This document shows, in pieces, positions 1 through 64,000 of a stretch of DNA of 64,000 nucleotides (position 1 is its first letter; the number at the start of each line of letters is the position of its first letter). This stretch comes from an uncultured Candidatus Saccharibacteria bacterium (GTDB lineage Bacteria; Patescibacteriota; Minisyncoccia; UBA6257; 2-01-FULL-56-20). The stretch is from contig CAYHXC010000003.1 of assembly GCA_964360585.1 (NCBI GenBank), forward strand, positions 18,113 through 82,112, written 5' to 3'. A program made the position numbers and the translations under genes. Under the pieces are notes generated by a model. The model searched no databases and was not told where the DNA came from. It saw nothing but the letters and a program-made list of their open reading frames with translations.

Positions 1-137
1 ATATAAAAGTCATAAGATCTGGAAATACTAACATACCTGGAAATCCCATGTCAGGAGTGTATCACACTTTCTCTGATAGGAAAATCTGGCCTTTTTTCTT
101 TCAAATGGCCTCTGTTATAAGAATTCTCTCGGAAGCC

Positions 138-166
138 TTGACAAGTCATAGTTCCTTACATATATT
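138..166 (+). promoter_or_regulatory. sigma70-like promoter upstream of 3D-domain gene
   Basis: TTGACA (138-143), 17-nt spacer, TATATT (161-166); AAAGGAGG SD at 181-188 precedes ATG at 198. Confidence 0.45.
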
Positions 167-197
167 ATATGTAGCTCATGAAAGGAGGTCTCACATT

Positions 198-629
198 ATG
201 ATGAGATCTATGATAGCTCTTTTGGGATTGGCCGTGATGGTCCTCGTGGACCTAGCTAGCCCCAATGGAACTACAGCGGATGACACACTCTCTCTCCCTC
301 TCTACTGGTCCCAGCCTGTTCACTCGACTTCCAAGAAGTCAAAAACTGTCCTTGTGACGGTGACGGCCTACTCCTCAACCCCCGACCAGACTGACAGCAC
401 ACCTTTTGTAACTGCTTCAGGAAAGCGAGTTCGTCACGGCATTGTGGCCACGAACTTGCTCCCCTTCGGCACAAAGGTGCAGATTCCGAAACTATTCGGA
501 GATCAAGTCTTCGTCGTTGAAGATCGGATGCATCAAAGAAAGACCAGGCACGTGGACATCTGGATGTCGAATAGAAGTAAAGCACTTCGGTTCGGCGTCA
601 AGAAAACCCACATCGTCGTTTTGAGCTAG
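198..629 (+). CDS. 3D-domain (MltA-like/YuiC-like) secreted protein
   Basis: ORF 48..629 with likely start at ATG 198 (SD 9 nt upstream; N-terminal hydrophobic signal-like segment MMRSMIALLGLAVMVL); C-terminal region VTVTAYS..DSTPF..ASG..GIVA..LLPFGTKV.I...GD.VFVVEDRM....VDIW matches 3D domain pattern. Confidence 0.6.
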   Translation: MMRSMIALLGLAVMVLVDLASPNGTTADDTLSLPLYWSQPVHSTSKKSKTVLVTVTAYSSTPDQTDSTPFVTASGKRVRHGIVATNLLPFGTKVQIPKLFGDQVFVVEDRMHQRKTRHVDIWMSNRSKALRFGVKKTHIVVLS

Positions 630-668
630 AGAGAGTTCCATTCACCCACTGTAGTTCTCAAACCAAAA

Positions 669-692
669 GGCCCACATTCCACGTGGGCCTTT
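669..692 (+). terminator. hairpin (GGCCCAC-7nt-GTGGGCC) with short T-run after 3D-domain gene
   Basis: perfect 7-bp stem, 7-nt loop, followed by TTT; preceded by AAAA so could act bidirectionally; T-run weak. Confidence 0.35.
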
Positions 693-738
693 AACACTTC
701 ATGCCCCACCCACGCTCTACTTACTGTTCCAATACATA

Positions 739-948
739 TTGGATACCTTCGATAAAATGGAAATTATGAGAATAAGTCCAAAGAAGATTGTTCGGCGGTT
801 GCGGAAAAATGAGGGGAAAGTACGGGTAACGGCCTATGAGTTAAGGGTAAGCCCCAGTACGGTTACGAACTGGCGGCAGAGAGCCGCGGGTGTCACGCTC
901 AAGTACCTACGCCGACTACTGACAGACCCCACTTGTCTCTCGAGATGA
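739..948 (+). CDS. small HTH protein, transposase-N-terminal-like (IS3/IS630-type HTH) orphan
   Basis: 69-aa ORF; segment VTAYELRVSPSTVTNWRQR resembles transposase HTH_Tnp-type motif (..vA.elgVs.stly.Wr..); no adjacent transposase catalytic ORF; 14-bp palindrome CCAATACATATTGG just upstream (715-735). Confidence 0.3.
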   Translation: MDTFDKMEIMRISPKKIVRRLRKNEGKVRVTAYELRVSPSTVTNWRQRAAGVTLKYLRRLLTDPTCLSR

Positions 949-1030
949 TGACACCGGTCGATAAACTACAAAGTGTCCAATAAGCGTGAAACAGTAAGCA
1001 TGAGTGTGTTTACAGACGTCATCCATCGGG

Positions 1031-2272
1031 TTAATGGTTTTGATCGGATTTATTCTTGATCAAAGTTTGCCAAGATATTCCCAGGGCGACTCCGAGAGTT
1101 ACCCAGACATGACGGAAGAAAATGCTGTCGGCGAAGAAGATATTGACGAGCAGTGCCGGGACGGCTACCAACCAAGCCAGCTTAAGGTCCGCGCCCTGGT
1201 CCAGCAGGTCTTCAAGAGTTGCCCTGATCGATATACCCATACGGTAAAAAAACAGAAGAAATGCCGTAAGCGCCCCGATGCCGCCATACACCGCAACTTC
1301 CAGGAAAGTGTTGAACGGTTGGATCAGTTTTCCGTCGGCTATTATCGGATAATAGCCAAAACCCACGCCGAGGGGGTTTCTGAATATTATGTCCACCGCT
1401 TCAAGCCAGAACAGATGTCTCACCTGACTGGCGGTCGGATGGGTTATAAATTCGGCCACTCTTTTGGATACGAAGGCTTGAACAGCCGGCGTGGGGCGCG
1501 CGCCGAGGCAGAAAAGCAGATACCCGAGATAAAAAACAGAAATTGAGAGCGCGAGAATGACCAAGCATTTTTTGAAACTTTTCTTCTTTAAATACAGAAC
1601 GGACCAAATAATTATGGATACCGCCAAAGATAACCAAGCCGCCCTGGACGCGCTCCAGAGAATGAAGTTGGCTATGACAACAAGCCACGAGGCCGCGGCC
1701 ATTTTTTGCCAAAGAACTTTTGAGGACAGAAAAATGCCGACGCCGATAATGAAAATGATAGAAAGCCAAGAGCCGAGGATGATAGGACTTTGGAGAAAAC
1801 CACTGAGGCGCCCATTGCTTAAAAGTATGTCCTGCCACGTTCCCCAAAAAATCGGTATGATAACGAGCGGAGACGCGAAAACGGCCAAACTCAGATAATG
1901 GACAAGTCTTTGACCTGTTGAAATTGCACACGCCAGAAAAAGGAGCATTCCCATCTCAAGGGCAAGTCGAGCGTAGTTTAAGACGATCGCATTCGCGGAG
2001 GCCGGAGGCGGCCCATGTCTTAGGAATCCTATAAACTGTCCGATGACGATAAAAATGGCAATTGCGAGAAGGGGCAGGATGTAGATTGCTATTTGCGGCC
2101 AAAATTCCACAACTGCGGTTCTCGCGCGCCGGTGGAGGAACGTGAGGATTCCCGCAGTAACGAAAAGGGCGTCTGCCCACTTGACGGGCTGGCTGCTGCG
2201 TAGCATTAAAAAGAAGGCTGCCGCAACGACGATCCAAAAGATTACATTCTTTTTTGTGAATAAATGCATCAA
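1031..2272 (-). CDS. O-antigen ligase (Wzy_C)-like polytopic membrane protein
   Basis: 413 aa, many predicted TM helices; AGGAGG SD immediately upstream of start on minus strand; overall architecture like Wzy/WaaL family. Confidence 0.5.
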   Translation of the reverse strand: MMHLFTKKNVIFWIVVAAAFFLMLRSSQPVKWADALFVTAGILTFLHRRARTAVVEFWPQIAIYILPLLAIAIFIVIGQFIGFLRHGPPPASANAIVLNYARLALEMGMLLFLACAISTGQRLVHYLSLAVFASPLVIIPIFWGTWQDILLSNGRLSGFLQSPIILGSWLSIIFIIGVGIFLSSKVLWQKMAAASWLVVIANFILWSASRAAWLSLAVSIIIWSVLYLKKKSFKKCLVILALSISVFYLGYLLFCLGARPTPAVQAFVSKRVAEFITHPTASQVRHLFWLEAVDIIFRNPLGVGFGYYPIIADGKLIQPFNTFLEVAVYGGIGALTAFLLFFYRMGISIRATLEDLLDQGADLKLAWLVAVPALLVNIFFADSIFFRHVWVTLGVALGISWQTLIKNKSDQNH

Positions 2273-2458
2273 GAAATTTCCTCCTTCTTATGAAATTAAG
2301 AAAGCCTGGTTGATTAATACTACCAGCTTCCGCAATCTTCTCAAAATTTAATATCGGCGTTTTTTCTCCAAAACATGGATGATGGACTTGTTTTATATTT
2401 TATTTTAAATTGTAAGTACGCTGGGTCATGTAAAGGGCTTTCTTAGGACGCTTTTTTC

Positions 2459-4711
2459 GTGGCATACGACCCCCACATGACATCAGAATTTCTTCGCAAA
2501 ACTGCCGTATTTTTTGTTTATGTCGCCATCATCGGCACGCCGCTTTTTTATTTTTCACAAGGAGTGTATCCTTTTGTTCTTTCGAAGAGCTTATTTTTCC
2601 AGTTCGCGGCAACAGGCGTCATTTTTTTTTGGCTTGCCTTAATGGCGGTCGACGGAAGATACCGCCCCAAAAGAACACCTCTGTCGCTCGCCCTCCTTTT
2701 GTTCTTTATCGTTTTAACAATAACGGCGGTTTTTGGCAACGATACGTGGCGAAGTTTTTGGTCCACCCAGGAAAGAGCAGTTGGCGTTGCGGCTCTTTGG
2801 CAACTCTTCGGATTTTTTCTGGCCGTTGTCGCCTTACGCGCGGATTTGGCCAAAGAGAATTTATGGTATGTCTCGATAGCGGTAGCTTCGGCAGTAAGCT
2901 TCATCGCGGAGATACAGCTGAAGGTTCCCGATCTTTTGGTCTCCGGAAATACGGCCGGCCGGCCCGGAGCGACATTAGGCAACCCCGCCTTTCTTGCGGG
3001 ATATTTACTGCCGCATATATTTATTATCGGTTATTTTTTACTGGAAAAATTGCGAGATCTGCGACGGCAAAGAAATAATTTACTGTTGATCTTTCTCGCC
3101 GGCTCACTGATCGTCCAGCTGGGGGCCTTGTTCCATTCCGAAAGCCGCGGTTCTTTGATCGCTCTTGTCGCGGGAATCTTGGCGTTGCTATTTATGTTCG
3201 CCGTCGAACCGCCCCGGGGATTTGGCTATCTTTTCTCCCGGCGTTCATTTTACGTGATCGTTCTGGTGGTCATTCTTGCGGGCAGTTTTGGTTTTTGGTT
3301 TACCCGCGCAAGCCCACTCTGGGAAGGCGCTTTCGGCATACGCCGTTTTCAGGAACTTTCTGAAGACGCGCTTGCGCCCCGCATGGCCGCCCTCGCGGCC
3401 TCCTGGCAGGGCTTCAAGGAAAAGCCCATATTGGGCTGGGGTTGGGATAATTTCAATATAGTTTTCAATAAATACTACGACCCCAATTTGCTGAAGGTAA
3501 ATTATCAAGAAACCCGTTTCGATAAGCCGCATAACTTTTTGGCCGAATACGCCATTGCCGGAGGGATCCCGCTTTTAGCTGCCGCAATTTACGTTTTCTT
3601 CATCTTCTCGCGTCAAGCACTGACGCTCAAAGACCCGCTTTTCGGTAAGATCGCGTTTGCGGCCATGATCTCTTACGCGGTACACAACATATTCCTTTTT
3701 GAGACGATTGGAGCACTACTCGTTTGGTATTTGGTGATGGCGAAAGTAGACGGAGATTGTATCGCGGAAGAGAAGCGGGCCGTCAGCCGCGCCGCAAAAA
3801 ATTCCAAGGCGAAAACACGGATATATTTTTCGCTCGCCGCCGGGGCTGTTGCGATTTACTTTATAAGTTTTTTACCCCTGGTCGCTTCATATCGCCAATA
3901 TCAAGCCATCGATAATTATTTGAACGGACGGACGGAGCGGGCCTTCGAAAATTTTAAAAGCGCGGCTGCGGGTTGGAATCCTTATGGTTGGATGATGAAG
4001 CGCGACTATGCAGTCGCTATCGCCACGGCCTATTTCAAAGATCCCGAAAAAATTTCCGATGGGGAAGCGCGGCTTGCCGTTCAGGCGATGGAGGAGGTCG
4101 TTCACGAACATCCGTACGATGCGCAAAGCCGGGCCATTTTGGTGAATGTATACAACCAGGTCTCTGATGTTGATCCGCAGTATCTGGCCAGGGCGGAGCG
4201 CGAGGCCCAGGAGGCGCTTAAACTTTCTCCTCGTCGCCAAGAAATATATTTTTATCTTGCGAAGACAAAAACGCTTCAACGTGAGAACGAAGAAGCGCTC
4301 GAGATCTTAAGGTCTGCTATCGATCTGGCGCCGGAAGTTTCGCAGGGCCATTTTTATTACGGCCTCGTTGCTTTTGCTGGCAATAAACCGGAGCAAGGAT
4401 TTTTGGAGGTGGAAAAAGCGATCGCTCTCGGCCTTAACGTCAGAGATAAGGACGAACTCATGGTTGCCGCGAATTATTATGTGGATAACGGCTACGCGTC
4501 ACGGACCGTTCCTTTGTACAAAAAAATGGTAGAGATCGACGATTCGGATATTGAAGCAAAATTGAAACTGGGAGTCGCTTACTATCTTTCCGGAGAGTTC
4601 GACGGTGCGCGCCGCTATATCCTTGAAGCAGGAAGAGAGTTTGATTTCAAGGACAGTAATCTATATTTGCCGTTAAAGCCGATCTTCCAGGATCTTGGTT
4701 TGAACCTTTAA
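2459..4711 (+). CDS. O-antigen-ligase-like membrane domain fused to C-terminal TPR-repeat domain
   Basis: 750 aa; N-terminal ~430 aa multi-TM with Wzy-like loop region; C-terminal ~300 aa with TPR-like helical repeats (..YYLAKT..ALEILRSAIDLAP..GHFYYGLVAF..); GTG start, no clear SD. Confidence 0.5.
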   Translation: MAYDPHMTSEFLRKTAVFFVYVAIIGTPLFYFSQGVYPFVLSKSLFFQFAATGVIFFWLALMAVDGRYRPKRTPLSLALLLFFIVLTITAVFGNDTWRSFWSTQERAVGVAALWQLFGFFLAVVALRADLAKENLWYVSIAVASAVSFIAEIQLKVPDLLVSGNTAGRPGATLGNPAFLAGYLLPHIFIIGYFLLEKLRDLRRQRNNLLLIFLAGSLIVQLGALFHSESRGSLIALVAGILALLFMFAVEPPRGFGYLFSRRSFYVIVLVVILAGSFGFWFTRASPLWEGAFGIRRFQELSEDALAPRMAALAASWQGFKEKPILGWGWDNFNIVFNKYYDPNLLKVNYQETRFDKPHNFLAEYAIAGGIPLLAAAIYVFFIFSRQALTLKDPLFGKIAFAAMISYAVHNIFLFETIGALLVWYLVMAKVDGDCIAEEKRAVSRAAKNSKAKTRIYFSLAAGAVAIYFISFLPLVASYRQYQAIDNYLNGRTERAFENFKSAAAGWNPYGWMMKRDYAVAIATAYFKDPEKISDGEARLAVQAMEEVVHEHPYDAQSRAILVNVYNQVSDVDPQYLARAEREAQEALKLSPRRQEIYFYLAKTKTLQRENEEALEILRSAIDLAPEVSQGHFYYGLVAFAGNKPEQGFLEVEKAIALGLNVRDKDELMVAANYYVDNGYASRTVPLYKKMVEIDDSDIEAKLKLGVAYYLSGEFDGARRYILEAGREFDFKDSNLYLPLKPIFQDLGLNL

Positions 4712-5235
4712 TTTGTAGCGCGCCAGAAGTCATGATTTTGAGGAATATTTTCGTGATGTTCGAAGGCGTAAAATACGCTCTCGAAATTGACGCTGGGGGG
4801 ACATTGAGAAATCAGATCCCCCAAGTTGTCGTGTGCCACGAGACATGTTGAATTACCCCGAAAAGTTCGGAGTAGAGATCTTCTACTCCTTCCCCGTCGA
4901 GAAGGATTGGAAAAGGTTGATCGAGGAGGCCAGGGAAACTGGCCAGGAGGCGGATGAAGAAGTGATACGATCTTCATCTCCTCCTTCGGCAACTTCGGTT
5001 GCCGAAGACTCGAACGTCGTGGCTACGGAATTTGTCCTAGTTGATGTCGAAGAGTGTCACGATGTTGAGGTGGAATTCCTCGCGGAAGGAACCCCCTTCA
5101 AGAGCATCCCGCGATAGCGAGCAAGAAGGGAGGGTTATGAAGTACAATGCACCACTCGCATTCGCGAAAAAGAAGTGGGCTCACCCTGGGGCTAAAGGGT
5201 AGCCATGAAGGTAAGGCTGGAATCCTCTAATTTAC

Positions 5236-5276
5236 GAGCCGATATTCTATTTTGGATATCGGCTCTTCTCATTTCT
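5236..5276 (+). terminator. 10-bp-stem hairpin (GAGCCGATAT..ATATCGGCTC) followed by T-rich tract
   Basis: perfect 10-bp inverted repeat with 10-nt loop then TTCTCATTTCT; lies between ORF 4833..5117 and the 3' end of groEL. Confidence 0.4.
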
Positions 5277-5326
5277 ATAATCACACAATTTGACTGATCA
5301 TTCTCTCGTCTCAATTTTGTTTAATT

Positions 5327-7006
5327 TTAGTAACCACCCATCCCTCCGCCCATTCCTCCGGGCATTCCCCCACCACCTTCTTTTTCCTTTTCTGGAATTG
5401 TGGTCAGCGCCGCGCCAATCGTGAGATAGGTCGAAGCTACCGAGACAGAAGAAACTAAAGCGGTCTTTGTTACTTTCAAAGGATCGATGATTCCAGCTTC
5501 CTTGAGGTCGCCAATTTTGTTCGTAATGCCATTGAATCCTGTCCAGCGATCTCCTTTCGCGCGCTTCTTCAGTTCGGCCATGATCGGCTCGGCCGCCTCA
5601 CCGCTATTCTTGAGGATTGCTCGAAGCGGCGACTCAAGTGTTCGCATCAGAATTCCATGCGCCGCCATTGCGACTGAATCACTCATAGTTTTCTGATGAG
5701 CTGGCTTCATTTCTTCATATCTCTCCGTCATTTCAAGCGAAACGTTGAAGAGCGCGATACCGCCGCCCGGCACAATTCCCTCTTCCATGGCCGCTCGGGT
5801 GGCCGCGACTGCGTCCTCAACGCGTTGCTTTAACTCTTTCTGAGCAGTTTCCGTGGCTGCGCCAACTTTGATCACCGCGACACCACCGGACAATTTGCCC
5901 AATCGCTCCTGTAATTTTTCTTTGTCGAAATCTGAGTCGGTTTTCTGAATCTGCGTTTTGATCTGTGCCACACGGCTATCAATTTCTTTCTTATTGCCTT
6001 TGCCATCAACAATCGTCGAAGTGTCCTTTCCGGAAACGACGCGATGGGCGTGTCCCAAATCTTCCAAACCAACGTTCTCCATCTTCTTCCCAAGATCATC
6101 AGATATAAATGTAGCGCCAGTTACAATCGCAATATCCTGAAGCATCTCCTTCCTACGATCACCAAACCCTGGTGCCTTGATCGCCAAAACACTGAAGATG
6201 CCGCGCAACTTGTTCAAAATCAAAGTGGTCAAAGCCTCGCCTTCAACCTCCTCAGCGATAATGACCAACTCCTTTTTCCCACTCTGCACAATCTTCTCGA
6301 GTAAAGCTAATATCTCCTGAATCGAAGAGATCTTCTTATCAGTTACCAATATATACGGATCTTCCAAAATGGCTTCCATCCGCTCCTGATTGGTAATCAT
6401 GTACGGAGAAACGTAGCCGCGATCAAACTGCATACCTTCGACAAATTCATACGAGTTGGCGAGTGTGTTCGAATCATCAATCGTCACCACACCATCCTTG
6501 CCAATCTTGCCCATCACTTCGGCGATCAAGCCGCCAATTTCTGCGTCCTTGGCCGAAAGCGTAGCCACCTCTTTCACTTTCTTATTGTCGTTGATCAGTT
6601 CGCGCTGACTCTCGAGCGCTTTAATAATTACTTCGCTTTCTTTCTTCAGTTCTTCGGCGAGATGAATAACGTTAAACCCTTTTTCGCTAATCGCTTTTTC
6701 TCCTTCGTCGATCATCGCCTGGGCCAAAACAACCGAAGTCGTCGTACCATCGCCAACATTGTCGTTGGTCTTGTCCGCGGCCTGCTTCACAAACTCAGCG
6801 CCGAGATTTTCATACTTGTCTTCGAGCTCAACCTCTTTGGCGACAGTCACACCGTCAAAAGTGACCTGCGGCGCGCCATACCCTTTTTCGATCACCACTG
6901 CTCGGCCGCGAGGACCAAGGGTCATCTTCACCGCTTCGGCCAACTTATCAATTCCCTTCTTCATGGCCGCGCGGGCTTCTTCGTTAAATAAAATTTGTTT
7001 TGCCAT
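5327..7006 (-). CDS. groEL: chaperonin GroEL (Cpn60)
   Basis: 559 aa; MAKQILFNEEAR..GPRGR.V..EK..GAP..T.DGVTVAKE..L.D..EN.GA..V...A.KTND.AGDGTTT..VLAQA; C-terminal GGM repeats. Confidence 0.97.
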   Translation of the reverse strand: MAKQILFNEEARAAMKKGIDKLAEAVKMTLGPRGRAVVIEKGYGAPQVTFDGVTVAKEVELEDKYENLGAEFVKQAADKTNDNVGDGTTTSVVLAQAMIDEGEKAISEKGFNVIHLAEELKKESEVIIKALESQRELINDNKKVKEVATLSAKDAEIGGLIAEVMGKIGKDGVVTIDDSNTLANSYEFVEGMQFDRGYVSPYMITNQERMEAILEDPYILVTDKKISSIQEILALLEKIVQSGKKELVIIAEEVEGEALTTLILNKLRGIFSVLAIKAPGFGDRRKEMLQDIAIVTGATFISDDLGKKMENVGLEDLGHAHRVVSGKDTSTIVDGKGNKKEIDSRVAQIKTQIQKTDSDFDKEKLQERLGKLSGGVAVIKVGAATETAQKELKQRVEDAVAATRAAMEEGIVPGGGIALFNVSLEMTERYEEMKPAHQKTMSDSVAMAAHGILMRTLESPLRAILKNSGEAAEPIMAELKKRAKGDRWTGFNGITNKIGDLKEAGIIDPLKVTKTALVSSVSVASTYLTIGAALTTIPEKEKEGGGGMPGGMGGGMGGY

Positions 7007-7046
7007 ACTTTGAACTTAAAACTTTTAACTAATAACTTATAACTTT

Positions 7047-7409
7047 TTACGACTTTTTTAATTTTTTCTTAAAACCTCCTAACTGATTCGCAACACTTTC
7101 CAGCTTCCGGTGAATATCATCAAACTGTCCCTGGGTAATTAATTTATTATCTTTCAACACATCAATCGCAGCCAACGTTTCATATATTGATCCCATTGAG
7201 ATATTGAAGAAACGGTTCATATCTTTATCCGAATCTTTTCCACTTCCTTCTGCGATATTCAAAATTATAGAAAGAGCCGCTCGCGTTACCTGATTTCCTA
7301 AATCGAACTTATACTCTTGGGGCAATCCTTTAACCATCCTCAAAATATCTGCGAACACTGATTTTGATTCCTCGTACACTGGCCATCCTAAAAACCTAAA
7401 CTTATTCAT
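7047..7409 (-). CDS. four helix bundle protein (TIGR02436-type; 23S rRNA intervening-sequence protein family)
   Basis: 120 aa; FRFLGWPVYEES..F...I......LP.EYKFDLGNQ..RAALSI.LNIAEGSG..S.KD...F..I..GS..E....I family pattern; sits between groES and groEL. Confidence 0.7.
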   Translation of the reverse strand: MNKFRFLGWPVYEESKSVFADILRMVKGLPQEYKFDLGNQVTRAALSIILNIAEGSGKDSDKDMNRFFNISMGSIYETLAAIDVLKDNKLITQGQFDDIHRKLESVANQLGGFKKKLKKS

Positions 7410-7444
7410 GTCGCTTCTCGTTATACGTTTCCAGTTTTTAGTTA

Positions 7445-7735
7445 TTAGTCCAAGACTGCGAGCACATCATCTTCGTCCGCGACCAGATATTTTTTTCCAT
7501 CCAGCTCGACTTCGTCCGGACCATATTTTTTAAATAAGACTACATCGCCCACTTTGACCGACATCGGTATCCGCTCGCCCTTGTCATTCGCTTTGCCCGG
7601 CCCAACCGCCAAGACCTTCCCTTTGACTGGCCGCTCCTTCTCCGCTGACTCCGGCAAGACAATCCCCGACTTCGTCACTTTCTCCTCTTCAGCCGCCTCA
7701 ATAAAAAGGTGATTTGATAATGGTTTAAAGTTCAT
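7445..7735 (-). CDS. groES: co-chaperonin GroES (Cpn10)
   Basis: 96 aa; MNFKPL..HLFIEA..EEKVTKSGIVLPESAEKERP.KGKVLAVGPG....GERIP..VKVGD.VLF.KYG..EVELDGKKYL. Confidence 0.95.
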   Translation of the reverse strand: MNFKPLSNHLFIEAAEEEKVTKSGIVLPESAEKERPVKGKVLAVGPGKANDKGERIPMSVKVGDVVLFKKYGPDEVELDGKKYLVADEDDVLAVLD

Positions 7736-7779
7736 TAGTCATATAGATGTATTAGTTCGACCTAATAATAGTAGGCTTA

Positions 7780-7808
7780 ATCATAGAGAAATCTGCCCGA
7801 GTGTCAAG
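7780..7808 (-). promoter_or_regulatory. putative sigma70 promoter for groES-(4HB)-groEL operon
   Basis: minus-strand TTGACA (7803-7808) 17-nt spacer TATGAT (7780-7785), about 45 nt upstream of groES start. Confidence 0.4.
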
Positions 7809-7904
7809 AATGTTCGAGCTTTCTTTTCGAAGACACCCATAAAATCCTACTGGATTTTTGATCGGCTCGAACCGGCCGTTCTGCGCCAGGTCTTCAAAAA
7901 CAAA

Positions 7905-7966
7905 ACTCTCAGCTAGGTTTACGGAAGGTAGTCCGCAATGTCTTAGTCATGAGAACTCTCAGCCAG
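7905..7966. repeat. direct repeat GAACTCTCAGC x2 (about 47 bp apart) upstream of groES promoter; no CIRCE detected
   Basis: AGAACTCTCAGCTAGG (7903-7918) and AGAACTCTCAGCCAGTG (7950-7966); canonical CIRCE TTAGCACTC-N9-GAGTGCTAA not found by eye. Confidence 0.3.
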
Positions 7967-7999
7967 TGTTACAAAGTGTAACAGCACTTCGCTTCAAAG

Positions 8000-10900
8000 C
8001 TAGGATGCTGGAACAAGCCAGATAAAGTTCCCTGCATCATCTTTTTCGTTAAGATTTATCACCCACACTCGCGACCAGGTATGATCCTGCACAATCAAAT
8101 TATCATTCCGATCAAAGGCTACTTCGCCCGGCGCGCCCATGGGCAGTCGAATAACGGCGTCGGGATTTTGTCCCATCACATAGGTTCCATCGCTTTTCTT
8201 AGCTAAGGGATTTCTATAAAGGAAAAGCTGGGTGGTGGCTCGAGTTCCGTCATTCGCCCATCCAGTGCCATCAGTTGTCACAACCATCTGGTTCTGACTA
8301 TCAAAAGCTACCGAAATCGGAGAATTTATTTTATACGGCACCTCGGAACAATTCGCCGGTTGGGTCAGAGAGTTGCTCACGAAAACTTTACGAGCGGAAA
8401 TATTTGGGAAGAGTGTCGAAGCACGTTGAATATCTTCGCCCATAAAAACGGTGATACGGTTATTCCCATGACACTCATAGTTATTTTCGATCGCATATAA
8501 ATTTCCGAGACGGTCAAACTCAATCCGACCAACGTCACACAAACTATCTGCCGAAGGAGCTCCCTTCGCTGTCCAATCATACTGTTGATTGTGATTGCAC
8601 TGAACCGATGTCTTGTTCGGTTGTCCGATAACAAGATCTACTAATAACTTTTTACTGTATTCATCGTAGTTACTCACCCGCAAAATACGGTTGTGATCGC
8701 GATCATTAATCCACAATGTATTAGTTGTCGGATCAAACTCCGGCCCAGTTTCTCGCATCGAGTACTCCACTTCCACAGTGGGATTATCTTTCCAATAGAG
8801 CGACAACTCCTGACGAACTAACTGAGGGGCCAGATTAGGATAGAGCTGATATAACATCAGATGACCGGTGTGCAGATAGGTCGTCCAGAGTCTATTTTTT
8901 TCATCTACTGCGAAAGAGAGTCGGGCGCCAGGATTATAAACGGATTTTCCTGAAGCTCCCGACGGAGCGGAAAGATAGTTTGGCCAAACCATAATGCGCT
9001 CTCGATCTTTCACGATGAGCTGATCTCCAGATACTGTCATCCCTACTGCTTCAGACAAGGCCGACAGACTGGGAATATTGGCAACAGAGAATGCTTGATC
9101 AAAGTCAGCAAAGCATCCCGCAGTATTTCCTCGTAGCTGATACCGATGCACGCCTTTATCGCGCGCTCCCCACTCATCAGCAATATAAACACGATCCTGG
9201 CCATCAAATCCCAATGACCCAGAAGGCCAGGTGAGCTCGTCGGCCAATGAAGCCACCACGCTACCATCATTTCGGATAAGCAAAGTTCGCCCTCCTCCTG
9301 GACGACTGTGCTCATTGATCCACATTGTCCCTTCCACACATTTCCCGTCCAACATCCTATTGAAGGCGAGCGTACTTGCGGTGAACCAGTATCCGGGAAC
9401 GGTGGGATATATGACCTTCCGTGCGGCCATGCCGTTTGAGAAAGGAGGCGTGAAAACCAAGATACGAACTTCAAACGCATGTTCGTGAAACTCATCGAGT
9501 ACATACAGTTCGCCAGTCGCGGGATTGATTCGCGCCAGTGTTGGATTACACATTTCGGTGAGTTCCGCGCGACGGAAGCAACCCTCTAGGCCACGACTAC
9601 TAAAACTTCCATTTTTTCTACCCAGCACCAGATCAGCTTCTTTTTGACCGGGAAGAAACCGAAGAACACGATTATTAAAAGTATCCGCCACCCAGACATT
9701 CCCTTCGTCATCAACTGAAACACCTCTCGTCGAGACATGACCAGGAGCGCCAGCGCTCGTCCAGAGCGATTCTGCATCGGGAGTTGTCCTGCCTTGATTT
9801 ACTTTATTCCCGGTGAAGTTGGCCTGACCCCACACAAAATCAGCAACTGTGTCCCCTTTTCCATTTGTTTTACTAACACTATAAGGTTCGTTGTACTTCA
9901 GCACGCGATTATTCATTACGTCCACAACATACAAATTTCCTTCCTTATCAACATCGAGATTCATGTGCTGCCACTGCTCAGCCACGTTGGCTCCGATTGG
10001 AAACTGGAGCAAGCACAAAGACGAAGCCGTAGGAGATTTATAAAAACCAAGATTGTTATCGCCATTACAAGCCGAAGAACCAAAATCCGGCTGGCCGAAA
10101 ACAAGGTTGGCGCCCGTAAGGGTTCCGCTGTATCCCAAGATACGACTATTACCGCTATCTAAAACATAGACTTTATTCGGATTGGAACTCCGATCTACCG
10201 CCACACCGGGAGTGTGATAGGTTGATCCATTTGTCGGCTGCCACCACGCGGTTTCCTTATAACTTCTTTGTCCGAATACTTTGAGCGTCTTCACACACTG
10301 TCCGTAAAAATTTGTTTCGCCGGAAGGACAGTCCCGCGCGCTATCTTGTAACATACCGAGCGTAGAAATTTTCCCCTGACTTTGAGTCGGTACATTTGGG
10401 ATGGGAAGAGGAGCTGGGTTAGAACTGTCAGAAATTGTGACGCTATTTTGTGCCGGATCCAGAGGAGAAGGCCCGATACATATTTGAGTGCAATAAATCT
10501 CCAGGGAGTATACGCCCGCTACAACAGAATTTGGAATGGTCACAAACTCACTTCCATCATTAGGAGTATTCCATATCAGGGGATATGTACCTCTTATCGC
10601 TCTATCGTTTAAAAGAATATTTACTCGAGCACTATTTCCTCCACCGCCTCCTGTCCAACGCACTTCATAGCTTCTATTTCGCTGCCATCCTACACTCCCA
10701 AGTGGAGTTACTAATCTTAATTTCTGAATCGGCTGGATTGAAGAGGAGGTGGACGCGATCGCAGGAGCCGGAGAAGAAGATACACTAGCTATTGAAGGCA
10801 CGGTAGGCACACCCGTGGCTTTTCCGGAACCAGGGGTTTGCGGCGAAAGGGCTTCATTTACTCGTTGCCGAGTAATTGGCCCAAAGTATCCCGCGGCGGG

Positions 10901-11242
10901 AGTAATGCCCACACTTGCTTGATAGCGGGCGAGAGATTGCTGGGTGAGAGGACCGAAATAGCCAGTAGAAACCTGCCCCGTGGGCCAGGCGGCCGCTGGC
11001 TTAGATTGCAAAAAGTCCTGGAGCTTCTGGACATCGTCCCCTCTGGCTCCCAAAGTTAAATCTCTCGTAAAAACAGCTGCAACCTGATATTTCTCTTCCG
11101 CAAACTGCCGCAGTATTTGTTGGCCTCTGTTTTGTAGTATCTGATCAATCTGTGCCTGCGTTAGGGCGTTCGTTTGAGCGAGTGTAATTATCGGGAAAAC
11201 AGCAACGCAAAACAAAAAGGCTATTATTTTTCGCTTTCCCAT
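8000..11242 (-). CDS. large secreted protein: signal peptide + peptidoglycan-binding (PG_binding_1-like) domain + multiple NHL-repeat beta-propeller blades
   Basis: 1080 aa; N-term MGKRKIIAFLFCVAVFPIITLAQT; PG-binding-like LTLGARGDDVQKLQDFLQ...GYFGPLTQQSLARYQ...GYFGPITRQRV; at least five NHL-like repeats (DSGNSRILGY, VDVMNNRVLKY, ADTFNNRVLRF, DRDHNRILRV, GNNRITVF). Confidence 0.5.
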   Translation of the reverse strand: MGKRKIIAFLFCVAVFPIITLAQTNALTQAQIDQILQNRGQQILRQFAEEKYQVAAVFTRDLTLGARGDDVQKLQDFLQSKPAAAWPTGQVSTGYFGPLTQQSLARYQASVGITPAAGYFGPITRQRVNEALSPQTPGSGKATGVPTVPSIASVSSSPAPAIASTSSSIQPIQKLRLVTPLGSVGWQRNRSYEVRWTGGGGGNSARVNILLNDRAIRGTYPLIWNTPNDGSEFVTIPNSVVAGVYSLEIYCTQICIGPSPLDPAQNSVTISDSSNPAPLPIPNVPTQSQGKISTLGMLQDSARDCPSGETNFYGQCVKTLKVFGQRSYKETAWWQPTNGSTYHTPGVAVDRSSNPNKVYVLDSGNSRILGYSGTLTGANLVFGQPDFGSSACNGDNNLGFYKSPTASSLCLLQFPIGANVAEQWQHMNLDVDKEGNLYVVDVMNNRVLKYNEPYSVSKTNGKGDTVADFVWGQANFTGNKVNQGRTTPDAESLWTSAGAPGHVSTRGVSVDDEGNVWVADTFNNRVLRFLPGQKEADLVLGRKNGSFSSRGLEGCFRRAELTEMCNPTLARINPATGELYVLDEFHEHAFEVRILVFTPPFSNGMAARKVIYPTVPGYWFTASTLAFNRMLDGKCVEGTMWINEHSRPGGGRTLLIRNDGSVVASLADELTWPSGSLGFDGQDRVYIADEWGARDKGVHRYQLRGNTAGCFADFDQAFSVANIPSLSALSEAVGMTVSGDQLIVKDRERIMVWPNYLSAPSGASGKSVYNPGARLSFAVDEKNRLWTTYLHTGHLMLYQLYPNLAPQLVRQELSLYWKDNPTVEVEYSMRETGPEFDPTTNTLWINDRDHNRILRVSNYDEYSKKLLVDLVIGQPNKTSVQCNHNQQYDWTAKGAPSADSLCDVGRIEFDRLGNLYAIENNYECHGNNRITVFMGEDIQRASTLFPNISARKVFVSNSLTQPANCSEVPYKINSPISVAFDSQNQMVVTTDGTGWANDGTRATTQLFLYRNPLAKKSDGTYVMGQNPDAVIRLPMGAPGEVAFDRNDNLIVQDHTWSRVWVINLNEKDDAGNFIWLVPAS

Positions 11243-11254
11243 ATTTGTAAGGTG

Positions 11255-12172
11255 TTAATCCCTTACAATTCTATCATAGATATTCAAAACGGCTTTGACG
11301 GCATCTCCAGCCGAGATATTGTTTTGTTTATAGAGAACATCGGAGACATCTCCCACCGCCCAGATGCGTGAATGAGAAGTCTGTTGGGTTTTTGGATCAG
11401 CGATCACTTCGTTAATTGGATTTAACGTCACCAGATTTTTTACAAATTCGGAGTTCGGCAAAGCGCCAATTTCAATAAACACACCTTGCACATCCAATTT
11501 TTTCTCCTCGCCGGTTTTTAAATCCTTATAAGTCATGCCTTCGACACTGTCTTTGCCAAAAATCGTTTGCGTTTCGGCAGTCAAAATAATTGTTACTTTC
11601 GGATTGCTTTTGACTTTCTCTTGTGTGACAGCATCGCCACGGAGCATCTCGTCGCGCTCTAAAAGATAAATTTTCGGCGCATAGGGCAGAAGATCAATCA
11701 CTGCTTCGAGACCAGCATTCCCACCACCAACAACCGCCACCGTTTTGTCTTTAAAAAGCGGCGCGTCGCAAATTGAGCAGTAGGCCACGCCGCGACCATC
11801 CAACTCTGCTTCGCCAGGAACATTTATTTTTCGTCGACGACTGCCGGAAGCAAGTAAAACGTATTTCGTCTCCAGTTTTTTCTCGCCGTTTGTTTCCACG
11901 ACGAGATGATCGGAAGCATCGGTGATCGCTGTCGCTAGTTCGCCTTCAATAATTTCGATTCCCTCTTGCGCCCGCACATGTTCCTCAAGCGCTTTGGCCA
12001 AATCAAACCCGGAGATGGATTTCGTGCCAATCCAGTTTTGTACATCAGCCGAAACCAACGACTGACCGCCAAAACTTTCGGTCACGAGCGCTACTTTTAT
12101 TTTTTTCCTGGCCGCATACACGCCAGCCGCGACGCCGGCCGGACCGCCACCGATAATGACAAGGTCGTACAT
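11255..12172 (-). CDS. trxB: thioredoxin-disulfide reductase family flavoprotein (TrxB-like)
   Basis: 305 aa; MYDLVIIGGGPAGVAAGVYAAR FAD motif, redox CxxC (CSICD), second NAD(P) GxGxxG (VAVVGGGNAG). Confidence 0.7.
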   Translation of the reverse strand: MYDLVIIGGGPAGVAAGVYAARKKIKVALVTESFGGQSLVSADVQNWIGTKSISGFDLAKALEEHVRAQEGIEIIEGELATAITDASDHLVVETNGEKKLETKYVLLASGSRRRKINVPGEAELDGRGVAYCSICDAPLFKDKTVAVVGGGNAGLEAVIDLLPYAPKIYLLERDEMLRGDAVTQEKVKSNPKVTIILTAETQTIFGKDSVEGMTYKDLKTGEEKKLDVQGVFIEIGALPNSEFVKNLVTLNPINEVIADPKTQQTSHSRIWAVGDVSDVLYKQNNISAGDAVKAVLNIYDRIVRD

Positions 12173-12284
12173 AAATAAAAATAGGGGTTAGGGTTAAGGG
12201 TATAGGGGTTAGTGATTAGCACAACGAGACTAATTCTAGGGCATTTTCTATACCCTATCCACTACACCCTATCCCCTGTTTTTT
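12173..12284. promoter_or_regulatory. imperfect long palindrome with telomere-like G-tract cluster (GGGGTTAGGGTTAAGGGTATAGGGG) and complementary C-tract cluster between grx-like gene and trxB
   Basis: plus strand 12184-12209 has four G3-4 runs with 3-4 nt loops (G-quadruplex-capable); 12253-12276 has matching C runs (CCCTATCC..CACCCTATCCCC); on the minus-strand transcript this forms a long G:C/G:U hairpin followed by U-rich UAUUUUUAUUU. Confidence 0.4.
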
Positions 12285-12527
12285 CTACGGAGCCAGGTTC
12301 AAAGCCTTGGCCACCGCCATCCGGTTGAAGCCAACGATGATTTTGCCATTGATATCAATCACGGGCACGCCAAATTGCCGGGACTTGTTCACCATCTCTT
12401 CCCGCGCTTTGTCGTCCTCGGCCACGTTGTGCTCGGTAAAGGCTACGCCATTCTTGGCGAAGTATTCCTTGGCCATTTTGCAGTAGACGCAGGTTGGAGT
12501 GCTGTAAAGGATAACTGGATTTGCCAT
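12285..12527 (-). CDS. glutaredoxin-like protein (NrdH/YruB-type, CxxC)
   Basis: 80 aa; ILYSTPTCVYCKMAKEYF...GVAFTEHNV...GVPVIDINGKIIVGF thioredoxin-fold glutaredoxin pattern. Confidence 0.7.
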   Translation of the reverse strand: MANPVILYSTPTCVYCKMAKEYFAKNGVAFTEHNVAEDDKAREEMVNKSRQFGVPVIDINGKIIVGFNRMAVAKALNLAP

Positions 12528-12656
12528 AAATTTCTTTAAAACTTGATATGAGCACCTTCATTCTAAGGGGAGGGTGGACGACTGTCAAAGAATTGGTTCA
12601 AGCCCTCGCTCTTTTTTGATTTTGATTCATAAACCATAGTAAAATAAGGCTCTAGC

Positions 12657-13274
12657 ATGGATTTTTCTTCTTTCGCGGAAGTGGTCGGCTGGGTCATGAC
12701 TCATAGTTATCCCCTGATCTTTCTCGTCATGGTTATCGAGGGGCCAATTGTCACGGCCGCCGCCTCCTTCGCCGCCGCTCTCGGACATCTGAACTACTAC
12801 GCGATCTTTATCCTGTCATTTCTCGGGGACCTCATGGGGGATCTTATCTACTACTCTATCGGTTATTGGGGCAGGCAGGGATTTATCGAAAAGCATGGGA
12901 AGCGTCTGGGATTGACGAAAGAAAGAATCGAACGGGTCACTACTCTTATTAAAACCCATCCGATTAAAACACTCATCACTTCAAAATATATTCCTTTGGT
13001 TTCCGCCTCCGGCCTCATCGGCGCTGGCTTAGCCCATATTCCACTCCGACGGTTTCTCCTCTTGGATATTTTAATCACCCTTCCCAGTACTATTTTTTTT
13101 ACGACCATTGGATTTTATTTCGGCGTTATCTTTGACTCCATTTTCAAATCAATCCGCAATGCGCAATACGCCGCCGCGGCCGTCATCGTCTTAGCCATAC
13201 TTTTTTTTCTGTTATACCGAAAAGTCCAAGAGTATCTTTCTCGACAACTTGAGAAAAACGGCAACGGAGTATGA
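12657..13274 (+). CDS. DedA/TVP38 (SNARE-associated) family membrane protein
   Basis: 205 aa; LIFLVMVIEGPIVTAAASFAAALGHLNYYAIFILSFLGDLMGDLIYYSIGYWGR matches DedA core. Confidence 0.65.
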   Translation: MDFSSFAEVVGWVMTHSYPLIFLVMVIEGPIVTAAASFAAALGHLNYYAIFILSFLGDLMGDLIYYSIGYWGRQGFIEKHGKRLGLTKERIERVTTLIKTHPIKTLITSKYIPLVSASGLIGAGLAHIPLRRFLLLDILITLPSTIFFTTIGFYFGVIFDSIFKSIRNAQYAAAAVIVLAILFFLLYRKVQEYLSRQLEKNGNGV

Positions 13275-14479
13275 GAATCGCTATCTGTTCGGACAATTTT
13301 TATCCAGAAACAAGCGGCATCTCTGATTCGATTATTACGACGGCAAAAGCGCTCACCCAACTGGGACACGAAATCGCTTTTTTTGTGCCGGCTTACGGAG
13401 AAAAAGATTACAAAAAAATTGGCATCACGAAAACAGATGAGCCTGATTTCGGACCGCACATCTCCATTCATCGCTTCAGCTCTACTTCTTTTCCGACCGG
13501 CACTGGCCAAGGACGCATGGTGTTTCCGACTCCTTCCGGTCTCGCCGCGTTCCGAAAGTTCAATCCTGATGTGATCCACTCACAATTATTTTTTGGCGTG
13601 GGATTAAAAGCGTACTACGCTAGCCGACTCTTCCGAAAACCATTCGTCGGCACAAATCACACCGTGATTAAAGAGTTCGTCCGCTACAGTCCGATTCGTT
13701 TGCCTGGCCTCGCCGCGTTCGCCGATTGGTATATGAACTGGTATTACAATCGCGCAATTTTTGTGACCGCGCCGGCGCGATTTCTTTTAGAGGAAATGAT
13801 CCAATCACACATGATTCGCCCGAACGAAGTTGTGCCGAACTCGGTCGATATGCAGATTTTCGATCTGCCCCAGGAAAACAAAGAAAAACTGAAAGCCGAG
13901 TTTGGTCTCTCGCCGCACACTATTACCGTCGCCGGACGTCTCTCGAAGGAAAAAAGTTTGGATGTACTTTTTCGTATTTTCCAAATTGTTCAACAAGCTG
14001 TTCCCGACGCATCACTGGCCTTAGCCGGCAGTGGCAACGCCCATGATGAACTAGTAAACCTCGCAAAGGAACTTGGGATTAGCGATGGTGTTCACTTTGT
14101 TGGTACGCTTAGTCAGTCGAAGTTGGCGAGGCTTTACGGAGCAAGCGATATCTATGCCACCGCCAGCACTTCAGAGGTGCAAAGCATGACGATGATCCAG
14201 GCCATGGGCTGTGGCCTCCCCCTGATTGGAGTAAAATCCCATGGCGTTGGTGAGCAGATCAATGGCGAGAATGGCTACGCTTTTCCGCCCGGCGATATCT
14301 CTGGTTTTGCTCAAAAAATCATCTTCTTACTGCAAAATGAGCGCGAACGATCTGAACTGGGACAAAAAGCGGCCGCTTTTGCGAAAGCTCACTATACTCC
14401 GGCGGTGATCGCTCTGCGGTTCGAGAAGATTTACGAGGACGCCATAACTGCGTATCATAAGAAGGAAGCTAAGTCCTAA
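13271..14479 (+). CDS. glycosyltransferase family 4 (GT-B, group 1)
   Basis: 402 aa; MRIAICSDNFYPETSGISD N-terminal GT4 pattern; C-terminal E..G...IEAMA-like region (SMTMIQAMGCGLPLIG). Confidence 0.75.
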   Translation: MRIAICSDNFYPETSGISDSIITTAKALTQLGHEIAFFVPAYGEKDYKKIGITKTDEPDFGPHISIHRFSSTSFPTGTGQGRMVFPTPSGLAAFRKFNPDVIHSQLFFGVGLKAYYASRLFRKPFVGTNHTVIKEFVRYSPIRLPGLAAFADWYMNWYYNRAIFVTAPARFLLEEMIQSHMIRPNEVVPNSVDMQIFDLPQENKEKLKAEFGLSPHTITVAGRLSKEKSLDVLFRIFQIVQQAVPDASLALAGSGNAHDELVNLAKELGISDGVHFVGTLSQSKLARLYGASDIYATASTSEVQSMTMIQAMGCGLPLIGVKSHGVGEQINGENGYAFPPGDISGFAQKIIFLLQNERERSELGQKAAAFAKAHYTPAVIALRFEKIYEDAITAYHKKEAKS

Positions 14480-14490
14480 CCGCCCTACGG

Positions 14491-14634
14491 GATGAATCCC
14501 CACACCTAATCGGGAAATATTATTAAAGAAATAGAAATCATGATGCTAACCACGTCAAAAATAAAAAGGTTGTCTATAGGGTCGAGAGCTGGTCGCATGG
14601 TTGCGACCGTTCCCGATTAGGTGTGGGGATGAAA
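14491..14634 (+). promoter_or_regulatory. SD/start-codon-sequestering inverted-repeat element, copy 1 (upstream of GT2 gene)
   Basis: left arm GATGAATCCCCACACCTAATCGGGAA (14491-14517) is reverse-complementary to right arm TTCCCGATTAGGTGTGGGGATGAAA (14610-14634), about 21 contiguous bp; right arm contains AGGTG SD and the ATG (14629); about 93-nt spacer with GGTCGCA-TGG-TTGCGACC hairpin. Confidence 0.6.
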
Positions 14635-15381
14635 CTAAGTTTTTCTATTCCCGCCTACAACGAAGAAAAAAATATCTGGCGCTGTCTTGATTCTATTTTC
14701 CAGGAACTTAAAGGGAAAAAGTATCAGGTGGAAATCATTGTGGTTGATAATAACTCCACCGACCGGACTGCCGAGATCGCCAAATCATACGCTGGCGTGC
14801 GCGTTGTTCCGGAAACCAAAAAAGGATTGCTCTACGCCCGCGAACGAGGATACGAAACCGCAACTGGCGATCTGATCGCGAATGTTGATGCCGATACTAT
14901 TCTTACCCCTGGCTGGATTGATACGGTTTTCCAAGAGTTTGAAGAAAATCCAAATCTCGTTGCCTTAAGCGGCCCCTATGTTTACTACGATCTTCCGCCC
15001 TTGGTGCAGATGGTCACAAAATTTTTCTATAGTTTTGGATATATAGTTCACCGCTTCAATCTTCTTTTTGGCGGCAATGGCACCATGCTTCAGGGTGGCA
15101 ACTTTGTCTTACGAAAAACAGCGCTCGATGCTATCGGCGGATTTAATACCGACATTGCTTTCTACGGCGAAGACACCGATATCGCCGTGCGCATGAGTAC
15201 AGTTGGCAAAATAAAATTCACCTACCGCTTGCCGATGAAAACATCTGGCCGGCGCTTGGCTGAAGAAGGGGTAGTGACGACCGGTTTTCGGTATGCTATA
15301 AACCATTTCTGGATGCTCCTCTTTAAGAAACCGTTTACCGTGAAATACGGGGACGTGCGGGCTCCGGAAAAAACCACGTAA
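14623..15381 (+). CDS. glycosyltransferase family 2
   Basis: 252 aa; (M)KLSFSIPAYNEEKNIWRCLDSI...IIVVDNNSTDRTAEIA; DAD motif (NVDADT); probable true start ATG 14629. Confidence 0.75.
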   Translation: MGMKLSFSIPAYNEEKNIWRCLDSIFQELKGKKYQVEIIVVDNNSTDRTAEIAKSYAGVRVVPETKKGLLYARERGYETATGDLIANVDADTILTPGWIDTVFQEFEENPNLVALSGPYVYYDLPPLVQMVTKFFYSFGYIVHRFNLLFGGNGTMLQGGNFVLRKTALDAIGGFNTDIAFYGEDTDIAVRMSTVGKIKFTYRLPMKTSGRRLAEEGVVTTGFRYAINHFWMLLFKKPFTVKYGDVRAPEKTT

Positions 15382-15383
15382 AT

Positions 15384-15489
15384 GATCCCCCCACCTTCAT
15401 CTTAAAATACTCATGTTACTGTTTAAAAAAGTCGTTTATTATAAATTCAAATCCACCTCTTGTGGCGGGTTTAAGGTGGGGGCATGAAA
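15384..15489 (+). promoter_or_regulatory. SD-sequestering inverted-repeat element, copy 4 (weaker; upstream of sugar-phosphotransferase gene)
   Basis: left GATCCCCCCACCTTCATCTTAA (15384-15406) vs right TTAAGGTGGGGGCATGAAA (15471-15489): 10-11 bp core CCCCCACCTT/AAGGTGGGGG; same GGGG-ATG-AAA start context; about 65-nt spacer. Confidence 0.4.
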
Positions 15490-16818
15490 TCCCCTCTCTC
15501 GCAAAAGACACTCCTCCTTTTCCTAGGAGATATTGTCGTCCTCTACGCGGCGCTCCTCCTCGCGCTTATTATCCGTTATGGCAGCGGCTGGCAGGACGTC
15601 CTCGATCTCCATCTTGTCCCGTTCACCATTGTCTTTCTGCTCTGGCTGATCGTTTTCTACGTCGCCGGCCTCTACGATCTCCGCCGCCTGAAAAATAATA
15701 TAACCTTCCTTTCACTTCTCAGTGTGTCCCTGGCCTTCAATGTGCTTATTACCATTGCTCTTTTCTACTTCATCTCCGCCTTCGGCATCGCTCCTCGCGC
15801 TACCCTTTCCATTCTTGTTATCGTTTTCGTCATTCTTGAACTTTTGTGGCGACGATTTTTTAATGCCCGCTTAGGCCATGCGGCCAATTTATTTAACGTG
15901 CTCATGGTTGGCGATGACCCGACAATCCAGGAGCTCACTGCAACTTTACGAAAAGATCCCCAGATCGGCTACAAGGTAGCTTTCCATATTCAAGGAACTC
16001 ACGATCTGAAAGCCGTAGAGCAATTGGAGATTCTTCTCCGGGCTAAAGGAATTGACGTGGTTGTGGTACCGCACGGGGCAAAACAAAACGTTGAGTTGCA
16101 AAAGATTTTTTATGATCTTTTAGCTTCCGGCATCGCCGTCTATGACGTCCCCGCTTTTTACGAAGAAGTTTTCCGCAAGATTCCTTTAAAGAATGTTGAG
16201 GAGTCCTGGTTCCTCGAACACATCTCCGCCCGCCGCAATGTCTATGATGATCTGAAGCGTGTCGGAGAAATGGTTATCGCATTCGCGATCGGACTTATTC
16301 TCCTCCCCTTAATCGCCCTGGTCGCTCTTCTCGTCCGGTTCACCTCTCGAGGTCCAGCTATATTTTCTCAGGAGCGGGTGGGACTTCAAAACAAAAATTT
16401 CACCCTCTATAAGTTTCGCACCATGGTTGTGAACGCCGAGCGGAATGGTGTCCAGTGGGCAAGCAAGAATGATCCGCGCGTTACCCTTCTTGGCCGCTTC
16501 CTCCGCTACACCCATCTTGATGAACTGCCTCAACTCTGGAATATCCTACGCGGCGATTTGTCGTTCGTGGGTCCGCGACCAGAACGCCCTGAGTTTGTGG
16601 CCATGCTGGAAAAGGAAATCCCCTACTATGACATCCGCCATCTTATTACTCCTGGCGTGACCGGCTGGGCCCAGATCAACTATCGTTATGGCGCTTCCGT
16701 AGAGGATTCATTTGAAAAACTACAGTACGACATCTACTATCTCAAAAACCGTTCGCTCATTCTCGACATTGCCGTCATCTTGAAGACATTACGAACCCTC
16801 TTCGTTAATGCCTCCTAG
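15484..16818 (+). CDS. polyprenyl-phosphate sugar phosphotransferase (bacterial sugar transferase, WbaP/CpsE-like initiating enzyme)
   Basis: 444 aa; N-terminal TM helices; C-terminal PF02397-like block SQERVGLQNKNFTLYKFRTMVVNAE...DELPQLWNILRGDLSFVGPRP. Confidence 0.8.
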   Translation: MKSPLSQKTLLLFLGDIVVLYAALLLALIIRYGSGWQDVLDLHLVPFTIVFLLWLIVFYVAGLYDLRRLKNNITFLSLLSVSLAFNVLITIALFYFISAFGIAPRATLSILVIVFVILELLWRRFFNARLGHAANLFNVLMVGDDPTIQELTATLRKDPQIGYKVAFHIQGTHDLKAVEQLEILLRAKGIDVVVVPHGAKQNVELQKIFYDLLASGIAVYDVPAFYEEVFRKIPLKNVEESWFLEHISARRNVYDDLKRVGEMVIAFAIGLILLPLIALVALLVRFTSRGPAIFSQERVGLQNKNFTLYKFRTMVVNAERNGVQWASKNDPRVTLLGRFLRYTHLDELPQLWNILRGDLSFVGPRPERPEFVAMLEKEIPYYDIRHLITPGVTGWAQINYRYGASVEDSFEKLQYDIYYLKNRSLILDIAVILKTLRTLFVNAS

Positions 16819-16894
16819 GAGATCTCCTTATTCGAATTGTAAGGTAGAAATATTACCTTGCGACTCTATTTAGGAAATAGGGTAAAAAAAGGCT

Positions 16895-17033
16895 ATGAAT
16901 CCCCACACCTAATGGGAAAAATAGATATAATAGTTGTATAATGACACACATGGTTCTGATTATAAAAGAGGCGGATAGTAACGGGAAGTTCTGCCGCTAC
17001 GCGGCGATTTCCCATTAGGTGGGGGGATGAAAA
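16895..17033 (+). promoter_or_regulatory. SD-sequestering inverted-repeat element, copy 2 (upstream of epimerase gene)
   Basis: left ATGAATCCCCACACCTAATGGGAAA (16895-16920) vs right TTTCCCATTAGGTGGGGGGATGAAA (17008-17033), one mismatch; CGGGAA/TTCCCG of copy 1 replaced by TGGGAAA/TTTCCCA on both arms (compensatory); spacer has TTGTATAAT extended -10-like box and GCCGC-TAC-GCGGC hairpin. Confidence 0.6.
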
Positions 17034-17947
17034 TTCTTATAACCGGAGGGGCTGGATTCATCGCTTCTCATATCACCGACGCTTACGTCCAAGCTGGTCA
17101 CAAAGTGGTCGTGATCGATAACCTGAATACTGGTTTCCGGAGAAATGTAAATAAAAAAGCAAAATTTTATAAAGTAGATATCCGTGATCTTGACGCAATC
17201 CAAAAGATTTTCAAAAAGGAACGCCCGGAGATTGTGAATCATCACGCCGCCATCGCTGAGGTAGTGAAATCAGTTCGTAATCCGATTCCAACGTATGAAG
17301 TGAACGTGATTGGAATCGCCAATATCCTTCTTTCTTTTGGACAGTACGGCAAAGGGAAGAACAAAAAATTTATTTTCTCCTCAACAGGCGGCGCCCTCTA
17401 TGGCGAACCGAAAAAAATCCCTGCCGCTGAAACTACTCTGGTTGCTCCCCTCTCTCCGTATGGTCTCTCAAAACAACTCGGGGAAGACTTGATCCATTTT
17501 TATGCTCGGATGTACAAGTTTGATTACTATATCTTCCGCTATGCCAATGTGTATGGTCCTCGCCAAAACCCAAAAGGTGAAGCGGGTGTAGTCGCCATCT
17601 TCGGCGGTATTATGAAACGAGGCGAAGTACCGACTATCTTCGGTGATGGTACGAAGGCACGAGATTATGTGTATGTCGGCGATATCGTGAAAGCGAATCT
17701 CGCAGCGTTAAGGAAAGGAAAAAACGTTGCGACAAATATAGGTTGGGGCAAACTGATTACCGATCAGATGATTTTCGACACCATTGCTAAAACCCTGAAC
17801 TACAAACAAAAAGTAAAATACGCTCCCTATCGTTCAGGTGAAGTTTATCGCATTTCTCTAGACGCCGGAAAGGCGCGAAGCATTCTTGGCTGGAAACCAA
17901 CCGTTACTTTAGAAGAGGGTGTCCGCCGGACACTAGCCACTCTCTAG
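17027..17947 (+). CDS. NAD-dependent epimerase/dehydratase (UDP-glucose 4-epimerase-like SDR)
   Basis: 306 aa; MKILITGGAGFIASH Rossmann; YxxxK (YGLSKQLGE); extended-SDR architecture. Confidence 0.8.
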   Translation: MKILITGGAGFIASHITDAYVQAGHKVVVIDNLNTGFRRNVNKKAKFYKVDIRDLDAIQKIFKKERPEIVNHHAAIAEVVKSVRNPIPTYEVNVIGIANILLSFGQYGKGKNKKFIFSSTGGALYGEPKKIPAAETTLVAPLSPYGLSKQLGEDLIHFYARMYKFDYYIFRYANVYGPRQNPKGEAGVVAIFGGIMKRGEVPTIFGDGTKARDYVYVGDIVKANLAALRKGKNVATNIGWGKLITDQMIFDTIAKTLNYKQKVKYAPYRSGEVYRISLDAGKARSILGWKPTVTLEEGVRRTLATL

Positions 17948-17950
17948 ACC

Positions 17951-18460
17951 TCAGGTCTGCGATTTCGTTTTCCCGTTGACTCGGCTGACGTACTTCGAGA
18001 GAAGCCATGAGCTGGATTGGACTTTGCCGTGAGGACCGATACTAAAAACCATCTGCGCTCCAATCCGATCGCACAGTGGCACCTCAGGAATATTTTTCTT
18101 AGTCCGATCGCCCCCATTTGCGAAAATATCCGGCCGCAATTCCTCCAAGGCTTGGCAAACGCTCATGTCTTTCGGCTTTGCTGGATGTTTGGTGAGGACA
18201 ACCTTGTCTACTACCCGCAAAGCTTCGATGATCGCCTTGCGTTCAGCTTGATGCATGAAAATGTGATGTTTCTTCGCCCGAAGCCAGTTATCATTATTCA
18301 GAATTACCACTAGCGTATCGCCTAATTTTTTTGCCTCCTCGAAGAGTTCAATGTGTCCAATGTGGATTGGATCAAACCCACCGCTCACGGCAACAGTTAT
18401 TTTTTTCTTCACTGCTTTTCCGGTAGACATGTTTTTTGGAGAATTAGCCACCTTATGCAA
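17951..18460 (-). CDS. cytidylyltransferase-like nucleotidyltransferase (RfaE domain II-like, heptose-1-phosphate adenylyltransferase-type)
   Basis: 169 aa; VAVSGGFDPIHIGHIELFEEAKKLGDTLVVILNNDNWL...ERKAIIEALRVVDKVVL matches HxGH class-I nucleotidyltransferase/RfaE-II pattern; start codon choice uncertain. Confidence 0.5.
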   Translation of the reverse strand: MHKVANSPKNMSTGKAVKKKITVAVSGGFDPIHIGHIELFEEAKKLGDTLVVILNNDNWLRAKKHHIFMHQAERKAIIEALRVVDKVVLTKHPAKPKDMSVCQALEELRPDIFANGGDRTKKNIPEVPLCDRIGAQMVFSIGPHGKVQSSSWLLSKYVSRVNGKTKSQT

Positions 18461-18481
18461 TAATAACCCATTATATATCCA

Positions 18482-19951
18482 GTGATTACAAAAATAAAGG
18501 ATTTCCTCCTTATTAATAGGACCGAACGACAGACCGTAGCAAAAAATACATTCTGGCTAACGGTGAGTAATGTAGGCGGACGTTTAATTCGATCGATCAT
18601 TATTATCTATGCGGCTCGTGTTCTCGGTGCTTCCGAGTGGGGGGCTTTTTCGTATGCCATTAGCCTGGTCGCCTTAATTACTATTTTCACTGATCTGGGG
18701 ATCGGACCAACCCTTACTCGCGAAGCTTCAAAAAAAATTGAGGATGAGCGCTACCTCACTCGCCTTCTCTCAACATCTCTTTATATAAAAATTGCCCTCC
18801 TCCTTCTCGGCGTCCTGGCCATGATCTTTATTGCACCCTCCTTTACTTCTCTACCGAAGGTAGACGTCATCTTGCCTATCATTACTTTGGTTCTCATTTT
18901 CGATACCCTGCGTGAATTTGGCGTGGCCATCATCCGAGCCATGGAAAAAATGGAGATGGAAGCCGCCCTTTATATCTTCACCAATATCGCCATCCTGATT
19001 TGTGGCACATTATTTTTGATGTACCACCCAACGGTCCGCGGATTTTCCTTGGCCTATGCTATCGGTACCGGTGCCGGCATGGTCGCCACGATCTACATTC
19101 TTCGCAAACGCTTTGAAGGACTGTTTAACTCATTCGATTGGAAACTGACCAAAATTATTTTCATCTCCGCTCTCCCTTTCGCAATCTCGAGCGTGCTTGG
19201 TGGGCTTATGATTAACACGGACATTCTCATGCTCGGTTTTTTCCGTTCGGCAGAAGAAGTTGGTTACTACTCTGCTACGCAACGTTTAATCCAACTACTC
19301 TATCTCTTTCCCACCATTTTCGCCAGCAGTGTCTTCCCTCTTTTCTCTCGTTTCGCCAATCAAGACGAGAAAAAATTCCGCGATTTGATGGAACGAATTC
19401 TCTCGTTCAACTTTCTCTTGGCTATTCCCATTGTCACTGGCGGCATCATTCTCGCCGAACCAATTATTCAAACTATCTTTGGTACTGAGTATCTACCCGC
19501 CGTTCTGTCCCTCCAAATTCTTCTCGCTACACTGATCGTCACCTTCTCCGCCGCCATTTTGACGAACGCTGTTTTCGCCCATAATCGCCAGAATAGCTTG
19601 GTCATCTTCGCCACGTTCGGCGTAGTTTCGAACGCTGTACTCGACTTCTTTTTTATTCAGTGGTGGGGCATAAATGGTTCTGCTATTGCTACACTGATCG
19701 CTCAGATTCTCAGCAACATGTATTTGTGGCACACAATGAAACGCATTAATCCCTTCCATATTACCTCCCGACTCCCGCGGATACTGGTCGCTGGATTGAT
19801 CATGACACTCGTGACCGTCTTCTTTCACAGCCTCGGCCTAAACTTTATTTTGAATATTGTTATATCAGCCCTGGTTTACGGCGGTCTTCTCTTTGTTCTT
19901 CGCGAACCACTTTTTCGAGAACTGAAAATTACTTTACAACCGCTCGCTTGA
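18482..19951 (+). CDS. polysaccharide flippase (Wzx, MOP superfamily)
   Basis: 489 aa, about 12-14 TM helices, polysaccharide biosynthesis protein architecture; GTG start. Confidence 0.65.
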   Translation: MITKIKDFLLINRTERQTVAKNTFWLTVSNVGGRLIRSIIIIYAARVLGASEWGAFSYAISLVALITIFTDLGIGPTLTREASKKIEDERYLTRLLSTSLYIKIALLLLGVLAMIFIAPSFTSLPKVDVILPIITLVLIFDTLREFGVAIIRAMEKMEMEAALYIFTNIAILICGTLFLMYHPTVRGFSLAYAIGTGAGMVATIYILRKRFEGLFNSFDWKLTKIIFISALPFAISSVLGGLMINTDILMLGFFRSAEEVGYYSATQRLIQLLYLFPTIFASSVFPLFSRFANQDEKKFRDLMERILSFNFLLAIPIVTGGIILAEPIIQTIFGTEYLPAVLSLQILLATLIVTFSAAILTNAVFAHNRQNSLVIFATFGVVSNAVLDFFFIQWWGINGSAIATLIAQILSNMYLWHTMKRINPFHITSRLPRILVAGLIMTLVTVFFHSLGLNFILNIVISALVYGGLLFVLREPLFRELKITLQPLA

Positions 19952-20753
19952 GTCGAGCCATAGACTGATGGATCATCCGACGAAAACCTTCTGGTAAAAA
20001 GGCGTAGGCGTACTGCAGTTCGTTCATGAGTAGCGCGGAATAGTAGTTCGGATAATCATACTTATATCGCTTCATTACTATAAGCGCTGTTTTTAAATGC
20101 GGTTTTATCTTGGCAATTGAAGTATTATTTCCCGTCATGGTGTAGTAGGAAAAGTACTCTGGAAAGTTGTAGAGCTTACCAACTAATCCCATCTTTAACC
20201 AAAAGTCACGATCACCAGCATAGCGAATGGAACTGTCATAGAGATCCACTTTCTTAGCCGCCTCAAGACGAAACAGTGTGGTGCTGTTTGCCATCGGATT
20301 GGAGTAGAGCATATACTTTCGGATCTCAGCATCCGTTTCTGGTTTCAAGTAGCGATATTTTTCCTTTCCGTGCTCATCAATAACCACAACGCCGCCGCCA
20401 CACCCAACAAAATCTTTGTGACTGTCTAAAAACTGTATCTGCTTCCCGAGCTTCTCCGGATCAAGCCAAGGATCATCATCGTCAATCATAGCTATATATT
20501 CTCCGCGAGCCACAGCGAAACCCATATTGTAATTTTTAGAGATCCCCTGATTTACTTCGCTCCGTAAAAAAGTAATTCGCGATTCTCCCTCTTTTAATTT
20601 CTCCACTACGGAAACGGTGTTATCTTTCGAACCATCATCAGTAATAATCAGTTCCCAATCAGTGAATATTTGTTGCTGAATGCTTTTCAGCGTCGCTTCG
20701 AGCATGTGCGCCCGATTATAGGTACCCATCAAAACAGTTACTTTGGGAGACAT
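19929..20753 (-). CDS. glycosyltransferase family 2
   Basis: 274 aa; KVTVLMGTYNRAHMLEATLKSIQQQIFTDWELIITDDGSKD; DDD motif (MIDDDD). Confidence 0.75.
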   Translation of the reverse strand: MSPKVTVLMGTYNRAHMLEATLKSIQQQIFTDWELIITDDGSKDNTVSVVEKLKEGESRITFLRSEVNQGISKNYNMGFAVARGEYIAMIDDDDPWLDPEKLGKQIQFLDSHKDFVGCGGGVVVIDEHGKEKYRYLKPETDAEIRKYMLYSNPMANSTTLFRLEAAKKVDLYDSSIRYAGDRDFWLKMGLVGKLYNFPEYFSYYTMTGNNTSIAKIKPHLKTALIVMKRYKYDYPNYYSALLMNELQYAYAFLPEGFRRMIHQSMARLKRAVVK

Positions 20754-20799
20754 GGTAGATCAAGAATACCAAATATAAAACCGGAGAAGCAAGCTTGAA

Positions 20800-21321
20800 T
20801 TAGAGAAGCGGAATAACATCGATTAACTGATTGAGAACGTAGTCTGGCTTCACTCGAGCCAGTTCGTGAGCATTTTGATTATCTTTAATAAAAATAGTTT
20901 TACATCCGGCCGCCTGTCCGGCGCCAACATCATTGTCGCTATCTCCTACCATGAGAGACTTCGAAGGATCCCCCTGCAATTCCTCAAGCCCTCGGAGAAG
21001 CATCCCGGGCTTTGGTTTTCGGCAAACACACTGATCGGCATCCTGGTGGGGGCAGTAGTAGACCGCATCGATGCCCGGTAACATTTTCCGCATGTGCGCG
21101 TGAATCTTCTCTAATTCTTCAAGCGGCATAAGTCCCTTCGCAATTTGGGGCTGGTTGGTAACCACAGCGACGGAATAACCGCGCTCTTTGGCAGCGACAA
21201 TTAATTCAGTGCCTCCCGGCAATAATTCAAATTGATCAAAGCGGACCAAATATTCCCCTCGCGGCATCGCCCTACACAATGTTCCGTCGCGATCAAGAAG
21301 AAGGATTTTATTTGCGTTCAT
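20800..21321 (-). CDS. gmhB: D,D-heptose 1,7-bisphosphate phosphatase-like HAD-IIIA hydrolase (GmhB-like)
   Basis: 173 aa; ILLLDRDGTL (DxDGT), VVTNQPQIAKG, CYCPH...CxC zinc motif, GDSDNDVGAG. Confidence 0.65.
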   Translation of the reverse strand: MNANKILLLDRDGTLCRAMPRGEYLVRFDQFELLPGGTELIVAAKERGYSVAVVTNQPQIAKGLMPLEELEKIHAHMRKMLPGIDAVYYCPHQDADQCVCRKPKPGMLLRGLEELQGDPSKSLMVGDSDNDVGAGQAAGCKTIFIKDNQNAHELARVKPDYVLNQLIDVIPLL

Positions 21322-21385
21322 TGGCTTAGTTTTAGCATAAGATCAGCTAAAACTGTATGCCACAGTTTTCTTTTTATAGAATCTC

Positions 21386-21414
21386 TTGACAACACCCTAA
21401 AAAAAGAGTTAAAT
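21386..21414 (+). promoter_or_regulatory. putative sigma70 promoter for GC-rich HIT-fusion gene
   Basis: TTGACA (21386-21391), 17-nt spacer, TTAAAT (21409-21414). Confidence 0.35.
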
Positions 21415-21461
21415 ACTGCCAGCTTTCTTAATACGGGTTTTACCCGGAAAGGTTCAAAACG

Positions 21462-22466
21462 ATGGATATACTAGGCATTGTCGGCAAAGCACCGGGAGGA
21501 TTTCCAATTCTCTTTGGAGGGACGCGGCAAACTATCAAGATGTCGCGTGTCCATCAAATGCCACTTGAGGGGCTTGTGGACCCAGCAAACTGCGTCTTCT
21601 GCAAGATGGAACCCGCAAAGGTTGCGGAAGAAACCCATCACATTCCGGGCGTTGTGGAACCCAGAGGCTGGCGAAGACTGAAGAACGCCTTCACCCCACA
21701 CCCGGATCACCGCCTGATCATTCCGGAGATCTGCTGGTCTCCGGGCGATCTTCAGGAGTGGGGAGGCACCAGCGGCTTGTACTCTGCCCTCATCATGGCA
21801 GCGGCCGAAGCGGGCGATGGGAACGAGAAGGTGTTCCTTGTAAACGTCGGTAAGTCAGCCGGACAAAACCAAGGGCATCCCCATATGCACGTTTTCAGTG
21901 GCATCATCGAAGGCCATCGGGGCATTGAATCAACCTCCGATTTCGCTACAAAAGCAACCCACGTGGCAAGCGACAACTCCTTTGACATATTTGCCGCGGG
22001 AATTCATTCCGGAGAATGCCAAATCCTCCCCCGCGAGAGCGACTTCGACCTAAAGAAGACACTCAACCTGCATGCACTGGCTTCAGCAATGAGCCACCTC
22101 GTGAGACGTTGCAATCGCGCTTTCGCAAGCGAGCCCATGCCGATCTTCGTCGACGTGGCAACAAGGCAAGCAGTGGTCTCTCAAGCCATGAAGCCGGATC
22201 AGGTTGCAATTTTGAATGAGCGCTCCCTGAATGGCGAGTTGAAGTTCGAGCTCCGCCAGCTTCCCCCGCCCTGGAGTATGGCTGTTCGAGTGAGCGGCGA
22301 AGGCAAGCTGCTCTATGCCAGCTACGCCCCTGACCTCCACTGTGGTAGCGCTCTGGAACGATGCGTTTCGATCTTCGAGCGGGTTCCTTTCGTCTTGCCC
22401 TGGCCTCACGAAATGACCGCCGAACATCTCCGATCGTTCTATAAATCTCAACCGCTCCGTCCTTAG
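21462..22466 (+). CDS. HIT-superfamily domain protein fused to C-terminal domain of unknown function (GC-rich gene)
   Basis: 334 aa; N-terminal CVFCK, HRLIIPE, NVGKSAGQNQGHPHMHVF (HxHxH histidine triad); C-terminal ~170 aa unrecognised; visibly higher GC than neighbours. Confidence 0.45.
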   Translation: MDILGIVGKAPGGFPILFGGTRQTIKMSRVHQMPLEGLVDPANCVFCKMEPAKVAEETHHIPGVVEPRGWRRLKNAFTPHPDHRLIIPEICWSPGDLQEWGGTSGLYSALIMAAAEAGDGNEKVFLVNVGKSAGQNQGHPHMHVFSGIIEGHRGIESTSDFATKATHVASDNSFDIFAAGIHSGECQILPRESDFDLKKTLNLHALASAMSHLVRRCNRAFASEPMPIFVDVATRQAVVSQAMKPDQVAILNERSLNGELKFELRQLPPPWSMAVRVSGEGKLLYASYAPDLHCGSALERCVSIFERVPFVLPWPHEMTAEHLRSFYKSQPLRP

Positions 22467-22566
22467 ACAAGCGGTTTTTTATTTGACAAAGTATGATTTA
22501 TGTATTATAAGAAAATCAGCAATAGACTCATTTCCCTGATACTAAAAAGCAAGGAGGAAGAGGACG

Positions 22567-23271
22567 GTGAAAAAATACGATTATCTCGTTGTCTTCGGAC
22601 GAGGTGCCCAGGAGGGTCCCTTGGGATGGGAACCGACTGGACCAATTGAACTGACGACCGAAGGAGGTGGACACACCGGTAAAAAGGTCGCTGATCTTGA
22701 TATGAACAGCGATGATCCACGAAACGTCATCGCCGGCGCGGGGATGAACGTCGAAGCTGCTTCGATTCTCTACAAAGAGCTCCGACAAGCTGGAGAACCT
22801 CCTCTCAAAGTGGTATTCGCGGCCGGACGACCAGCATACCTCGCCAATGCGCCTTCGCATGTCACCGAGGGATCAGCCCTCCGGAAGGTGTTTGAAGCGA
22901 CCACGGATCTCGACGAGTCAACCGAAATCCAGATGCAGGCCACAAACCGGAACACGCGGGATGATCTGATCCAGACATTGAAAGCAGCTCTCGAAACCGG
23001 CCTGCTTCGGATCTGCATCATCTCGGTCTTGGTCCATTTGCCACGATGTCACGAGTTCTACCTCAAAGCACTCGAGACCAACCCAGAATTTCACCGGTGT
23101 TCGGTCGATTTCGTCGCTTCGGAGATGGTTATTTGGGAACACTATCCCGAGCGCCGACAAGAGGTCGGCGACCTTCTCGTTTCTCGAGCCTACGAGCGCA
23201 CCGCTCAACGAGAACGGAAAGGAATCGGGGATATACGCGACAACAAATACGACTTCGGCGACAAGAAGTAA
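22567..23271 (+). CDS. DUF218 (YdcF/ElyC/SanA-like) domain protein (GC-rich gene)
   Basis: 234 aa; YDYLVVFGRGAQ...VIAGAGMNVEAASILYKELRQAG...QMQATNRNTRDDL...ISVLVHLPRC consistent with DUF218 pattern; AGGAGG SD. Confidence 0.4.
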   Translation: MKKYDYLVVFGRGAQEGPLGWEPTGPIELTTEGGGHTGKKVADLDMNSDDPRNVIAGAGMNVEAASILYKELRQAGEPPLKVVFAAGRPAYLANAPSHVTEGSALRKVFEATTDLDESTEIQMQATNRNTRDDLIQTLKAALETGLLRICIISVLVHLPRCHEFYLKALETNPEFHRCSVDFVASEMVIWEHYPERRQEVGDLLVSRAYERTAQRERKGIGDIRDNKYDFGDKK

Positions 23272-23277
23272 CTCATC

Positions 23278-23310
23278 GCCCCTAATGCTCACGCATTAGG
23301 GGCTTTTTTA
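23278..23310 (+). terminator. rho-independent terminator (GCCCCTAATGC-TCAC-GCATTAGGGGC + TTTTTTA)
   Basis: perfect 11-bp stem, 4-nt loop, 6-T tract immediately after stop of 22567..23271. Confidence 0.8.
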
Positions 23311-23350
23311 TTTCTCTTTCTTTTTCTTTCGATACCACTTTTTGACAACG

Positions 23351-24073
23351 TTATATTTTTATCTGGCGCATCCAAACATCCAATATCTCTGAGTGTCCAT
23401 GTTCTTTGCCCACAAGATAGATCGATAGTATTTCCCGAATCGCAGCTACTTCGTCTATCTGGGCACTTGTCTTTCTGGCTGTTACAGCAATGTTTGGCAA
23501 CGTATTGATGCCAACCTTGTTTTGAAAACCAGCGGGAACGGCCCGAGCCAGGGTATCGATGACGCCATGCAATCCCAAGCCAAGTTGCTTACTCACATTT
23601 GAACGCATCCGTTCGACGCGGACTACATCAAAACCCAATTCTTGAAATACAAAGCGAAACTTCTCTTCGAACCAGCCATCGTAATGAATGGCCCAGTTCG
23701 CTTCTTCCGATCCGAAGATATGGCGGAGAATTTCTCCTTTATGATCGAGTGTCTTCGCGGCAAGAAAATCCTGGACACACCCTTCAAAGTCTGGAGTTTC
23801 AATAGTAACCACCCCACCCACTTTTAGCCATCGCCGCCAGCGGGCTAGGAGCGTGAGGGCGAGTGCTCGCTCGAAGTGTTCGAACACATGGTGATTCCGC
23901 ACTTCGTCAACCGTCCCTTCCGGATATGCGAGTGTTTTCAGGTCTTCATATCGATCCGCCTTGATAGTAACAATGGTATGTTCCGACTGCGGATAGTCAA
24001 TGTTTACATAGCCTTCAAGATACGTTGTGCCGCAGCCAAGGTGAAGACGGAGTGGTTTATTTTCTTGAGTCAT
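23351..24073 (-). CDS. class I SAM-dependent methyltransferase
   Basis: 240 aa; LRLHLGCGTTYLEGYVNIDY (motif I-like) ...VTIETPD; Methyltransf_11/23-like. Confidence 0.55.
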   Translation of the reverse strand: MTQENKPLRLHLGCGTTYLEGYVNIDYPQSEHTIVTIKADRYEDLKTLAYPEGTVDEVRNHHVFEHFERALALTLLARWRRWLKVGGVVTIETPDFEGCVQDFLAAKTLDHKGEILRHIFGSEEANWAIHYDGWFEEKFRFVFQELGFDVVRVERMRSNVSKQLGLGLHGVIDTLARAVPAGFQNKVGINTLPNIAVTARKTSAQIDEVAAIREILSIYLVGKEHGHSEILDVWMRQIKI

Positions 24074-24110
24074 AAGTAATTAAGATAAAACATGTTGCCA
24101 TTAAAAACAA

Positions 24111-24995
24111 TCATACATTATCCGACAGCTTGACTCGGTGCAACCTTCTTCGTCTATTCAGAAGATACACGAAATGCATCAATCTCCCAAAAGGATTCCG
24201 GGCGGCAATGAGTTTGCCAATAGAAATATTACGCCGATTTTTTTTCTCCAGCATTGCAAGATTATACTTCTCTATCTCCTCTTTGGTCATCCACTGCCTC
24301 ATCAAGCCAAATATCTGAAGGCACTGCTCCTGTGACGTTTGATAGTAGGAAGGACGCTGAGTGAAGCTTGTGGCGTGAAGGCGGCACTTCCCCAGGGCGA
24401 TATCCAGATATCCGAATTTGACTCCACGGTATGAGAGTTTGAGCCACAGATATTGTTCATCGGCCGAAGGAAATTTTGGCTCGAACGCGCCGTACTTATC
24501 AAACACCTCCTTCTTCACCATGACACTCAAGGGATTGATGAAATTTGAGACCAAGAGTTGGCTAAAAAGATAGCCGGAGGGATGCTCCATCTTCATGAGA
24601 TACAACGTATCTGGCTTTTCACTTTGGAAGTGGTAGATCTTGCAATACCCAAAGTCGACGTCGGGATTCTCTTCCATGAATGCAACCTGTCTCTCCAGTT
24701 TCTCGGGAAACCAAATATCGTCCGCATCAAGAAACGCAATATATTTTCCGCGCGCCAGATTGATCGCTTTATTACGAGCTGCCGATTGGCCACTGTTTTC
24801 TTGCTGTAAAAATTTGATCCTCTCATCTCGAAACGAACGTATTGCCTTTGCCGTACCGTCGGTTGAGCCATCGTCCACAATGATATGTTCAAAATACGGG
24901 TAGGTCTGCTGAAGGACACTCATTATGGTTTCCTTGATATACGGCCCGGCGTTATAGGCGGGAGTGACAACAGAAACTAGGGGTTGTGTGTTCAT
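24111..24995 (-). CDS. glycosyltransferase family 2
   Basis: 294 aa; VSVVTPAYNAGPYIKETIMSVLQQTYPYFEHIIVDDGSTDGT; DAD (FLDADD). Confidence 0.75.
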   Translation of the reverse strand: MNTQPLVSVVTPAYNAGPYIKETIMSVLQQTYPYFEHIIVDDGSTDGTAKAIRSFRDERIKFLQQENSGQSAARNKAINLARGKYIAFLDADDIWFPEKLERQVAFMEENPDVDFGYCKIYHFQSEKPDTLYLMKMEHPSGYLFSQLLVSNFINPLSVMVKKEVFDKYGAFEPKFPSADEQYLWLKLSYRGVKFGYLDIALGKCRLHATSFTQRPSYYQTSQEQCLQIFGLMRQWMTKEEIEKYNLAMLEKKNRRNISIGKLIAARNPFGRLMHFVYLLNRRRRLHRVKLSDNV

Positions 24996-25044
24996 ATGAG
25001 CAATAAATAAGATTCTTGGGGAGTTCTAACTTCCTTACTATTTA

Positions 25045-26082
25045 CTATACACCGATACGACTAAAAATCTCACGGAAGCGTTTCTCGTACGTGTGGTCAC
25101 GTATGGTCCGTTCGTATCCAGCCTTTGCTATCTGCTTTCGCTGTTCGGTATGGTCGAGATAATAGCGTACTTTTTTTACTAGTTCTTCTGGAGTTTCATA
25201 GAATTCCATTTCTTGACCCGGTACATAGTACTGTTTTATATTTGCTGATTTTCCCGAAATCACAAAGGCGCCACAGCCAGCTAGCTCAAACGGCCGGGCA
25301 TGGGTGTGCGGAACTGAAAAGTGCCACCAGGCCTGAGCATTTTCAACCAGATGAGGACTGAGAACAAGGCGGTCAATCGACTTTCTCAGAAATAATCGGG
25401 CTAGCACTCTGGCTTCAAAACGACTGGGGCGCTCGTTTAGATTCAGATTAATACGACTCCGCGAAAAAATTTGAAGCATCTCCTCGTGACTCACCCCACC
25501 CCTCGGCCAACCAAAACCATATGCTTGGACGGCGATGCCCTGCCGCTCAAGCATCTGAACGATCCGACCTCGGCCTGGCTTATACTGACCGACGAAACTG
25601 ACGTCAATGTCCTGATTCATGGGTCGAGGACCATACTGGGCGGTATTGCAGGCCCACTGAGAACCGATAACATTGTGGATGTCAGAGTGAGCGTACCACC
25701 CAAGAGCCTGCGGGGAAGTCGTCACCGCATAAGAAAACAGCGGAGCCCAGTGTTTCGAATAGTTCCAAAAACGCCAGTAGTCATCGGCAAACCAGGCTAG
25801 TGTTGGTACACCCATCTGTCTCAATGTTTCAAGGGTTGAAGGCAGCAATTCGTCCGTATACATAAAGACAAAAAAAAGATCCGGTTTCCCCTGCTTAGCC
25901 GTATCCAGTAACTCACGATTAAAACGTTCCTTACCAATCTCCAGGATGTGATCGAACGGTAGCTCGATCACCTCTACCCCGGGCAGCGAGGAGAGGGTTA
26001 AAAAAAAGTTCACATACTCGAAACTCTGCCGGCGACGAAAGTTGTAATTTTCGAACCGAGCACCAGCATATATAATCTTCAT
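25045..26082 (-). CDS. CgeB-like / GT1_2-type glycosyltransferase
   Basis: 345 aa; C-terminal FELAGCGAFVISGKSANIKQYYVPGQEMEFYETPEELVKKVRYYLDHTEQRKQIAKAGYERTIRDHTYEKRFREI typical of CgeB-family C-terminal domain. Confidence 0.4.
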   Translation of the reverse strand: MKIIYAGARFENYNFRRRQSFEYVNFFLTLSSLPGVEVIELPFDHILEIGKERFNRELLDTAKQGKPDLFFVFMYTDELLPSTLETLRQMGVPTLAWFADDYWRFWNYSKHWAPLFSYAVTTSPQALGWYAHSDIHNVIGSQWACNTAQYGPRPMNQDIDVSFVGQYKPGRGRIVQMLERQGIAVQAYGFGWPRGGVSHEEMLQIFSRSRINLNLNERPSRFEARVLARLFLRKSIDRLVLSPHLVENAQAWWHFSVPHTHARPFELAGCGAFVISGKSANIKQYYVPGQEMEFYETPEELVKKVRYYLDHTEQRKQIAKAGYERTIRDHTYEKRFREIFSRIGV

Positions 26083-26123
26083 AAAAAATAATTGGGGACA
26101 GACGAAAGTCCATTCGGATCTTT

Positions 26124-27137
26124 CTAAAAACTTCTTCGAGATACTTCTTTTTTGTGACGATCGATGAAAATCATCTCTTCGTGATCTGTCAGGTATTTTT
26201 TGCGCAATTTCATGATCCTTTGTAAGTACAGTTCAGTGGTACGCTGTAGTTCTTCCGGTATGCGATCGCCAGAGTTGCCCGGGTGGTTTCTCCCCCAGCC
26301 AGCCAAAGTTGGAACATAGTGAGACAGATAACCCTTCGCATTGAAGTTATAATGGAAGTCCATAATATGATCCATAATGACACGGCTCCCTTTTGAGTAT
26401 TTTGCCACACAGTCAAGATAAACCTCCTTGGCCACACACATCGGCTGTTCACTAAATGGAATTCCGGTGTTTAGCCAGTACTTAAACCATTCTTCTTTCT
26501 GTGGAGCTTGACCTTGCGGGAAGGTTCGCCGGAAGAAGAAATTAAGCTTGAATACGGCCGTCCGGGAAAAGAATTTTCTCAGTAAAACCTTGCGGCGCAC
26601 GGACGAACCCATCACAAGATCTCTCGCGACCAGCCACACCTTCGCGATAATGTGACGAACAACGTCTTTTGTTTTTTCAGAGTTCGTTAGGTGGGAGTAC
26701 GTTACATGATCATCGCTGAGCAATCGACCGTCGTCGGCCATCTCGCGAGTTGAGGCCCAGACCAGTGACACGGTCGGATCCTGATCAAAGATATTAATAC
26801 AACGTGCAAACCAATCATTATCTAAAAATCCATCCTGGCCGGCCACAATCATGATAAATTCGCCCGTGGTCTTGGCGACTGCTTTTTCAGTCGCATCCCA
26901 CGGTCCCTCGTCCGGTTCAGAGGTCAACTTAATACGAGGATCCTTGGCCGCCAAACGACTGACAATATCTTGCGTCCCATCGGTAGACGCTCCGTCCATG
27001 ATGATGAGTTCCCAATCGGGATACGACTGGGCTTGGATACTCTTTATGGTGGTTTCGATATATTTCGCCTCGTTTAAAACCACACAGGTTAAGGATATTC
27101 TCGGCTGATTCATACAGGCGATAGTATAGCAAAACAA
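26124..27137 (-). CDS. glycosyltransferase family 2
   Basis: 337 aa; ISLTCVVLNEAKYIETTIKSIQAQSYPDWELIIMDGASTDGT. Confidence 0.7.
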   Translation of the reverse strand: MFCYTIACMNQPRISLTCVVLNEAKYIETTIKSIQAQSYPDWELIIMDGASTDGTQDIVSRLAAKDPRIKLTSEPDEGPWDATEKAVAKTTGEFIMIVAGQDGFLDNDWFARCINIFDQDPTVSLVWASTREMADDGRLLSDDHVTYSHLTNSEKTKDVVRHIIAKVWLVARDLVMGSSVRRKVLLRKFFSRTAVFKLNFFFRRTFPQGQAPQKEEWFKYWLNTGIPFSEQPMCVAKEVYLDCVAKYSKGSRVIMDHIMDFHYNFNAKGYLSHYVPTLAGWGRNHPGNSGDRIPEELQRTTELYLQRIMKLRKKYLTDHEEMIFIDRHKKEVSRRSF

Positions 27138-27168
27138 AATGAAAAGACAAAGAAAAAACGCTCGTCAA

Positions 27169-28359
27169 TTACAACTCTGTCATTACCTCTCGAATGAAAT
27201 GGGGTAGGCTCATGCTGTCCTGAACATACTCTTGGCCGGCAGTGGCAATCTTTTTGAAAAGTGCTCGATCTTGAATTAGATCATCGACTCGGGTAGCGAT
27301 CTGGGCTGGACTCCGGACATCCACAAAGAGGGCATTTTCTCCGTCCCGAAGAACGCCGGCTACGGCGGTAATTCGAGAGACGATGAGTGGCAACCCAGCC
27401 GCCATTGCTTCGAAAGCCCCTACTCCCCAGATCTTCACGTCGTTAGGATGGACAAACACTTGGCTATCATGCATGGCTGCCAGATATCGGTCATCCGGCG
27501 CACCCTCGAAAAGAGCGGTAACGTGATCAGCGATACCTGAATCACGGATAAATTTTTCGAACTTCTCTCGATAGACAACGTTCCGATAAAAATCTTTGCA
27601 AATGATTAAGGCTCTCGCGTCGTACCCCTTGTTTCGCAATTGGGCGGCTGCGGCAATGGTATCTTCAAATCGTCTCTGGGGAGTCAGGGCACCAACACTC
27701 AAAAGCTGAATAGGTTTTGCAGGGTCTATACCTCCTTTCACAGGGGCATAGAATCTATCGAGATCAACTGGATTGGCAATGATCTTGATCGGTCGGCCAA
27801 GGACATTGACGACTTCCTTATTGCTTTCATCGTAGACAACGATGCGATCGATACCGGCGGCATAGTGCATCGCTCGCCGACGCTCGAACGAGTTCGCCAT
27901 CAGACTCAACAACTCCACAAACATGTTGGCCTTTTGTGAATGAAAAAAGGGGGGATTATTCATTATCCAGATTGTTTTAGTCTGTGGTCTCTGAGACTTA
28001 TACCACTTGCCCAGAGAATAGGTGTAGTCGTTCTCACAAATAAGAATCTCGAAATCTTTGTCCATACTTAAGAACATTCGCCGAACGGTTTCATTATAGA
28101 GACCGACGCTCGCGAGACGTTGAAAAATCTTGACTAGTAAGCTCGACGCGCTGCGCACTGAGGTGAGCGGTCGAGATGGCGGGACAACTCTTATATCGAG
28201 ACCGTGATTCAGATTGGGATATGCATGCAAAGCATCGAACTCTGCGGTGTAGATAGCAATCTGATGACCTTCCCTCATGAGCTCGCGAGCCATCAGGAAG
28301 ACCATCCTCGGATCGCCACTTTCTGTGGTGAGCGACAGATGGCAAATTGCTATCTTCAT
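27169..28359 (-). CDS. glycosyltransferase family 4 (group 1)
   Basis: 396 aa; MKIAICHLSLTTESGDPRMVFLMARELMREGHQIAIYT; C-terminal GT1-like FEAMAAGLPLIVS. Confidence 0.7.
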   Translation of the reverse strand: MKIAICHLSLTTESGDPRMVFLMARELMREGHQIAIYTAEFDALHAYPNLNHGLDIRVVPPSRPLTSVRSASSLLVKIFQRLASVGLYNETVRRMFLSMDKDFEILICENDYTYSLGKWYKSQRPQTKTIWIMNNPPFFHSQKANMFVELLSLMANSFERRRAMHYAAGIDRIVVYDESNKEVVNVLGRPIKIIANPVDLDRFYAPVKGGIDPAKPIQLLSVGALTPQRRFEDTIAAAAQLRNKGYDARALIICKDFYRNVVYREKFEKFIRDSGIADHVTALFEGAPDDRYLAAMHDSQVFVHPNDVKIWGVGAFEAMAAGLPLIVSRITAVAGVLRDGENALFVDVRSPAQIATRVDDLIQDRALFKKIATAGQEYVQDSMSLPHFIREVMTEL

Positions 28360-28967
28360 GTAGTAACGTTCGATTTCTCTTTCACACCGAGAACAAGATC
28401 AACATATTCGCACCACGCATGGTAGATCAGCTCGTGCATTTCCTGAATCCGCGCTGTCTCCTCCGTCGGCACAATGATGGCAACCGCGGGATGTATGGCC
28501 CGAACTGCCTCCGCTCCTTTCGTCCCGGTCATAAAAATCACCTCCATCTCTTTCCGACGGGCAGCCTCCACCGCCCGAAGAATGTTTGGTGATTTCCCGC
28601 TCGTCGTGAAAGCAACGAGCACATCACCGCTAGTACCAAGCGCTTCAATCTGCCGACTGAAAATATCATCAAATGAATAGTCGTTCGCAATAGCCGTAAG
28701 ATTCGAGGTATTCGTTGTCAGGGCAATCGCCGATAACGGTGGGCGGTCGTTCTTGTACCGACAGGCAAACTCGGCCACAAAATGCTGGCTGTCGGCAGCC
28801 GAGCCGCCGTTGCCGCAGGCAAAAATCCGATTTCCCACTACGGCGTCGGCAATTAATTGTGCGGCCTGAGCAATATCGGTTGCGCACTTACTGAGGGTTG
28901 CTGCGGCTACATCCGTGTGCCGCGCGTGAGCGGCCCGAAATGAGGCTAGTGGGTCAAGAGTAGACAT
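28356..28967 (-). CDS. gmhA: SIS-domain phosphoheptose isomerase (GmhA-like)
   Basis: 203 aa; NRIFACGNGGSAADSQHFVAEF...GDVLVAFTTSGKSPNILRAVEAA SIS pattern. Confidence 0.7.
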   Translation of the reverse strand: MSTLDPLASFRAAHARHTDVAAATLSKCATDIAQAAQLIADAVVGNRIFACGNGGSAADSQHFVAEFACRYKNDRPPLSAIALTTNTSNLTAIANDYSFDDIFSRQIEALGTSGDVLVAFTTSGKSPNILRAVEAARRKEMEVIFMTGTKGAEAVRAIHPAVAIIVPTEETARIQEMHELIYHAWCEYVDLVLGVKEKSNVTT

Positions 28968-29121
28968 AATAACGTATTCATACTAACTCAGATTCCCGCG
29001 AAGCGAAAGTTCTATCTTGGCTCGAAATAATTTGAAATAGTAACTTACTTTATATGTCACTCTATTGTGTAAGGTAGCACACAGGAACATAAAGATTGAC
29101 CGGAGAAGTTCGTCAACTGGC

Positions 29122-29394
29122 TAGAACCCATCTCAAAAATATATCAAGTCGCGTTTCGTCTGTTTTCCCGATTACGCAAGGCGCCGCTTCTCGAAGGTGT
29201 ACTTTGCGTACTCCGAGAAAGCGGCAACACAGCGTATCGGAAAAACAGACAAAACCCTTGGGGATAGGACTCCCGAACGCGATACCAGTGTCACTTCGGA
29301 GCTCAATGTGCCGCGAGCACACCTTCGTTCTTGTTTCGCGGTATCGCATTCAGGAGTCGATATCGCGACTGCTATATTTTTGAGATGGGTTCTA
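29122..29394. mobile_element. MITE-like palindromic element, copy A (22-bp perfect TIRs, TA flanks)
   Basis: TAGAACCCATCTCAAAAATATA at 29122-29143 is the exact reverse complement of 29373-29394; internal long imperfect palindrome; about 98% identical to 47338-47611; TA dinucleotide on both flanks; no credible ORF (ORF-track ORFs 29096/29113/29197 are translations of the repeat). Confidence 0.6.
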
Positions 29395-30349
29395 TGCTCT
29401 TGTCGGCTTCGATCATCTTCTTCACTCCGTCTTCAAGACTGTATTTCGGCCGCCACGAAAAGACACAGAACGTCTTGGCCATATCCGCCGCCTGACAACC
29501 ACTATCATGCGGGGGTTGTTCTAGACTACCCCAAAGAACTTTGCTTTTGGAACCGGTTTGTTTGATGACCAGATCCACAAGCTCGGCAAGCGTCACCGCC
29601 TGGCCGGAGGCGAGGTTAAATATTTCGCCTTTTTGAGCGGCGCTCTTTTCCATCGCTTCTACTAAAATCTCGATAACGTCACTGATAAAAATAAGATCTC
29701 TATTTACTGCCGGACTGGTGAGGCGAATATCCTCATTTCTCAGCGATGCACTAACTAGAACTTCCATAAGCTTCCCCCTTTCCATACCAGGTCCGTAGGG
29801 CGTAAAGATGCGAAACACCGTAATGGGTTTGCCGAAGGCATCCGCGAATGCTTGGCAGTAGAGAGAGGCTGTGAGTTTGGCTAAACCATAGGGGACCGTT
29901 GGTTCACACTGATTACGTTCCTGAAGTGGAGCTTTTTTGATCCCATACTCTAATGAACTACCGGCCTGAATGAAAAATTGGTAGTTGTCCTCACGAAGAG
30001 CCTGGAGAAGCCAGATAGTCCCAAGGGTATTGACCCGAATGAACTCTTCCGCGGATGTTTCACTATCTATGCGGGTGAGACGAGCGGCCAGATGAAAGAC
30101 GCCGCGCGGATGGAGACCGTGCAAAGCTTTCTCGACCTCTACAGGGTTCGCAATATCGCCCATGCGAACTTCTAAACTCGGCAAGAGATCCTTGATTCTC
30201 CGCACATCCGAATCTGGCTGAAGCAGGATCGCCACCCGATGACCATCACGCACCAAGCGACGTACCAGATGAGACCCAATAAAACCGGAAGCACCCGTCA
30301 CTAGAATGGGCGGCTTCATACCGTTCTCTATCTCCACATTGGTTGCCAT
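29372..30349 (-). CDS. NAD-dependent epimerase/dehydratase (extended SDR)
   Basis: 325 aa; ILVTGASGFIGSHLVRRL; YGLAKLTASLY (YxxxK); 3' end overlaps TIR of MITE-like copy A. Confidence 0.75.
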   Translation of the reverse strand: MATNVEIENGMKPPILVTGASGFIGSHLVRRLVRDGHRVAILLQPDSDVRRIKDLLPSLEVRMGDIANPVEVEKALHGLHPRGVFHLAARLTRIDSETSAEEFIRVNTLGTIWLLQALREDNYQFFIQAGSSLEYGIKKAPLQERNQCEPTVPYGLAKLTASLYCQAFADAFGKPITVFRIFTPYGPGMERGKLMEVLVSASLRNEDIRLTSPAVNRDLIFISDVIEILVEAMEKSAAQKGEIFNLASGQAVTLAELVDLVIKQTGSKSKVLWGSLEQPPHDSGCQAADMAKTFCVFSWRPKYSLEDGVKKMIEADKSIEPISKI

Positions 30350-30361
30350 CTCAGAAATTTT

Positions 30362-31453
30362 CTAATGCCAAGCGGCACGCGACTGTCTCTTATAATGGTC
30401 CATAAATTTTTTTGTGCGCTTAATCTTGTGCCACCAGGAAGTGTTCGTTGCATACCAGGTCGCAATATCACCAATCGAACCGGCGAGAGTATGTGTCGGT
30501 CGCCATCCTAGCTCTCGTTTCAGCTTAGACGAATCAGGGGCATATCGCATATCGGCACCCGGTCGATCGCCGATATGTTCCTTGGAAGCGCTGAGGTCTT
30601 TGCCGAGATGGTGAGCAAACATCGCCAGCACTTCTATATTTCTTTTCTGTTCTCCCGAAACATTGTAAATGCTGTTATCCGAAGCGTTATGAGCGATGAG
30701 ATTAATGGCCGAGCAAAAATCAAGAACATGGAGCCAACTCCGAATGTGTCGTCCGCCACCATGAATTGGAATTTTTCTTCCTTCTAGCATATTAGTGACA
30801 GCCAGGGGTATCAATTTTTCTGGATATTGATACGGACCGTAGTTATTGGAACCTCGGATGATGATGGCCGGGGCACGATGCGTACGAATATACGACTGCA
30901 CCAAAAGATCGGCACCGGCCTTCGAGGCGGCGTAAGGATTGGAAGGGCGAAACGGCGCTTCCTCGGTGGCACCGCCTCTCGCGACATCTCCATATACTTC
31001 GTCAGTTGAAATCTGAATGAATCTCCCCACTTGGTGGGCCCGCGAAGCTTCCAGGAGAGAGCGGACGCCCTCGATGTTGGTGCGGACAAAATCAAAGGAA
31101 CTGACAATGGATCGATCAACATGACTTTCCGCGGCGAAATTGACGATAAGGTCCGGCTTGTGCTTGGTAAAAATGCGATCCAGTAACGAGGCGTCACAGA
31201 TGTCGCCCTTCACGAAGCGGTACCGCCGCATGGAAGATTTCTGAGAAGCCTCAAGTCGATCAATGTCAGCAAGATTTTCAGGACTCCCGGCGTAGGTTAA
31301 AAGATCAAGATTAACAACTCGTGCGTCGGGGTGCGCATGGTAGTAGTGGCGAACAAAGTTAGAACCAATGAAACCACTTCCTCCACAAATGAGAACCGTC
31401 TTGAAGGAGCGGAGGTGTCTCGGGGGAACAACTTTTGTGCTCATCCGCTCCAT
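30362..31453 (-). CDS. rfbB: dTDP-glucose 4,6-dehydratase
   Basis: 363 aa; ICGGSGFIGSNFVRHY...FAAESHVDRS...YAASKAGADLLVQSY...YNVSGEQ RmlB signature. Confidence 0.8.
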   Translation of the reverse strand: MERMSTKVVPPRHLRSFKTVLICGGSGFIGSNFVRHYYHAHPDARVVNLDLLTYAGSPENLADIDRLEASQKSSMRRYRFVKGDICDASLLDRIFTKHKPDLIVNFAAESHVDRSIVSSFDFVRTNIEGVRSLLEASRAHQVGRFIQISTDEVYGDVARGGATEEAPFRPSNPYAASKAGADLLVQSYIRTHRAPAIIIRGSNNYGPYQYPEKLIPLAVTNMLEGRKIPIHGGGRHIRSWLHVLDFCSAINLIAHNASDNSIYNVSGEQKRNIEVLAMFAHHLGKDLSASKEHIGDRPGADMRYAPDSSKLKRELGWRPTHTLAGSIGDIATWYATNTSWWHKIKRTKKFMDHYKRQSRAAWH

Positions 31454-31476
31454 TGTAGTGTCACCCCTCTACGAAG

Positions 31477-32544
31477 TCAACGCACACCACCACGTAGATA
31501 CATAATTCCCGTGCGTACGAACAAGCGGATTTTTTTGAACGCGACCCAGATACGCCAGACGATGGGATAGATACCATACTTTCTGGCGAAATATACGTCC
31601 ATAAATTTTCTGTACCTCTCCCCTTTCCAGGGAGTCATCTTCACATAACGAAGATAGTCGGCATGAAATGGCATGGCTGAGAAGAAGTACCAGGGCTTGC
31701 CACCTCCCGAGTAATGGACGATGAGTGGATCGGGAACACCAAGCTTATCGGCTATATCGGTGATGAGATTGTAACGTGGTGGTAACTCGAGGCAGTCTCC
31801 CCACAGAACGATGTTCAAGGCGTCTTGGTCATGATAGGAGAGTTTGTTCGGGTGCGCCGTGATAATATCGAGAGCTTGGTCTTGGACAGCAAGGTTTCGC
31901 CAGCGTTCGACATCAACAAGCATAATCCCCGAATTAAAGTAAAACGTGGAAGTCGGCGGCGGCGTCACACCGACTGCTTGAGCGAGAGCGCGTAAGTGGT
32001 TCATCTTGTAATCCGGATCAGGATCGGCCACCACCCCCATGGTTTTACCTTGTAGATCCAGATTATAAAATTCCGCGATGTCTCCCCGGACAACCGTATC
32101 GACATCGAGGTTGATGGCCTTACGACAAGTCAGTGGAAGAATTTGACCCAAGGCCAGACGGTGATAGTTTTGGATGGGTAGTCGATAGTGTCCAGCCAGT
32201 TTATGTATAGGAACCTTACCAAAATATTCTTCGTTTGGCGTAACATACTGAATGGAAAAACCATATCGCTTTTCGAGTACATGCAACCGTTCTTTGCTCC
32301 GATCGGAAAGCCCTGAATCAATAATGTAGATGTCGATCGAGTAGTCACCCTTCTTGTTCTCAAAGAGCGAGCAGAGACAGGTGCCCAGGAGGACAGCGTA
32401 GCGATCATCACACGATAGAATAATGGGGATTGATTTCATAGCAATTAATAATGGTCCAATTATACACCCCGAAGTGACACTAAACAATCTCCCAGAGCTC
32501 ATCTCAAAAATAGATCCGTCGCGTTCATCCTCAGTTTTTATCAT
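31477..32544 (-). CDS. glycosyltransferase family 8 (LPS galactosyl/glucosyltransferase-like)
   Basis: 355 aa; IPIILSCDDRYAVLLGTCLCSLFEN...IYIIDSGLS...AINLDVDTVV (DxD) ...FNSGIMLVDVERW. Confidence 0.65.
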   Translation of the reverse strand: MIKTEDERDGSIFEMSSGRLFSVTSGCIIGPLLIAMKSIPIILSCDDRYAVLLGTCLCSLFENKKGDYSIDIYIIDSGLSDRSKERLHVLEKRYGFSIQYVTPNEEYFGKVPIHKLAGHYRLPIQNYHRLALGQILPLTCRKAINLDVDTVVRGDIAEFYNLDLQGKTMGVVADPDPDYKMNHLRALAQAVGVTPPPTSTFYFNSGIMLVDVERWRNLAVQDQALDIITAHPNKLSYHDQDALNIVLWGDCLELPPRYNLITDIADKLGVPDPLIVHYSGGGKPWYFFSAMPFHADYLRYVKMTPWKGERYRKFMDVYFARKYGIYPIVWRIWVAFKKIRLFVRTGIMYLRGGVR

Positions 32545-32813
32545 CCACCGAGGCAGGACGAGGAGACATAGGCTTTGTCTAGACTCCGAGGAGTAACGAT
32601 GGTGGTGATAAAAACTGAGAGAACCGAAGGATAGGAAGAAATGATTCGAATATGTCGTTGCTGCGTTCTCGATGTATCTTTGGATACACCTTCGAACTTG
32701 CGCCTCGTCTTCGAGTCATTTCTTCTCTATCGCGACAGGGTATATTTTTGAGATGAGCTCTTGATTGGTTAAATCCGACAGAGGAACTATAATATAACAG
32801 TACAAAATGAACT

Positions 32814-33185
32814 ATGAAAAAACTAACGGTTAGCTACGAACGTAAAGATAAGCGAGGCGCCTTCCAGGAGTATTTAAACAGTCCACTCCCATGGCGATCA
32901 ATTAATGCCGGTACCATGAAAAAAGGAGCGGTCATGGGAAATCACTACCATAAGAAATGCCTGGCAGTATTTTTCATTCTTTCCGGAAAAGCAGAAATAC
33001 TCGTCAAGGACGTACGTAAGAAATCGTCACCCGTTCGTTTTAAACTCGCTCCGACTCAGGGCGCCCTTATCTATCCGTACGAAACTCATGCCATCTGTTT
33101 CCTTCAAAAATCAACGTTTCTCCTCATGAAATCAGCAAAGTTCGATCCCAAAAATAACGATCTTTTTCTGTCGCCGTTATTATGA
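32814..33185 (+). CDS. WxcM/FdtA-like cupin (dTDP-4-keto-6-deoxyhexose 3,4-ketoisomerase-like)
   Basis: 123 aa; KRGAFQEY...MGNHYHKKCLAVFFILSGKAEILVKD...LAPTQGALIYPYETHAI matches FdtA-type cupin pattern. Confidence 0.5.
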   Translation: MKKLTVSYERKDKRGAFQEYLNSPLPWRSINAGTMKKGAVMGNHYHKKCLAVFFILSGKAEILVKDVRKKSSPVRFKLAPTQGALIYPYETHAICFLQKSTFLLMKSAKFDPKNNDLFLSPLL

Positions 33186-34243
33186 TAGGCATCGGCATTA
33201 TCGGAATAGGGTTTGGAGCTCGAGTGCACTTACCAGCATTTGAAGCTCTTAAAAAGCAGGTCCGAGTTGTCGCGCTGGCCGGAACTGACGCTTCAGAAAC
33301 GAAGCGGATCGCCGACGAACACCGTATTCAGTTCGCCACCACTTCTTGGAGAGCCCTCATCAAGCATCCGCTCGTCGAAGCAGTCAGCGTGGCAACACCG
33401 CCCAATACTCATGCAGAAATTGTTCTTCTGGCACTCAAAAGTGGCAAGCATGTGCTTTGTGAAAAACCGCTCTCACCATCAGTCATCGAGACAGATCTTA
33501 TGACTCAAACGGCACAGAAGAGCCGGCTGGTTCATGGGATTGATTTCGAATTCCGAATGACCCCCGAATGGGCTCAAGCTAAAAAGCTCGTAGCTCGCGG
33601 ACGGATCGGCCAGCTTCAGTACATCCATATATCGTGGCTGACGGGGGGTCGGGCCCGGAAGGACTTGCCCATCACGTGGCGTCAGCGCCAGGATGGCGGT
33701 GGTGTGCTTTCTGAATTCGGTTCTCACTTGGTAGATTTTATTGAATGGTTAGCGGGACCGATTGTGGCAGTTTCGACTGACCTCGAAACCATCAAGTATT
33801 ACCCGAAGCGAGAACGGAGATTCCTGGCGGACGACATGTGCAACATGCTTTTGCGGCTCAAAAATGGCGCTTTCGCAAACGTAGTTATCTCGAACGTGGT
33901 TCACGGAGGCAACGGATTTTCGATAGAGCTCTACGGCACTCAAGGCACTTTAAAACTCGTAAATAATAATCTCGGAGATAGCGTCTATGGCTTCGAGCTC
34001 TTCGAGGGTATTCCCGGCCGAGATGGCGTACGCCGTCTCCTCACGCCGAGAAGTTTCAGCAGGGAAAATACATTACCGTCCGACGGTCGCATTCTGGCGT
34101 TCCGGGAAATGGCCAAACAGTTCATTGCTGCCATTCAGAAAAAGCCGACTGATCTACCTGATTTTACAGTCGGCCGCCGTGTTCAGCGTGTCATTGAAGC
34201 CGCGCGACGATCGGCGCAACGCGATACCTGGGTGAAGGTATAG
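33182..34243 (+). CDS. Gfo/Idh/MocA family NAD(P)-dependent oxidoreductase
   Basis: 353 aa; MIGIGIIGIGFGARVHLPAF...VVALAG...HVLCEKPL canonical N-terminal Rossmann and EKP motif; start overlaps previous gene by 4 nt. Confidence 0.7.
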   Translation: MIGIGIIGIGFGARVHLPAFEALKKQVRVVALAGTDASETKRIADEHRIQFATTSWRALIKHPLVEAVSVATPPNTHAEIVLLALKSGKHVLCEKPLSPSVIETDLMTQTAQKSRLVHGIDFEFRMTPEWAQAKKLVARGRIGQLQYIHISWLTGGRARKDLPITWRQRQDGGGVLSEFGSHLVDFIEWLAGPIVAVSTDLETIKYYPKRERRFLADDMCNMLLRLKNGAFANVVISNVVHGGNGFSIELYGTQGTLKLVNNNLGDSVYGFELFEGIPGRDGVRRLLTPRSFSRENTLPSDGRILAFREMAKQFIAAIQKKPTDLPDFTVGRRVQRVIEAARRSAQRDTWVKV

Positions 34244-34272
34244 CAGTGATTCGTACTCACACCTCCCGCCTT

Positions 34273-34995
34273 TTATTTCTTGAATATATCCTGGGCCTTC
34301 TGATACCGTTCGGGGGTGCCAATATCAAGGACTTCGATCGGCACCACAAAGGCGTAACAAGGATGCGTGGTAATCAATTGAGGAAAGAAATCTTTCTCGA
34401 TCGAAAATGATCCGAGTGGCATCTCCGCTAGTGCTTGTCGAGTCATCAGATAGGTGCCAGCATTCACAAACCCTGCTCGTTTCTCGGCCCGTTCTCTGAA
34501 CCCATGAATGCGGTGTTCGTTGCCGAGGTCTATTGAGCCCACATCAGCGCGATCGGGTATGGGAGCGGCAGCGATGGTCAGGACACTTCCACGACTCAAA
34601 TGAAAATCGTGTAGTTCGGCAAGCGGCACATGCGCAAGCGTGTCTCCGTTCATCACAAAGAAATGATCTCCGAGAATTTTCGATTCGGCATGCTTCACGG
34701 CGCCCCCCGTTCCAAGCGGCTCTTCCTCTTCAGAAAAAATGATTTCTCCCCATCCGGGCCGGCTAGATTTCTCGCGCGATACAATCTCGACAACTTGATC
34801 CTTGAGATGTCCGACGCATAACACCACTCGACCAACTCCTTCGGAAAACAGCCGATCAAGTACAATAACAATAAAATGCTGAGTGCCCACGAGAGCGGTC
34901 ACTTTCTGACGACCAGGAAGAATGCTTTCTAGACGCGTGCCTCGGCCGCCACACAATATGACCGCATCCATGTTTCTTAGATCTTTCTGGCTCAT
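34273..34995 (-). CDS. sugar-1-phosphate nucleotidyltransferase (HddC-like, heptose-1-phosphate guanylyltransferase-type)
   Basis: 240 aa; AVILCGGRGTRLESILPGRQK (GxGxRL nucleotidyltransferase motif). Confidence 0.6.
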   Translation of the reverse strand: MSQKDLRNMDAVILCGGRGTRLESILPGRQKVTALVGTQHFIVIVLDRLFSEGVGRVVLCVGHLKDQVVEIVSREKSSRPGWGEIIFSEEEEPLGTGGAVKHAESKILGDHFFVMNGDTLAHVPLAELHDFHLSRGSVLTIAAAPIPDRADVGSIDLGNEHRIHGFRERAEKRAGFVNAGTYLMTRQALAEMPLGSFSIEKDFFPQLITTHPCYAFVVPIEVLDIGTPERYQKAQDIFKK

Positions 34996-35009
34996 CTCGA
35001 GAATAGCTA

Positions 35010-36026
35010 CTAGACAAGGCGAACGTCCGGATTATAATGCTCAATTGGGTCAAAGTGGATAATATGACTCCCGGATCTTTCGAAGGCGAAAGGCACATGG
35101 AGGAATTTGCCTAGTTTCTTACGAATTGCATCTTGGAACTTTGGCTCGGCAAATATCAGCATAAATCCTCCACCGCCTGCTCCCAAAAGTTTTCCGCCGA
35201 TGGCTCCGGATTCCCGGGCTGCCGCGTACATATCGTCGATGTGCTGATTTGTTATTTGAGAAGACAAACCTTTCTTGATCTGCCAGGATTGATCAAGAAG
35301 TTTCCCGAAGTCGGTGATGCTCGCCGAAGTATTCAATATCTTGATTGCTTCGGGAACGAGAGCCGCCATTTGGTGCAGTTCTTTTTCCTTATGTTTTGTA
35401 TTTTTCATCTGCTCCGCTGCGATCTCTGAAGCGTTCCGCGAGAAACCAGTGAAAAAAAGCATTAAGTGACTCTGGAGCTCTGCTAAGCGCTGAGCGGTGA
35501 GCGCCATCGGGCTTACTCGAATCTTTTCCTGACCACCAAACTCTATTTTGTTAAAACCGCCGTAAGCAACCGCTACCTGATCTTGAGAACCAACATTTTC
35601 TTTAATCAAATCCTGCTCCACATGTATGGCATCAGTGGCTAGCTGACGTTTTGAAATAAGTTTTCCCTGTAAACCATGCAGGCCATGCAAAAAACCAACG
35701 GTGAACGCCGAGCTGGAACCGAGTCCTGACATGGCCGGAAGGTCGGAGTTGTGTTGCATCTCAATGCCACTGCTCAGGTTGGCGTAGGTAAGACAAGCGC
35801 GCACCGAAGGATGCTTGATCTCGTCTATAGTCTTGGCGTGTTCCTGGATGCTATACCGAATCTGATAGTTATGCGGAAAAAATGGCGGCAGATACCGACA
35901 CGTTATGTAGCAGTATTTGTTAATGGTGGTTGAAAGCACAGCGCCGCCGTATTTATCGGCCCAGATGGGATAGTCCGTACCGCCACCGAAAAATGAAACG
36001 CGGAAGGGAGTTTTGGTGATAACCAT
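35010..36026 (-). CDS. GHMP-family sugar kinase (HddA-like D-glycero-D-manno-heptose 7-phosphate kinase)
   Basis: 338 aa; PFRVSFFGGGTDYP...LPAMSGLGSSSAFTVGF...GAIGGKLLGAGGGGFMLIF. Confidence 0.65.
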   Translation of the reverse strand: MVITKTPFRVSFFGGGTDYPIWADKYGGAVLSTTINKYCYITCRYLPPFFPHNYQIRYSIQEHAKTIDEIKHPSVRACLTYANLSSGIEMQHNSDLPAMSGLGSSSAFTVGFLHGLHGLQGKLISKRQLATDAIHVEQDLIKENVGSQDQVAVAYGGFNKIEFGGQEKIRVSPMALTAQRLAELQSHLMLFFTGFSRNASEIAAEQMKNTKHKEKELHQMAALVPEAIKILNTSASITDFGKLLDQSWQIKKGLSSQITNQHIDDMYAAARESGAIGGKLLGAGGGGFMLIFAEPKFQDAIRKKLGKFLHVPFAFERSGSHIIHFDPIEHYNPDVRLV

Positions 36027-36139
36027 GAAAATATAGGAGGGTTGGAGTGCAAACCCCGTTTAGCTTGCACGAGTGAGTATACGGGGACAAGGCCCGCGTG
36101 TCAAAGAAAAATCATCGCACAGAAGAAACACGACTCGCA

Positions 36140-37090
36140 CTAGGATAATTCGCGAATGATCGCCTCGCAATTGATGTCCATTTTGTCGGAAACAGGGTTC
36201 AGCCACTTCTCATCGAGTGTTCGGCGTACCAAAATATCTTTCTCTAATCTCAAAGCTGCGGCTGCGGCACGAAGCGCGTACGCCGAGACATTTTCGCTCT
36301 TACTATCTTCGATAATGACTAGCTTTTTGGTTACCCGAACGCTCTCCAGAATTGGTTTCCAGTCGATCGGCGTCATATAGTTCACATTGAAGAGTGCAAC
36401 TTTTAAACCGGCCTCCTTGAGCTCAGTGGCAAGCTGCCATCCATAGGGAAAGGCGAAGTTGAAGGTAACGATAGTGGCATCATCGCCTTCCAAATACTGA
36501 ACGTACTTTGTATTCGGGTCGGCGGCCATGGGTTTACCAGGATCGATAATCTCCTGCTTGAACAATCTTTGACTGATGCTCAAAATACGAAATCCTGGCG
36601 CACCAAGATGACTCATAATGATGCGCTCTGCATCGTAAGCGTTTGTAATCGCATAGCCATCGACTCGAGCCATAGAGCAAATATCGGCGAAATTGTTAGA
36701 ACTTGACTGCGGACCTTCATATCCCATATCGACGGTGACCGGGAAAATAGTAAAGGATCCCGAGGCATGGCCGATATTTCGGATGATGTTATAGGTGTTC
36801 ACGATCTGATCTATGCCCAGATAAAGAAAGTCCAGTTGTTTCATGAGAAAAACCGCCCGTTTACCACCGAGCATCAGGCCGAAACCAAAACCGACCTGGG
36901 CGTTCTCGGTATTTGTCGTATTCAAAACTAAACTCTGACCATTTGGTGCCAGACCACGGGTAAAGCCGGCGAGGCGAGAACCAGCGTTAATATTCTGTCC
37001 GTAGGCTACGATGTCACTAAACGAGCTAAAGCGCTTCCGCAGCAGTGAGTTGATATATTCGATATAAGTTCGAGATTGTGCAGATTCCAT
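36140..37090 (-). CDS. 2-oxoacid dehydrogenase E1 beta-subunit/transketolase C-terminal-like protein
   Basis: 316 aa; transketolase pyrimidine-binding plus C-terminal domain architecture; adjacent to E1 alpha-like gene. Confidence 0.6.
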   Translation of the reverse strand: MESAQSRTYIEYINSLLRKRFSSFSDIVAYGQNINAGSRLAGFTRGLAPNGQSLVLNTTNTENAQVGFGFGLMLGGKRAVFLMKQLDFLYLGIDQIVNTYNIIRNIGHASGSFTIFPVTVDMGYEGPQSSSNNFADICSMARVDGYAITNAYDAERIIMSHLGAPGFRILSISQRLFKQEIIDPGKPMAADPNTKYVQYLEGDDATIVTFNFAFPYGWQLATELKEAGLKVALFNVNYMTPIDWKPILESVRVTKKLVIIEDSKSENVSAYALRAAAAALRLEKDILVRRTLDEKWLNPVSDKMDINCEAIIRELS

Positions 37091-37100
37091 GTTCCCCTAA

Positions 37101-38033
37101 TTATGCAACTTCCTTTTGAAGAGTAGTAAACTGTTCCCGGGCCACCTCAGCCAGCATGGTTGAATCGAAATATTTTATGAGTACGTGGATTGGATCCTCG
37201 TCATTATCGCGTATAATCGGCCACTCGCTCAAAGACACTTCCGGAGCCGGACCGGCATGATAGTTTATGATTTCTCCTTCGGGATGTTCGGGCGTCTTGA
37301 GTCGCCAGTCCCCAAGTGTGTAAACCCTCACTTCCACACAGACCGGCGAGGAGGTGAGGATTGCATAGTCACGCATCTCCCTCAGGGCTTTGATATAAGC
37401 ATATGGATCATTTCCTTTCAGGTGAAGGTATCGAAGACCCAAAGAGCGAGCCAGGGATTCAGTATCGATGGGACAACGCCGCTCTTTGACGTGAGTTCCA
37501 AGCGACCATTCGTTGTCTTCAATTAAGTACATAACCGGAACCTTGAGACTCTGGGCCATGAGCATGCTCTCATAAAACGAACCTTCTTCAATAGAGCCAT
37601 CACCACCCAGGGCAATGACTACGTTCTTCTTATTATCCATTTTAAGGGACATGGCTAAGCCTGGTGCCACAGCGAGTTGGTTCCCAAGAATACTTGAGGT
37701 GTAGATGATGCCTCGTTCTGGGTTTAGCATGTTCATTGATCCTGAGCGTCCCTGATTCAGACCTTCGCGGTGGAGACGGTACTCCTCGAGAATCGGGCGC
37801 ACCGCACCTGCACGCACGAGATTATAGGCAATATTGCGGTGGGTCGGAAGAAGATAGTCACCTTCCCTCATGATCTCGCTGACCCCGACAGCGATCGCTT
37901 CATGGCCCATCGCCAGATGGACGCCAACTTTCAATCGTTTCGCTTTTTGTTCTTCATTCACGATCATCTGACCAATTCGCAAACGGATTATCTCCTCGGC
38001 TATTCTTTTGTCCTGCTTCACTCGATCACTCAT
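37101..38033 (-). CDS. thiamine-diphosphate-dependent E1 alpha-subunit-like protein
   Basis: 310 aa; GHEAIAVG..., GDGSIEEGSFYESMLMAQSLKVPVMYLIEDNEWS (TPP-binding GDG...N motif). Confidence 0.6.
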   Translation of the reverse strand: MSDRVKQDKRIAEEIIRLRIGQMIVNEEQKAKRLKVGVHLAMGHEAIAVGVSEIMREGDYLLPTHRNIAYNLVRAGAVRPILEEYRLHREGLNQGRSGSMNMLNPERGIIYTSSILGNQLAVAPGLAMSLKMDNKKNVVIALGGDGSIEEGSFYESMLMAQSLKVPVMYLIEDNEWSLGTHVKERRCPIDTESLARSLGLRYLHLKGNDPYAYIKALREMRDYAILTSSPVCVEVRVYTLGDWRLKTPEHPEGEIINYHAGPAPEVSLSEWPIIRDNDEDPIHVLIKYFDSTMLAEVAREQFTTLQKEVA

Positions 38034-38050
38034 ATCTCTCTATAGAAATA

Positions 38051-38965
38051 TTAGGTGGCCTGCTTCCTGTCTGCTACGAACGTAGTGTACGGATCGGTAG
38101 TCTTAATTCCTTCAACCAACTCGATCTCGGGTTGCCAGCCAAGAAGCTCTTTTGCTTTTCGATTGGCTGGGTTTCGCATGTTCGCATCGTCTGGATTCGA
38201 TTCTACAATCTTCACTTTCTTATTAAATAATGCCTCACTCTCTCGCACGACATCGCCCATCGTAACCATCACATCTCCTGAAAGATTGATAATCTGAAAG
38301 TCGGTCCGACCAAAAGCGCTGATAATGCCTCTCGCGATATCTTTCACATGCACGAAGCGGCGACCAGCCTTCTTGGAACGCATGAGTGTCACAACTTCAT
38401 TTTTTTTCACATCATCGGCCACGGCTTCGACTGAACTCCAATCCTCCTTGCGAGGACCGTAGACTATAGAAAAACGGAAGATGGTCGTCGGAACGAACCC
38501 ACGCTTATACTGGAGACGCAAGGTGGCTTCGCTGACAAGTTTTGAGAGGGCATATTCGGAAACATGGCCTGAGATATCGATCAACGACTCTTCGTCTTTT
38601 TCTTCATTGCCGATGAATTTCTCATACACCCACTCGCTTGAGGCAAAGATGAACTGTTTCGCTTTCTTCTCTTTAGCCACGCGCATTATGTTCAAAGTGC
38701 CCATAATGTTAGTTTCGTAGGCAGAGTAAGGATCTTGAAGACAGTCTCGATCTCGAGAAATGGCGGCCAAATGAACTACAACATCAACGTCCTCTGGAAA
38801 TACATCCTTGATTTCTGGTTTTCGGATATCGCCTATTCGGAAATCGTACTTGTGGTCGTTTTTCTTTAAGAGATCGAAACCAACCACCTCGATATTTTTC
38901 GCGAGGCACTGACCAATGAGTTCGGTCCCAATGAATCCCTCAGACCCGGTGATTAGTATTTTCAT
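38051..38965 (-). CDS. NAD-dependent epimerase/dehydratase
   Basis: 304 aa; MKILITGSEGFIGTEL; YALSKLVSE (YxxxK). Confidence 0.7.
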   Translation of the reverse strand: MKILITGSEGFIGTELIGQCLAKNIEVVGFDLLKKNDHKYDFRIGDIRKPEIKDVFPEDVDVVVHLAAISRDRDCLQDPYSAYETNIMGTLNIMRVAKEKKAKQFIFASSEWVYEKFIGNEEKDEESLIDISGHVSEYALSKLVSEATLRLQYKRGFVPTTIFRFSIVYGPRKEDWSSVEAVADDVKKNEVVTLMRSKKAGRRFVHVKDIARGIISAFGRTDFQIINLSGDVMVTMGDVVRESEALFNKKVKIVESNPDDANMRNPANRKAKELLGWQPEIELVEGIKTTDPYTTFVADRKQAT

Positions 38966-39839
38966 AATCGGTAATTGTTTTTTGCAGACCTTCTTTAATA
39001 CTCACGAGCGGCTGCCATCCAAGATCTCTCTTCACTTTTGTAAGATCGGCATAGGCCGCGTTTTGAAGATCCCCTTGAGCTGTCTCTTTAAAATTATCGT
39101 AATAGGCACCGCCCTTGCCCATGATTTCACACACCAGGCGCGCGATCTCGCGCACAGGGGTGAGATACCCAGAGCCAACATTGTACGTCGCAATCCCCTT
39201 CCCTTTTTCAACCGCGTCGACAAATACACGGGCCACGTCAGCTATATAGATAAAATCCCCTTGGGCTATTGGATTCTTGAGTTGTAGCGGAACACCCTCG
39301 GCGACCGTTCGCATAATGTATGGTATCAGCGAGCCTGAACGTTGTCCACCGCCATACGGGTTATAGGGGCGGAGCCAAACAAAATCAATTTTTTTCTCCT
39401 TAGCCAACTCAATACCGAGGAGATGCAATGCATGCTTAGCCGCGGTGAAAGGTGTAAACGGAGGGACCATTACATCGTCGTCTATCTTCCCAACTAATGT
39501 GCCGCACTCAAATCCAGTGCCTGTGGCGACGATTCTGGCACAGTCAGTGCCAGCGATAACATTCAAAAGATTAATCCCGTACTGTAAATTTTTGGAACAC
39601 TGTGTATACGAAAAATCCGGTATACCCTCCCACGCCAAGTGGATTACTGCCTCCGGAGCGAATCGCTTTAAAGAATCCTCCCATGGCTCGACATGAGTCA
39701 GAGTACCTTGAAGAACACTCACTCCCTCCACGTGTTCAGAACGTTCCGTGAGAACGAGGACTTCGTGCTTCCGAGCAATAAGTTCGGCAACCACCGACCG
39801 ACCAATAAATCCAGTTCCACCGGTAACGAATATCCGCAT
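38940..39839 (-). CDS. NAD-dependent epimerase/dehydratase
   Basis: 299 aa; MRIFVTGGTGFIGRSVV; overlaps downstream gene by 26 nt. Confidence 0.7.
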   Translation of the reverse strand: MRIFVTGGTGFIGRSVVAELIARKHEVLVLTERSEHVEGVSVLQGTLTHVEPWEDSLKRFAPEAVIHLAWEGIPDFSYTQCSKNLQYGINLLNVIAGTDCARIVATGTGFECGTLVGKIDDDVMVPPFTPFTAAKHALHLLGIELAKEKKIDFVWLRPYNPYGGGQRSGSLIPYIMRTVAEGVPLQLKNPIAQGDFIYIADVARVFVDAVEKGKGIATYNVGSGYLTPVREIARLVCEIMGKGGAYYDNFKETAQGDLQNAAYADLTKVKRDLGWQPLVSIKEGLQKTITDYENTNHRV

Positions 39840-39960
39840 GGTGATGATAGTAGCTTGAAGTGCCTAGGGCTGTCCACTTACAACGTTTACTACGGACAAG
39901 CGCAATGACAAACAAAGAGATAAAAAGCCCGTCATCGCTAATGCGACAACGGGCTTGTGA

Positions 39961-40671
39961 TTACGAAAACTTTGGATAGTCGGGATAAAGACCGAGCTCG
40001 ATCCGCTGACCTTCCACTTCTTCGATGTAGTCATTCATAGCGCCAACGAACCGCTTCATCAGCTCCATGGCTCGCGGGAGACGCACACACACCCGAGATG
40101 ACGGATCGATCCAGTCACGCCGGCACTCGAAGTTTTTGAAGACTGATCGCGGGTTGCGATAGGAATGCGCTTCCGGATCGTGCGAGAGATGAACCGGATC
40201 GAGATCCGGCAACTCCAGCCAGAAGCGTGTAGCATGCATCACCTCTTCCGCCATGCTGCAGATAATCCGATCGGCGTCCATCAAGGTGACGAGAACCGGA
40301 TGATCCTCGGAATTGTTGAAGCCGCTGTGCTTCAGCACGGCATCGACTATAAAGTCTTCGTCCGTGCTGGCGAACGATTCACCTCCTGCGAGCCAACTTC
40401 GGACCATCGTCATGACCTCAGCGTCGGGGACATCTTTTTTCCCTACGCCACGTGCGTGTTGCAACATGCGGTCGGCGTTGTGGCAGAGACCTGCCGCTGC
40501 GGCTATTCTTGCCGTGAGCGGAGTTGGCGCGATCATCAGACAGACCTGAGCCGCGCGCAAGGCGTGGTCAAAGTCGTGACCCGTGCCGTCCATCTTGTGC
40601 TCCTGATGAGCATCGCGGATGATCCGGGTCAGTCGCGGGTAAATCTCCCAAACTTTCTTGTTCTGGTCCAC
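39961..40671 (-). CDS. hypothetical protein, possible HD-domain-like metal-dependent hydrolase (GC-rich gene)
   Basis: 236 aa; GTGHDFDHALRAAQV...HNADR...DADRI spacing reminiscent of HD motif; visibly GC-richer than neighbours; function uncertain. Confidence 0.3.
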   Translation of the reverse strand: MDQNKKVWEIYPRLTRIIRDAHQEHKMDGTGHDFDHALRAAQVCLMIAPTPLTARIAAAAGLCHNADRMLQHARGVGKKDVPDAEVMTMVRSWLAGGESFASTDEDFIVDAVLKHSGFNNSEDHPVLVTLMDADRIICSMAEEVMHATRFWLELPDLDPVHLSHDPEAHSYRNPRSVFKNFECRRDWIDPSSRVCVRLPRAMELMKRFVGAMNDYIEEVEGQRIELGLYPDYPKFS

Positions 40672-40773
40672 GGGAACCTCCTATTTACGGGTTGACGGTT
40701 GCGGAACTGGCCCAATAGTACAAGATTTATGAGATATTGTCAACTAACTATCCCGCGTGTTCCGCCTCGGTTT

Positions 40774-41712
40774 TTAAATATTGGAGAACTCGTTTCGTTT
40801 GACCACCTGATACCCCTTAATCAGTTCGGCGATGCCCTCTTTAAGCGAGACCTGGGTCTGATAGCCTGTTTTTTCGATTTTAGTGTTTGAGATGACATAG
40901 TTTCGTTTGTCCGGATCTTCGCCGATTGCCGATTCGACAAATACAAATTTTGGCAACTGCTTTTGTATCTCCGCACAGAGTTCTGCCTTGGACAAGTTCG
41001 CCTCCGTCAGTCCGACATTGTATGGCTCGTTTTTCATTGTATCGAAATTCTTCATCGCCTGCAGGAATGCCCGAGCAACATCGCGCACATGTATATAGTT
41101 TCGTTTGAAATGCGGTTCGAAGAGCACAACTGCACGATCGTTCACGGCTCGATAGACAAAGTCATTGACGAGAAGGTCGAGGCGCATGCGTGGTGAAATA
41201 CCAAAGACTGTGGCGAGACGAAACGTGACAGCATCACCAGCTTTGAGTAGCTTCATTTCGGCTTCCACCTTCAACTTTCCATACAGAGACACGGGATCAA
41301 GGGCACTTGTCTCGTCGCAGAAAGCCACACCTTCGGCCATGCGGCCATAGCCGCTGTTTGTGTTCGGAAAAATGATCTTCTGTCCTTTCTTACGAAGTTT
41401 GATGAGCATCTCCACTGCCTCCAGGTTTGTGGTCCGGGCTGCAATCGGATCCTGGTCACAAAGAGGCGCACCCACGAGACAGGCAAGCGGGATGATAAAG
41501 TCTTTTCCTTCGATGTGTTTCGCGATCAACTTCTCATCGCGCGCATCACCGCGCACAACAGTGAGGTTTGGGTCGTAACAAACATCAAGAAGCGACGTCT
41601 GGCCGTATATAAAACTATCAATAACCGTTACAGCATAACCGGCGCGCAAAAGCTCCGGAACGAGTATCGAACCAATGTAGCCAGCGCCCCCGGTGACGAG
41701 TACGTTTTCCAT
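40774..41712 (-). CDS. NAD-dependent epimerase/dehydratase
   Basis: 312 aa; MENVLVTGGAGYIGSILVPELLRAGY; YGKLKVEAE (YxxxK). Confidence 0.7.
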   Translation of the reverse strand: MENVLVTGGAGYIGSILVPELLRAGYAVTVIDSFIYGQTSLLDVCYDPNLTVVRGDARDEKLIAKHIEGKDFIIPLACLVGAPLCDQDPIAARTTNLEAVEMLIKLRKKGQKIIFPNTNSGYGRMAEGVAFCDETSALDPVSLYGKLKVEAEMKLLKAGDAVTFRLATVFGISPRMRLDLLVNDFVYRAVNDRAVVLFEPHFKRNYIHVRDVARAFLQAMKNFDTMKNEPYNVGLTEANLSKAELCAEIQKQLPKFVFVESAIGEDPDKRNYVISNTKIEKTGYQTQVSLKEGIAELIKGYQVVKRNEFSNI

Positions 41713-41761
41713 GTGTCTCCAATCCTAAAACACACCGACCGTTTCTGCAATGGGCGCTCGG

Positions 41762-42964
41762 TTACAATTCCTTTGGATTAACGGGAAAGTAGAACTCGAC
41801 ACCTTTTTTAATGAGTTCTTGATTGTTCGCTAGTATCTCCTTCTTGAAATTCCAGGCCAACACATAATAGATGTCTGGTTGTTCTACGATATCTTTTTCA
41901 ATAACGATCGGAATATGCATCCCCGGCGAGTAGAGTCCGCGTCGTAGTTCGTTCTTTTCAGTCAGACACTCGACGAGATCGGGACCGATGCCATAGTAGT
42001 TGAGCAAGGTATTTCCTTTGACTGGAGCGCCAAAACCGAACACTCGCTTACCGGCCTGTTTGGCTTGGCGCAGATAGGCCACATTCTCATCTTTCATACT
42101 CTGGATACGCCTAGAGAAAGCCCGATATGTCTCAATGTCATTGGTTTTCTCTTCGGCTTCGGCTTTACGCATAGCATGCAATCGATCACTGGACTTCTGT
42201 TTTCCGCGGTGGGCAATGTAACCGATCACTGAACCGCCATGAATTGGTGCTAGATACGCGTCGAAAAGTTCCAAACCATGACGACCCAACAAGGTTTCGA
42301 TAGTTTTCAAAGTATAGTAAAGCAAATGTTCGTGATAAATTTGATCGAAGGCTCCATTCTCTACAATGCTCTTCATATATAAGAACTGAACCATAAAAAC
42401 GCCGTTCTCTTTTAGGCTTTCTCTGATGCCATCGGCGACCGAGTGAAGTTCTTCAAGGTGAAAAAATACGCCAGCGGCGTTCACGACGTCAAATTTTCGA
42501 TTGAGCTGTTTTACAAAATCAAGATTAAAAAATGCGGTGGCCGTTGGAACGCCGGCGTCATTGGCCATTTTCGCTGGCGTTGCTGCCGACTCCACACCGA
42601 GAACTTCATATCCCAGATGCTGGAAATGCTTTAGCTGGGTACCGTCGTTCGAACCGATATCGAGCACCGACTTCTCGGATAGGTTCTTGAAAAAACGATC
42701 ATCTACTTCCTCGGCCATCTTCCGGAAGTGTTCGTCGAGCGATCGCGTCACACCAGAAAGATAGGTGTGGTTTCCAAACATGATCTCCTTCTTGATCGTG
42801 TAGTCAAGCTGAGTCGTAGAACAGCCTTTGCAGTACACTACGCGCAAAGGATAAAAAGCTTCCTTGCCAACCTCCTCTTTTTTTAAGAAGTGATTCCCCC
42901 AGGGTTGGTTCCCGAGATCGATAACGGGCTCCAGATCGGTTGCATCACAAACGCGGCAGATCAT
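41762..42964 (-). CDS. sugar C-methyltransferase (zinc-binding N-terminal domain + class I MTase + C-methyltransferase C-terminal domain)
   Basis: 400 aa; MICRVCDATDLEPVIDLGNQPW...CKGCSTTQL (Cys4 Zn motif), VLDIGSNDGTQL (SAM motif I); architecture typical of NDP-hexose 3-C-methyltransferases. Confidence 0.55.
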   Translation of the reverse strand: MICRVCDATDLEPVIDLGNQPWGNHFLKKEEVGKEAFYPLRVVYCKGCSTTQLDYTIKKEIMFGNHTYLSGVTRSLDEHFRKMAEEVDDRFFKNLSEKSVLDIGSNDGTQLKHFQHLGYEVLGVESAATPAKMANDAGVPTATAFFNLDFVKQLNRKFDVVNAAGVFFHLEELHSVADGIRESLKENGVFMVQFLYMKSIVENGAFDQIYHEHLLYYTLKTIETLLGRHGLELFDAYLAPIHGGSVIGYIAHRGKQKSSDRLHAMRKAEAEEKTNDIETYRAFSRRIQSMKDENVAYLRQAKQAGKRVFGFGAPVKGNTLLNYYGIGPDLVECLTEKNELRRGLYSPGMHIPIVIEKDIVEQPDIYYVLAWNFKKEILANNQELIKKGVEFYFPVNPKEL

Positions 42965-42965
42965 T

Positions 42966-44051
42966 TTAGAAATAAGAATTAAATAATTGAATCATCTCTC
43001 CGACGAATTTCTCCTGACTGATCGCATACCCTCCCTCGGGAGAGGCGATCCATTTATTAATGTTTCCAATATACTCGTTATACTCGCTCTCGTCCATATT
43101 GCGGAGGTAGTGATCGAGTTTCGCAAAGTCGCAGTCGAATTTCCGGAAATCGATGAAACACGCCGGCGGGAATATATCTGTAATATCCGGCGCTCCCCAG
43201 TAGATCGGCACTGCCCCGGCATAGAGAGAGTCTTTCATATACTGGACGTACCCTCCAAGATAGGAGTTCTCTAGCACGAGCGAAAACCGATACTGTTTCA
43301 AGGTCTCATATTTATCATCAGGCGACCCGCGATAAGATTTTTTTATGCTTGCGTCATAGGCCTGCGTGTAGCGCACCGGCGTATTCCAGCCGCGACCATA
43401 AAGATCAAAGTCGTCGTACTGGGAAAAGTATCGAATGGCCTTAAGGCGGTCAAGATAGCCTTCTCGATTAGTAAAAGTTGGCATCGGTTTTATGACATTC
43501 ATAACGTTCACATACAATCTATGCAACCAGTGGACGCGTGTGTTTTTCTGGATCATCACCAGAAACTTCTTGCTCCCGAAGCCAGGGGCGACCTGTCGCA
43601 CGTGAGTATAGTAACCGTGTGGCGTATACTGCGGATGGAACTGACTCTTTTTCGATACCCAGCTTTTCACTCCCCGCATCACAACCGAGTGATCGAAGTG
43701 GCTGGTCAGCCAGGTGAGATTCCAATAAAATTGGCAGGCGTAGAGTGGATTTTCTGAACTACGGATAATAGCTAGCTTTACTCCCTCTTTCTGCAAAGCC
43801 AGCGAGGTCTTCAGGTCAGCGTCGTCACGCTCTCTTACACAGATCGCCTTCGGTTTTTTCGGTAGCGCGAAATAGATGTCAGAAGTAATCAGCTGAATCC
43901 CGTTCTTGAGGCATTCTTCGTAGAGGTACACTGATGAATAGTTGGCCCACTCTTCCTTGGCCACGTTCCGATCGAAACATAAATTTTCCCGCGAATGAGG
44001 TCCGATGGTATCATAGACAACAACTTTTTTGTTAGTAAGAGAAATTTTCAT
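42966..44051 (-). CDS. GT10-like (alpha-1,3-fucosyltransferase family-like) glycosyltransferase
   Basis: 361 aa; YRFSLVLENSYLGGYVQYMKDSLYAGAVPIYWGAP resembles FucT motif Y.F.L.FENS...Y.TEK....AG.VPV..G. Confidence 0.4.
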   Translation of the reverse strand: MKISLTNKKVVVYDTIGPHSRENLCFDRNVAKEEWANYSSVYLYEECLKNGIQLITSDIYFALPKKPKAICVRERDDADLKTSLALQKEGVKLAIIRSSENPLYACQFYWNLTWLTSHFDHSVVMRGVKSWVSKKSQFHPQYTPHGYYTHVRQVAPGFGSKKFLVMIQKNTRVHWLHRLYVNVMNVIKPMPTFTNREGYLDRLKAIRYFSQYDDFDLYGRGWNTPVRYTQAYDASIKKSYRGSPDDKYETLKQYRFSLVLENSYLGGYVQYMKDSLYAGAVPIYWGAPDITDIFPPACFIDFRKFDCDFAKLDHYLRNMDESEYNEYIGNINKWIASPEGGYAISQEKFVGEMIQLFNSYF

Positions 44052-44212
44052 TACTGCCTATTGTGTCGCAGATAAAACACCATTCAAAAGAAAGATTAAC
44101 CGGATCACGTCGAAACACACTATGTTCACGAAAAAACCCACTATCTTTCGTACGAGACTACCTCTCCGATAATCCAGCGGAGCTTTTTGGAAACCGTATG
44201 CGAGGCTCCGTT

Positions 44213-44734
44213 CTACTTTACATAGTGACCTGCTTCATCACGCTGGGAAAGTATTGGATCTTTGATCGGCCACCATATATTAAACTTCGGATCGTCGAAG
44301 CGGTAGGTGAACTGGCCATCCGAATTATAGTACTCCGATTGTTTATAATGGAAAATTATTTTGTCGGTAAGCGCTAGATGACCATTCCCGAACTTTGGCG
44401 GTACGAGTACAAGCCAGTGATTCGCGTCCGAGAGCGTGAACGACACCCACTGGCCATACTGTTTGGATTGCGGGTCGGCATTCGCTACCACAAAATAGAA
44501 CCTCCCCAATTTGCAGTCGATAAGCTTCCAGGTCCGATCATCACCATGCAATCCCCGCAATACATGCTTCGATGATACGGAATAATCATCTACTACGAAA
44601 TCCAAATTGATGCCGTTCTTTGCAAAGAGCTCCTTGTTATACGTTTCTGTGTATGTTCCACGAAAATCCTCGAAGGTTTCGGGCTTAATGAGCACCACAC
44701 CGTCGAGCTTTGTTTTGACGAATTCCATGTTCAT
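44213..44734 (-). CDS. RmlC-like cupin (NDP-sugar 3,5-epimerase family)
   Basis: ORF track gives 44213..44938, but homology begins at internal MNMEFVKTKLDGVVLIKPETFEDFRG...VLRGLHGDD...GNGHLALTD (RmlC-like); start taken at ATG 44734; no clear SD for either start. Confidence 0.5.
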   Translation of the reverse strand: MNMEFVKTKLDGVVLIKPETFEDFRGTYTETYNKELFAKNGINLDFVVDDYSVSSKHVLRGLHGDDRTWKLIDCKLGRFYFVVANADPQSKQYGQWVSFTLSDANHWLVLVPPKFGNGHLALTDKIIFHYKQSEYYNSDGQFTYRFDDPKFNIWWPIKDPILSQRDEAGHYVK

Positions 44735-44846
44735 AGTTATTGAGCGTGAAATAATTTGGTTGTTATACAATTCAGTGATCTGACGTGTTTTTCCTTCCTG
44801 ATTAATCCTAAACTGTTGCCCGAGAGAAGGCAAGGGTTGCACGCGT

Positions 44847-45614
44847 TTACCACATATGGGACTCTTTTTTGTAATCAACTTTTTTCTGACGATACCATTT
44901 CTGAGCAGCTTCGTATTTCTCCAAGGTACCAATGTCAATCATGTTTTCTTTCGTCGGGAGGCCATAGAGATCTCGGCGTGTTTTCATGAGAGGGGGTAGG
45001 ATTTCGCCATCTAACTTAGCGGGAAAGTCAGAGGGGATAAAATCAAGCAGTTTTTTTGACCACATGCTAAACCCGCCATTTATGTGGTATTTATCTCCGA
45101 GTTCGGTAATCCCATGTGGTCGAGTGAGCCAGGCAGTAATACGGTGTGTGTTTGGATCAATCTCTGCCACATCACCATTTTCAGGGATATCAGAATCTTT
45201 CAAAACCAGGGTCCCAAATGCTTGATGGTCCTCATGAAACTGTAAGAGCGGCTGGAAGTCGTAAAAATGAAGCTGGTCACCATAGATGAGAAGAAATGGA
45301 TCGGAGAGGAGAGGCTCCATTTTTTTTATAGCCCCGGCAGTCTCGAGGAGTTTTTTGGTTTCGTCAGAGTAGTTGATTTCTACCCCCAGGCGTTCACCAC
45401 CTCCAAGGTGAGTAGTGATCTTCTCTGGAAGAGAATGGAGATTGATCACAAATTTTCGAAAGCCCTGGTCTCGTAAAAGCGTGATGGTGTGTTCTAGGAG
45501 TGGTATCCCATCAAATGGCATCATCACTTTGGGAGTGGTTTCGGTTAAAGGACGCAATCGCGTGCCGAGTCCGGCTGATAAAATAGCAACGGTAATTTTT
45601 GAGGGATCGGTCAT
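44847..45614 (-). CDS. sugar-1-phosphate nucleotidyltransferase (HddC-like paralogue)
   Basis: 255 aa; VAILSAGLGTRLRPLTETTPKVMMP nucleotidyltransferase motif. Confidence 0.6.
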   Translation of the reverse strand: MTDPSKITVAILSAGLGTRLRPLTETTPKVMMPFDGIPLLEHTITLLRDQGFRKFVINLHSLPEKITTHLGGGERLGVEINYSDETKKLLETAGAIKKMEPLLSDPFLLIYGDQLHFYDFQPLLQFHEDHQAFGTLVLKDSDIPENGDVAEIDPNTHRITAWLTRPHGITELGDKYHINGGFSMWSKKLLDFIPSDFPAKLDGEILPPLMKTRRDLYGLPTKENMIDIGTLEKYEAAQKWYRQKKVDYKKESHMW

Positions 45615-45620
45615 GTTGGT

Positions 45621-46220
45621 TTACCTGCCGGCGGTGATCATATGATCGAAGTATTCTTTAAAGTATTTCGTCATAAGGTGCATGATCGTATGATGGACAC
45701 TTTCAACAATTTCGTACTGTCCTTTTTCGGTTTTGACGAGAATCTTGGCATCAGAGAGTTCGTTCAACTTACCACCGTCAAAACCAGAGAGACCAATGAC
45801 AGGAACTTTACGTTCTTTGGCTAGCTCGACAGCTTTAATAATATTCGGCGAGCTACCAGAGCTCGAAATCGCAATCAGAACATCGGCATCCTGGAGATAG
45901 TTCTTGAGTGGACCAGCGAAGATCATGTCAAAACCAACATCATTGGCCCAGGCTGTGATTTCTGATTCGGTTGAAGGCAAGCGAATGGCTTGGAAACGTC
46001 GGTGATTCTTATCGAGGTGGTGACTAAAGACGGTCTTATTAAAATCACTAACCCAGTGAGTAGCGATAGCCAAGGAACCGCCGTTTCCGAAGACATAGAT
46101 CCGGCCGTCTCGTTCGTAGGCCGCCTCTAAAATGTTTATCGCCCGGGAGATCTCTTCGGCCGGCAGTTGGGCTAATGAGGCAGAGACTTGATCGGCAAAT
46201 TGTTTGATAAATTCTTTCAT
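45621..46220 (-). CDS. gmhA: SIS-domain phosphoheptose isomerase (GmhA-like paralogue)
   Basis: 199 aa; GRIYVFGNGGSLAIATHWVSDF...ADVLIAISSSGSSPNIIKAVELA. Confidence 0.7.
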   Translation of the reverse strand: MKEFIKQFADQVSASLAQLPAEEISRAINILEAAYERDGRIYVFGNGGSLAIATHWVSDFNKTVFSHHLDKNHRRFQAIRLPSTESEITAWANDVGFDMIFAGPLKNYLQDADVLIAISSSGSSPNIIKAVELAKERKVPVIGLSGFDGGKLNELSDAKILVKTEKGQYEIVESVHHTIMHLMTKYFKEYFDHMITAGR

Positions 46221-55905: not shown

Positions 55906-55921
55906 TCTCCAAATTTTTTAC

Positions 55922-55956
55922 AACCGAACACATCTGTGTTCGGTTTTTTCATTTTT
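55922..55956 (+). terminator. rho-independent terminator (AACCGAACACA-TCT-TGTGTTCGGTT + TTTTCATTTTT)
   Basis: 11-bp stem, 3-nt loop, T-tract; immediately after the 36-bp array, orientation implies plus-strand transcription of the array. Confidence 0.8.
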
Positions 55957-56007
55957 AGCTAAACATTCTCTTTTCCGATACAATTAAGTAACAAACTCAA
56001 TGCCGAA

Positions 56008-56145
56008 ATCCCCTCACCTCATGAGAAATGAGTTGTTGGGAGCTTATTTGTCCACGCACGAAACTATGACTACACAAGAGTCGAAAAATATACCTAGATT
56101 CGGTCGCTTTCAAGCGACGGTTTCTCATTAGGTGTGGGGATGAAA
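56008..56145 (+). promoter_or_regulatory. SD-sequestering inverted-repeat element, copy 3 (upstream of gpmI)
   Basis: left ATCCCCTCACCTCATGAGAAA (56008-56028) pairs with right TTTCTCATTAGGTGTGGGGATGAAA (56121-56145) at 17 of 19 positions; GAGAAA/TTTCTC replaces GGGAA/TTCCC of copies 1-2 on both arms; about 92-nt spacer with GGTCGC-TTTCAA-GCGACG hairpin; right arm holds SD and ATG 56140. Confidence 0.55.
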
Positions 56146-57669
56146 CCCGTAATGGTCTTAATTGTGCTCGACGGCTGGGGAATCGGAAATCACGATGCCT
56201 CCAACCCGATGCGCCAGGCCAAAATGCCGACGTTTGACTGGCTGCGCGAGCATTTTCCCATGACCAGTCTCCAGGCTTCCGGAATTTCCGTCGGTCTCCC
56301 CTGGGGCGAAACCTCAAATAGCGAGGTCGGTCACCTGACGATCGGCGCCGGGAAAGTTATTTATCAGTACTATCCGCGCATTATTCTCGGCATTCGCGAC
56401 CAGAGTTTTTTTGCGAACGAAGCCTTGCTCGGCGCCTGTGAGCATGCGCGCAAAAATAACTCGGCCGTAAATCTGATGGGGCTTCTCACTAAGGGAAATG
56501 TCCATGCTTCGCTTGAGCACATGCTGGCCTTAATCAAGCTCGTCGAAGATCAGAAAGTAAAATACAAAGTGCACATCTGGTCGGACGGCAAAGACAGTCC
56601 GCCGGGTACGTTTACTGAATTTTTCAAAGCGGTGCCTAAAGATAAACTGGCGAGCATAACCGGGCGCTACTACGCCATGGATCACGCTAAGAATTGGCGG
56701 AACACCGAACGAGCCTACCAGGGCTTCACGAGCGAAGCGGCCGAGCTCGTGACCGACGTACAACCGACGCTCGATAATTTGCGCGAACAAAAACTTTCTG
56801 AAGAATTTATTCCGCCGCTCCGTTTTGGTCCGGGCGCGCCAATCCAGGATAACGAAGCAATTATTTTTTGGAACTTCCGCGAAGATGGCGTTCGTCAGTT
56901 GACTGAAGCGTTTCTCATTCCGGACTTCTCCATGTTTCCGGTCAAAAAATTTGAGAATCTGCACATCGTCACCATGACTCGGTACGAAGATCATTTCACC
57001 GTGCCCGTGGCCTATCCGCCTGATGAAGTAAAAAATCCTCTGGGAAAAGTACTCTCGGACAATAATGTGAGCCAGCTCCGCCTCGCCGAAACCTATAAAT
57101 ACGCGCACGTTACTTATTTTTTTAACGGCTATGAAGAAAAACCCTATCCCAACGAATACCGCATTCTGATTCCCTCCCTCACTATTCCTCACTTGGCGGA
57201 TAATCCGGAGATGATGGCAACCGCCATTACCGATCGCGCCATCGCCGCCATCCAAGACCACTCCTTTGACTTCATTCTCATTAATTACGCGAATGGCGAC
57301 ATGATCGCCCACACCGGAAATTTCAATGCGGGCGTGAAGGCGGCCGAAATTATCGATCGCGAGATCGGCCGAATTTTAAAAGTTGCCTTGGCCACGCCGG
57401 CCACCGTCCTTATTACCGCTGATCACGGCAACTTGGAAGAGATGTACAATCCCTTAACCGGTCGGTACGAAACCCAACACGATCCCAATCCCGTTCCATG
57501 TTATATTTTCGGCCCCGGCCTCGAAGGAAAAAAATTTATCAACCAGGACACCTACGAAAAAGAAACGCTTGGTATTCTTTCTGATGTCGCACCGACCATT
57601 CTCCGCATTCTTGGCATCGTACCTCCGCCGGACATGACGGGGCATAATCTTCTCGAAAAACTCGTCTGA
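56134..57669 (+). CDS. gpmI: 2,3-bisphosphoglycerate-independent phosphoglycerate mutase
   Basis: 511 aa; (M)KPVMVLIVLDGWGIG..., SGISVGLPWGETSNSEVGHLTIGAG, C-terminal ITADHGN metalloenzyme motif. Confidence 0.9.
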   Translation: MGMKPVMVLIVLDGWGIGNHDASNPMRQAKMPTFDWLREHFPMTSLQASGISVGLPWGETSNSEVGHLTIGAGKVIYQYYPRIILGIRDQSFFANEALLGACEHARKNNSAVNLMGLLTKGNVHASLEHMLALIKLVEDQKVKYKVHIWSDGKDSPPGTFTEFFKAVPKDKLASITGRYYAMDHAKNWRNTERAYQGFTSEAAELVTDVQPTLDNLREQKLSEEFIPPLRFGPGAPIQDNEAIIFWNFREDGVRQLTEAFLIPDFSMFPVKKFENLHIVTMTRYEDHFTVPVAYPPDEVKNPLGKVLSDNNVSQLRLAETYKYAHVTYFFNGYEEKPYPNEYRILIPSLTIPHLADNPEMMATAITDRAIAAIQDHSFDFILINYANGDMIAHTGNFNAGVKAAEIIDREIGRILKVALATPATVLITADHGNLEEMYNPLTGRYETQHDPNPVPCYIFGPGLEGKKFINQDTYEKETLGILSDVAPTILRILGIVPPPDMTGHNLLEKLV

Positions 57670-57789
57670 CACTGAATCACAAAACGCGAACTACTTTGTT
57701 ACTGACTGCGCTTCGCCCTCGCTGTATGCTATACACCTCGGTTACGATGCTCGTCAAAGCCTCGTATTTCATCGTTTTGTGATTCAGTG
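57670..57789 (+). promoter_or_regulatory. 17-bp perfect inverted repeat (CACTGAATCACAAAACG ... CGTTTTGTGATTCAGTG) flanking an 86-bp spacer between gpmI and downstream gene
   Basis: left arm starts at the last base of the gpmI stop codon (57670-57686); right arm 57773-57789, 12 nt before ATG 57802; spacer has a reverse-oriented TTGACG-18-TATAGC promoter-like pair. Confidence 0.55.
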
Positions 57790-57801
57790 TAGAATACGAA
57801 T

Positions 57802-58152
57802 ATGCGAATTTTAGTTGCATTAATCGGAAATGCCTTTGCTCTTCTCTTAGCTCAAGCCCTCATCCCGAACGTCGAGCTTTCCTCGAACTTTTTTGATGTT
57901 CTTCTGATCGCCCTCATCTTGACCGCGCTTAATTTTTTCCTGAAACCGATCCTCACCCTCATCTTCGGTCCAATTATCATTCTCACCCTTGGTTTCGGCA
58001 TCATTATTATCAACATGCTCATCATCTATATTCTTGACATTCTCTCCAAAGGGATTACGATTCAAGGGAATCTTGTGCTCACACTCTTCTTGGTTTCTCT
58101 GATCGTTGGAGTGGTGAACACGATCGTCCACGCTAAAGGAAAAAAACTATGA
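57802..58152 (+). CDS. small integral membrane protein (3-4 TM; holin-like/unknown)
   Basis: 116 aa, hydrophobic throughout; no confident family assignment. Confidence 0.3.
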   Translation: MRILVALIGNAFALLLAQALIPNVELSSNFFDVLLIALILTALNFFLKPILTLIFGPIIILTLGFGIIIINMLIIYILDILSKGITIQGNLVLTLFLVSLIVGVVNTIVHAKGKKL

Positions 58153-58367
58153 TTTTCAGCTTATTGCAACTCATTATCGCCGCCTGCATCGTCGGGCTCA
58201 TTTTGCTTCAGGAACGCTCGAGCGGCGCCTCCGGTCTTTTGGGCGGCGGCGACTCCACGAACAGTTTTTACCAGGCTCGCCGCGGCGCCGAGCGCATGGT
58301 CTTCCGAGCCACAATCGCGCTTGTGGTCATCTTTGCTCTCCTCTCGGTTTTCCAACTGTCCGCATAG
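58149..58367 (+). CDS. secG: preprotein translocase subunit SecG
   Basis: 72 aa; two TM segments with LLQERSSGASGLLGGGDS... glycine-rich loop typical of SecG; start overlaps previous gene by 4 nt. Confidence 0.75.
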   Translation: MIFSLLQLIIAACIVGLILLQERSSGASGLLGGGDSTNSFYQARRGAERMVFRATIALVVIFALLSVFQLSA

Positions 58368-58443
58368 AGGTTTCACAAATACACAAAGTTTCTCTCGCAA
58401 AATTGCGTTTGAACTTTTATAAGAGGGGCTAATTTCTACTTCC

Positions 58444-60081
58444 TTGATTCACCGTTTCCAAAAAATCTGGCTCGCCTTTAACGAGACTGAACGGCAGTAT
58501 GCAATCGGGCTCACGGCCGTCTTTTGCGTCGCCCTTATCGGCATCATTTGGATCTTCGTCCTCACGGCCACGGTTGAAACGGCTGCGCGCGGCGGCACCT
58601 TCCGCATCGGTCTTATCGGACAGCCAACAAGCTTGAATCCGCTTCTTGCGAATGGTCAGGCGGAAAAAGACCTCTCCCATCTCCTGTTCTCCCCGCTTTC
58701 CGAACTTACGGAAACCATCCAGCCCACGAAAAAATCCGATGGCTGGACCATCCGGCTCAAGGAAAATCTCATCTGGCACGACGGCGAACCAGTCACGAGC
58801 GATGACATTGTTTTCACGATCGAAGAGATCCAGGATCCGAGCACTCATTCTCCGCTCTTCCCTTTTTGGCAGGGCGTCAAAGCCGAGCGTTTGAGCGAGC
58901 GCGAAATAAAAATCACGGCGCCCGCCCGCTCCGCGCCGCTTCTCTTTGAAAACTATATTAAAAATCTTCTTTTTATTCCGAAACATATTTTCGTTTCGAT
59001 TCCACCCCAGAACTGGTCGCTCTCCGACTATAACCTGAAACCGATTGGCAACGGTCCGTATCGTTTCCAAAAACTGGTGCTCCAGAACGACGGTTTTTTG
59101 GATAGCTACACCTTCTCAAGTTTTGCCCAGGGGAGTACCGAACACGCTCCTTACATTCAAACCATCGTCGTCCGATTTTTTAAAGACAAGGAGGAAGCCG
59201 AAACTGCTTTTCGCTACGGCACAATCGACGGCTTGGGCGGTCTTGATCCCTATGAAGCGAAATCGATCAACCGTCCCTCGAATGTCGTTCTCTACGACTC
59301 GCCGGGATACTACGCCGTCTTCTTGAATCAAAGTCAGAACGAAATCCTCCACGATCGAAATATCCGCCAGGCCTTAAGCCTTGCAGTTCCTCGGAACGAA
59401 CTCTTGGGAACAGTCTTGAATAACTACGGGAAAGCAATGACTGGACCGAGTAATTCTACACATACACAAACAACATCAAGCATCTCCGATCTTCTCGCCG
59501 CTTCCGGCTGGGTCGTAAATAGCATCGGAAAACTCGAACGAACGGAGGCCGGAGAATCAGTTCAGCCAAAAACACTTGAGCTGACCGTCCCCGATCTGCC
59601 ATTTTTGGAACACACGGCCCAGATTCTCAAAACCGCCTGGGAGAAGATCGGTTTTAGCGTCACGATCAAACTGTTGCCCCAAAAAACAGTTATCGAAGAG
59701 ATCGTCCCCCGCCGCGATTACCAGATGCTTCTTTTCGGAAACATTCCCCAACCTCGCGAGGATCTCTATCCCTTCTGGCACTCCTCTCAAGTTTTTCATC
59801 CCGGCTTGAACTTGAGTCTTTATAAAAATTCTGATCTCGATAGCTTATTACAGCGAATGCGCCTCACGACCTCAACCGGAGAACGCGCGACTATTGCAAA
59901 CTCAATCAACAACACGCTCGAAAACACCCAACCCGCCATCTTCCTCTACTCGCCCTCGTACGTCTACCTCACCACGAAATCCCTTCATGGCATCGAAGCC
60001 ACCAGCACCTTCCTCTTCCCCGAAGACCGTTTCCTCGACATCGAAAATTGGTATATCCGCACCAAACGAGTGTTGAAGTAA
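58444..60081 (+). CDS. ABC transporter substrate-binding protein, family 5 (peptide/nickel-type), with N-terminal membrane anchor
   Basis: 545 aa; N-terminal TM (YAIGLTAVFCVALIGIIWIFVL), SBP_bac_5-like core (TFRIGLIGQPTSLNPLLA...); TTG start, start site uncertain. Confidence 0.55.
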   Translation: MIHRFQKIWLAFNETERQYAIGLTAVFCVALIGIIWIFVLTATVETAARGGTFRIGLIGQPTSLNPLLANGQAEKDLSHLLFSPLSELTETIQPTKKSDGWTIRLKENLIWHDGEPVTSDDIVFTIEEIQDPSTHSPLFPFWQGVKAERLSEREIKITAPARSAPLLFENYIKNLLFIPKHIFVSIPPQNWSLSDYNLKPIGNGPYRFQKLVLQNDGFLDSYTFSSFAQGSTEHAPYIQTIVVRFFKDKEEAETAFRYGTIDGLGGLDPYEAKSINRPSNVVLYDSPGYYAVFLNQSQNEILHDRNIRQALSLAVPRNELLGTVLNNYGKAMTGPSNSTHTQTTSSISDLLAASGWVVNSIGKLERTEAGESVQPKTLELTVPDLPFLEHTAQILKTAWEKIGFSVTIKLLPQKTVIEEIVPRRDYQMLLFGNIPQPREDLYPFWHSSQVFHPGLNLSLYKNSDLDSLLQRMRLTTSTGERATIANSINNTLENTQPAIFLYSPSYVYLTTKSLHGIEATSTFLFPEDRFLDIENWYIRTKRVLK

Positions 60082-60100
60082 TAATCTCGTATTTAAAACC

Positions 60101-60226
60101 TGTCATTGCGCCTGTCTACCGGCAGGCAGGCCTGCCCCTTTCCAACTTGAACCAGGTTGTCATTGCGAGTCCCGATCACATTTTCCTTAAAAAGGAAATC
60201 GGGACGTGGCAATCTCTATTCTAGAG
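60101..60226. repeat. TGTCATTGCG(AG) intergenic repeat family, two units (second: TTGTCATTGCGAG-hairpin-CGTGGCAATCTCT..CTAGAG)
   Basis: TGTCATTGCG at 60101-60110 followed by GCCTG..CAGGC hairpin; TTGTCATTGCGAG at 60157-60169 followed by nested hairpin TCCCGAT..ATCGGGA then CGTGGCAATCTCTATTCTAGAG; same module at 63549-63592. Confidence 0.5.
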
Positions 60227-60233
60227 CCGTACC

Positions 60234-60261
60234 TTGACATTTATATATAGTGTGGTATAAT
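60234..60261 (+). promoter_or_regulatory. near-consensus sigma70 promoter with extended -10 (TTGACA-16-TGgTATAAT)
   Basis: TTGACA 60234-60239; TGG TATAAT 60253-60261; TAGGAGG SD about 7 nt before ATG 60311. Confidence 0.6.
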
Positions 60262-60310
60262 GTAACCAGCAACCCTAGGACACTCTGACAACAACACCTA
60301 TAGGAGGCGT

Positions 60311-60526
60311 ATGATCTACTTGATGGTCTATAAGAGCTCCGATGGAAAACACGGTGCTTCTCGTTTCTTTGAAGAAGAGATGCGGAAGAAGTTGCTTTCA
60401 ATGCTTGGGGCAACTGAGATTTTCACCGTCTCCGTAGAAGGTGAAAATCTCCAAGGCCTTGAATCCATGGCGAAAAAAGAAGTGGAGGAACGTGGGTTGG
60501 GACCGGTAATCAATCTCACCTGCTGA
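60311..60526 (+). CDS. small hypothetical protein (71 aa) with strong promoter, SD and downstream terminator hairpin
   Basis: consensus-like promoter and SD; hairpin CAGGAGTCGG-tacccaaccc-GACTCCTG at about 60552-60581 followed by T-rich tract; no family recognised. Confidence 0.35.
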   Translation: MIYLMVYKSSDGKHGASRFFEEEMRKKLLSMLGATEIFTVSVEGENLQGLESMAKKEVEERGLGPVINLTC

Positions 60527-60682
60527 CCAAACTTCGACAGTCACCCGAGGCAGGAGTCGGTACCCAACCCGACTCCTGTCCTTGCCCATCTTACTTTTTT
60601 ATAAAGTGGGTTGGGCTCAAATTCTGAGATTAGTACTAGTTAGTAGTTTCAGAATTTGAGTTTGTCATATAGACGTTCAATG

Positions 60683-60720
60683 AAAATAAAAAAGAGTGTC
60701 TCCGATAAGGTAACACTCTT
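60683..60720 (-). terminator. rho-independent terminator for minus-strand small gene (AAGAGTGT..ACACTCTT + T-run on minus strand)
   Basis: 8-bp stem 60692-60720 adjacent to stop codon at 60722; plus-strand AAAATAAAAA = minus-strand U-tract. Confidence 0.6.
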
Positions 60721-60721
60721 A

Positions 60722-60940
60722 CTAGTGAGTAACTCTGCGAGATGAACGTCTTGGAACAGGTGGGGGCTTGGCAAATGCTATTCCGTTAATAGTGACCGAA
60801 CTATGCACCGGACATAGGTTCAAGTGTACACCTATGTTCTGTAGCTCATCTGTCGTCAGCTCTCGTCCCGACTGTTCAACTTCTTCGACCAGTTTCTGCA
60901 ACCACTCGCAAGCACGTCTTTCAGCCTCTGTTAAGGACAT
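60722..60940 (-). CDS. small hypothetical protein (72 aa), possible Cys/His metal-binding motif
   Basis: AGGAGAG SD upstream on minus strand; terminator downstream; contains C..(x)..HLNLCPVH; no family recognised. Confidence 0.35.
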   Translation of the reverse strand: MSLTEAERRACEWLQKLVEEVEQSGRELTTDELQNIGVHLNLCPVHSSVTINGIAFAKPPPVPRRSSRRVTH

Positions 60941-61340
60941 ACGAATCTCTCTCCTATGCTTAAAATATATGAAGGGGTAGAAAAGTCAAACATTCTCTTA
61001 TTTTATAGCAAAAACTTGACTAATTCCTCATATCGGAATACTATCTCAATAACGTTTGAAATCTCCTTTTTGCTTTATGCGTCACTTCTCCCCCGCTACA
61101 GCTACCACTCATTAGGTGGTTTTTGGTTGCCGATGAGTAGGCCAACGCACGAAGAAAACGGAAACGAGATATAAAGTTCTTTTGAATAAACAATATCGCT
61201 GAGGTGGTGGAACCCGCCAGAGGCGGGCAGGCTGGCCCCCTTCCGCCCCCGCTTCGACAAGGCTTCGCCGGGCGAGCAAGGCTTCAGCGGGGCAAGCAGA
61301 CGCATCCCGCTCAGCGGGACGGCCTGAGTTCTTTATAAAA

Positions 61341-61424
61341 GCCGAGATGGTGAAATTGGCAGACACGCAGCGTTCAGGGCGCTGTACCCATAAGGGTGTG
61401 GGAGTTCAAATCTCCCTCTCGGCA
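61341..61424 (+). tRNA. tRNA-Leu (anticodon CAG), class II with long variable arm
   Basis: acceptor GCCGAGA/TCTCGGC, D-arm GTG..CAC, anticodon stem CAGCG/CGCTG with loop TTCAGGG (anticodon CAG), 16-nt variable arm, T-arm GGGAG-TTCAAAT-CTCCC, discriminator A; CCA not encoded. Confidence 0.85.
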
Positions 61425-61527
61425 CAAAATCGTGAGCGTTCGTAGAGAAGCAATTAATAAAGTCTTCTGGTCGATCAGAGTTCGTCTCATGTATTTTCTA
61501 AACAAATAGTAAAAAATAAAAATTAGT

Positions 61528-63330
61528 ATGTCAGAAACAATAACAACACCGGCGCGACCGCGCATGCGACGTCCCGCTCCCCGTCTCCGCCGACCGGCGG
61601 ACGGCGGACCAAGACGAAACTACCCGCCTCGCCCGAGTGCAGCACCACAGCAAACCTCGCACCCGCCTGATGACACGGTTAAGTTCGTGCCGCTCGGCGG
61701 ATTTGAGGAGATTGGTCGCAACTGCTCGTTTTTCGAGTACAAAAATCAGATCGTGGTCATTGATGTCGGTATCCAGTTCCCGGAGGAAAATACCCCGGGC
61801 GTGGACTACATCATCCCGAACGTCAGCTATCTTGAACAAAGAAAAGCGAATGTGCAGGGCATCATCCTGACCCACGGTCACTACGATCACATTGCCGCGA
61901 TTCACTATTTGATTGAGAAACTCGGCAATCCGATCATCTACGCCTCGCCCTTCACCCGGGCGATCGTGGAGAAACGTCACGAAGATTTCCCGAACGCTCC
62001 CAAGCTTCGCTTTATTAATGTCGAGCCGGGAAAGAAAGTAAAAGTTTCCGAAGATTTCACCGCCGAGTTTTTTGAAGTGGAGCACACCATTCCGGAAGCT
62101 CTCGGATTTATTCTCGAGACACCGGTCGGAAATATGGTTAGCTTCGGCGACTTCCGTTTGGATTTCGACAAACACGGCAAACCGCGCAACATTGATATCT
62201 TCGATCGCTTGAGCGAGAAAAATATCCACACCGTTTTCATTGATTCAACCAACGCCGATATTACCGGCCGAGGCGCTTCGGAAGATACGGTTGAGGAAAA
62301 CCTGGAAGCCTTGATCAAGGGCGCCAAGGGTCGCGTCATTATCGCCGCCTTCGCTTCGCTTGTTGATCGCATCCTCGAGATCATCAAGATCGCCGACAAA
62401 CTTGGCCGTCGCGTGACCGTAAACGGCCGTTCGATGAAATCCAACTTGGAGATCGCGAAACAGCTTGGCTACTTGAAAGATACCAAGGGAATTCTCTTCC
62501 CGCTTGAGGAAATCAACAAATACAAAGACGATAAAGTCTTGCTCCTCACAACGGGCACACAAGGCGAAGCAAACGCCGGCTTAATGCGCATTGTGAATGG
62601 CGAGCATCGCGTGGTTTCTCTGAAACCAACCGATACTGTCATCTTCTCCTCGTCAGTTGTGCCGGGCAACGAACGGAGTGTCCAAACTTTAACGGACAAC
62701 ATCGCCCGACAGGTGGATCAGGTCTACAACTCCAAACTCTTGGATATTCACGTGAGCGGCCACGTTCACACCGAAGATGCCAAACTAGTTTTGGAAAAAC
62801 TGAAACCGCAGTTTATCGTCCCTATTCACGGCTACTACTTCAAGCGTAAGATGTACCAAAAAATTGCCGAGATGGCTGGCCTCAAGCGAGAAAAAGTAGT
62901 CTTGATGGACAACGGCCAGGTTCTCTCGATGAAAAAAGATGCCGTGAAGGTTCTCGACTGGACCATTCCTTGCTACTACATCATGGTTGATGGTCTGGGC
63001 GTGGGCGATGTCGAAGAAGTTGTCTTGCGTGATCGCCGAGCTCTCGCTCAGGAAGGTATGGCTGTCGTCGTTCTCACGATTGACCGTCGCCATGGAAAAC
63101 TCCTGAAGAGTCCGGACATCATCTCCCGCGGTTTCATCTTCCTCAAAGAGAATCAAACCATTCTTGAGGAGATGCGGAAGAAAGTGCGGAATCTTTTCGC
63201 CCGCATTCCGGCCAACCAGCCGCTTGATAGCGACTACGTCAAAGGCTTAGTCCGCGATCAGCTTGGTCAGTTTATCTACCAACGAACACACCGCCGCCCG
63301 ATGATCCTGCCCGTCATCATTGAGGTATAA
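61528..63330 (+). CDS. rnj: ribonuclease J (beta-CASP metallo-beta-lactamase RNase) with Arg/Pro-rich N-terminal extension
   Basis: 600 aa; KFVPLGGFEEIGRNCSFFEYKNQIVVIDVG, ILTHGHYDHIAAIHYL (HxHxDH), beta-CASP and C-terminal domain; first about 50 aa PARPRMRRPAPRLRRPADGGPRRNYPPRPSAAPQ unusual. Confidence 0.9.
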   Translation: MSETITTPARPRMRRPAPRLRRPADGGPRRNYPPRPSAAPQQTSHPPDDTVKFVPLGGFEEIGRNCSFFEYKNQIVVIDVGIQFPEENTPGVDYIIPNVSYLEQRKANVQGIILTHGHYDHIAAIHYLIEKLGNPIIYASPFTRAIVEKRHEDFPNAPKLRFINVEPGKKVKVSEDFTAEFFEVEHTIPEALGFILETPVGNMVSFGDFRLDFDKHGKPRNIDIFDRLSEKNIHTVFIDSTNADITGRGASEDTVEENLEALIKGAKGRVIIAAFASLVDRILEIIKIADKLGRRVTVNGRSMKSNLEIAKQLGYLKDTKGILFPLEEINKYKDDKVLLLTTGTQGEANAGLMRIVNGEHRVVSLKPTDTVIFSSSVVPGNERSVQTLTDNIARQVDQVYNSKLLDIHVSGHVHTEDAKLVLEKLKPQFIVPIHGYYFKRKMYQKIAEMAGLKREKVVLMDNGQVLSMKKDAVKVLDWTIPCYYIMVDGLGVGDVEEVVLRDRRALAQEGMAVVVLTIDRRHGKLLKSPDIISRGFIFLKENQTILEEMRKKVRNLFARIPANQPLDSDYVKGLVRDQLGQFIYQRTHRRPMILPVIIEV

Positions 63331-63362
63331 AAAATCCTTCCTCAAAATTGTTTCATTTATAA

Positions 63363-63386
63363 ACGCATATGCGTTTATAATAGCAA
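63363..63386. promoter_or_regulatory. perfect 24-bp palindrome TTATAAACGCATATGCGTTTATAA downstream of rnj
   Basis: exact self-complementarity; contains TATAAT-like hexamers on both strands; operator- or bidirectional-terminator-like. Confidence 0.4.
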
Positions 63387-63472
63387 CAATTTAAAAGGTA
63401 TAATCTTGGTCCTAACCGTTCTAATTGTTGTAGACGTTCGATCACTTCGTTTGTTGTAGTTGCCTTATTTGC

Positions 63473-63647
63473 TTGTCATTGCACCTGCCCGTCCGAAGCC
63501 TGGGCGTAGGCGGGAGTCGAGCACAACTTGACGTGGCGATCCTTACATTTTTGTCATTGCGAGCTCCAGTAGGAGCGTGGCAATCTCTCTAGAATTCTGG
63601 ATTGTACGCTTCGTCGAGCTAAACTCGACTTCGTTCGCAATGACAAA
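63473..63647. repeat. TTGTCATTGC repeat family units (three occurrences, one inverted) with internal hairpins
   Basis: TTGTCATTGC at 63473-63482; TTGTCATTGCGAG..CGTGGCAATCTCTCTAGA at 63549-63592; inverted partner CGTTCGCAATGACAAAC at 63631-63647 (13-bp inverted repeat with 1 mismatch); followed by hairpin AACCTCC-TTCACC-GGAGGTT+TTTT at about 63654-63682. Confidence 0.5.
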
Positions 63648-63692
63648 CAGAAAACCTCCTTCACCGGAGGTTTTTAGTTCATCCTCTTTTTC

Positions 63693-63914
63693 TTGTATAC
63701 TTATCTTATGACTATCGCTTGGCGGAAAATAACTAAATACCAAAAACTAGTAATTATACTTACTTTTATTTTGCTCTTGTTAGTGGGACTGTATCTTAAG
63801 GAAAGTTATTCGATACCAATAGAGATAAGGTTCCCAAATAAGATTGTTTACACTTCGAGCGGCCAAGATCGTCCCACTATTGAAAAACTAAAAAAAACAC
63901 TGTCAATCGCTTAA
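63693..63914 (+). CDS. small hypothetical membrane protein
   Basis: 73 aa; one TM segment (LVIILTFILLLLVGLYL); weak support. Confidence 0.25.
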   Translation: MYTYLMTIAWRKITKYQKLVIILTFILLLLVGLYLKESYSIPIEIRFPNKIVYTSSGQDRPTIEKLKKTLSIA

Positions 63915-64000
63915 GGGAAGATTCAACGAATGCGGAAGTATCTGCGAAAGCGAGGATGGACTATGCCCTGCAGTTTGTGCCTTTACGTGCGAGCTTAAAT

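Follow-up and report, generated by a model that had tools for sequence, protein, structure and literature searches.

A small mobile element at start codons in a CPR bacterium, putatively derived from a GIY-YIG nuclease element

Related small repeats and minimal GIY-YIG proteins

Correia/NEMIS elements of Neisseria and ERIC elements are small MITEs whose co-transcription with the adjoining gene yields an RNA that forms a long hairpin, and in the case of Correia cleavage of this hairpin by RNase III alters expression (PMC10969869; PMC3184786). The element described here, found in a 64-kb stretch of DNA (the whole stretch analysed, hereafter the window), shares with them a size of approximately 100–150 bp, terminal inverted repeats, a target duplication and dispersed, gene-adjacent copies. 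The window copies have the features by which MITEs are recognised: they are short, bounded by terminal inverted repeats and target duplications, matched by empty sites and part of a family of many dispersed copies. The sequence of the element is, however, unrelated to that of Correia/NEMIS, and it produces a 4-bp TNNA-like duplication rather than TA. It also inserts inside the start codon, with its own end supplying a new ATG and an SD-like AGGTG. Compared with the defining Correia features (26-bp repeats, TA duplication, IHF site, occurrence in Neisseria), both repeat and duplication differed and the host is a CPR bacterium. Unlike Correia/NEMIS and ERIC, the element has a parent with a GIY-YIG gene, not a DDE transposase.

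Neisseria REP2 (CREN) and the Borrelia IR are repeats directly 5' of many genes that carry a ribosome-binding site as well as an ATG (PMC3184786). The element is likewise a repeated unit supplying both to the genes behind it, but REP2 lacks terminal inverted repeats and any known target duplication and brings a promoter, whereas the element is a repeat-bounded insertion in which no promoter was detected. Rickettsia palindromic elements (RPEs) are mobile, and their presence within or next to coding sequence is tolerated because they have a length and frame compatible with translation (PMC10969869). RPEs insert in frame within genes and join the protein, whereas the element remains external to the host ORF and would be read as a separate short ORF. 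Mycobacterial MIRUs are small intergenic repeats within operons (PMC3184786). They consist of 40–100-bp direct-repeat units and, unlike the element, have neither long terminal inverted repeats nor a nuclease gene. The ends of the short MIRU ORF reportedly overlap the stop and start codons of the flanking genes, which Supply et al. are said to have taken in 1997 as suggesting translational coupling.

GIY-YIG homing enzymes, whose genes are free-standing or intron-borne, carry an added DNA-binding domain and spread by being copied into one cognate site through homologous repair, without terminal repeats or duplications (PMC1564403). The parent element resembles homing genes in being selfish and in having a GIY-YIG nuclease as its sole gene, but it encodes the 84–88-aa catalytic core only, has terminal repeats and a 4-bp duplication, and occurs at many unrelated loci. 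Members of the prokaryotic Slx1-like/UPF0213 family have been regarded as DNA-repair proteins that are passed on vertically (PMC1564403). The parent protein matches UPF0213 members (1ZG2, 1YWL) in sequence and in minimal size, but its gene is bounded by terminal repeats and forms a mobile unit with them. In the literature covered, searches for start-codon MITEs, for MITEs of CPR bacteria or Omnitrophota, and for GIY-YIG elements with terminal repeats yielded no description of such an element.

Insertions at start codons and their empty counterparts

The initial annotation of the window had described inverted-repeat modules with arms of 20–25 bp 5' of the GT2, sugar-transferase and epimerase genes of a glycan locus, with a G-rich arm holding AGGTG and ATG. 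These modules were found as stated and exceeded chance, the ATTAGGTGTGGGGATG pattern (at most 3 mismatches) giving 6 matches vs. 0.25 expected. An SD-like AGGTG lies in the right arm together with the start codon, which formed the end of this G-rich arm in 3/3 operon copies (AGGTGNGGGNATG). The proposed arm length agreed with copy 1 (14496–14516 and 14610–14630; 21 nt, 100% complementary, 93 nt apart) and copy 3 (16899–16919 and 17008–17028; 21 nt, 95% complementary, 88 nt apart), but was too long for copy 2, in which arms of just 13 nt (15385–15397 and 15473–15485; 92% complementary) are spaced by 75 nt.

In three syntenic relatives (protein identity 69–73%, same gene order; loci L167, L169/L170 and L171/L172), all three junctions read uninterrupted ATGAAA or ATGA, and no element copy was present in the 9–13 kb of these loci. 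The empty GT2 sites in L167 and L170 read ..ATGAAACTGAGC and ..ATGAAACTCAGC with a single TGAA, the empty epimerase sites in L167, L170 and L171 read ..ATGAAAATTATCG, and at the copy 2 junction the two genes of the relatives overlap by 4 nt (ATGA). Where the relatives have one TGAA, the window reads A[TGAA]TCCCC...GGGGA[TGAA]A. The target duplication is TGAA in copies 1 and 3 and TGA in copy 2, and has decayed in copy 4. Because the junctions of the relatives are empty and the modules combine terminal inverted repeats with a target duplication, the window modules are insertions of a small mobile element at start codons. Precise deletion, by which ancestral filled sites would have become 'empty', is unlikely because TGAA is duplicated. 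Since the element ends in A, insertion at A|TGAA rebuilds the start codon (...GGGGA-TGAA); the host reading frame was left untouched and the host ORF now begins at the element edge.

All copies were located on the plus strand. Copy 1 (14497–14629, 133 nt, TCCCCACACCTAATCGGGAA ... TTCCCGATTAGGTGTGGGGA), delimited by its arms, fold, profile match and filled vs. empty site, lies between a left TGAA at 14493–14496, identified by comparison with the empty sites, and a right TGAA at 14630–14633. The old GT2 start codon (14492–14494) opens a mini-ORF, ATG AAT CCC CAC ACC TAA (MNPHT and stop; 14492–14509), that ends within the left repeat and whose six codons are identical in copy 3 and in L033. The rebuilt GT2 start (14629–14631) consists of the last A of the copy and the duplicated TG. 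A remnant ORF (MMLTTSKIKRLSIGSRAGRMVATVPD and stop; 14540–14620) runs to a TAG at 14618–14620 in the right repeat, 8 nt 5' of the GT2 ATG. In its segment GTCGAGAGC this copy corresponds to the stretch of the full-length element L174 that codes for the C-terminus, and judged from its sequence the remnant ORF is the GIY-YIG gene with an in-frame deletion.

Copy 2 (15386–15484, 99 nt), delimited by its arms and by filled vs. empty site, belongs to the CCCCCCACCT subfamily. Its old start ATG (15382–15384) stands directly 3' of the GT2 stop TAA (15379–15381), the flanking TGA repeats occupy 15383–15385 and 15485–15487, and the new sugar-transferase start lies at 15484–15486. The TGA of its internal ORF (MLLFKKVVYYKFKSTSCGGFKVGA and stop; 15413–15487) overlaps the host ATG as ATGA. 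Copy 3 (16900–17027, 128 nt), recognised by arms, fold and profile search, is flanked by TGAA at 16896–16899 (from comparison with the empty sites) and 17028–17031. The old epimerase start codon (16895–16897) opens the MNPHT mini-ORF (16895–16912), and the new one is at 17027–17029. An ORF scan gave a remnant ORF (MTHMVLIIKEADSNGKFCRYAAISH and stop; 16941–17018) ending at a TAG in the right repeat; close by, AAAAGAGGCGGATAGTAAC is similar to the stretch that encodes ..KRRIV.. in full-length elements.

A fourth copy (56009–56140, 132 nt; found by pattern match, arms, fold and profile) had been overlooked by the initial annotation and lies 5' of a gpmI-like gene starting at 56140–56142, contrary to the view of the module as specific to glycan genes. 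Its arms have 2 mismatches (approximately 90% complementary), and its open frame (MRNELLGAYLSTHETMTTQESKNIPRFGRFQATVSH and stop; 56021–56131; ORF scan) again stops at a TAG in the right repeat. It is probably an older insertion, since its left duplication has decayed (CGAAA at 56004–56008 vs. TGAAA at 56141–56145). In the window, the element profile (nhmmer) scored 69.5 bits forward and 20.0 reverse for copy 1, 54.1 and 15.6 for copy 3, and 51.6 and 17.0 for copy 4. The nhmmer profile of the long subfamily detected no additional copies in the 64 kb, nor did it detect copy 2 of the CCCCCCACCT subfamily. The copy number was 4 per 64 kb, and these copies of 99–133 nt carry merely remnant ORFs of 24–36 codons, with no complete enzyme gene.

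A GIY-YIG parent element and the frame retained in its derivatives

The full element of approximately 330 bp consists of 20–25-bp terminal inverted repeats (T/C-CCCCACACCTAAT...) around one gene, which encodes a minimal Slx1-like GIY-YIG nuclease of 84–88 codons, has its final codons and stop inside the right repeat and is co-oriented with the host gene. Longer copies with the same repeats and a GIY-YIG ORF were found at L093, L112, L143 (twice) and L110/L101. Pfam PF01541 (E = 4e-17) was the sole domain found in the 84–88 aa of the parent protein, and its PDB relatives were the UPF0213 proteins 1ZG2 (E = 5e-6) and 1YWL (E = 4e-5). The MITE interiors of L067/L083 match nuclease aa 66–86 with 86% identity, and that of L148 matches aa 54–84 with 71% identity. 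Nuclease homologues gathered by protein similarity alone were repeat-flanked and adjoined a co-oriented host gene in 6/6 cases. Several full-length copies (L174, L175, L183, L186) had target duplications that were either imperfect or not clear. Because both the ends and the 3' interior are shared, sequence comparison identifies the window copies as in-frame, internally deleted derivatives of this element.

Searches of the 64-kb window with 120 GIY-YIG proteins (tblastn) and with an nhmmer profile detected no intact GIY-YIG gene, and when the Omnitrophota loci were searched with the nuclease (tblastn), there was no match for a parent of the variant found there. When unpaired arms and arm pairs 0.2–3 kb apart were searched at all loci, no transposase-sized element appeared as a conventional autonomous partner, and the arm pairs comprised only GIY-YIG units of 280–310 nt. 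An unseen conventional transposase could act in trans, in which case the nuclease would be cargo.

Of the start-site copies, 24/27 contained an ORF that begins with ATG, spans at least 15 codons and stops at the TAG at position −11, compared to 1/27 and 0/27 by the same test in the two control frames (Fisher 3e-16; as members of one subfamily are not independent of each other, this and the other p-values overstate the evidence). These retained ORFs span 17–36 codons, with the stop 8 nt 5' of the host ATG. Their retention could result partly from recent descent from the open parent frame, not from selection. The interior had the same orientation in 25 of the 27 copies (p = 6e-6, with the same overstatement), though the ends are symmetric.

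Overall, the best explanation, to which we assign a probability of about 85%, is a mobile, start-codon-rebuilding element that descended from the GIY-YIG element and is probably coupled to its host gene by translation. The window subfamily inserts into TGAA (TGA for copy 2) and duplicates this target. In the operon transcript the two repeats would pair and bury the host start codon, and ribosomes translating the short element ORF could then melt the right arm and re-initiate at the host ATG. Host expression would be kept by means of this ORF, with its end close to the ATG (in copy 2, by the ATGA overlap). In full-length elements the nuclease gene would similarly ride on the transcription and translation signals of the host. 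As a hypothesis only, mobilisation may be the work of the GIY-YIG nuclease, e.g. through a structure-specific cut at an extruded hairpin or cruciform.

A broader joint reading, offered tentatively and with more doubt than conviction, would regard the copies as relics of a class of autonomous transposons of approximately 330 bp for which the literature search gave no description. Their 84–88-aa Slx1-like nuclease would be the transposase acting on hairpin or cruciform ends, with insertion into and rebuilding of start codons, translationally coupled expression, groundwater spread among Patescibacteria and Omnitrophota, and deleted derivatives selected as 'translation-transparent'. Transposition by the nuclease would then lie outside the known transposase chemistries.

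If the nuclease mobilises the element, an 86-aa protein with a defined 20–25-bp end would represent a new enzyme class in DNA transposition. In small genomes such as these, hairpins containing an SD and ATG ahead of genes, and many genes annotated as 'GIY-YIG nuclease family protein', may be mobile DNA, not regulators or repair genes, and gene callers may choose the wrong one of two start codons. An element that sits on start codons, leaves the gene intact and apparently depends on translation through it would be a parasite tuned to be harmless where intergenic space is scarce. Its copies also provide natural settings in which to study how ribosomes unfold a hairpin and re-initiate. The repeat core, common to Patescibacteria and Omnitrophota, gives a tangible marker of DNA exchange, which one groundwater study has already inferred between these groups (PMC12455944).

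Family distribution and alternative readings

A palindromic search pattern without ATG matched at least 117 metagenome loci, from groundwater and sediment. Among the matches listed, a perfect 4-nt direct repeat (TTTA, TAAA, TTGA, TCAA, TGAA, TTCA and others) abutted the ends in 62/104 distinct metagenome copies (p about 1e-100, likewise overstated). The terminal ATG opened a long ORF in approximately 24 of the 104 copies listed, all of the T...A-ended type. A second pattern gave 45 genome loci, mostly of Omnitrophota, representing a GC-rich variant. In the set of this variant, a TGA duplication occurred in 43/49 copies, and with the base ahead of it, A (41), G (2) or T (1), it makes up an old start codon. 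Length was 2 mod 3 in 39/43 copies, and the old-ATG frame, ending at the TGA of ATGA, was stop-free in 35/43 vs. 14/43 for another frame. Host genes of the family elsewhere include rpoC, rplO, rpsH, efp, frr, glyQS, lpxC and rbfA, many of them unrelated. Proteins identical to P0156 or P0216 were present on many contigs, which reflects one locus in many samples and gives no evidence of recent jumps.

The alternative that survives best is an ordinary MITE without adaptation to translation, mobilised by an unseen standard transposase with GIY-YIG as a passenger. It would enter any TNNA site, with copies at start codons persisting only where they chance to do no harm, its hairpin being irrelevant and its ORFs unselected. 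Most copies of the CCCCC...GGGGG-ended subfamilies indeed lie at TTTA, TAAA and TCAA sites and not at start codons, the window has no nuclease gene, and the start-codon bias could reflect purifying selection acting on random insertions at TNNA instead of targeting. We nevertheless consider this alternative unlikely, as it is opposed by the in-frame ORF that all but three of the 27 start-site copies keep to the parental stop despite AT-rich, diverged interiors, by the fixed orientation between symmetric ends, by the length and open frame of the Omnitrophota variant, and by the position of every nuclease homologue examined between element repeats.

Less probable still, and very unlikely, is a dedicated repressor of translation that works at the RNA level in the manner of a thermosensor or riboswitch and arose for joint regulation of the glycan genes. 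Its appeal lies in stable stems that hold AGGTG and AUG, in covarying arms and in the presence of the module at three consecutive genes of one operon. Predicted folds of copies 1 (−59.5 kcal/mol, z −8.9), 3 (−47.8, z −4.8) and 4 (−49.5, z −4.1) pair both the SD-like AGGTG and the ATG within a stable helix, so that an RNA containing both arms would bury them as the initial annotation proposed; the fold predicted for copy 2 was weak (−26.2, z −1.8; 12/200 shuffles equally good). As modelled, the paired helix is a structural resemblance only to SD-sequestering cis-regulatory RNA. The complementarity of the arms held in 27 related copies, in which 98% of cells were paired and 7/20 pairs had changed on both sides, values reached by no shuffle or slid register. 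This covariation had been taken as selection for pairing. It is instead what the terminal repeats of one mobile family show, and G-U pairs were not commoner among single-sided departures (5 cells vs. 11 other mismatches).

The repressor reading is contradicted by the empty sites at the same junctions in the three relatives, by the target-site duplications of the modules and by the occurrence of the family at gpmI and at unrelated housekeeping genes of other genomes; the coordinated control layer suggested for the glycan locus gives way to insertions on the same evidence. Rfam returned no match at gathering score over the whole window and chance-level matches only at E up to 10 over 14400–17100. 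Mean column identity of the interiors was 54%, with no conserved part resembling a ligand pocket, and the conserved part is the remnant of a protein-coding 3' end.

The weakest alternative, and a highly improbable one, is that of invertons, the inverted repeats serving as sites at which a recombinase would turn over a spacer with a promoter and so produce phase variation: an AT-rich spacer between inverted repeats, an isolated TGTATAAT in copy 3 (16936–16943) and both interior orientations at different Omnitrophota loci would suit it, but it is opposed by one orientation in 5/5 assemblies of the locus (the window and 4 further ones) and in 14/14 other loci assembled two or three times, by the predominance of one orientation among start-site copies, by the lack of a −35/−10 pair in any spacer in a consensus scan, and by adjoining genes that are shared with the relatives and none of which is a recombinase. 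Independent insertions would be expected to give orientations that differ from locus to locus (L028 vs. L030; L029 vs. L034/L041). The TTGTATAAT box that had been assigned to copy 2 actually lies in copy 3 (16935–16943) and had no −35 partner, and the promoter and terminator consensus scan of 14300–17200 gave no spacer promoter, with counts at shuffle level.

Other families were considered and rejected: IS200/IS605-type hairpin elements, which make no target duplication; integron attC sites, since the genes here have housekeeping functions and the repeat itself contains the start codon; and Tn3-type ends. The ends also show a likeness to those of IS10, which we take to be a chance resemblance, and that family was likewise rejected.

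Start-codon modules and their empty sites

The closest homologues of the sugar transferase were named Liptonbacteria, Parcubacteria or Paceibacterota, which places the window in a CPR (Patescibacteria) bacterium of 48% G+C. The GT2 protein was found in four further contigs from Hainich groundwater (0.1 µm fraction), all 100% identical to the window. Three modules were located ahead of the GT2, sugar transferase and epimerase genes (copies 1–3), where the initial annotation had placed them, and in each the start codon of the following gene formed the end of the G-rich arm. The arms were 21 nt long and perfectly complementary in copy 1 (14496–14516 and 14610–14630), and 21 nt with one mismatch in copy 3 (16899–16919 and 17008–17028). 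The long complementary arms claimed for every copy did not hold for copy 2 (15385–15397 and 15473–15485), which had only 13 nt with one mismatch, and the TTGTATAAT box assigned to copy 2 in fact lay in copy 3. A search of the window with the module motif gave six matches against 0.25 expected and revealed a fourth module (copy 4, 56009–56140) before a gpmI-like gene, indicating that the module is not tied to glycan genes. The two arm mismatches of copy 4 and its decayed left duplication suggest that it is probably an older insertion. About 55 nt upstream, at 55921–55955, the sequence AACCGAACACATCTGTGTTCGGTTTTTTCATTTTT resembles a terminator, having both a hairpin and a T run, so that copy 4, unlike copies 1–3, may escape upstream read-through.

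The gene order Cpn10 ... thioredoxin reductase, glutaredoxin, VTT, GT4, GT2, sugar transferase, epimerase was common to three syntenic relatives (L167, L169/L170 and L171/L172), whose sugar transferases were 69–73% identical to that of the window. Their junctions were all uninterrupted, and no copies were found in the 9–13 kb searched. At the GT4/GT2 junction, the empty site read ..CTGATGAAACTGAGC (L167) and the window ..GGGA[TGAA]TCCCCACACC...GGTGTGGGGA[TGAA]ACTAAG. The GT2 and transferase genes overlapped by 4 nt in the empty state (..TCATGAGCTC), compared to ..A[TGA]TCCCCCC...GGGGGCA[TGA]AATCC in the window. The transferase/epimerase junction (empty, ..ACTATGAAAATTATCG) showed the same TGAA arrangement as GT4/GT2. 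The modules at these three junctions thus had inverted repeats at their termini, and the target, single in the empty site, was duplicated around them. The target was the start codon itself (A|TGAA); since the last base of the element is A, ATGAA is formed anew at the right junction, which leaves the host ORF as it was. At the empty sites no Shine-Dalgarno-like sequence preceded the host ATG (e.g., GTAGTAATCTGATG, TAATCTCACTATG; L167 5215–5285, L170 5206–5285 and 7310–7385, L171 2890–2960), and the element supplies AGGTG 5 nt before the rebuilt ATG. The host genes, and the lineage, may therefore initiate without a Shine-Dalgarno sequence, in which case AGGTG in the repeat would not have to serve as one.

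A probable GIY-YIG parent element and its derivatives

The modules descend by deletion from a GIY-YIG mini-element bounded by repeats, and they are inserted in start codons with target duplication. In two collected loci (L093, L143), arm pairs 280–310 nt apart surrounded an 86-codon ORF whose product is a GIY-YIG catalytic domain (PF01541, E = 4e-17). Among solved structures, the closest were the UPF0213 proteins 1ZG2 and 1YWL, which belong to the minimal prokaryotic Slx1-like group (PMC1564403). By tblastn, at least ten such nuclease genes were detected in the collected loci, and the interiors of the short, non-autonomous copies (MITEs) were pieces of the 3′ end of this gene, matching amino acids 66–86 in L067/L083 (86% identity) and 54–84 in L148 (71% identity). 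Accordingly, the motif 'AAAGAGGCG...GTCGC' beside the right arm, and with it the small GC hairpin of the initial annotation, derive from the coding end ...QLKRRIV.SLK..*. The window contained no intact nuclease gene.

A protein search returned at least 408 clusters from several CPR lineages, titled 'GIY-YIG nuclease family protein'. Six homologues and their contigs were chosen purely by protein similarity, and all six had CCCCACAC(C/T)T-type repeats at both sides, were co-oriented with the next gene and abutted it. One was on a GT4 start codon (L173), one between infB and rbfA (L174) and one 3 nt before a FemAB gene (L179/L180); the others were in L175, L183 and L186. The right repeat contained the nuclease stop (ATTAGG), which lay some 8 nt short of the host ATG. 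The left repeat was only 6–15 nt away from the nuclease ATG, too little to fit a separate promoter.

A scan of species-representative genomes with the pattern ATCCCCNCACCT-N85-115-AGGTGNGGGGATG yielded 45 loci, mostly in Omnitrophota MAGs (53–70% G+C), several of which had about ten copies; one locus each was labelled Liptonbacteria, Saccharibacteria and Stahlbacteria. The terminal ATG opened a long ORF in nearly all of them, and the host genes were unrelated, including rpoC, rplO, rpsH, efp, frr, glyQS, lpxC and nrdR. With a palindromic pattern containing no ATG, at least 117 loci were recovered from metagenomes, many from Hainich. Among the matches listed there were 104 distinct copies, of which 62 were flanked by a perfect direct repeat of 4 nt (including TTTA, TAAA, TTGA, TCAA, TGAA and TTCA) and about 24 sat on a start codon, all with 'T...A' ends like those of the window. 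Several other metagenome copies had a 5-nt direct repeat, and types ending in CCCCC...GGGGG were located at other AT-rich sites. Tandem copies with one common duplication occurred in L006, L022, L047 and L143. Terminal repeats, target duplications and tandem and dispersed copies are hallmarks of a MITE family, and descent of such a family, inserting in start codons, from the GIY-YIG mini-element is the best-supported account (probability roughly 85%). More tentatively, the parent might stand for a transposon class of its own, a possibility that we rate below even odds but still as substantial.

Several loci contained bare palindromes, consisting of two terminal repeats with nearly no interior (e.g., ATCCCCCCACCTTTAAAGGTGGGGGGAT), or head-to-tail arrays of several elements (L061 2943–2967; L134 about 615–660; L159 4143–4170); these look like extreme deletion derivatives. 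On the minus strand of L111 (5071–4823) and L112 (8545–8297), a related GIY-YIG ORF without CCCCACACCT repeats was flanked by a different hairpin (CAGCACCACTTTTGAAGTAAAAGTGGTGCTG) and ran in frame into a prepilin-like N-terminus (..GFTLIEIIVVMGLL), with a repeated SKQK.. motif, which may point to further repeat families among such elements. Other small GIY-YIG genes on the same contigs (L175 2924–3184; L139/L056) lacked these repeats; they adjoined tRNA-like sequence or had direct repeats on either side (GGCGGTCTGTCTC.CT.CGCGAGATCTGG). Several mobile lineages with different ends may exist within the nuclease family.

Retained reading frames and translation

Although the ends are symmetric, the interior faced one way with respect to the host gene in 25 of the 27 start-site copies of the CPR subtype (p = 6e-6, a value that overstates independence, as do those for the ORFs, because copies of one subfamily share descent). 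Copies outside start sites were split 38 to 45, and the window copies scored 52–70 bits forward vs. 16–20 bits reverse with an nhmmer profile. In 24 of the 27 start-site copies, an ATG-started ORF of 17–36 codons ran to the parental stop, a TAG lying 11 nt ahead of the host ATG, compared to 1/27 and 0/27 in the two other frames; the median open run was 30 codons vs. 10 in the control frames. Several remnant ORFs were plain in-frame deletions (e.g., MKNYQLKRRIVASLKAN* in L095). All four window copies retained one: 14540–14620 in copy 1, 15413–15487 in copy 2 (its TGA overlapping the host ATG), 16941–17018 in copy 3 and 56021–56131 in copy 4. With the element in place, the old start codon always opens ATG AAT CCC CAC ACC TAA (MNPHT*), as in copies 1 and 3, and this frame ends in the left repeat. 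Even with shared descent, the pattern recurs across diverged subfamilies, in both subtypes and in AT-rich sequence.

The Omnitrophota variant is GC-rich and was found on start codons of housekeeping genes (L005–L049), with repeat ends TCCCCCCACCT and a TGA duplication; no parent element was found for it in these loci. Its length was 2 mod 3 in 39 of 43 copies, spread over ten different lengths. The old ATG opened a frame (MIPPP.../MIPTP...) that was free of stops in 35/43 copies, vs. 14/43 for another frame and 15–20/43 for the antisense frames, and that ended at the TGA of ATGA in 33. GGAG, GAGG or AGGA preceded the old ATG in 15/43, against a background of 12%. The proline run is encoded by the repeat itself, and the ORF crosses the whole element; both interior orientations occurred at different loci, both open (L029 vs. 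L034/L041). One study counts a GIY-YIG protein among the genes that other bacteria received from Patescibacteria, and infers exchange between Omnitrophota and Patescibacteria (PMC12455944).

In an operon transcript holding both arms, a GC-rich stem of 20 bp would sequester the host start codon. Ribosomes on the short internal ORF would unwind the right arm and so sustain host expression: they would stop either 8 nt ahead of the host AUG or in overlap with it, and then re-initiate. In the full-length element, a chain of old start, MNPHT*, nuclease ORF and host ORF would allow the nuclease to be expressed from host signals. We infer this coupling; a role of the nuclease as transposase is more speculative. 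Slx1 is structure-specific, which could suggest that the related nuclease cuts the extruded hairpin or cruciform, and such cutting might mobilise the element.

Alternative readings and other small repeats

The paired arms burying the start codon, first interpreted as a dedicated regulatory hairpin, hold up as a predicted structure. Predicted RNA folds of copies 1, 3 and 4 were far stabler than shuffles (z −8.9, −4.8 and −4.1); copy 2 was not stabler to that degree (z −1.8). The arms also change in concert as initially claimed, with 7 of 20 pairs changed on both sides and 98% of cells paired. Because the right repeat is coding and yet the left repeat tracks its changes, complementarity itself is maintained. 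Single-sided departures comprised G-U pairs in 5 cells vs. other mismatches in 11; G-U was thus not favoured, and the covariation gives no sign of an RNA-specific constraint. Rfam gave no match for the modules, and the empty sites and the presence at unrelated genes contradict a dedicated regulator; pairing is better read as a property of the mobile element. Inverton-like switching is contradicted by the constant orientation, the fixed orientation to the gene and the lack of a spacer promoter: no flipped copy was seen in five assemblies of this locus or at 14 further loci that had been assembled more than once, and a consensus scan found a −35/−10 pair in none of the spacers. Two independent assemblies of this locus (L002 and L004, from ENA ERZ1292643 and Logan ERR3858115) stop in the middle of the copy 3 spacer (16976–16978), possibly through low coverage or strain variation; these ends are not at the repeats, and an inversion would be expected to give another break pattern. 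Coordinated control of the glycan locus is not supported, as the same module occurs at the gpmI-like gene and at unrelated genes elsewhere.

MIRUs, among the nearest analogues of the window element, carry a short ORF coupled to flanking genes. The other near analogues are Correia/NEMIS and ERIC, whose repeats fold into hairpins in mRNA shared with the adjoining gene; Neisseria REP2 and Borrelia IR, which supply an RBS and ATG; and the palindromic RPEs, which are compatible with translation (PMC3184786; PMC10969869). The terms 'start codon', 'Shine-Dalgarno', 'ribosome' and 'GIY' are all absent from a 2024 review devoted to prokaryotic MITEs (PMC10969869). Full-text searches of the literature, covering few subscription journals, turned up neither repeat-bounded GIY-YIG elements nor MITEs rebuilding start codons, so an earlier description elsewhere is possible.

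A second, unrelated MITE-like family had three copies in the 64 kb (29111–29405, 32494–32761 and 47336–47613), with units of about 270–295 nt, terminal inverted repeats of 24–36 nt (TCTAGAACCCATCTCAAAAATATATCA / TGCTATATTTTTGAGATGGGTTCTAGA) and 220–224 nt between the arms. A perfect 18-nt inverted repeat (ACACTGAATCACAAAACG / CGTTTTGTGATTCAGTGT) at 57669–57790, with 86 nt between its arms, begins at the last base of the gpmI-like stop codon and ends 11 nt before the ORF at 57802; it looks like a third family of small elements.

Follow-up and report, generated by a model that had tools for sequence, protein, structure and literature searches.

We find that a 273-bp inverted-repeat element in a 64,000-nt stretch of DNA (hereafter the window) from a Patescibacteria (CPR) MAG is very probably a non-autonomous DNA transposon, namely a type II MITE that shares the ends of small IS5-family insertion sequences. 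Autonomous members of that group are ~830-870 bp long and form their transposase from two overlapping ORFs, one for DNA binding (DUF4096) and one for catalysis (DDE_Tnp_1). The element has the traits of a MITE: it is non-coding, dispersed, flanked by TA, without strand bias, and present or absent at a syntenic site. It belongs to a new family of a known kind of element, whose two-hairpin core is unusually well conserved and whose host range is wide and includes CPR bacteria. The window comes from a Hainich groundwater population (well H51, 0.1-µm fraction) and holds three copies, A, B, and C, with the following features.

29122..29394, + (canonical orientation): copy A, with TA at 29122-29123 and 29393-29394 and perfect 22-nt inverted ends; fold z = -12.6
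29124..29143, +: left terminal inverted repeat of A, GAACCCATCTCAAAAATATA, the presumed transposase-binding end; same as the Leptospira IS5-family ends over GAACCCATCTCAAAAA(TA)
29153..29255, +: hairpin 1 of A, from the minimum-free-energy fold; compensatory changes in 15/16 pairs
29256..29262, +: central mini-hairpin of A, in the conserved junction AACCC-nnn-GGGATA, where columns A132-C135 and G141-T144 are nearly invariant
29263..29364, +: hairpin 2 of A, an inverted paralogue of hairpin 1; compensatory changes in 20/23 pairs
29373..29392, -: right terminal inverted repeat of A, which also encodes the end of the epimerase gene at 29372-30349 (-)
32493..32762, +: copy C, of a diverged subfamily, with terminal dinucleotides decayed to CA..TT; fold z = -10.4
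47338..47611, +: copy B, with an SDR epimerase gene (47638-48702, -) on one side and a GHMP kinase gene (46217-47251, -) on the other

The 22-nt sequence TAGAACCCATCTCAAAAATATA, for which no match is expected by chance in the window, occurs there without mismatch at 29122-29143 (+), 29373-29394 (-), 47338-47359 (+), and 47590-47611 (-). The initial annotation had described copy A as a 273-bp unit with perfect 22-nt inverted ends, and both A and B as flanked by TA on each side; the exact matches at both ends and the TA dinucleotides seen in both copies bear this out. It had further reported a near-identical second copy with about 4 substitutions. Copies A (273 nt) and B (274 nt) do differ at 4 positions and are 98.5% identical (270/274), but the differences are 3 substitutions and 1 indel, and a third copy had been missed. 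This diverged copy C, at 32493-32762 with ends AGAGCTCATCTCAAAAATA, was found by a mismatch-tolerant search and an inverted-repeat scan. Its interior is ~60% identical to that of A, its fold architecture is the same, and the same sequence is carried by five other Hainich contigs. In searches with an nhmmer profile of the family, A (E = 5e-55), B (4e-58), and C (1e-44) are the only matches in the window, and none was found in the 10 kb to its left or the 7.5 kb to its right in the source assembly.

Both A and B lie just 3' of SDR epimerase genes, which would suit an origin by segmental duplication together with these genes. The 60-nt flanks of the two copies are, however, unrelated on both sides, with homology ending exactly at the element ends, so that such a duplication is excluded for practical purposes, as the initial annotation had argued. 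The downstream genes also differ (SIS domain versus GHMP kinase), and thirty relatives are found elsewhere.

All three copies are inside a sugar-nucleotide/glycosyltransferase (polysaccharide) gene cluster, A between an SDR epimerase gene and a SIS-domain gene, and C between the divergent genes 31477-32544 (-, GT8) and 32814-33185 (+). The right end of A supplies the last six codons and the stop of the adjacent epimerase gene, which thereby ends in ..KSIEPISKI*; with the element and one TA removed, the ORF would end in ..KSIAS*. Since homologues of this epimerase end within 2-10 residues of the junction with A, the insertion sits in a dispensable tail of the protein.

Folded as RNA, a check proposed at the outset, copy A is stable (-133 kcal/mol, z = -12.6), and DNA parameters give -73 kcal/mol (z = -10.4). 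The interior had been taken for one largely self-complementary palindrome, a description that the fold contradicts: a closing stem, made of the terminal inverted repeat and a short CGCG stem, surrounds two separate and independent hairpins, each ~100 nt long, and the 3-bp mini-hairpin that divides them. This three-part fold is obtained on either strand and with RNA or DNA parameters (z-scores -10 to -13). The internal loops of hairpin 1 are purine-rich (GCAAGGCG / CAACAC and CGAAGG / CCGAGAAAG). Hairpin 2 is distantly paralogous to the reverse complement of hairpin 1, and it is this relationship that makes the element look palindromic; because of the resulting pseudo-two-fold symmetry, the family profile matches each copy both ways, with about twice the score in the canonical orientation. 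A polarity nevertheless remains, which can be written as CGCG-TT-(hairpin 1)-AA-CCC...GGG-ATA-(hairpin 2)-ATAT-CGCG.

We collected relatives with the pattern CATCTCAAAAATA-N(215-245)-TATTTTTGAGATG in one scan each of a genome and a metagenome collection, which returned 10 and 22 loci, respectively, and 30 distinct elements. The pattern demanded an exact 13-nt core at both ends and a spacing of 215-245 nt, leaving seven outer positions free, so that the invariance of the core and the uniform family length (266-282 nt) are partly a matter of construction. By record title, the hosts are Liptonbacteria, Harrisonbacteria, Saccharibacteria, and Paceibacterota (all Patescibacteria), two Gammaproteobacteria MAGs, one of which holds three copies, and one Blastocatellaceae (Acidobacteria) MAG. 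Identical 275-nt copies are present at two distinct loci (L015 and L020). The Blastocatellaceae element (L002, 3729-4010; 282 nt) has the same ends and an unrelated interior, which folds into a closing stem around one short and one very long hairpin; it is a separate subfamily with only the ends in common with the rest. The combination of shared ends with a different, hairpin-rich interior suggests that the enzyme needs the ends and that compact folding has been repeatedly favored.

No conserved neighboring gene or transposase was found beside the elements, the only recurrent "proteins" being translations of the repeat itself. Any one reading frame is open in at most 9 of 27 members, and frames shift between copies; with no frame conserved, the ORFs over copy A are not genes, as had been stated from the window sequence. 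Orientation relative to the neighboring genes is unbiased (11 same and 11 opposite on one side, 10 and 6 on the other). The whole 273-nt unit has no BLAST match in plasmid and phage collections; in viral contigs, the gapped two-end pattern has no match, and the single-end pattern has 8 solitary chance matches without a partner. A search of the literature for the repeat sequence returned chance matches in mammalian papers only, and this MITE family, which is spread over several bacterial phyla, has apparently not been described so far.

The predicted fold is strongly conserved. In an oriented alignment of 27 members with 68 predicted pairs, compensatory double changes are seen in 44 pairs, and 93.7% of cells hold standard pairs, compared with 73.2% in column shuffles and 35-45% when partners are slid by 1-3 columns. 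The covariation score is 0.506 against 0.138 in shuffles, none of 500 of which reaches the observed value. In the 27 members, 99.4% of the outer helix, which has 19 pairs, is paired, up to four Watson-Crick pair types occur at one position in the basal stems of the two hairpins, and the internal-loop sequences CAAGGC, CAAC, CTCG, and GTA..TAC are among the best-conserved positions. The conservation of hairpins and loops is greater than a mere "filler" interior would need, and the MITE model provides no mechanism for it.

These data raise the question of whether the element is in the first place a functional structured nucleic acid (an RNA gene, a cis-regulatory RNA, or an ssDNA recognition structure) that has been copied around, with transposon-like ends as a secondary trait. 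The very strong covariation in both hairpins, the loops CAAGGC, CAAC, and AACCC..GGGATA kept across phyla, the fold z-scores of -10 to -13, and a mild G-U excess over A-C in hairpin 1 (19:7 on the canonical strand) speak for it. The ratio in hairpin 2 is, however, neutral (25:20), so that the counts amount to a weak strand preference at most, which is more in keeping with a constraint on intrastrand pairing that counts on both strands, or at the level of DNA, than with a one-strand RNA gene. Since the hairpins are reverse-complement paralogues, each strand would carry one "sense" and one "antisense" version. Rfam 15 had no match anywhere in the window at gathering score, nor a relevant one for the element even at E <= 10; no sigma-70 promoter consensus was found inside the element, only a weak terminator-like match at its right end; and no orientation bias with respect to genes is seen. 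The ends, moreover, are bona fide insertion-sequence ends, and the Blastocatellaceae element joins them to an unrelated interior. We thus regard structure as the primary identity of the element as improbable, and the structured RNA offered as an option by the initial annotation fares poorly on the same grounds (no Rfam match, no gene-orientation bias, a weak G-U excess).

Another reading, which we hold to be doubtful although less so than the preceding one, is that the two-hairpin core is a functional module under purifying selection, with a four-way-junction fold and conserved purine-rich loops, recognized as folded ssDNA or RNA by the transposase or a host factor, working in either orientation and horizontally spread among Patescibacteria, Gammaproteobacteria, and Acidobacteria. 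If this were true, the core could be, for example, a mobile, orientation-independent module for transcript processing or termination, or a structure-dependent substrate of transposition.

The outermost bases of the family behave as a target duplication would. T1 is conserved in 22 and A2 in 25 of the 27 copies, and both mutate independently at the two ends, as expected for a duplication outside the element, whereas none of the 27 copies departs from G3 or A4, and changes at positions 5-7 are matched by covariation at the opposite end. A pyrimidine precedes the left TA at all 28 sites read, and the right TA is mostly followed by a purine. Most copies have TA at both ends, less conserved than the adjacent GA, and a diverged empty orthologue has a single TA. 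These observations fit a TA duplication; alternatively, TA could be the outermost base pair of the repeat. A longer duplication of 3 bp (YTA) or 4 bp (YTAR) was rejected, because T stands outside the left end in 8 copies while the inner C at the right end never varies, and because the Leptospira copies described below have unrelated outer bases. At one locus (L019, 1103-1385), the flanks lengthen the inverted repeat by 8 nt (CTTTTAAC|TA..TA|GTTAAAAG), so that this element occupies the middle of a target that is itself palindromic and may be a terminator or a repeat of another kind.

The terminal repeats link the family to IS5. Insertion sequences of the IS5 family, ~860 bp long and located in Leptospira plasmids and environmental contigs, have the 20-nt end GAACCCATCTCAAAAATA as their terminal repeat. 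Searched alone, the 33-nt end matches Leptospira weilii plasmids at 100% over CTAGAACCCATCTCAAAAATA, in many places per record and under the annotation "IS5 family transposase"; likewise, TAGAACCCATCTCAAAAATA is a 100% match (20-21 nt) to the termini of 863-bp insertion sequences of these plasmids. One 50-kb Leptospira stretch contains six complete 863-bp copies, each with the repeat at both ends, and all six have TA..TA flanks with unrelated outer bases. The Leptospira element has two overlapping ORFs, with PF13340 DUF4096 in OrfA (1e-23) and PF01609 DDE_Tnp_1 in OrfB (3e-16), and both match NCBIfam NF033580 "IS5 family transposase". OrfA has 4,254 homologues at E <= 1e-15. Environmental insertion sequences in which OrfA is 62-68% identical (L061, L062/L063, L065-L074) have ends of the form GAA(C/G)(C/T)(C/T)ATCTCA(A/T)AAA with c-TA..TA-g/a flanks, and this set includes two insertion sites of one element and one marine (Tara) element; in a further one (L064) the ends have diverged more, to GAAGTTGTCTCATAAA / GAAGCTGTCTCATAA. 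TA flanks every environmental copy and all six Leptospira copies on either side, preceded by C/T and followed by G/A, which is the pattern of the MITE. Within this material, one Leptospira weilii plasmid (pLiSL16, L060) has at least two variants of the 863-bp element, with OrfA 85% identical, and a large inverted duplication of gene content.

Similarity between the MITE and these insertion sequences ends after ~20 nt, which makes the family type II rather than type I; sequence comparison points to shared ends only, and descent from the IS5-family elements is not implied. In size, two ORFs, and short flank, the autonomous elements resemble the IS427/IS1031/ISL2 groups of the IS5 family, for which the ISCaa elements serve as a comparison (PMC3196728). 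Searches by tblastn found no partner transposase in the 64-kb window, in 17.5 kb of additional flank, or at the ~30 MITE-bearing loci.

The initial annotation had assigned the element to the IS630/Tc1-mariner type, in which a DDE_3-type transposase recognizes the ends and duplicates TA. TA on both sides in a C/T-TA-G/A context does recall IS630, which prefers CTAG (PMC2170065 and PMC2229807 for general properties of that family), the center of the repeat is A-rich, and there is a weak HTH ORF at 739-948. IS5-type elements share the TA flanks, however, so that the flank does not discriminate and the identity of the terminal repeat decides: every autonomous element found with these ends belongs to the IS5 family, with DUF4096 and DDE_Tnp_1, and the suggested search for an IS630/Tc1-like transposase with matching ends found none. 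The HTH ORF, which had been held to be of that general type, has only sub-threshold HTH_23/28/29 similarity, is 28 kb away, and has no matching repeat nearby; as it falls below Pfam thresholds and is absent from the gene calls of the source assembly, we rejected it as a transposase remnant. An IS630-type origin is accordingly very unlikely.

Occupied and empty sites are found in Gammaproteobacteria, where the element lies between cytochrome b561 and YkuD genes in three contigs (L004, L009, and L046), and the same gene order occurs without it in two others (L047 and L048, with intergenic gaps of 196 and 81 nt). Alignment of the empty L047 site, ..GCGTATT-TA-GGTTG.., with the occupied ..GTGTATT-TA-(element)-TA-ATTTC.. 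fits TA duplication, as far as can be read from orthologues that are only 65% identical in protein. At this locus, 15-17 nt lie between the end of the element and the b561 start codon downstream, and the promoter of that gene must therefore be within the element or beyond it. In the window genome, the 98.5% identity of A and B at unrelated sites suggests recent movement. The nearest homologue of the epimerase beside A is 48-50% identical, and with no closer relative an empty site was not obtained for the window copies. Contigs of the same population either carry the identical element or are broken at it, and such breaks are frequent, as expected for a repeat. In another group of contigs, L012 compared with L024, L029, and L008, the element and one flank are 99.9-100% identical and the other flank differs from the last base of the element on, either by recombination at the repeat or through an assembly chimera.

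At the b561 site, the element is in opposite orientations in L004 (2667-2945; also in L046) and L009 (2168-2436): ~7 kb of flank is 90% identical in the same orientation, and the element is 90% identical in the opposite one. Either recombination between the ~30-bp inverted ends flipped the interior, or two insertions took place at one and the same TA. Such inversion in place, which is also reported for Correia elements (PMC10969869), together with the position of all three window copies in a polysaccharide gene cluster, might indicate an inverton, a segment flipped by a recombinase between its inverted repeats to regulate polysaccharide genes. The two orientations are, however, found in species diverged by 10% and not within a population, while the Hainich contigs all show a single orientation, and we therefore take the inversion as a rare event and not as a switch. 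No recombinase gene is nearby, the interior has no promoter consensus, and a single rare recombination between 30-bp inverted repeats suffices as an explanation. We therefore give an inverton even less credence than an IS630-type origin.

The preferred reading of a type II MITE with IS5-type ends suggests the following mechanism. An IS5-group transposase, either encoded at another place in the genome and acting in trans or present at an earlier time, would bind both ends, excise the 270-nt unit, and insert it into a TA within a Y-TA-R context, duplicating the TA. The two hairpins would be kept by selection on intrastrand pairing, most likely because active master copies need a compact fold that joins the ends, or because the fold aids persistence in the host. 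A transcript crossing the element would carry a perfect duplex of ~20 bp and two long hairpins, followed by a U-run, and given the pseudo-symmetry it would look much alike in either orientation. By analogy with Correia and ERIC elements (PMC2229807, PMC10969869), the duplex and hairpins might act in either orientation as RNase III-sensitive or terminator-like punctuation between the flanking sugar-nucleotide genes.

The closest known systems each share part of this picture. Small two-ORF IS5-family elements (IS427/IS1031/ISL2-like; NF033580) have the same ~20-nt repeat GAACCCATCTCAAAAA.. and TA in a Y-TA-R context, but these insertion sequences, of which the 863-bp Leptospira weilii element is an example, have no sequence in common with the non-coding, 270-nt window element beyond the ends, and, by eye, they lack subterminal hairpins comparable to the two conserved here. 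Correia/NEMIS elements of Neisseria are also TA-flanked MITEs with ~24-bp terminal repeats, found within and between operons, whose transcripts form long duplexes; they are reported to be RNase III substrates and invertible in place (PMC2229807, PMC10969869). They are, however, 107-155 bp long and confined to Neisseria, contain promoters and a site for IHF, and have no parent among known insertion sequences, whereas the window element has 270 nt, two hairpins, no promoter consensus, hosts in several phyla, and ends that match a known insertion-sequence group. For RUP of Streptococcus pneumoniae, the parent, IS630-Spn1, was likewise assigned by terminal-repeat similarity and TA target (PMC2229807), but RUP is 107 bp long with a single stem-loop, and its parent is of the IS630 and not the IS5 type. 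Type II MITEs such as Chunjie (178-235 bp) similarly have only the terminal repeats in common with the autonomous element (PMC10969869), are of a similar size class, and insert into operons without obvious disruption. An interior whose structure is conserved across phyla with compensatory changes, as in the window family, was not found described for the bacterial MITEs compared.

For annotation, these results remove three spurious ORFs from a polysaccharide locus and explain an altered epimerase C terminus; for assembly, they explain contig breaks in the source population. They connect a MITE family found in environmental bacteria, among them those of groundwater, with a specific group of transposases, so that its mobilization can be tested by experiment. 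The unusually strong compensatory evolution of the hairpins makes the family well suited to learning whether secondary structure in a MITE is favored because it aids transposition or because it acts on the transcripts of the host. Operon expression in reduced CPR genomes could be influenced by insertions of this type that separate co-directional biosynthetic genes. The interest of the family is modest unless the hairpins prove functional.

The window and its surroundings contain further repeats and genes of note. A second inverted-repeat family, at 14496-14630 and 16899-17028, has 21-nt arms, ATCCCCACACCTAAT(C/G)GG(G)AA, around AT-rich, non-homologous interiors of 88-93 nt, with TATAAT in one of them; the downstream gene has a possible start codon right where each unit closes with ..GGGGATGAAA, and the units may represent a further MITE or a promoter cassette. 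An 86-nt spacer separates the arms of a perfect 18-nt inverted repeat at 57669-57790 (ACACTGAATCACAAAACG), which is unrelated to the MITE. About 7 kb to the right of the window, a reverse transcriptase (RVT_1) adjoins a bAvd gene (L057, 13027-14424), likely a diversity-generating retroelement in the same genome. On the left (L054), a free-standing LAGLIDADG_3 gene and two 23S_rRNA_IVP-family genes lie at 5023-6000, 8980-9345, and 17000-17362, the first two outside the window and the third at about window position 7050-7410; gene content of this kind is typical of CPR genomes.

Follow-up and report, generated by a model that had tools for sequence, protein, structure and literature searches.

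The hairpin on the start codon of gpmI: probably a MITE-like copy of mobile DNA, not a dedicated RNA regulator

Why does the start codon of a phosphoglycerate mutase gene lie within one arm of a long inverted repeat? The gene in question, gpmI (56140-57669), encodes a 2,3-bisphosphoglycerate-independent enzyme, recognized by its Pfam domains (Metalloenzyme and iPGM_N) and its orthologues. It lies in the window, the whole 64,000-nucleotide stretch of a Candidatus Saccharibacteria contig that was analyzed, to which all coordinates refer; the features given with coordinates below are on its plus strand. A preliminary description had noted two paired arms here and proposed that they sequester the Shine-Dalgarno (SD) sequence. 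The arms are indeed present, 92 nt apart, though the pairing, first counted as 17 of 19 positions, is 19 of 21 over arms of 21 nt, with a U.U and a C.U mismatch (56008-56141). The left arm, ATCCCCTCACCTCATGAGAAA (56008-56028), is a terminal inverted repeat, the repeat proper beginning at T 56009. The right arm, TTTCTCATTAGGTGTGGGGAT (56121-56141), holds a TAG (56129-56131) and, as described, an SD-like AGGTG (56130-56134) and the start of gpmI. The ATG (56140-56142) begins with the terminal A of this arm (56140), and AAA comes next. The arms enclose a variable interior of 92 nt (56029-56120) with a small GC hairpin, GTCGCTTTCAAGCGAC (56103-56118), directly 5' of the right arm; a hairpin recurs at this end of the interior in most copies, with a different sequence each time. 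Tandem Repeats Finder reported no array upstream of gpmI.

The answer that we consider probable is that this is a nonautonomous, MITE-like palindromic mobile copy of about 133 bp that sits on the start codon and has rebuilt it. It is not a dedicated, riboswitch-like regulator but a copy of jumping DNA. Given this mobile-DNA origin, sequestration of the SD is plausible, but as a side effect.

The gpmI copy has company. Three more copies bring the density to four in 64 kb, and the four are one element, as had been claimed. Copy 1 (14493-14633, including TGAA duplications at 14493-14496 and 14630-14633) has arms at 14496-14516 and 14610-14630, a mini-uORF encoding MNPHT and a stop (14492-14509), an internal ORF (14540-14620), and a GT2 host gene with its ATG at 14629. 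Copy 3 (16896-17031, with TGAA duplications; arms at 16899-16919 and 17008-17028) is built likewise, with the same MNPHT mini-uORF (16895-16912), an internal ORF (16941-17018), and an epimerase ATG at 17027. Copy 2 is degenerate (15383-15487, with a TGA duplication). It is 101 nt long and has arms ATCCCCCCACCTT (15385-15397) and AAGGTGGGGGCAT (15473-15485), a left ATG (15382-15384) adjoining the upstream stop codon, a uORF encoding MIPPPSS and a stop, no relay ORF (see below), and a Bac_transf host with its ATG at 15484. The GAGAAA/TTTCTC segment of the gpmI arms is complementary, as reported; copies 1 and 3 differ from it on both arms, with CGGGAA/TTCCCG and GGGAAA/TTTCCC, respectively, yet still pair at 21 of 21 and 20 of 21 positions. 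Two further candidates for degenerate copies, at 21694 and 60758, proved on examination not to be elements. Three consecutive genes of one glycan operon bear a copy each, but since the four hosts are a GT2 glycosyltransferase, a Bac_transf sugar transferase, an NAD epimerase, and iPGM, the earlier view that the element is not specific to glycan genes holds.

Could the right arm simply be a strong generic ribosome-binding site that happens to have a complement upstream? AGGTG could pair with the 16S tail, being complementary to the CACCU at its 3' end. Allowing up to two mismatches, the window contains AGGTGNGGGGATGAAA 4 times where 0.14 would be expected, a count that none of 100 shuffles reaches, and 77-111 nt upstream of each of these right arms stands its own left arm. 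For the two-arm pattern ATCCCCNCACCT-N85-115-AGGTGNGGGGAT, the count is 3 and the expectation 0.00. Of the 56 genes in the window, 41 have no SD-like motif at all, and AGGTG..GGGG appears only in the 4 that carry the element. The generic-site reading, which the preliminary description had set against its own, is thereby refuted, and we give it practically no weight.

A more serious rival is the one first proposed, a dedicated cis-regulatory RNA in which a long-range helix hides the SD and AUG and opens with temperature, growth phase, or a factor, so as to coregulate the genes that carry it. The RNA fold of the gpmI copy reaches -49.5 kcal/mol (z = -4.3, with 0 of 200 shuffles as good), and z is -8.0 for copy 1, -4.9 for copy 3, and -1.7 for the degenerate copy 2. 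The stable helices include AGGTG and AUG, the pairing survives changes on both arms, the small hairpin next to the right arm is conserved, and the motif is not a generic binding site. One part of the proposal thus stands: if transcribed, the long helix would bury both signals. The part that fails is dedication to regulation. A riboswitch or thermometer has a conserved core, one orientation, and related target genes; here the interior varies, one family has it in both orientations with respect to the gene, the hosts are functionally incoherent, direct duplications flank the element, and orthologous loci lack it. Nor do the arms covary as RNA does. G.U pairs are nearly absent (0-5% at covarying positions), and the complementarity therefore looks like the identity of DNA inverted repeats. 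A perfect 21-bp GC-rich helix is also far too stable for a thermosensor, judging from what is established for ROSE and fourU elements. Rfam was searched with the whole window at gathering thresholds and with the element regions at E <= 1, and returned nothing relevant; the only match, MicF, lies on the upstream terminator and is a chance hit. We consider a dedicated regulator quite improbable.

How far does the element extend beyond this genome? A pattern scan found the same arms at more than 116 further metagenome loci, in Patescibacteria (including the Hainich source) and high-GC Omnitrophota whose GC contents range from 27% to 74%. Its spacer range admitted only elements of 109-139 nt, and its pattern forced A...T at the outer ends, which enriches for T..A duplications and for insertions adjoining an ATG, so that the share of copies on start codons in this set may exceed that in the family. 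The reading of T..A as the target motif of the element was withdrawn because the pattern itself imposed those bases. The functions of the genes proposed to be under control form no coherent set across more than 100 loci: they include tRNA synthetases, trp and pyr genes, MlaE, BacA, L22, RbfA, NDK, and glycosyltransferases. The terminal inverted repeats read [T/C]CCCC(N)CACC..., in arms of 17-21 nt, and complementarity at the unconstrained positions is 86-95% at positions 7 and 13-16 and 70% at position 17. The interiors of these short elements contain only short, unconserved ORFs and no transposase ORF.

Several marks of mobile DNA accompany the arms. A direct repeat of 2-5 nt flanks 99 of 108 unique elements (3-5 nt in 98 of them), compared with only about 51 of 108 when flanks are randomly re-paired, and rare variants of the duplication covary in the direct sense (TGGA/TGGA, TGTA/TGTA). 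Thirty-seven pairs of elements at different loci have interiors that are 76-99% identical, and six pairs at different loci lie in opposite orientations with up to 94% identity. Empty sites exist as well. The orthologues of gpmI (70-84% identity) are element-free, reading TACAAT-N9-31-ATGAAAcc, and their loci keep the same gene order, with gpmI, holin, SecG, and SBP running in one direction and RNase Y diverging from them. These orthologues have one ATGAA where the window reads ATGAA-element-TGAA. Around the gpmI copy itself, the single ATGAAA of the orthologues corresponds to a right copy of the target duplication, TGAAA (56141-56145), and a degenerate left copy, CGAAA (56004-56008). At the tldD/pmbA junction of Omnitrophota, the empty locus L156 reads gcgATGAtcgg and the filled locus L079 reads ggcATGA[TCCCCCC..GGGGGGA]TGAtcgg; L081 (filled) and L016 (empty) form a third such case. 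Small size (under about 500 bp), terminal inverted repeats, target-site duplications, and dispersed copies that differ in presence and absence are features by which MITEs are recognized, and these four are found here; a fifth, origin from an autonomous element with the same ends through internal deletion, is seen in one subfamily (below). Comparative signatures of this kind point to mobility. Neither the short nor the long form of the element (described below) had a match among 2.9 million viral contigs, and a full-text literature search that included the arm sequences themselves retrieved no description of the family.

Inverted repeats around an AT-rich segment with TATAAT-like boxes, upstream of surface glycan genes, also bring to mind an inverton, in which a site-specific recombinase flips a promoter segment to switch the glycan genes on and off; the two interior orientations within one family would fit. 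These opposite orientations, however, occur at different loci only, and none of 17 same-locus pairs from different samples is inverted, a comparison confined to assemblies. On the gene strand, the promoter scan finds nothing promoter-like within the elements, the sole site in the gpmI region being on the opposite strand. One element (L005) has 33 nt between the shared 15-nt arm cores (a 21-nt loop), too short for a promoter. With direct duplications, empty sites, and housekeeping genes among the hosts in addition, an inverton is very improbable.

What happens to a gene when such an element lands on its start codon? The repeat's terminal A joined to the duplicated TG re-creates an ATG, and the right repeat puts AGGTG 5 nt upstream of it. 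The start context "G M K / M K" that the preliminary description saw at four genes is accordingly shared, but it arises where the repeat's last A meets the duplicated target TGAA(A) and is not something supplied for regulation. The element also appears to be built to be tolerated. Among the GC-type elements, 28 of 31 sequence clusters have a length of 3n+1 (P = 6e-11), and the frame of the left ATG is open across 42 of 47 elements, compared with 18 of 47 in a control frame. The internal ORF, which in this type begins MIPPP, ends exactly at the regenerated ATGA overlap in 37 of 47, and in 31 of 47 a long upstream gene has the left TGA as its stop. This ending, with lengths of 3n+1, is the arrangement in Omnitrophota; in hosts from the candidate phyla radiation (CPR), the internal ORF stops inside the right arm. 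Across 30 AT-type elements, the open stretch of the frame that ends at the right-arm TAG has a median length of 31 codons, compared with 11-13 for the other two frames, and copies 1, 3, and 4 (the gpmI copy) of the window have ORFs that end at this TAG. For gpmI, the candidate relay ORF identified by reading-frame analysis has 43 codons (56000-56131; MPKSPHLM...ATVSH and a stop), would be translated from a start 8 nt upstream of the left arm, and terminates at the right-arm TAG, 8 nt before the gpmI ATG.

We can sketch how expression of gpmI might survive the insertion. An element with [T/C]CCCC(N)CACCT... repeats, generating a 3-5-bp target duplication, would have inserted exactly on the start codon. 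Upstream of it, a TACAAT (55979-55984) is probably the gpmI -10 box kept from the element-free ancestor; it was picked by eye, the two-hexamer promoter scan does not flag it, and TACAAT stands 9-31 nt upstream of the gpmI ATG at all four orthologous loci (L129-L132). Since such a promoter lies upstream of the element, the transcript would include both repeats, and these could pair at 19 of 21 positions, hiding the SD and AUG within a helix. A ribosome on the 56000-56131 ORF would then melt the helix and be released at the UAG 8 nt before the gpmI AUG, the outcome being termination-reinitiation or at least unmasking of the SD. The insertion would thereby be tolerated rather than regulatory. The relay, the cotranscription of both arms, and their pairing in vivo are predicted from sequence.

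Might the host nevertheless have domesticated the insertion and now use it for translational control, through RNase III cleavage, uORF coupling, or EF-P dependence of the GC-type MIPPP uORF? The relay frames stay open even where the peptide sequence varies, three consecutive genes of the glycan operon each carry a copy, and a perfect helix of 20 bp or more is a classical RNase III substrate. The same features are to be expected, however, if selection merely removes insertions that are lethal to the host gene, and the hosts lack functional coherence. We regard domestication as unlikely, and a tolerated mobile copy remains our preferred reading.

If the short elements are mobile but encode no transposase, what moves them? 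Versions of about 290 nt carry an 86-amino-acid, Slx1-like GIY-YIG nuclease ORF between the same repeats, as at L010/L002 and L055 (Pfam GIY-YIG PF01541, E = 1e-17). Five GIY loci chosen by protein homology alone (L133, L143, L151, L155, and L159) all have CCCCACACC/GGTGTGGGG inverted repeats beside the gene, and in L010/L002, L055, L133, L151, and L159 inverted copies of the dispersed repeat flank the nuclease gene. L151 is intergenic, and L159 lies beside a tRNA-like sequence; its placement at a tRNA 5' end was dropped when ARAGORN did not confirm it. In at least five lineages, diverged to 60-70% identity, perfect repeats enclose a space that the GIY ORF occupies entirely, and in three of these lineages (L010/L002, L055, and L151) its stop codon lies inside the right repeat. 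Y5, Y16, G18, R26, H30, and E50 are invariant in 33 homologues, which places the proteins in the GIY-YIG superfamily; at 84-92 amino acids, they consist of the catalytic domain only. The nearest structures are of UPF0213 and SLX1 proteins. One short MITE subfamily (L030/L025/L057) keeps the last 21 codons of the nuclease (E = 1e-6, 2e-3, and 0.16) and is an internal deletion of GIY-bearing units. The window has no GIY-YIG gene, and its copies have no significant remnant of one: KRLSIGS resembles NKLYIGS by eye, but with an hmmsearch E of 43 no remnant is claimed. Through this association, the nuclease of the full-length relatives becomes a candidate mobilizing enzyme.

The alternative is that these are ordinary MITEs moved in trans by a DDE transposase (IS5-, IS1380-, or IS630-like), with the GIY genes as passengers or frequent targets. 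Terminal repeats and duplications of 3-5 bp are typical of DDE transposition. In L143 and L155, complete short elements precede the GIY gene, just as they precede host genes in general, and free-standing GIY-YIG genes without these repeats also occur. About 1 Mb of collected loci, however, contains no conventional transposase in a long unit bounded by these repeats, and the fit of the GIY ORF within its repeats and the origin of one MITE subfamily by deletion of a GIY unit also argue against this reading. We assign this alternative a fairly small chance. It is conceivable, though we hold it only tentatively and at somewhat less than even chances, that the short copies are noncoding progeny of unrecognized, ultra-small autonomous elements (about 290-520 bp). 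These would be mobilized by the GIY nuclease through the [T/C]CCCC(N)CACC ends or the hairpin, would have undergone horizontal transfer among groundwater Patescibacteria, Omnitrophota, Margulisbacteria, and Saganbacteria, and would be adapted to start codons and ATGA overlaps by a regenerated ATG, an SD of their own, and a 3n+1 relay ORF.

Which known systems come closest? Bacterial MITEs do, especially the Correia elements of Neisseria (CREE/NEMIS) and also RUP and ERIC, which share a length of 100-150 bp, terminal inverted repeats of about 20-26 bp, a short target duplication, and many dispersed copies near genes. Such MITEs are cotranscribed with neighboring genes, which lets the repeats fold into a long RNA hairpin; in Correia elements, RNase III acts on this hairpin, with effects on expression. 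The present family differs in its repeat sequence, its duplication (3-5 bp rather than TA), and its hosts (Patescibacteria and Omnitrophota). It further differs in inserting in single-base register on start codons or ATGA overlaps with the ATG supplied from the repeat's A, in its built-in 3n+1 relay ORF, and in a coding version with a GIY-YIG nuclease rather than a DDE transposase. REPIN-RAYT systems likewise have a small nuclease gene between inverted copies of a dispersed, hairpin-forming repeat, with the nuclease in one or few copies and the repeats in many. RAYTs, however, are Y1/HUH transposase-like, not Slx1-like GIY-YIG enzymes, and the present elements have target duplications and occupy start codons, not gene ends or terminators. 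Rickettsia palindromic elements, too, survive in translated sequence by a frame-keeping length, but they are fused in frame into the host protein, whereas here a separate small ORF ends at or just before the host start.

As to the enzyme, the GIY-YIG homing genes of T4-like phages (seg, mob) and I-TevI are likewise selfish nuclease genes between or next to host genes that use host signals (PMC2988022 and general knowledge). Homing endonucleases have DNA-binding domains, one cognate allele, and no terminal repeats, duplications, or noncoding progeny (same sources); the present proteins are bare 86-amino-acid catalytic domains of the Slx1/UPF0213 type with many unrelated target genes, and they fall outside that class. 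Their closest solved relatives by sequence are the stand-alone Slx1-like UPF0213 proteins with PDB structures 1zg2 (E = 7e-6) and 1ywl (E = 4.5e-3), minimal domains of about 90-100 amino acids. Proteins of this type are regarded as vertically inherited repair proteins, and no link to repeats or mobility is reported there (PMC1564403). At the RNA level, ROSE and fourU thermometers, riboswitch expression platforms, and uORF coupling share an anti-SD strand that pairs with the SD and AUG and a helix that upstream translation can open, but the present element lacks a conserved sensor domain, has a far longer, near-perfect helix, and derives from mobile DNA.

Overall, this reading, if correct, turns a recurrent "regulatory hairpin" of ultra-small groundwater bacteria into selfish DNA that should be annotated as such, not as a riboregulator. 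In a genome almost without noncoding space, landing on a start codon or in a 4-nt ATGA overlap would be a parasite's solution, the element carrying all that is needed to pass the ribosome on to the host gene. The 3n+1 relay ORFs with their MIPPP start may offer a natural system for the study of termination-reinitiation and polyproline stalling. The link to a bare Slx1-type domain of 86 amino acids suggests a testable function for a very large family of "hypothetical GIY-YIG nucleases." Mobilization by such enzymes would mean a new class of enzyme in prokaryotic transposition and homing, and the coding units of about 290-520 bp would be among the smallest coding mobile elements known.

We think it quite probable that the element in front of gpmI is MITE-like, belongs to a GIY-YIG-associated family that is apparently undescribed, and has inserted on the gpmI start codon. 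Its arms, ATCCCCTCACCTCATGAGAAA (56008-56028) and TTTCTCATTAGGTGTGGGGAT (56121-56141), both read on the plus strand, are complementary at 19 of 21 positions and spaced 92 nt apart; the preliminary description of this pairing was correct, the double change GAGAAA/TTTCTC included. The final two right-arm bases and the adjoining G form the ATG of gpmI, whose product is a 509-aa iPGM. Elsewhere in the window, copy 1 (14496-14516 / 14610-14630; arms 21/21 complementary) precedes a GT2 gene, the degenerate copy 2 (about 15385-15397 / 15473-15485) a Bac_transf sugar transferase gene, and copy 3 (16899-16919 / 17008-17028; 20/21) an epimerase gene. The right-arm 16-mer occurs 4 times in the window (0.14 expected) and the two-arm pattern 3 times (0 expected). 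RNA folding is far stabler than that of shuffled sequences for copy 1 (z = -8.0), copy 3 (-4.9), and the gpmI copy (-4.3), and reaches only -1.7 for copy 2. Rfam gave no match, whether gathering thresholds were applied or the element regions were searched at E <= 1. Could the right arm simply be a generic ribosome-binding context? This was rejected, since an SD-like motif is absent from 41 of the window's 56 crude gene calls and AGGTG..GGGG is confined to the element-bearing genes.

What do these sites look like without the element? The gene order RNase Y <- -> gpmI-holin-SecG-SBP is common to four gpmI orthologues (84, 80, 79, and 70% identity), which read TACAAT-N9..31-ATGAAAcc, with the element absent; the filled window site reads TACAATtaagtaacaaactcaatgcCGAAA[TCCCC...GGGGA]TGAAAcc. 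In Omnitrophota, the tldD-pmbA overlap ATGA is empty in L156 and L157 (gcgATGAtcgg) and filled in L079 (ggcATGA[TCCCCCC-112 nt-GGGGGGA]TGAtcgg). A third case pairs a filled locus, L081, with two empty ones, L016 and L028 (ATGATT). The closest relative of the L079 pmbA (L158:1-56, 84% identity) has ..cacggcagggcgtgggATGA, resembling a decayed right arm, 5' of its ATGA, and that contig ends 52 nt upstream.

The elements also carry the flanking repeats of mobile DNA. With the terminal repeat taken as TCCCC...GGGGA, a direct repeat flanks 99 of 108 elements among the matches listed, and 57 of 108 lacked one when flanks were re-paired as a control. Among these same listed matches, the duplication is TGA in 51 elements, TGAA in 23, TTTA in 11, TAAA in 7, TGAAA in 2, and TGGA, TGTA, TTGA, TTA, or TA in 1 each; because the search pattern required A and T outermost, T..A duplications and an AT ready for ATG are enriched by ascertainment. 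Independent of this bias are (i) the covariation of the two flanks, (ii) the empty sites, and (iii) the location of all four window copies on start codons, these copies having been found with CCCCNCACCT alone in a window offering 74 intergenic TGAA/TTCA sites versus 17 ATGAA starts. L159, a locus selected by protein homology, has the repeat CCCCCACACCTAATCAGT and the duplication CACA.

The arms tell a similar story at the positions that the search pattern left free (7 and 13-16). Among the matches listed, these are 86-95% Watson-Crick (70% at position 17), use three or all four pair types, and show G.U in only 0-5%, as predicted by DNA repeat identity rather than by RNA selection; re-paired arms gave 30-45% Watson-Crick. 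Interiors are 76-99% identical in 37 listed pairs of elements from different loci. Six listed pairs of one 112-nt Omnitrophota family, at up to 94% identity, are oppositely oriented with respect to the gene; flipping in place was not seen, with orientation the same in 17/17 listed same-locus pairs across samples.

How widely is the element distributed? The window belongs to a Hainich groundwater metagenome, and the nearest proteins to its gpmI come from Parcubacteria/Liptonbacteria. The right arm joined to ATGAAA matched 11 times in a scan of species-representative genomes; 5 of these matches, in non-CPR genomes, lie within genes, lack a left arm, and are due to chance. A MAG labelled Gammaproteobacteria (L003) has only a degenerate left-arm-like sequence. 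Three loci from Saccharibacteria and Colwellbacteria (L005, L008, and L011) have a matching left arm no more than about 110 nt away, with an A-T, G-C, or T-A pair at the variable position, and in L002 and L010 the left arm lies 279 nt upstream of the right. A metagenome scan with ATCCCCNCACCT-N85-115-AGGTGNGGGGAT yielded at least 116 loci, making at least 108 unique elements with the window copies included. Flanking GC ranges from 0.27 to 0.74 among the matches listed, and the GC-rich hosts are Omnitrophota, the L079 TldD/PmbA protein being 61-64% identical to Omnitrophica MAG proteins. In 85 of 121 listed occurrences, G and a long ORF follow GGGGAT on at least one side, and in 3 on both. The earlier claim that the element is not specific to glycan genes holds, with gpmI among the hosts and functionally unrelated genes downstream among the matches listed, including those for tRNA synthetases, IGPS, OMP decarboxylase, DXR, MlaE, BacA, L22, RbfA, NDK, signal peptidase, and glycosyltransferases. 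From a Saccharibacteria MAG comes a minimal version (L005:3700-3775) in which only 33 nt separate the shared 15-nt arm cores, the loop shrinking to 21 nt when the arm extensions are paired as well; the flanks here prolong the palindrome (TTCAT...ATGAA), and a direct duplication is absent.

Some family members encode a protein. In L010/L002 and L055, the arms are separated by 279-281 nt, and between them lies an 86-aa ORF that starts 6-7 nt past the left arm and stops at the TAG of the right-arm ATTAGG, with the host ATG 8 nt beyond. Identity between the proteins of L010 and L055 is 67%. This is a GIY-YIG domain protein (PF01541, E = 1e-17) whose nearest solved relatives are UPF0213 1zg2 and 1ywl, then SLX1. 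At E < 1e-10 the protein has 406 homologues, every one between 83 and 131 aa long (most 84-92), from Colwell-, Berkel-, Woese-, and Gottesmanbacteria, WOR-1, Margulisbacteria, and Omnitrophica; Y5, Y16, G18, R26, H30, and E50 are invariant in 33 of them. All five loci picked purely by protein homology have CCCCACACC/GGTGTGGGG inverted repeats adjoining the GIY gene. In L151 and L159 the ORF lies between perfect 18-bp repeats, with the stop codon inside the right repeat in L151. L133 has 16-bp repeats spanning about 520 nt and ending 3 nt 5' of the ftsK ATG, and L143 has a complete short element 5' of the ORF. In Margulisbacteria (L155:941-1503), three tandem short hairpin elements with CCCCACACCAACTT arms precede the gene, the last supplying its own ATG. 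The 122-nt element of L030/L045 retains the nuclease's final 21 codons (tblastn 85% identity; hmmsearch E = 1e-6), and at least this subfamily thus arose by internal deletion; hmmsearch E values for the C terminus are 2e-3 in L025 and 0.16 in L057. The window has no GIY-YIG gene, and its own copies do not resemble the nuclease significantly by hmmsearch. The element is associated with a GIY-YIG gene, whose product would be the candidate mobilizing enzyme. SLX1-type enzymes are structure-specific, which by analogy would fit hairpin or cruciform ends. Past the GIY element of L159, at 1478-1770, lie apparent 5' and 3' tRNA halves (GGGCACATAGCTCAATGGTAGAGC ... GGTTCGAATCCATCTGTGCCCACCA), with about 230 nt between them holding an intact tRNA-Ile.

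The gpmI neighborhood holds other palindromes. A 122-nt segment (57669-57790), bounded by the perfect 18-nt inverted repeat ACACTGAATCACAAAACG / CGTTTTGTGATTCAGTGT, fills the gap from the gpmI stop codon to the next gene; in L129-L131 this gap is only 6-8 nt, and in L132 the genes overlap, which means that two different palindromic insertions flank gpmI. RNase Y and gpmI, adjacent and divergent in 4/4 orthologous loci, are separated in the window by three ORFs (53749-55891), the first two without a Pfam match. The last (55565-55891) overlaps units of about 40 nt, loosely repeated and sharing the core GAGCGAGCCA, in which TRF found no array, and is followed by a strong terminator-like hairpin (55922-55945, plus strand). 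A second family of about 270-295 bp, with terminal inverted repeats of 24-36 nt (..AGAACCCATCTCAAAAATATAT..), is intergenic in the large minus-strand glycan cluster (29111-29405, 47336-47613, and 32494-32761); interiors are all but identical between the copies at 29111 and 47336, and no convincing ORF lies inside these elements.

Among known systems, the window element is like a MITE in architecture, and Correia elements come closest in size and RNA consequences. The gene-repeat association recalls REPIN-RAYT systems, and the tolerance of a translated palindrome recalls RPEs. All of these differ in enzyme family, start-codon/ATGA register, and relay design. In a 2006 survey of GIY-YIG nucleases, the stand-alone Slx1-like proteins of prokaryotes were regarded as repair factors inherited vertically (PMC1564403). 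A groundwater study of horizontal transfer found GIY-YIG genes among those exchanged and documented Patescibacteria-Omnitrophota gene traffic, which agrees with the element's host range (PMC12455944). Our full-text literature search, incomplete in coverage, turned up no account of these repeats or of an element of this kind, and an earlier one may exist.

How do host genes remain translated? Among the matches listed, GC-type elements, those of Omnitrophota, have ATG (GTG twice) immediately 5' of ATCCCCCCACCT, and the TGA of this left ATGA ends an upstream gene 80 codons or longer in 31/47. Also among the listed matches, 28 of 31 GC-type sequence clusters have length 3n+1 (P = 6e-11), and the left-ATG frame is open across the element in 42/47 (18/47 for the control frame); in 37/47 its stop codon is precisely the TGA of the regenerated ATGA. 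The insertion thus sits within an ATGA stop/start overlap, which the relay ORF restores at the element's other end whichever way the element is oriented (L024, L044, and L051 versus L041, L079, and L117). The listed peptides read MIPPP...Q/E-VGG and are otherwise unconserved; the start is always MIPPP because the repeat reads ATC CCC CCA CCT (e.g., L079, L024, and L041). Ribosomes stalled on the polyproline of the left arm could keep the helix from closing, or the relay could depend on EF-P. The left flanks of L049 and L100 carry a degenerate right-arm-like TTAGGTGT....GGGATGA 5' of the left ATG, a sequence suggesting repeated or nested insertion at one start codon.

In AT-type elements, those of Patescibacteria, the left ATG opens the five-codon ORF ATG AAT CCC CAC ACC TAA in 23/31 of the listed matches, encoding MNPHT or one-residue variants. 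Among the listed matches, too, the median open length is 31 codons (at least 20 in 26/30) for the frame that the right-arm TAG closes, versus 11-13 for the other two frames. Internal ORFs occupy 14540-14620 in copy 1, 16941-17018 in copy 3, and 56000-56131 in the gpmI copy, the last starting 8 nt 5' of the left arm; copy 2 has none. In the element-free L129 and L131, TACAAT lies merely 9 nt 5' of the gpmI ATG. This spacing, together with the 41/56 genes lacking an SD-like motif, suggests leaderless or near-leaderless mRNAs in the window lineage. Since TACAAT (55979-55984) is conserved upstream in 4/4 gpmI orthologues, the gpmI transcript should begin 5' of the left arm and include both arms. 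Of the SD sequestration proposed in the preliminary description, what stands is a plausible physical consequence of insertion; no evidence of signal-responsive regulation was seen. In the mRNA, both arms would pair, and translation of the internal ORF would open the helix and bring ribosomes to the AUG of the host gene. This ORF, which belongs to the element itself, is likely the antidote to the sequestration that insertion brings.
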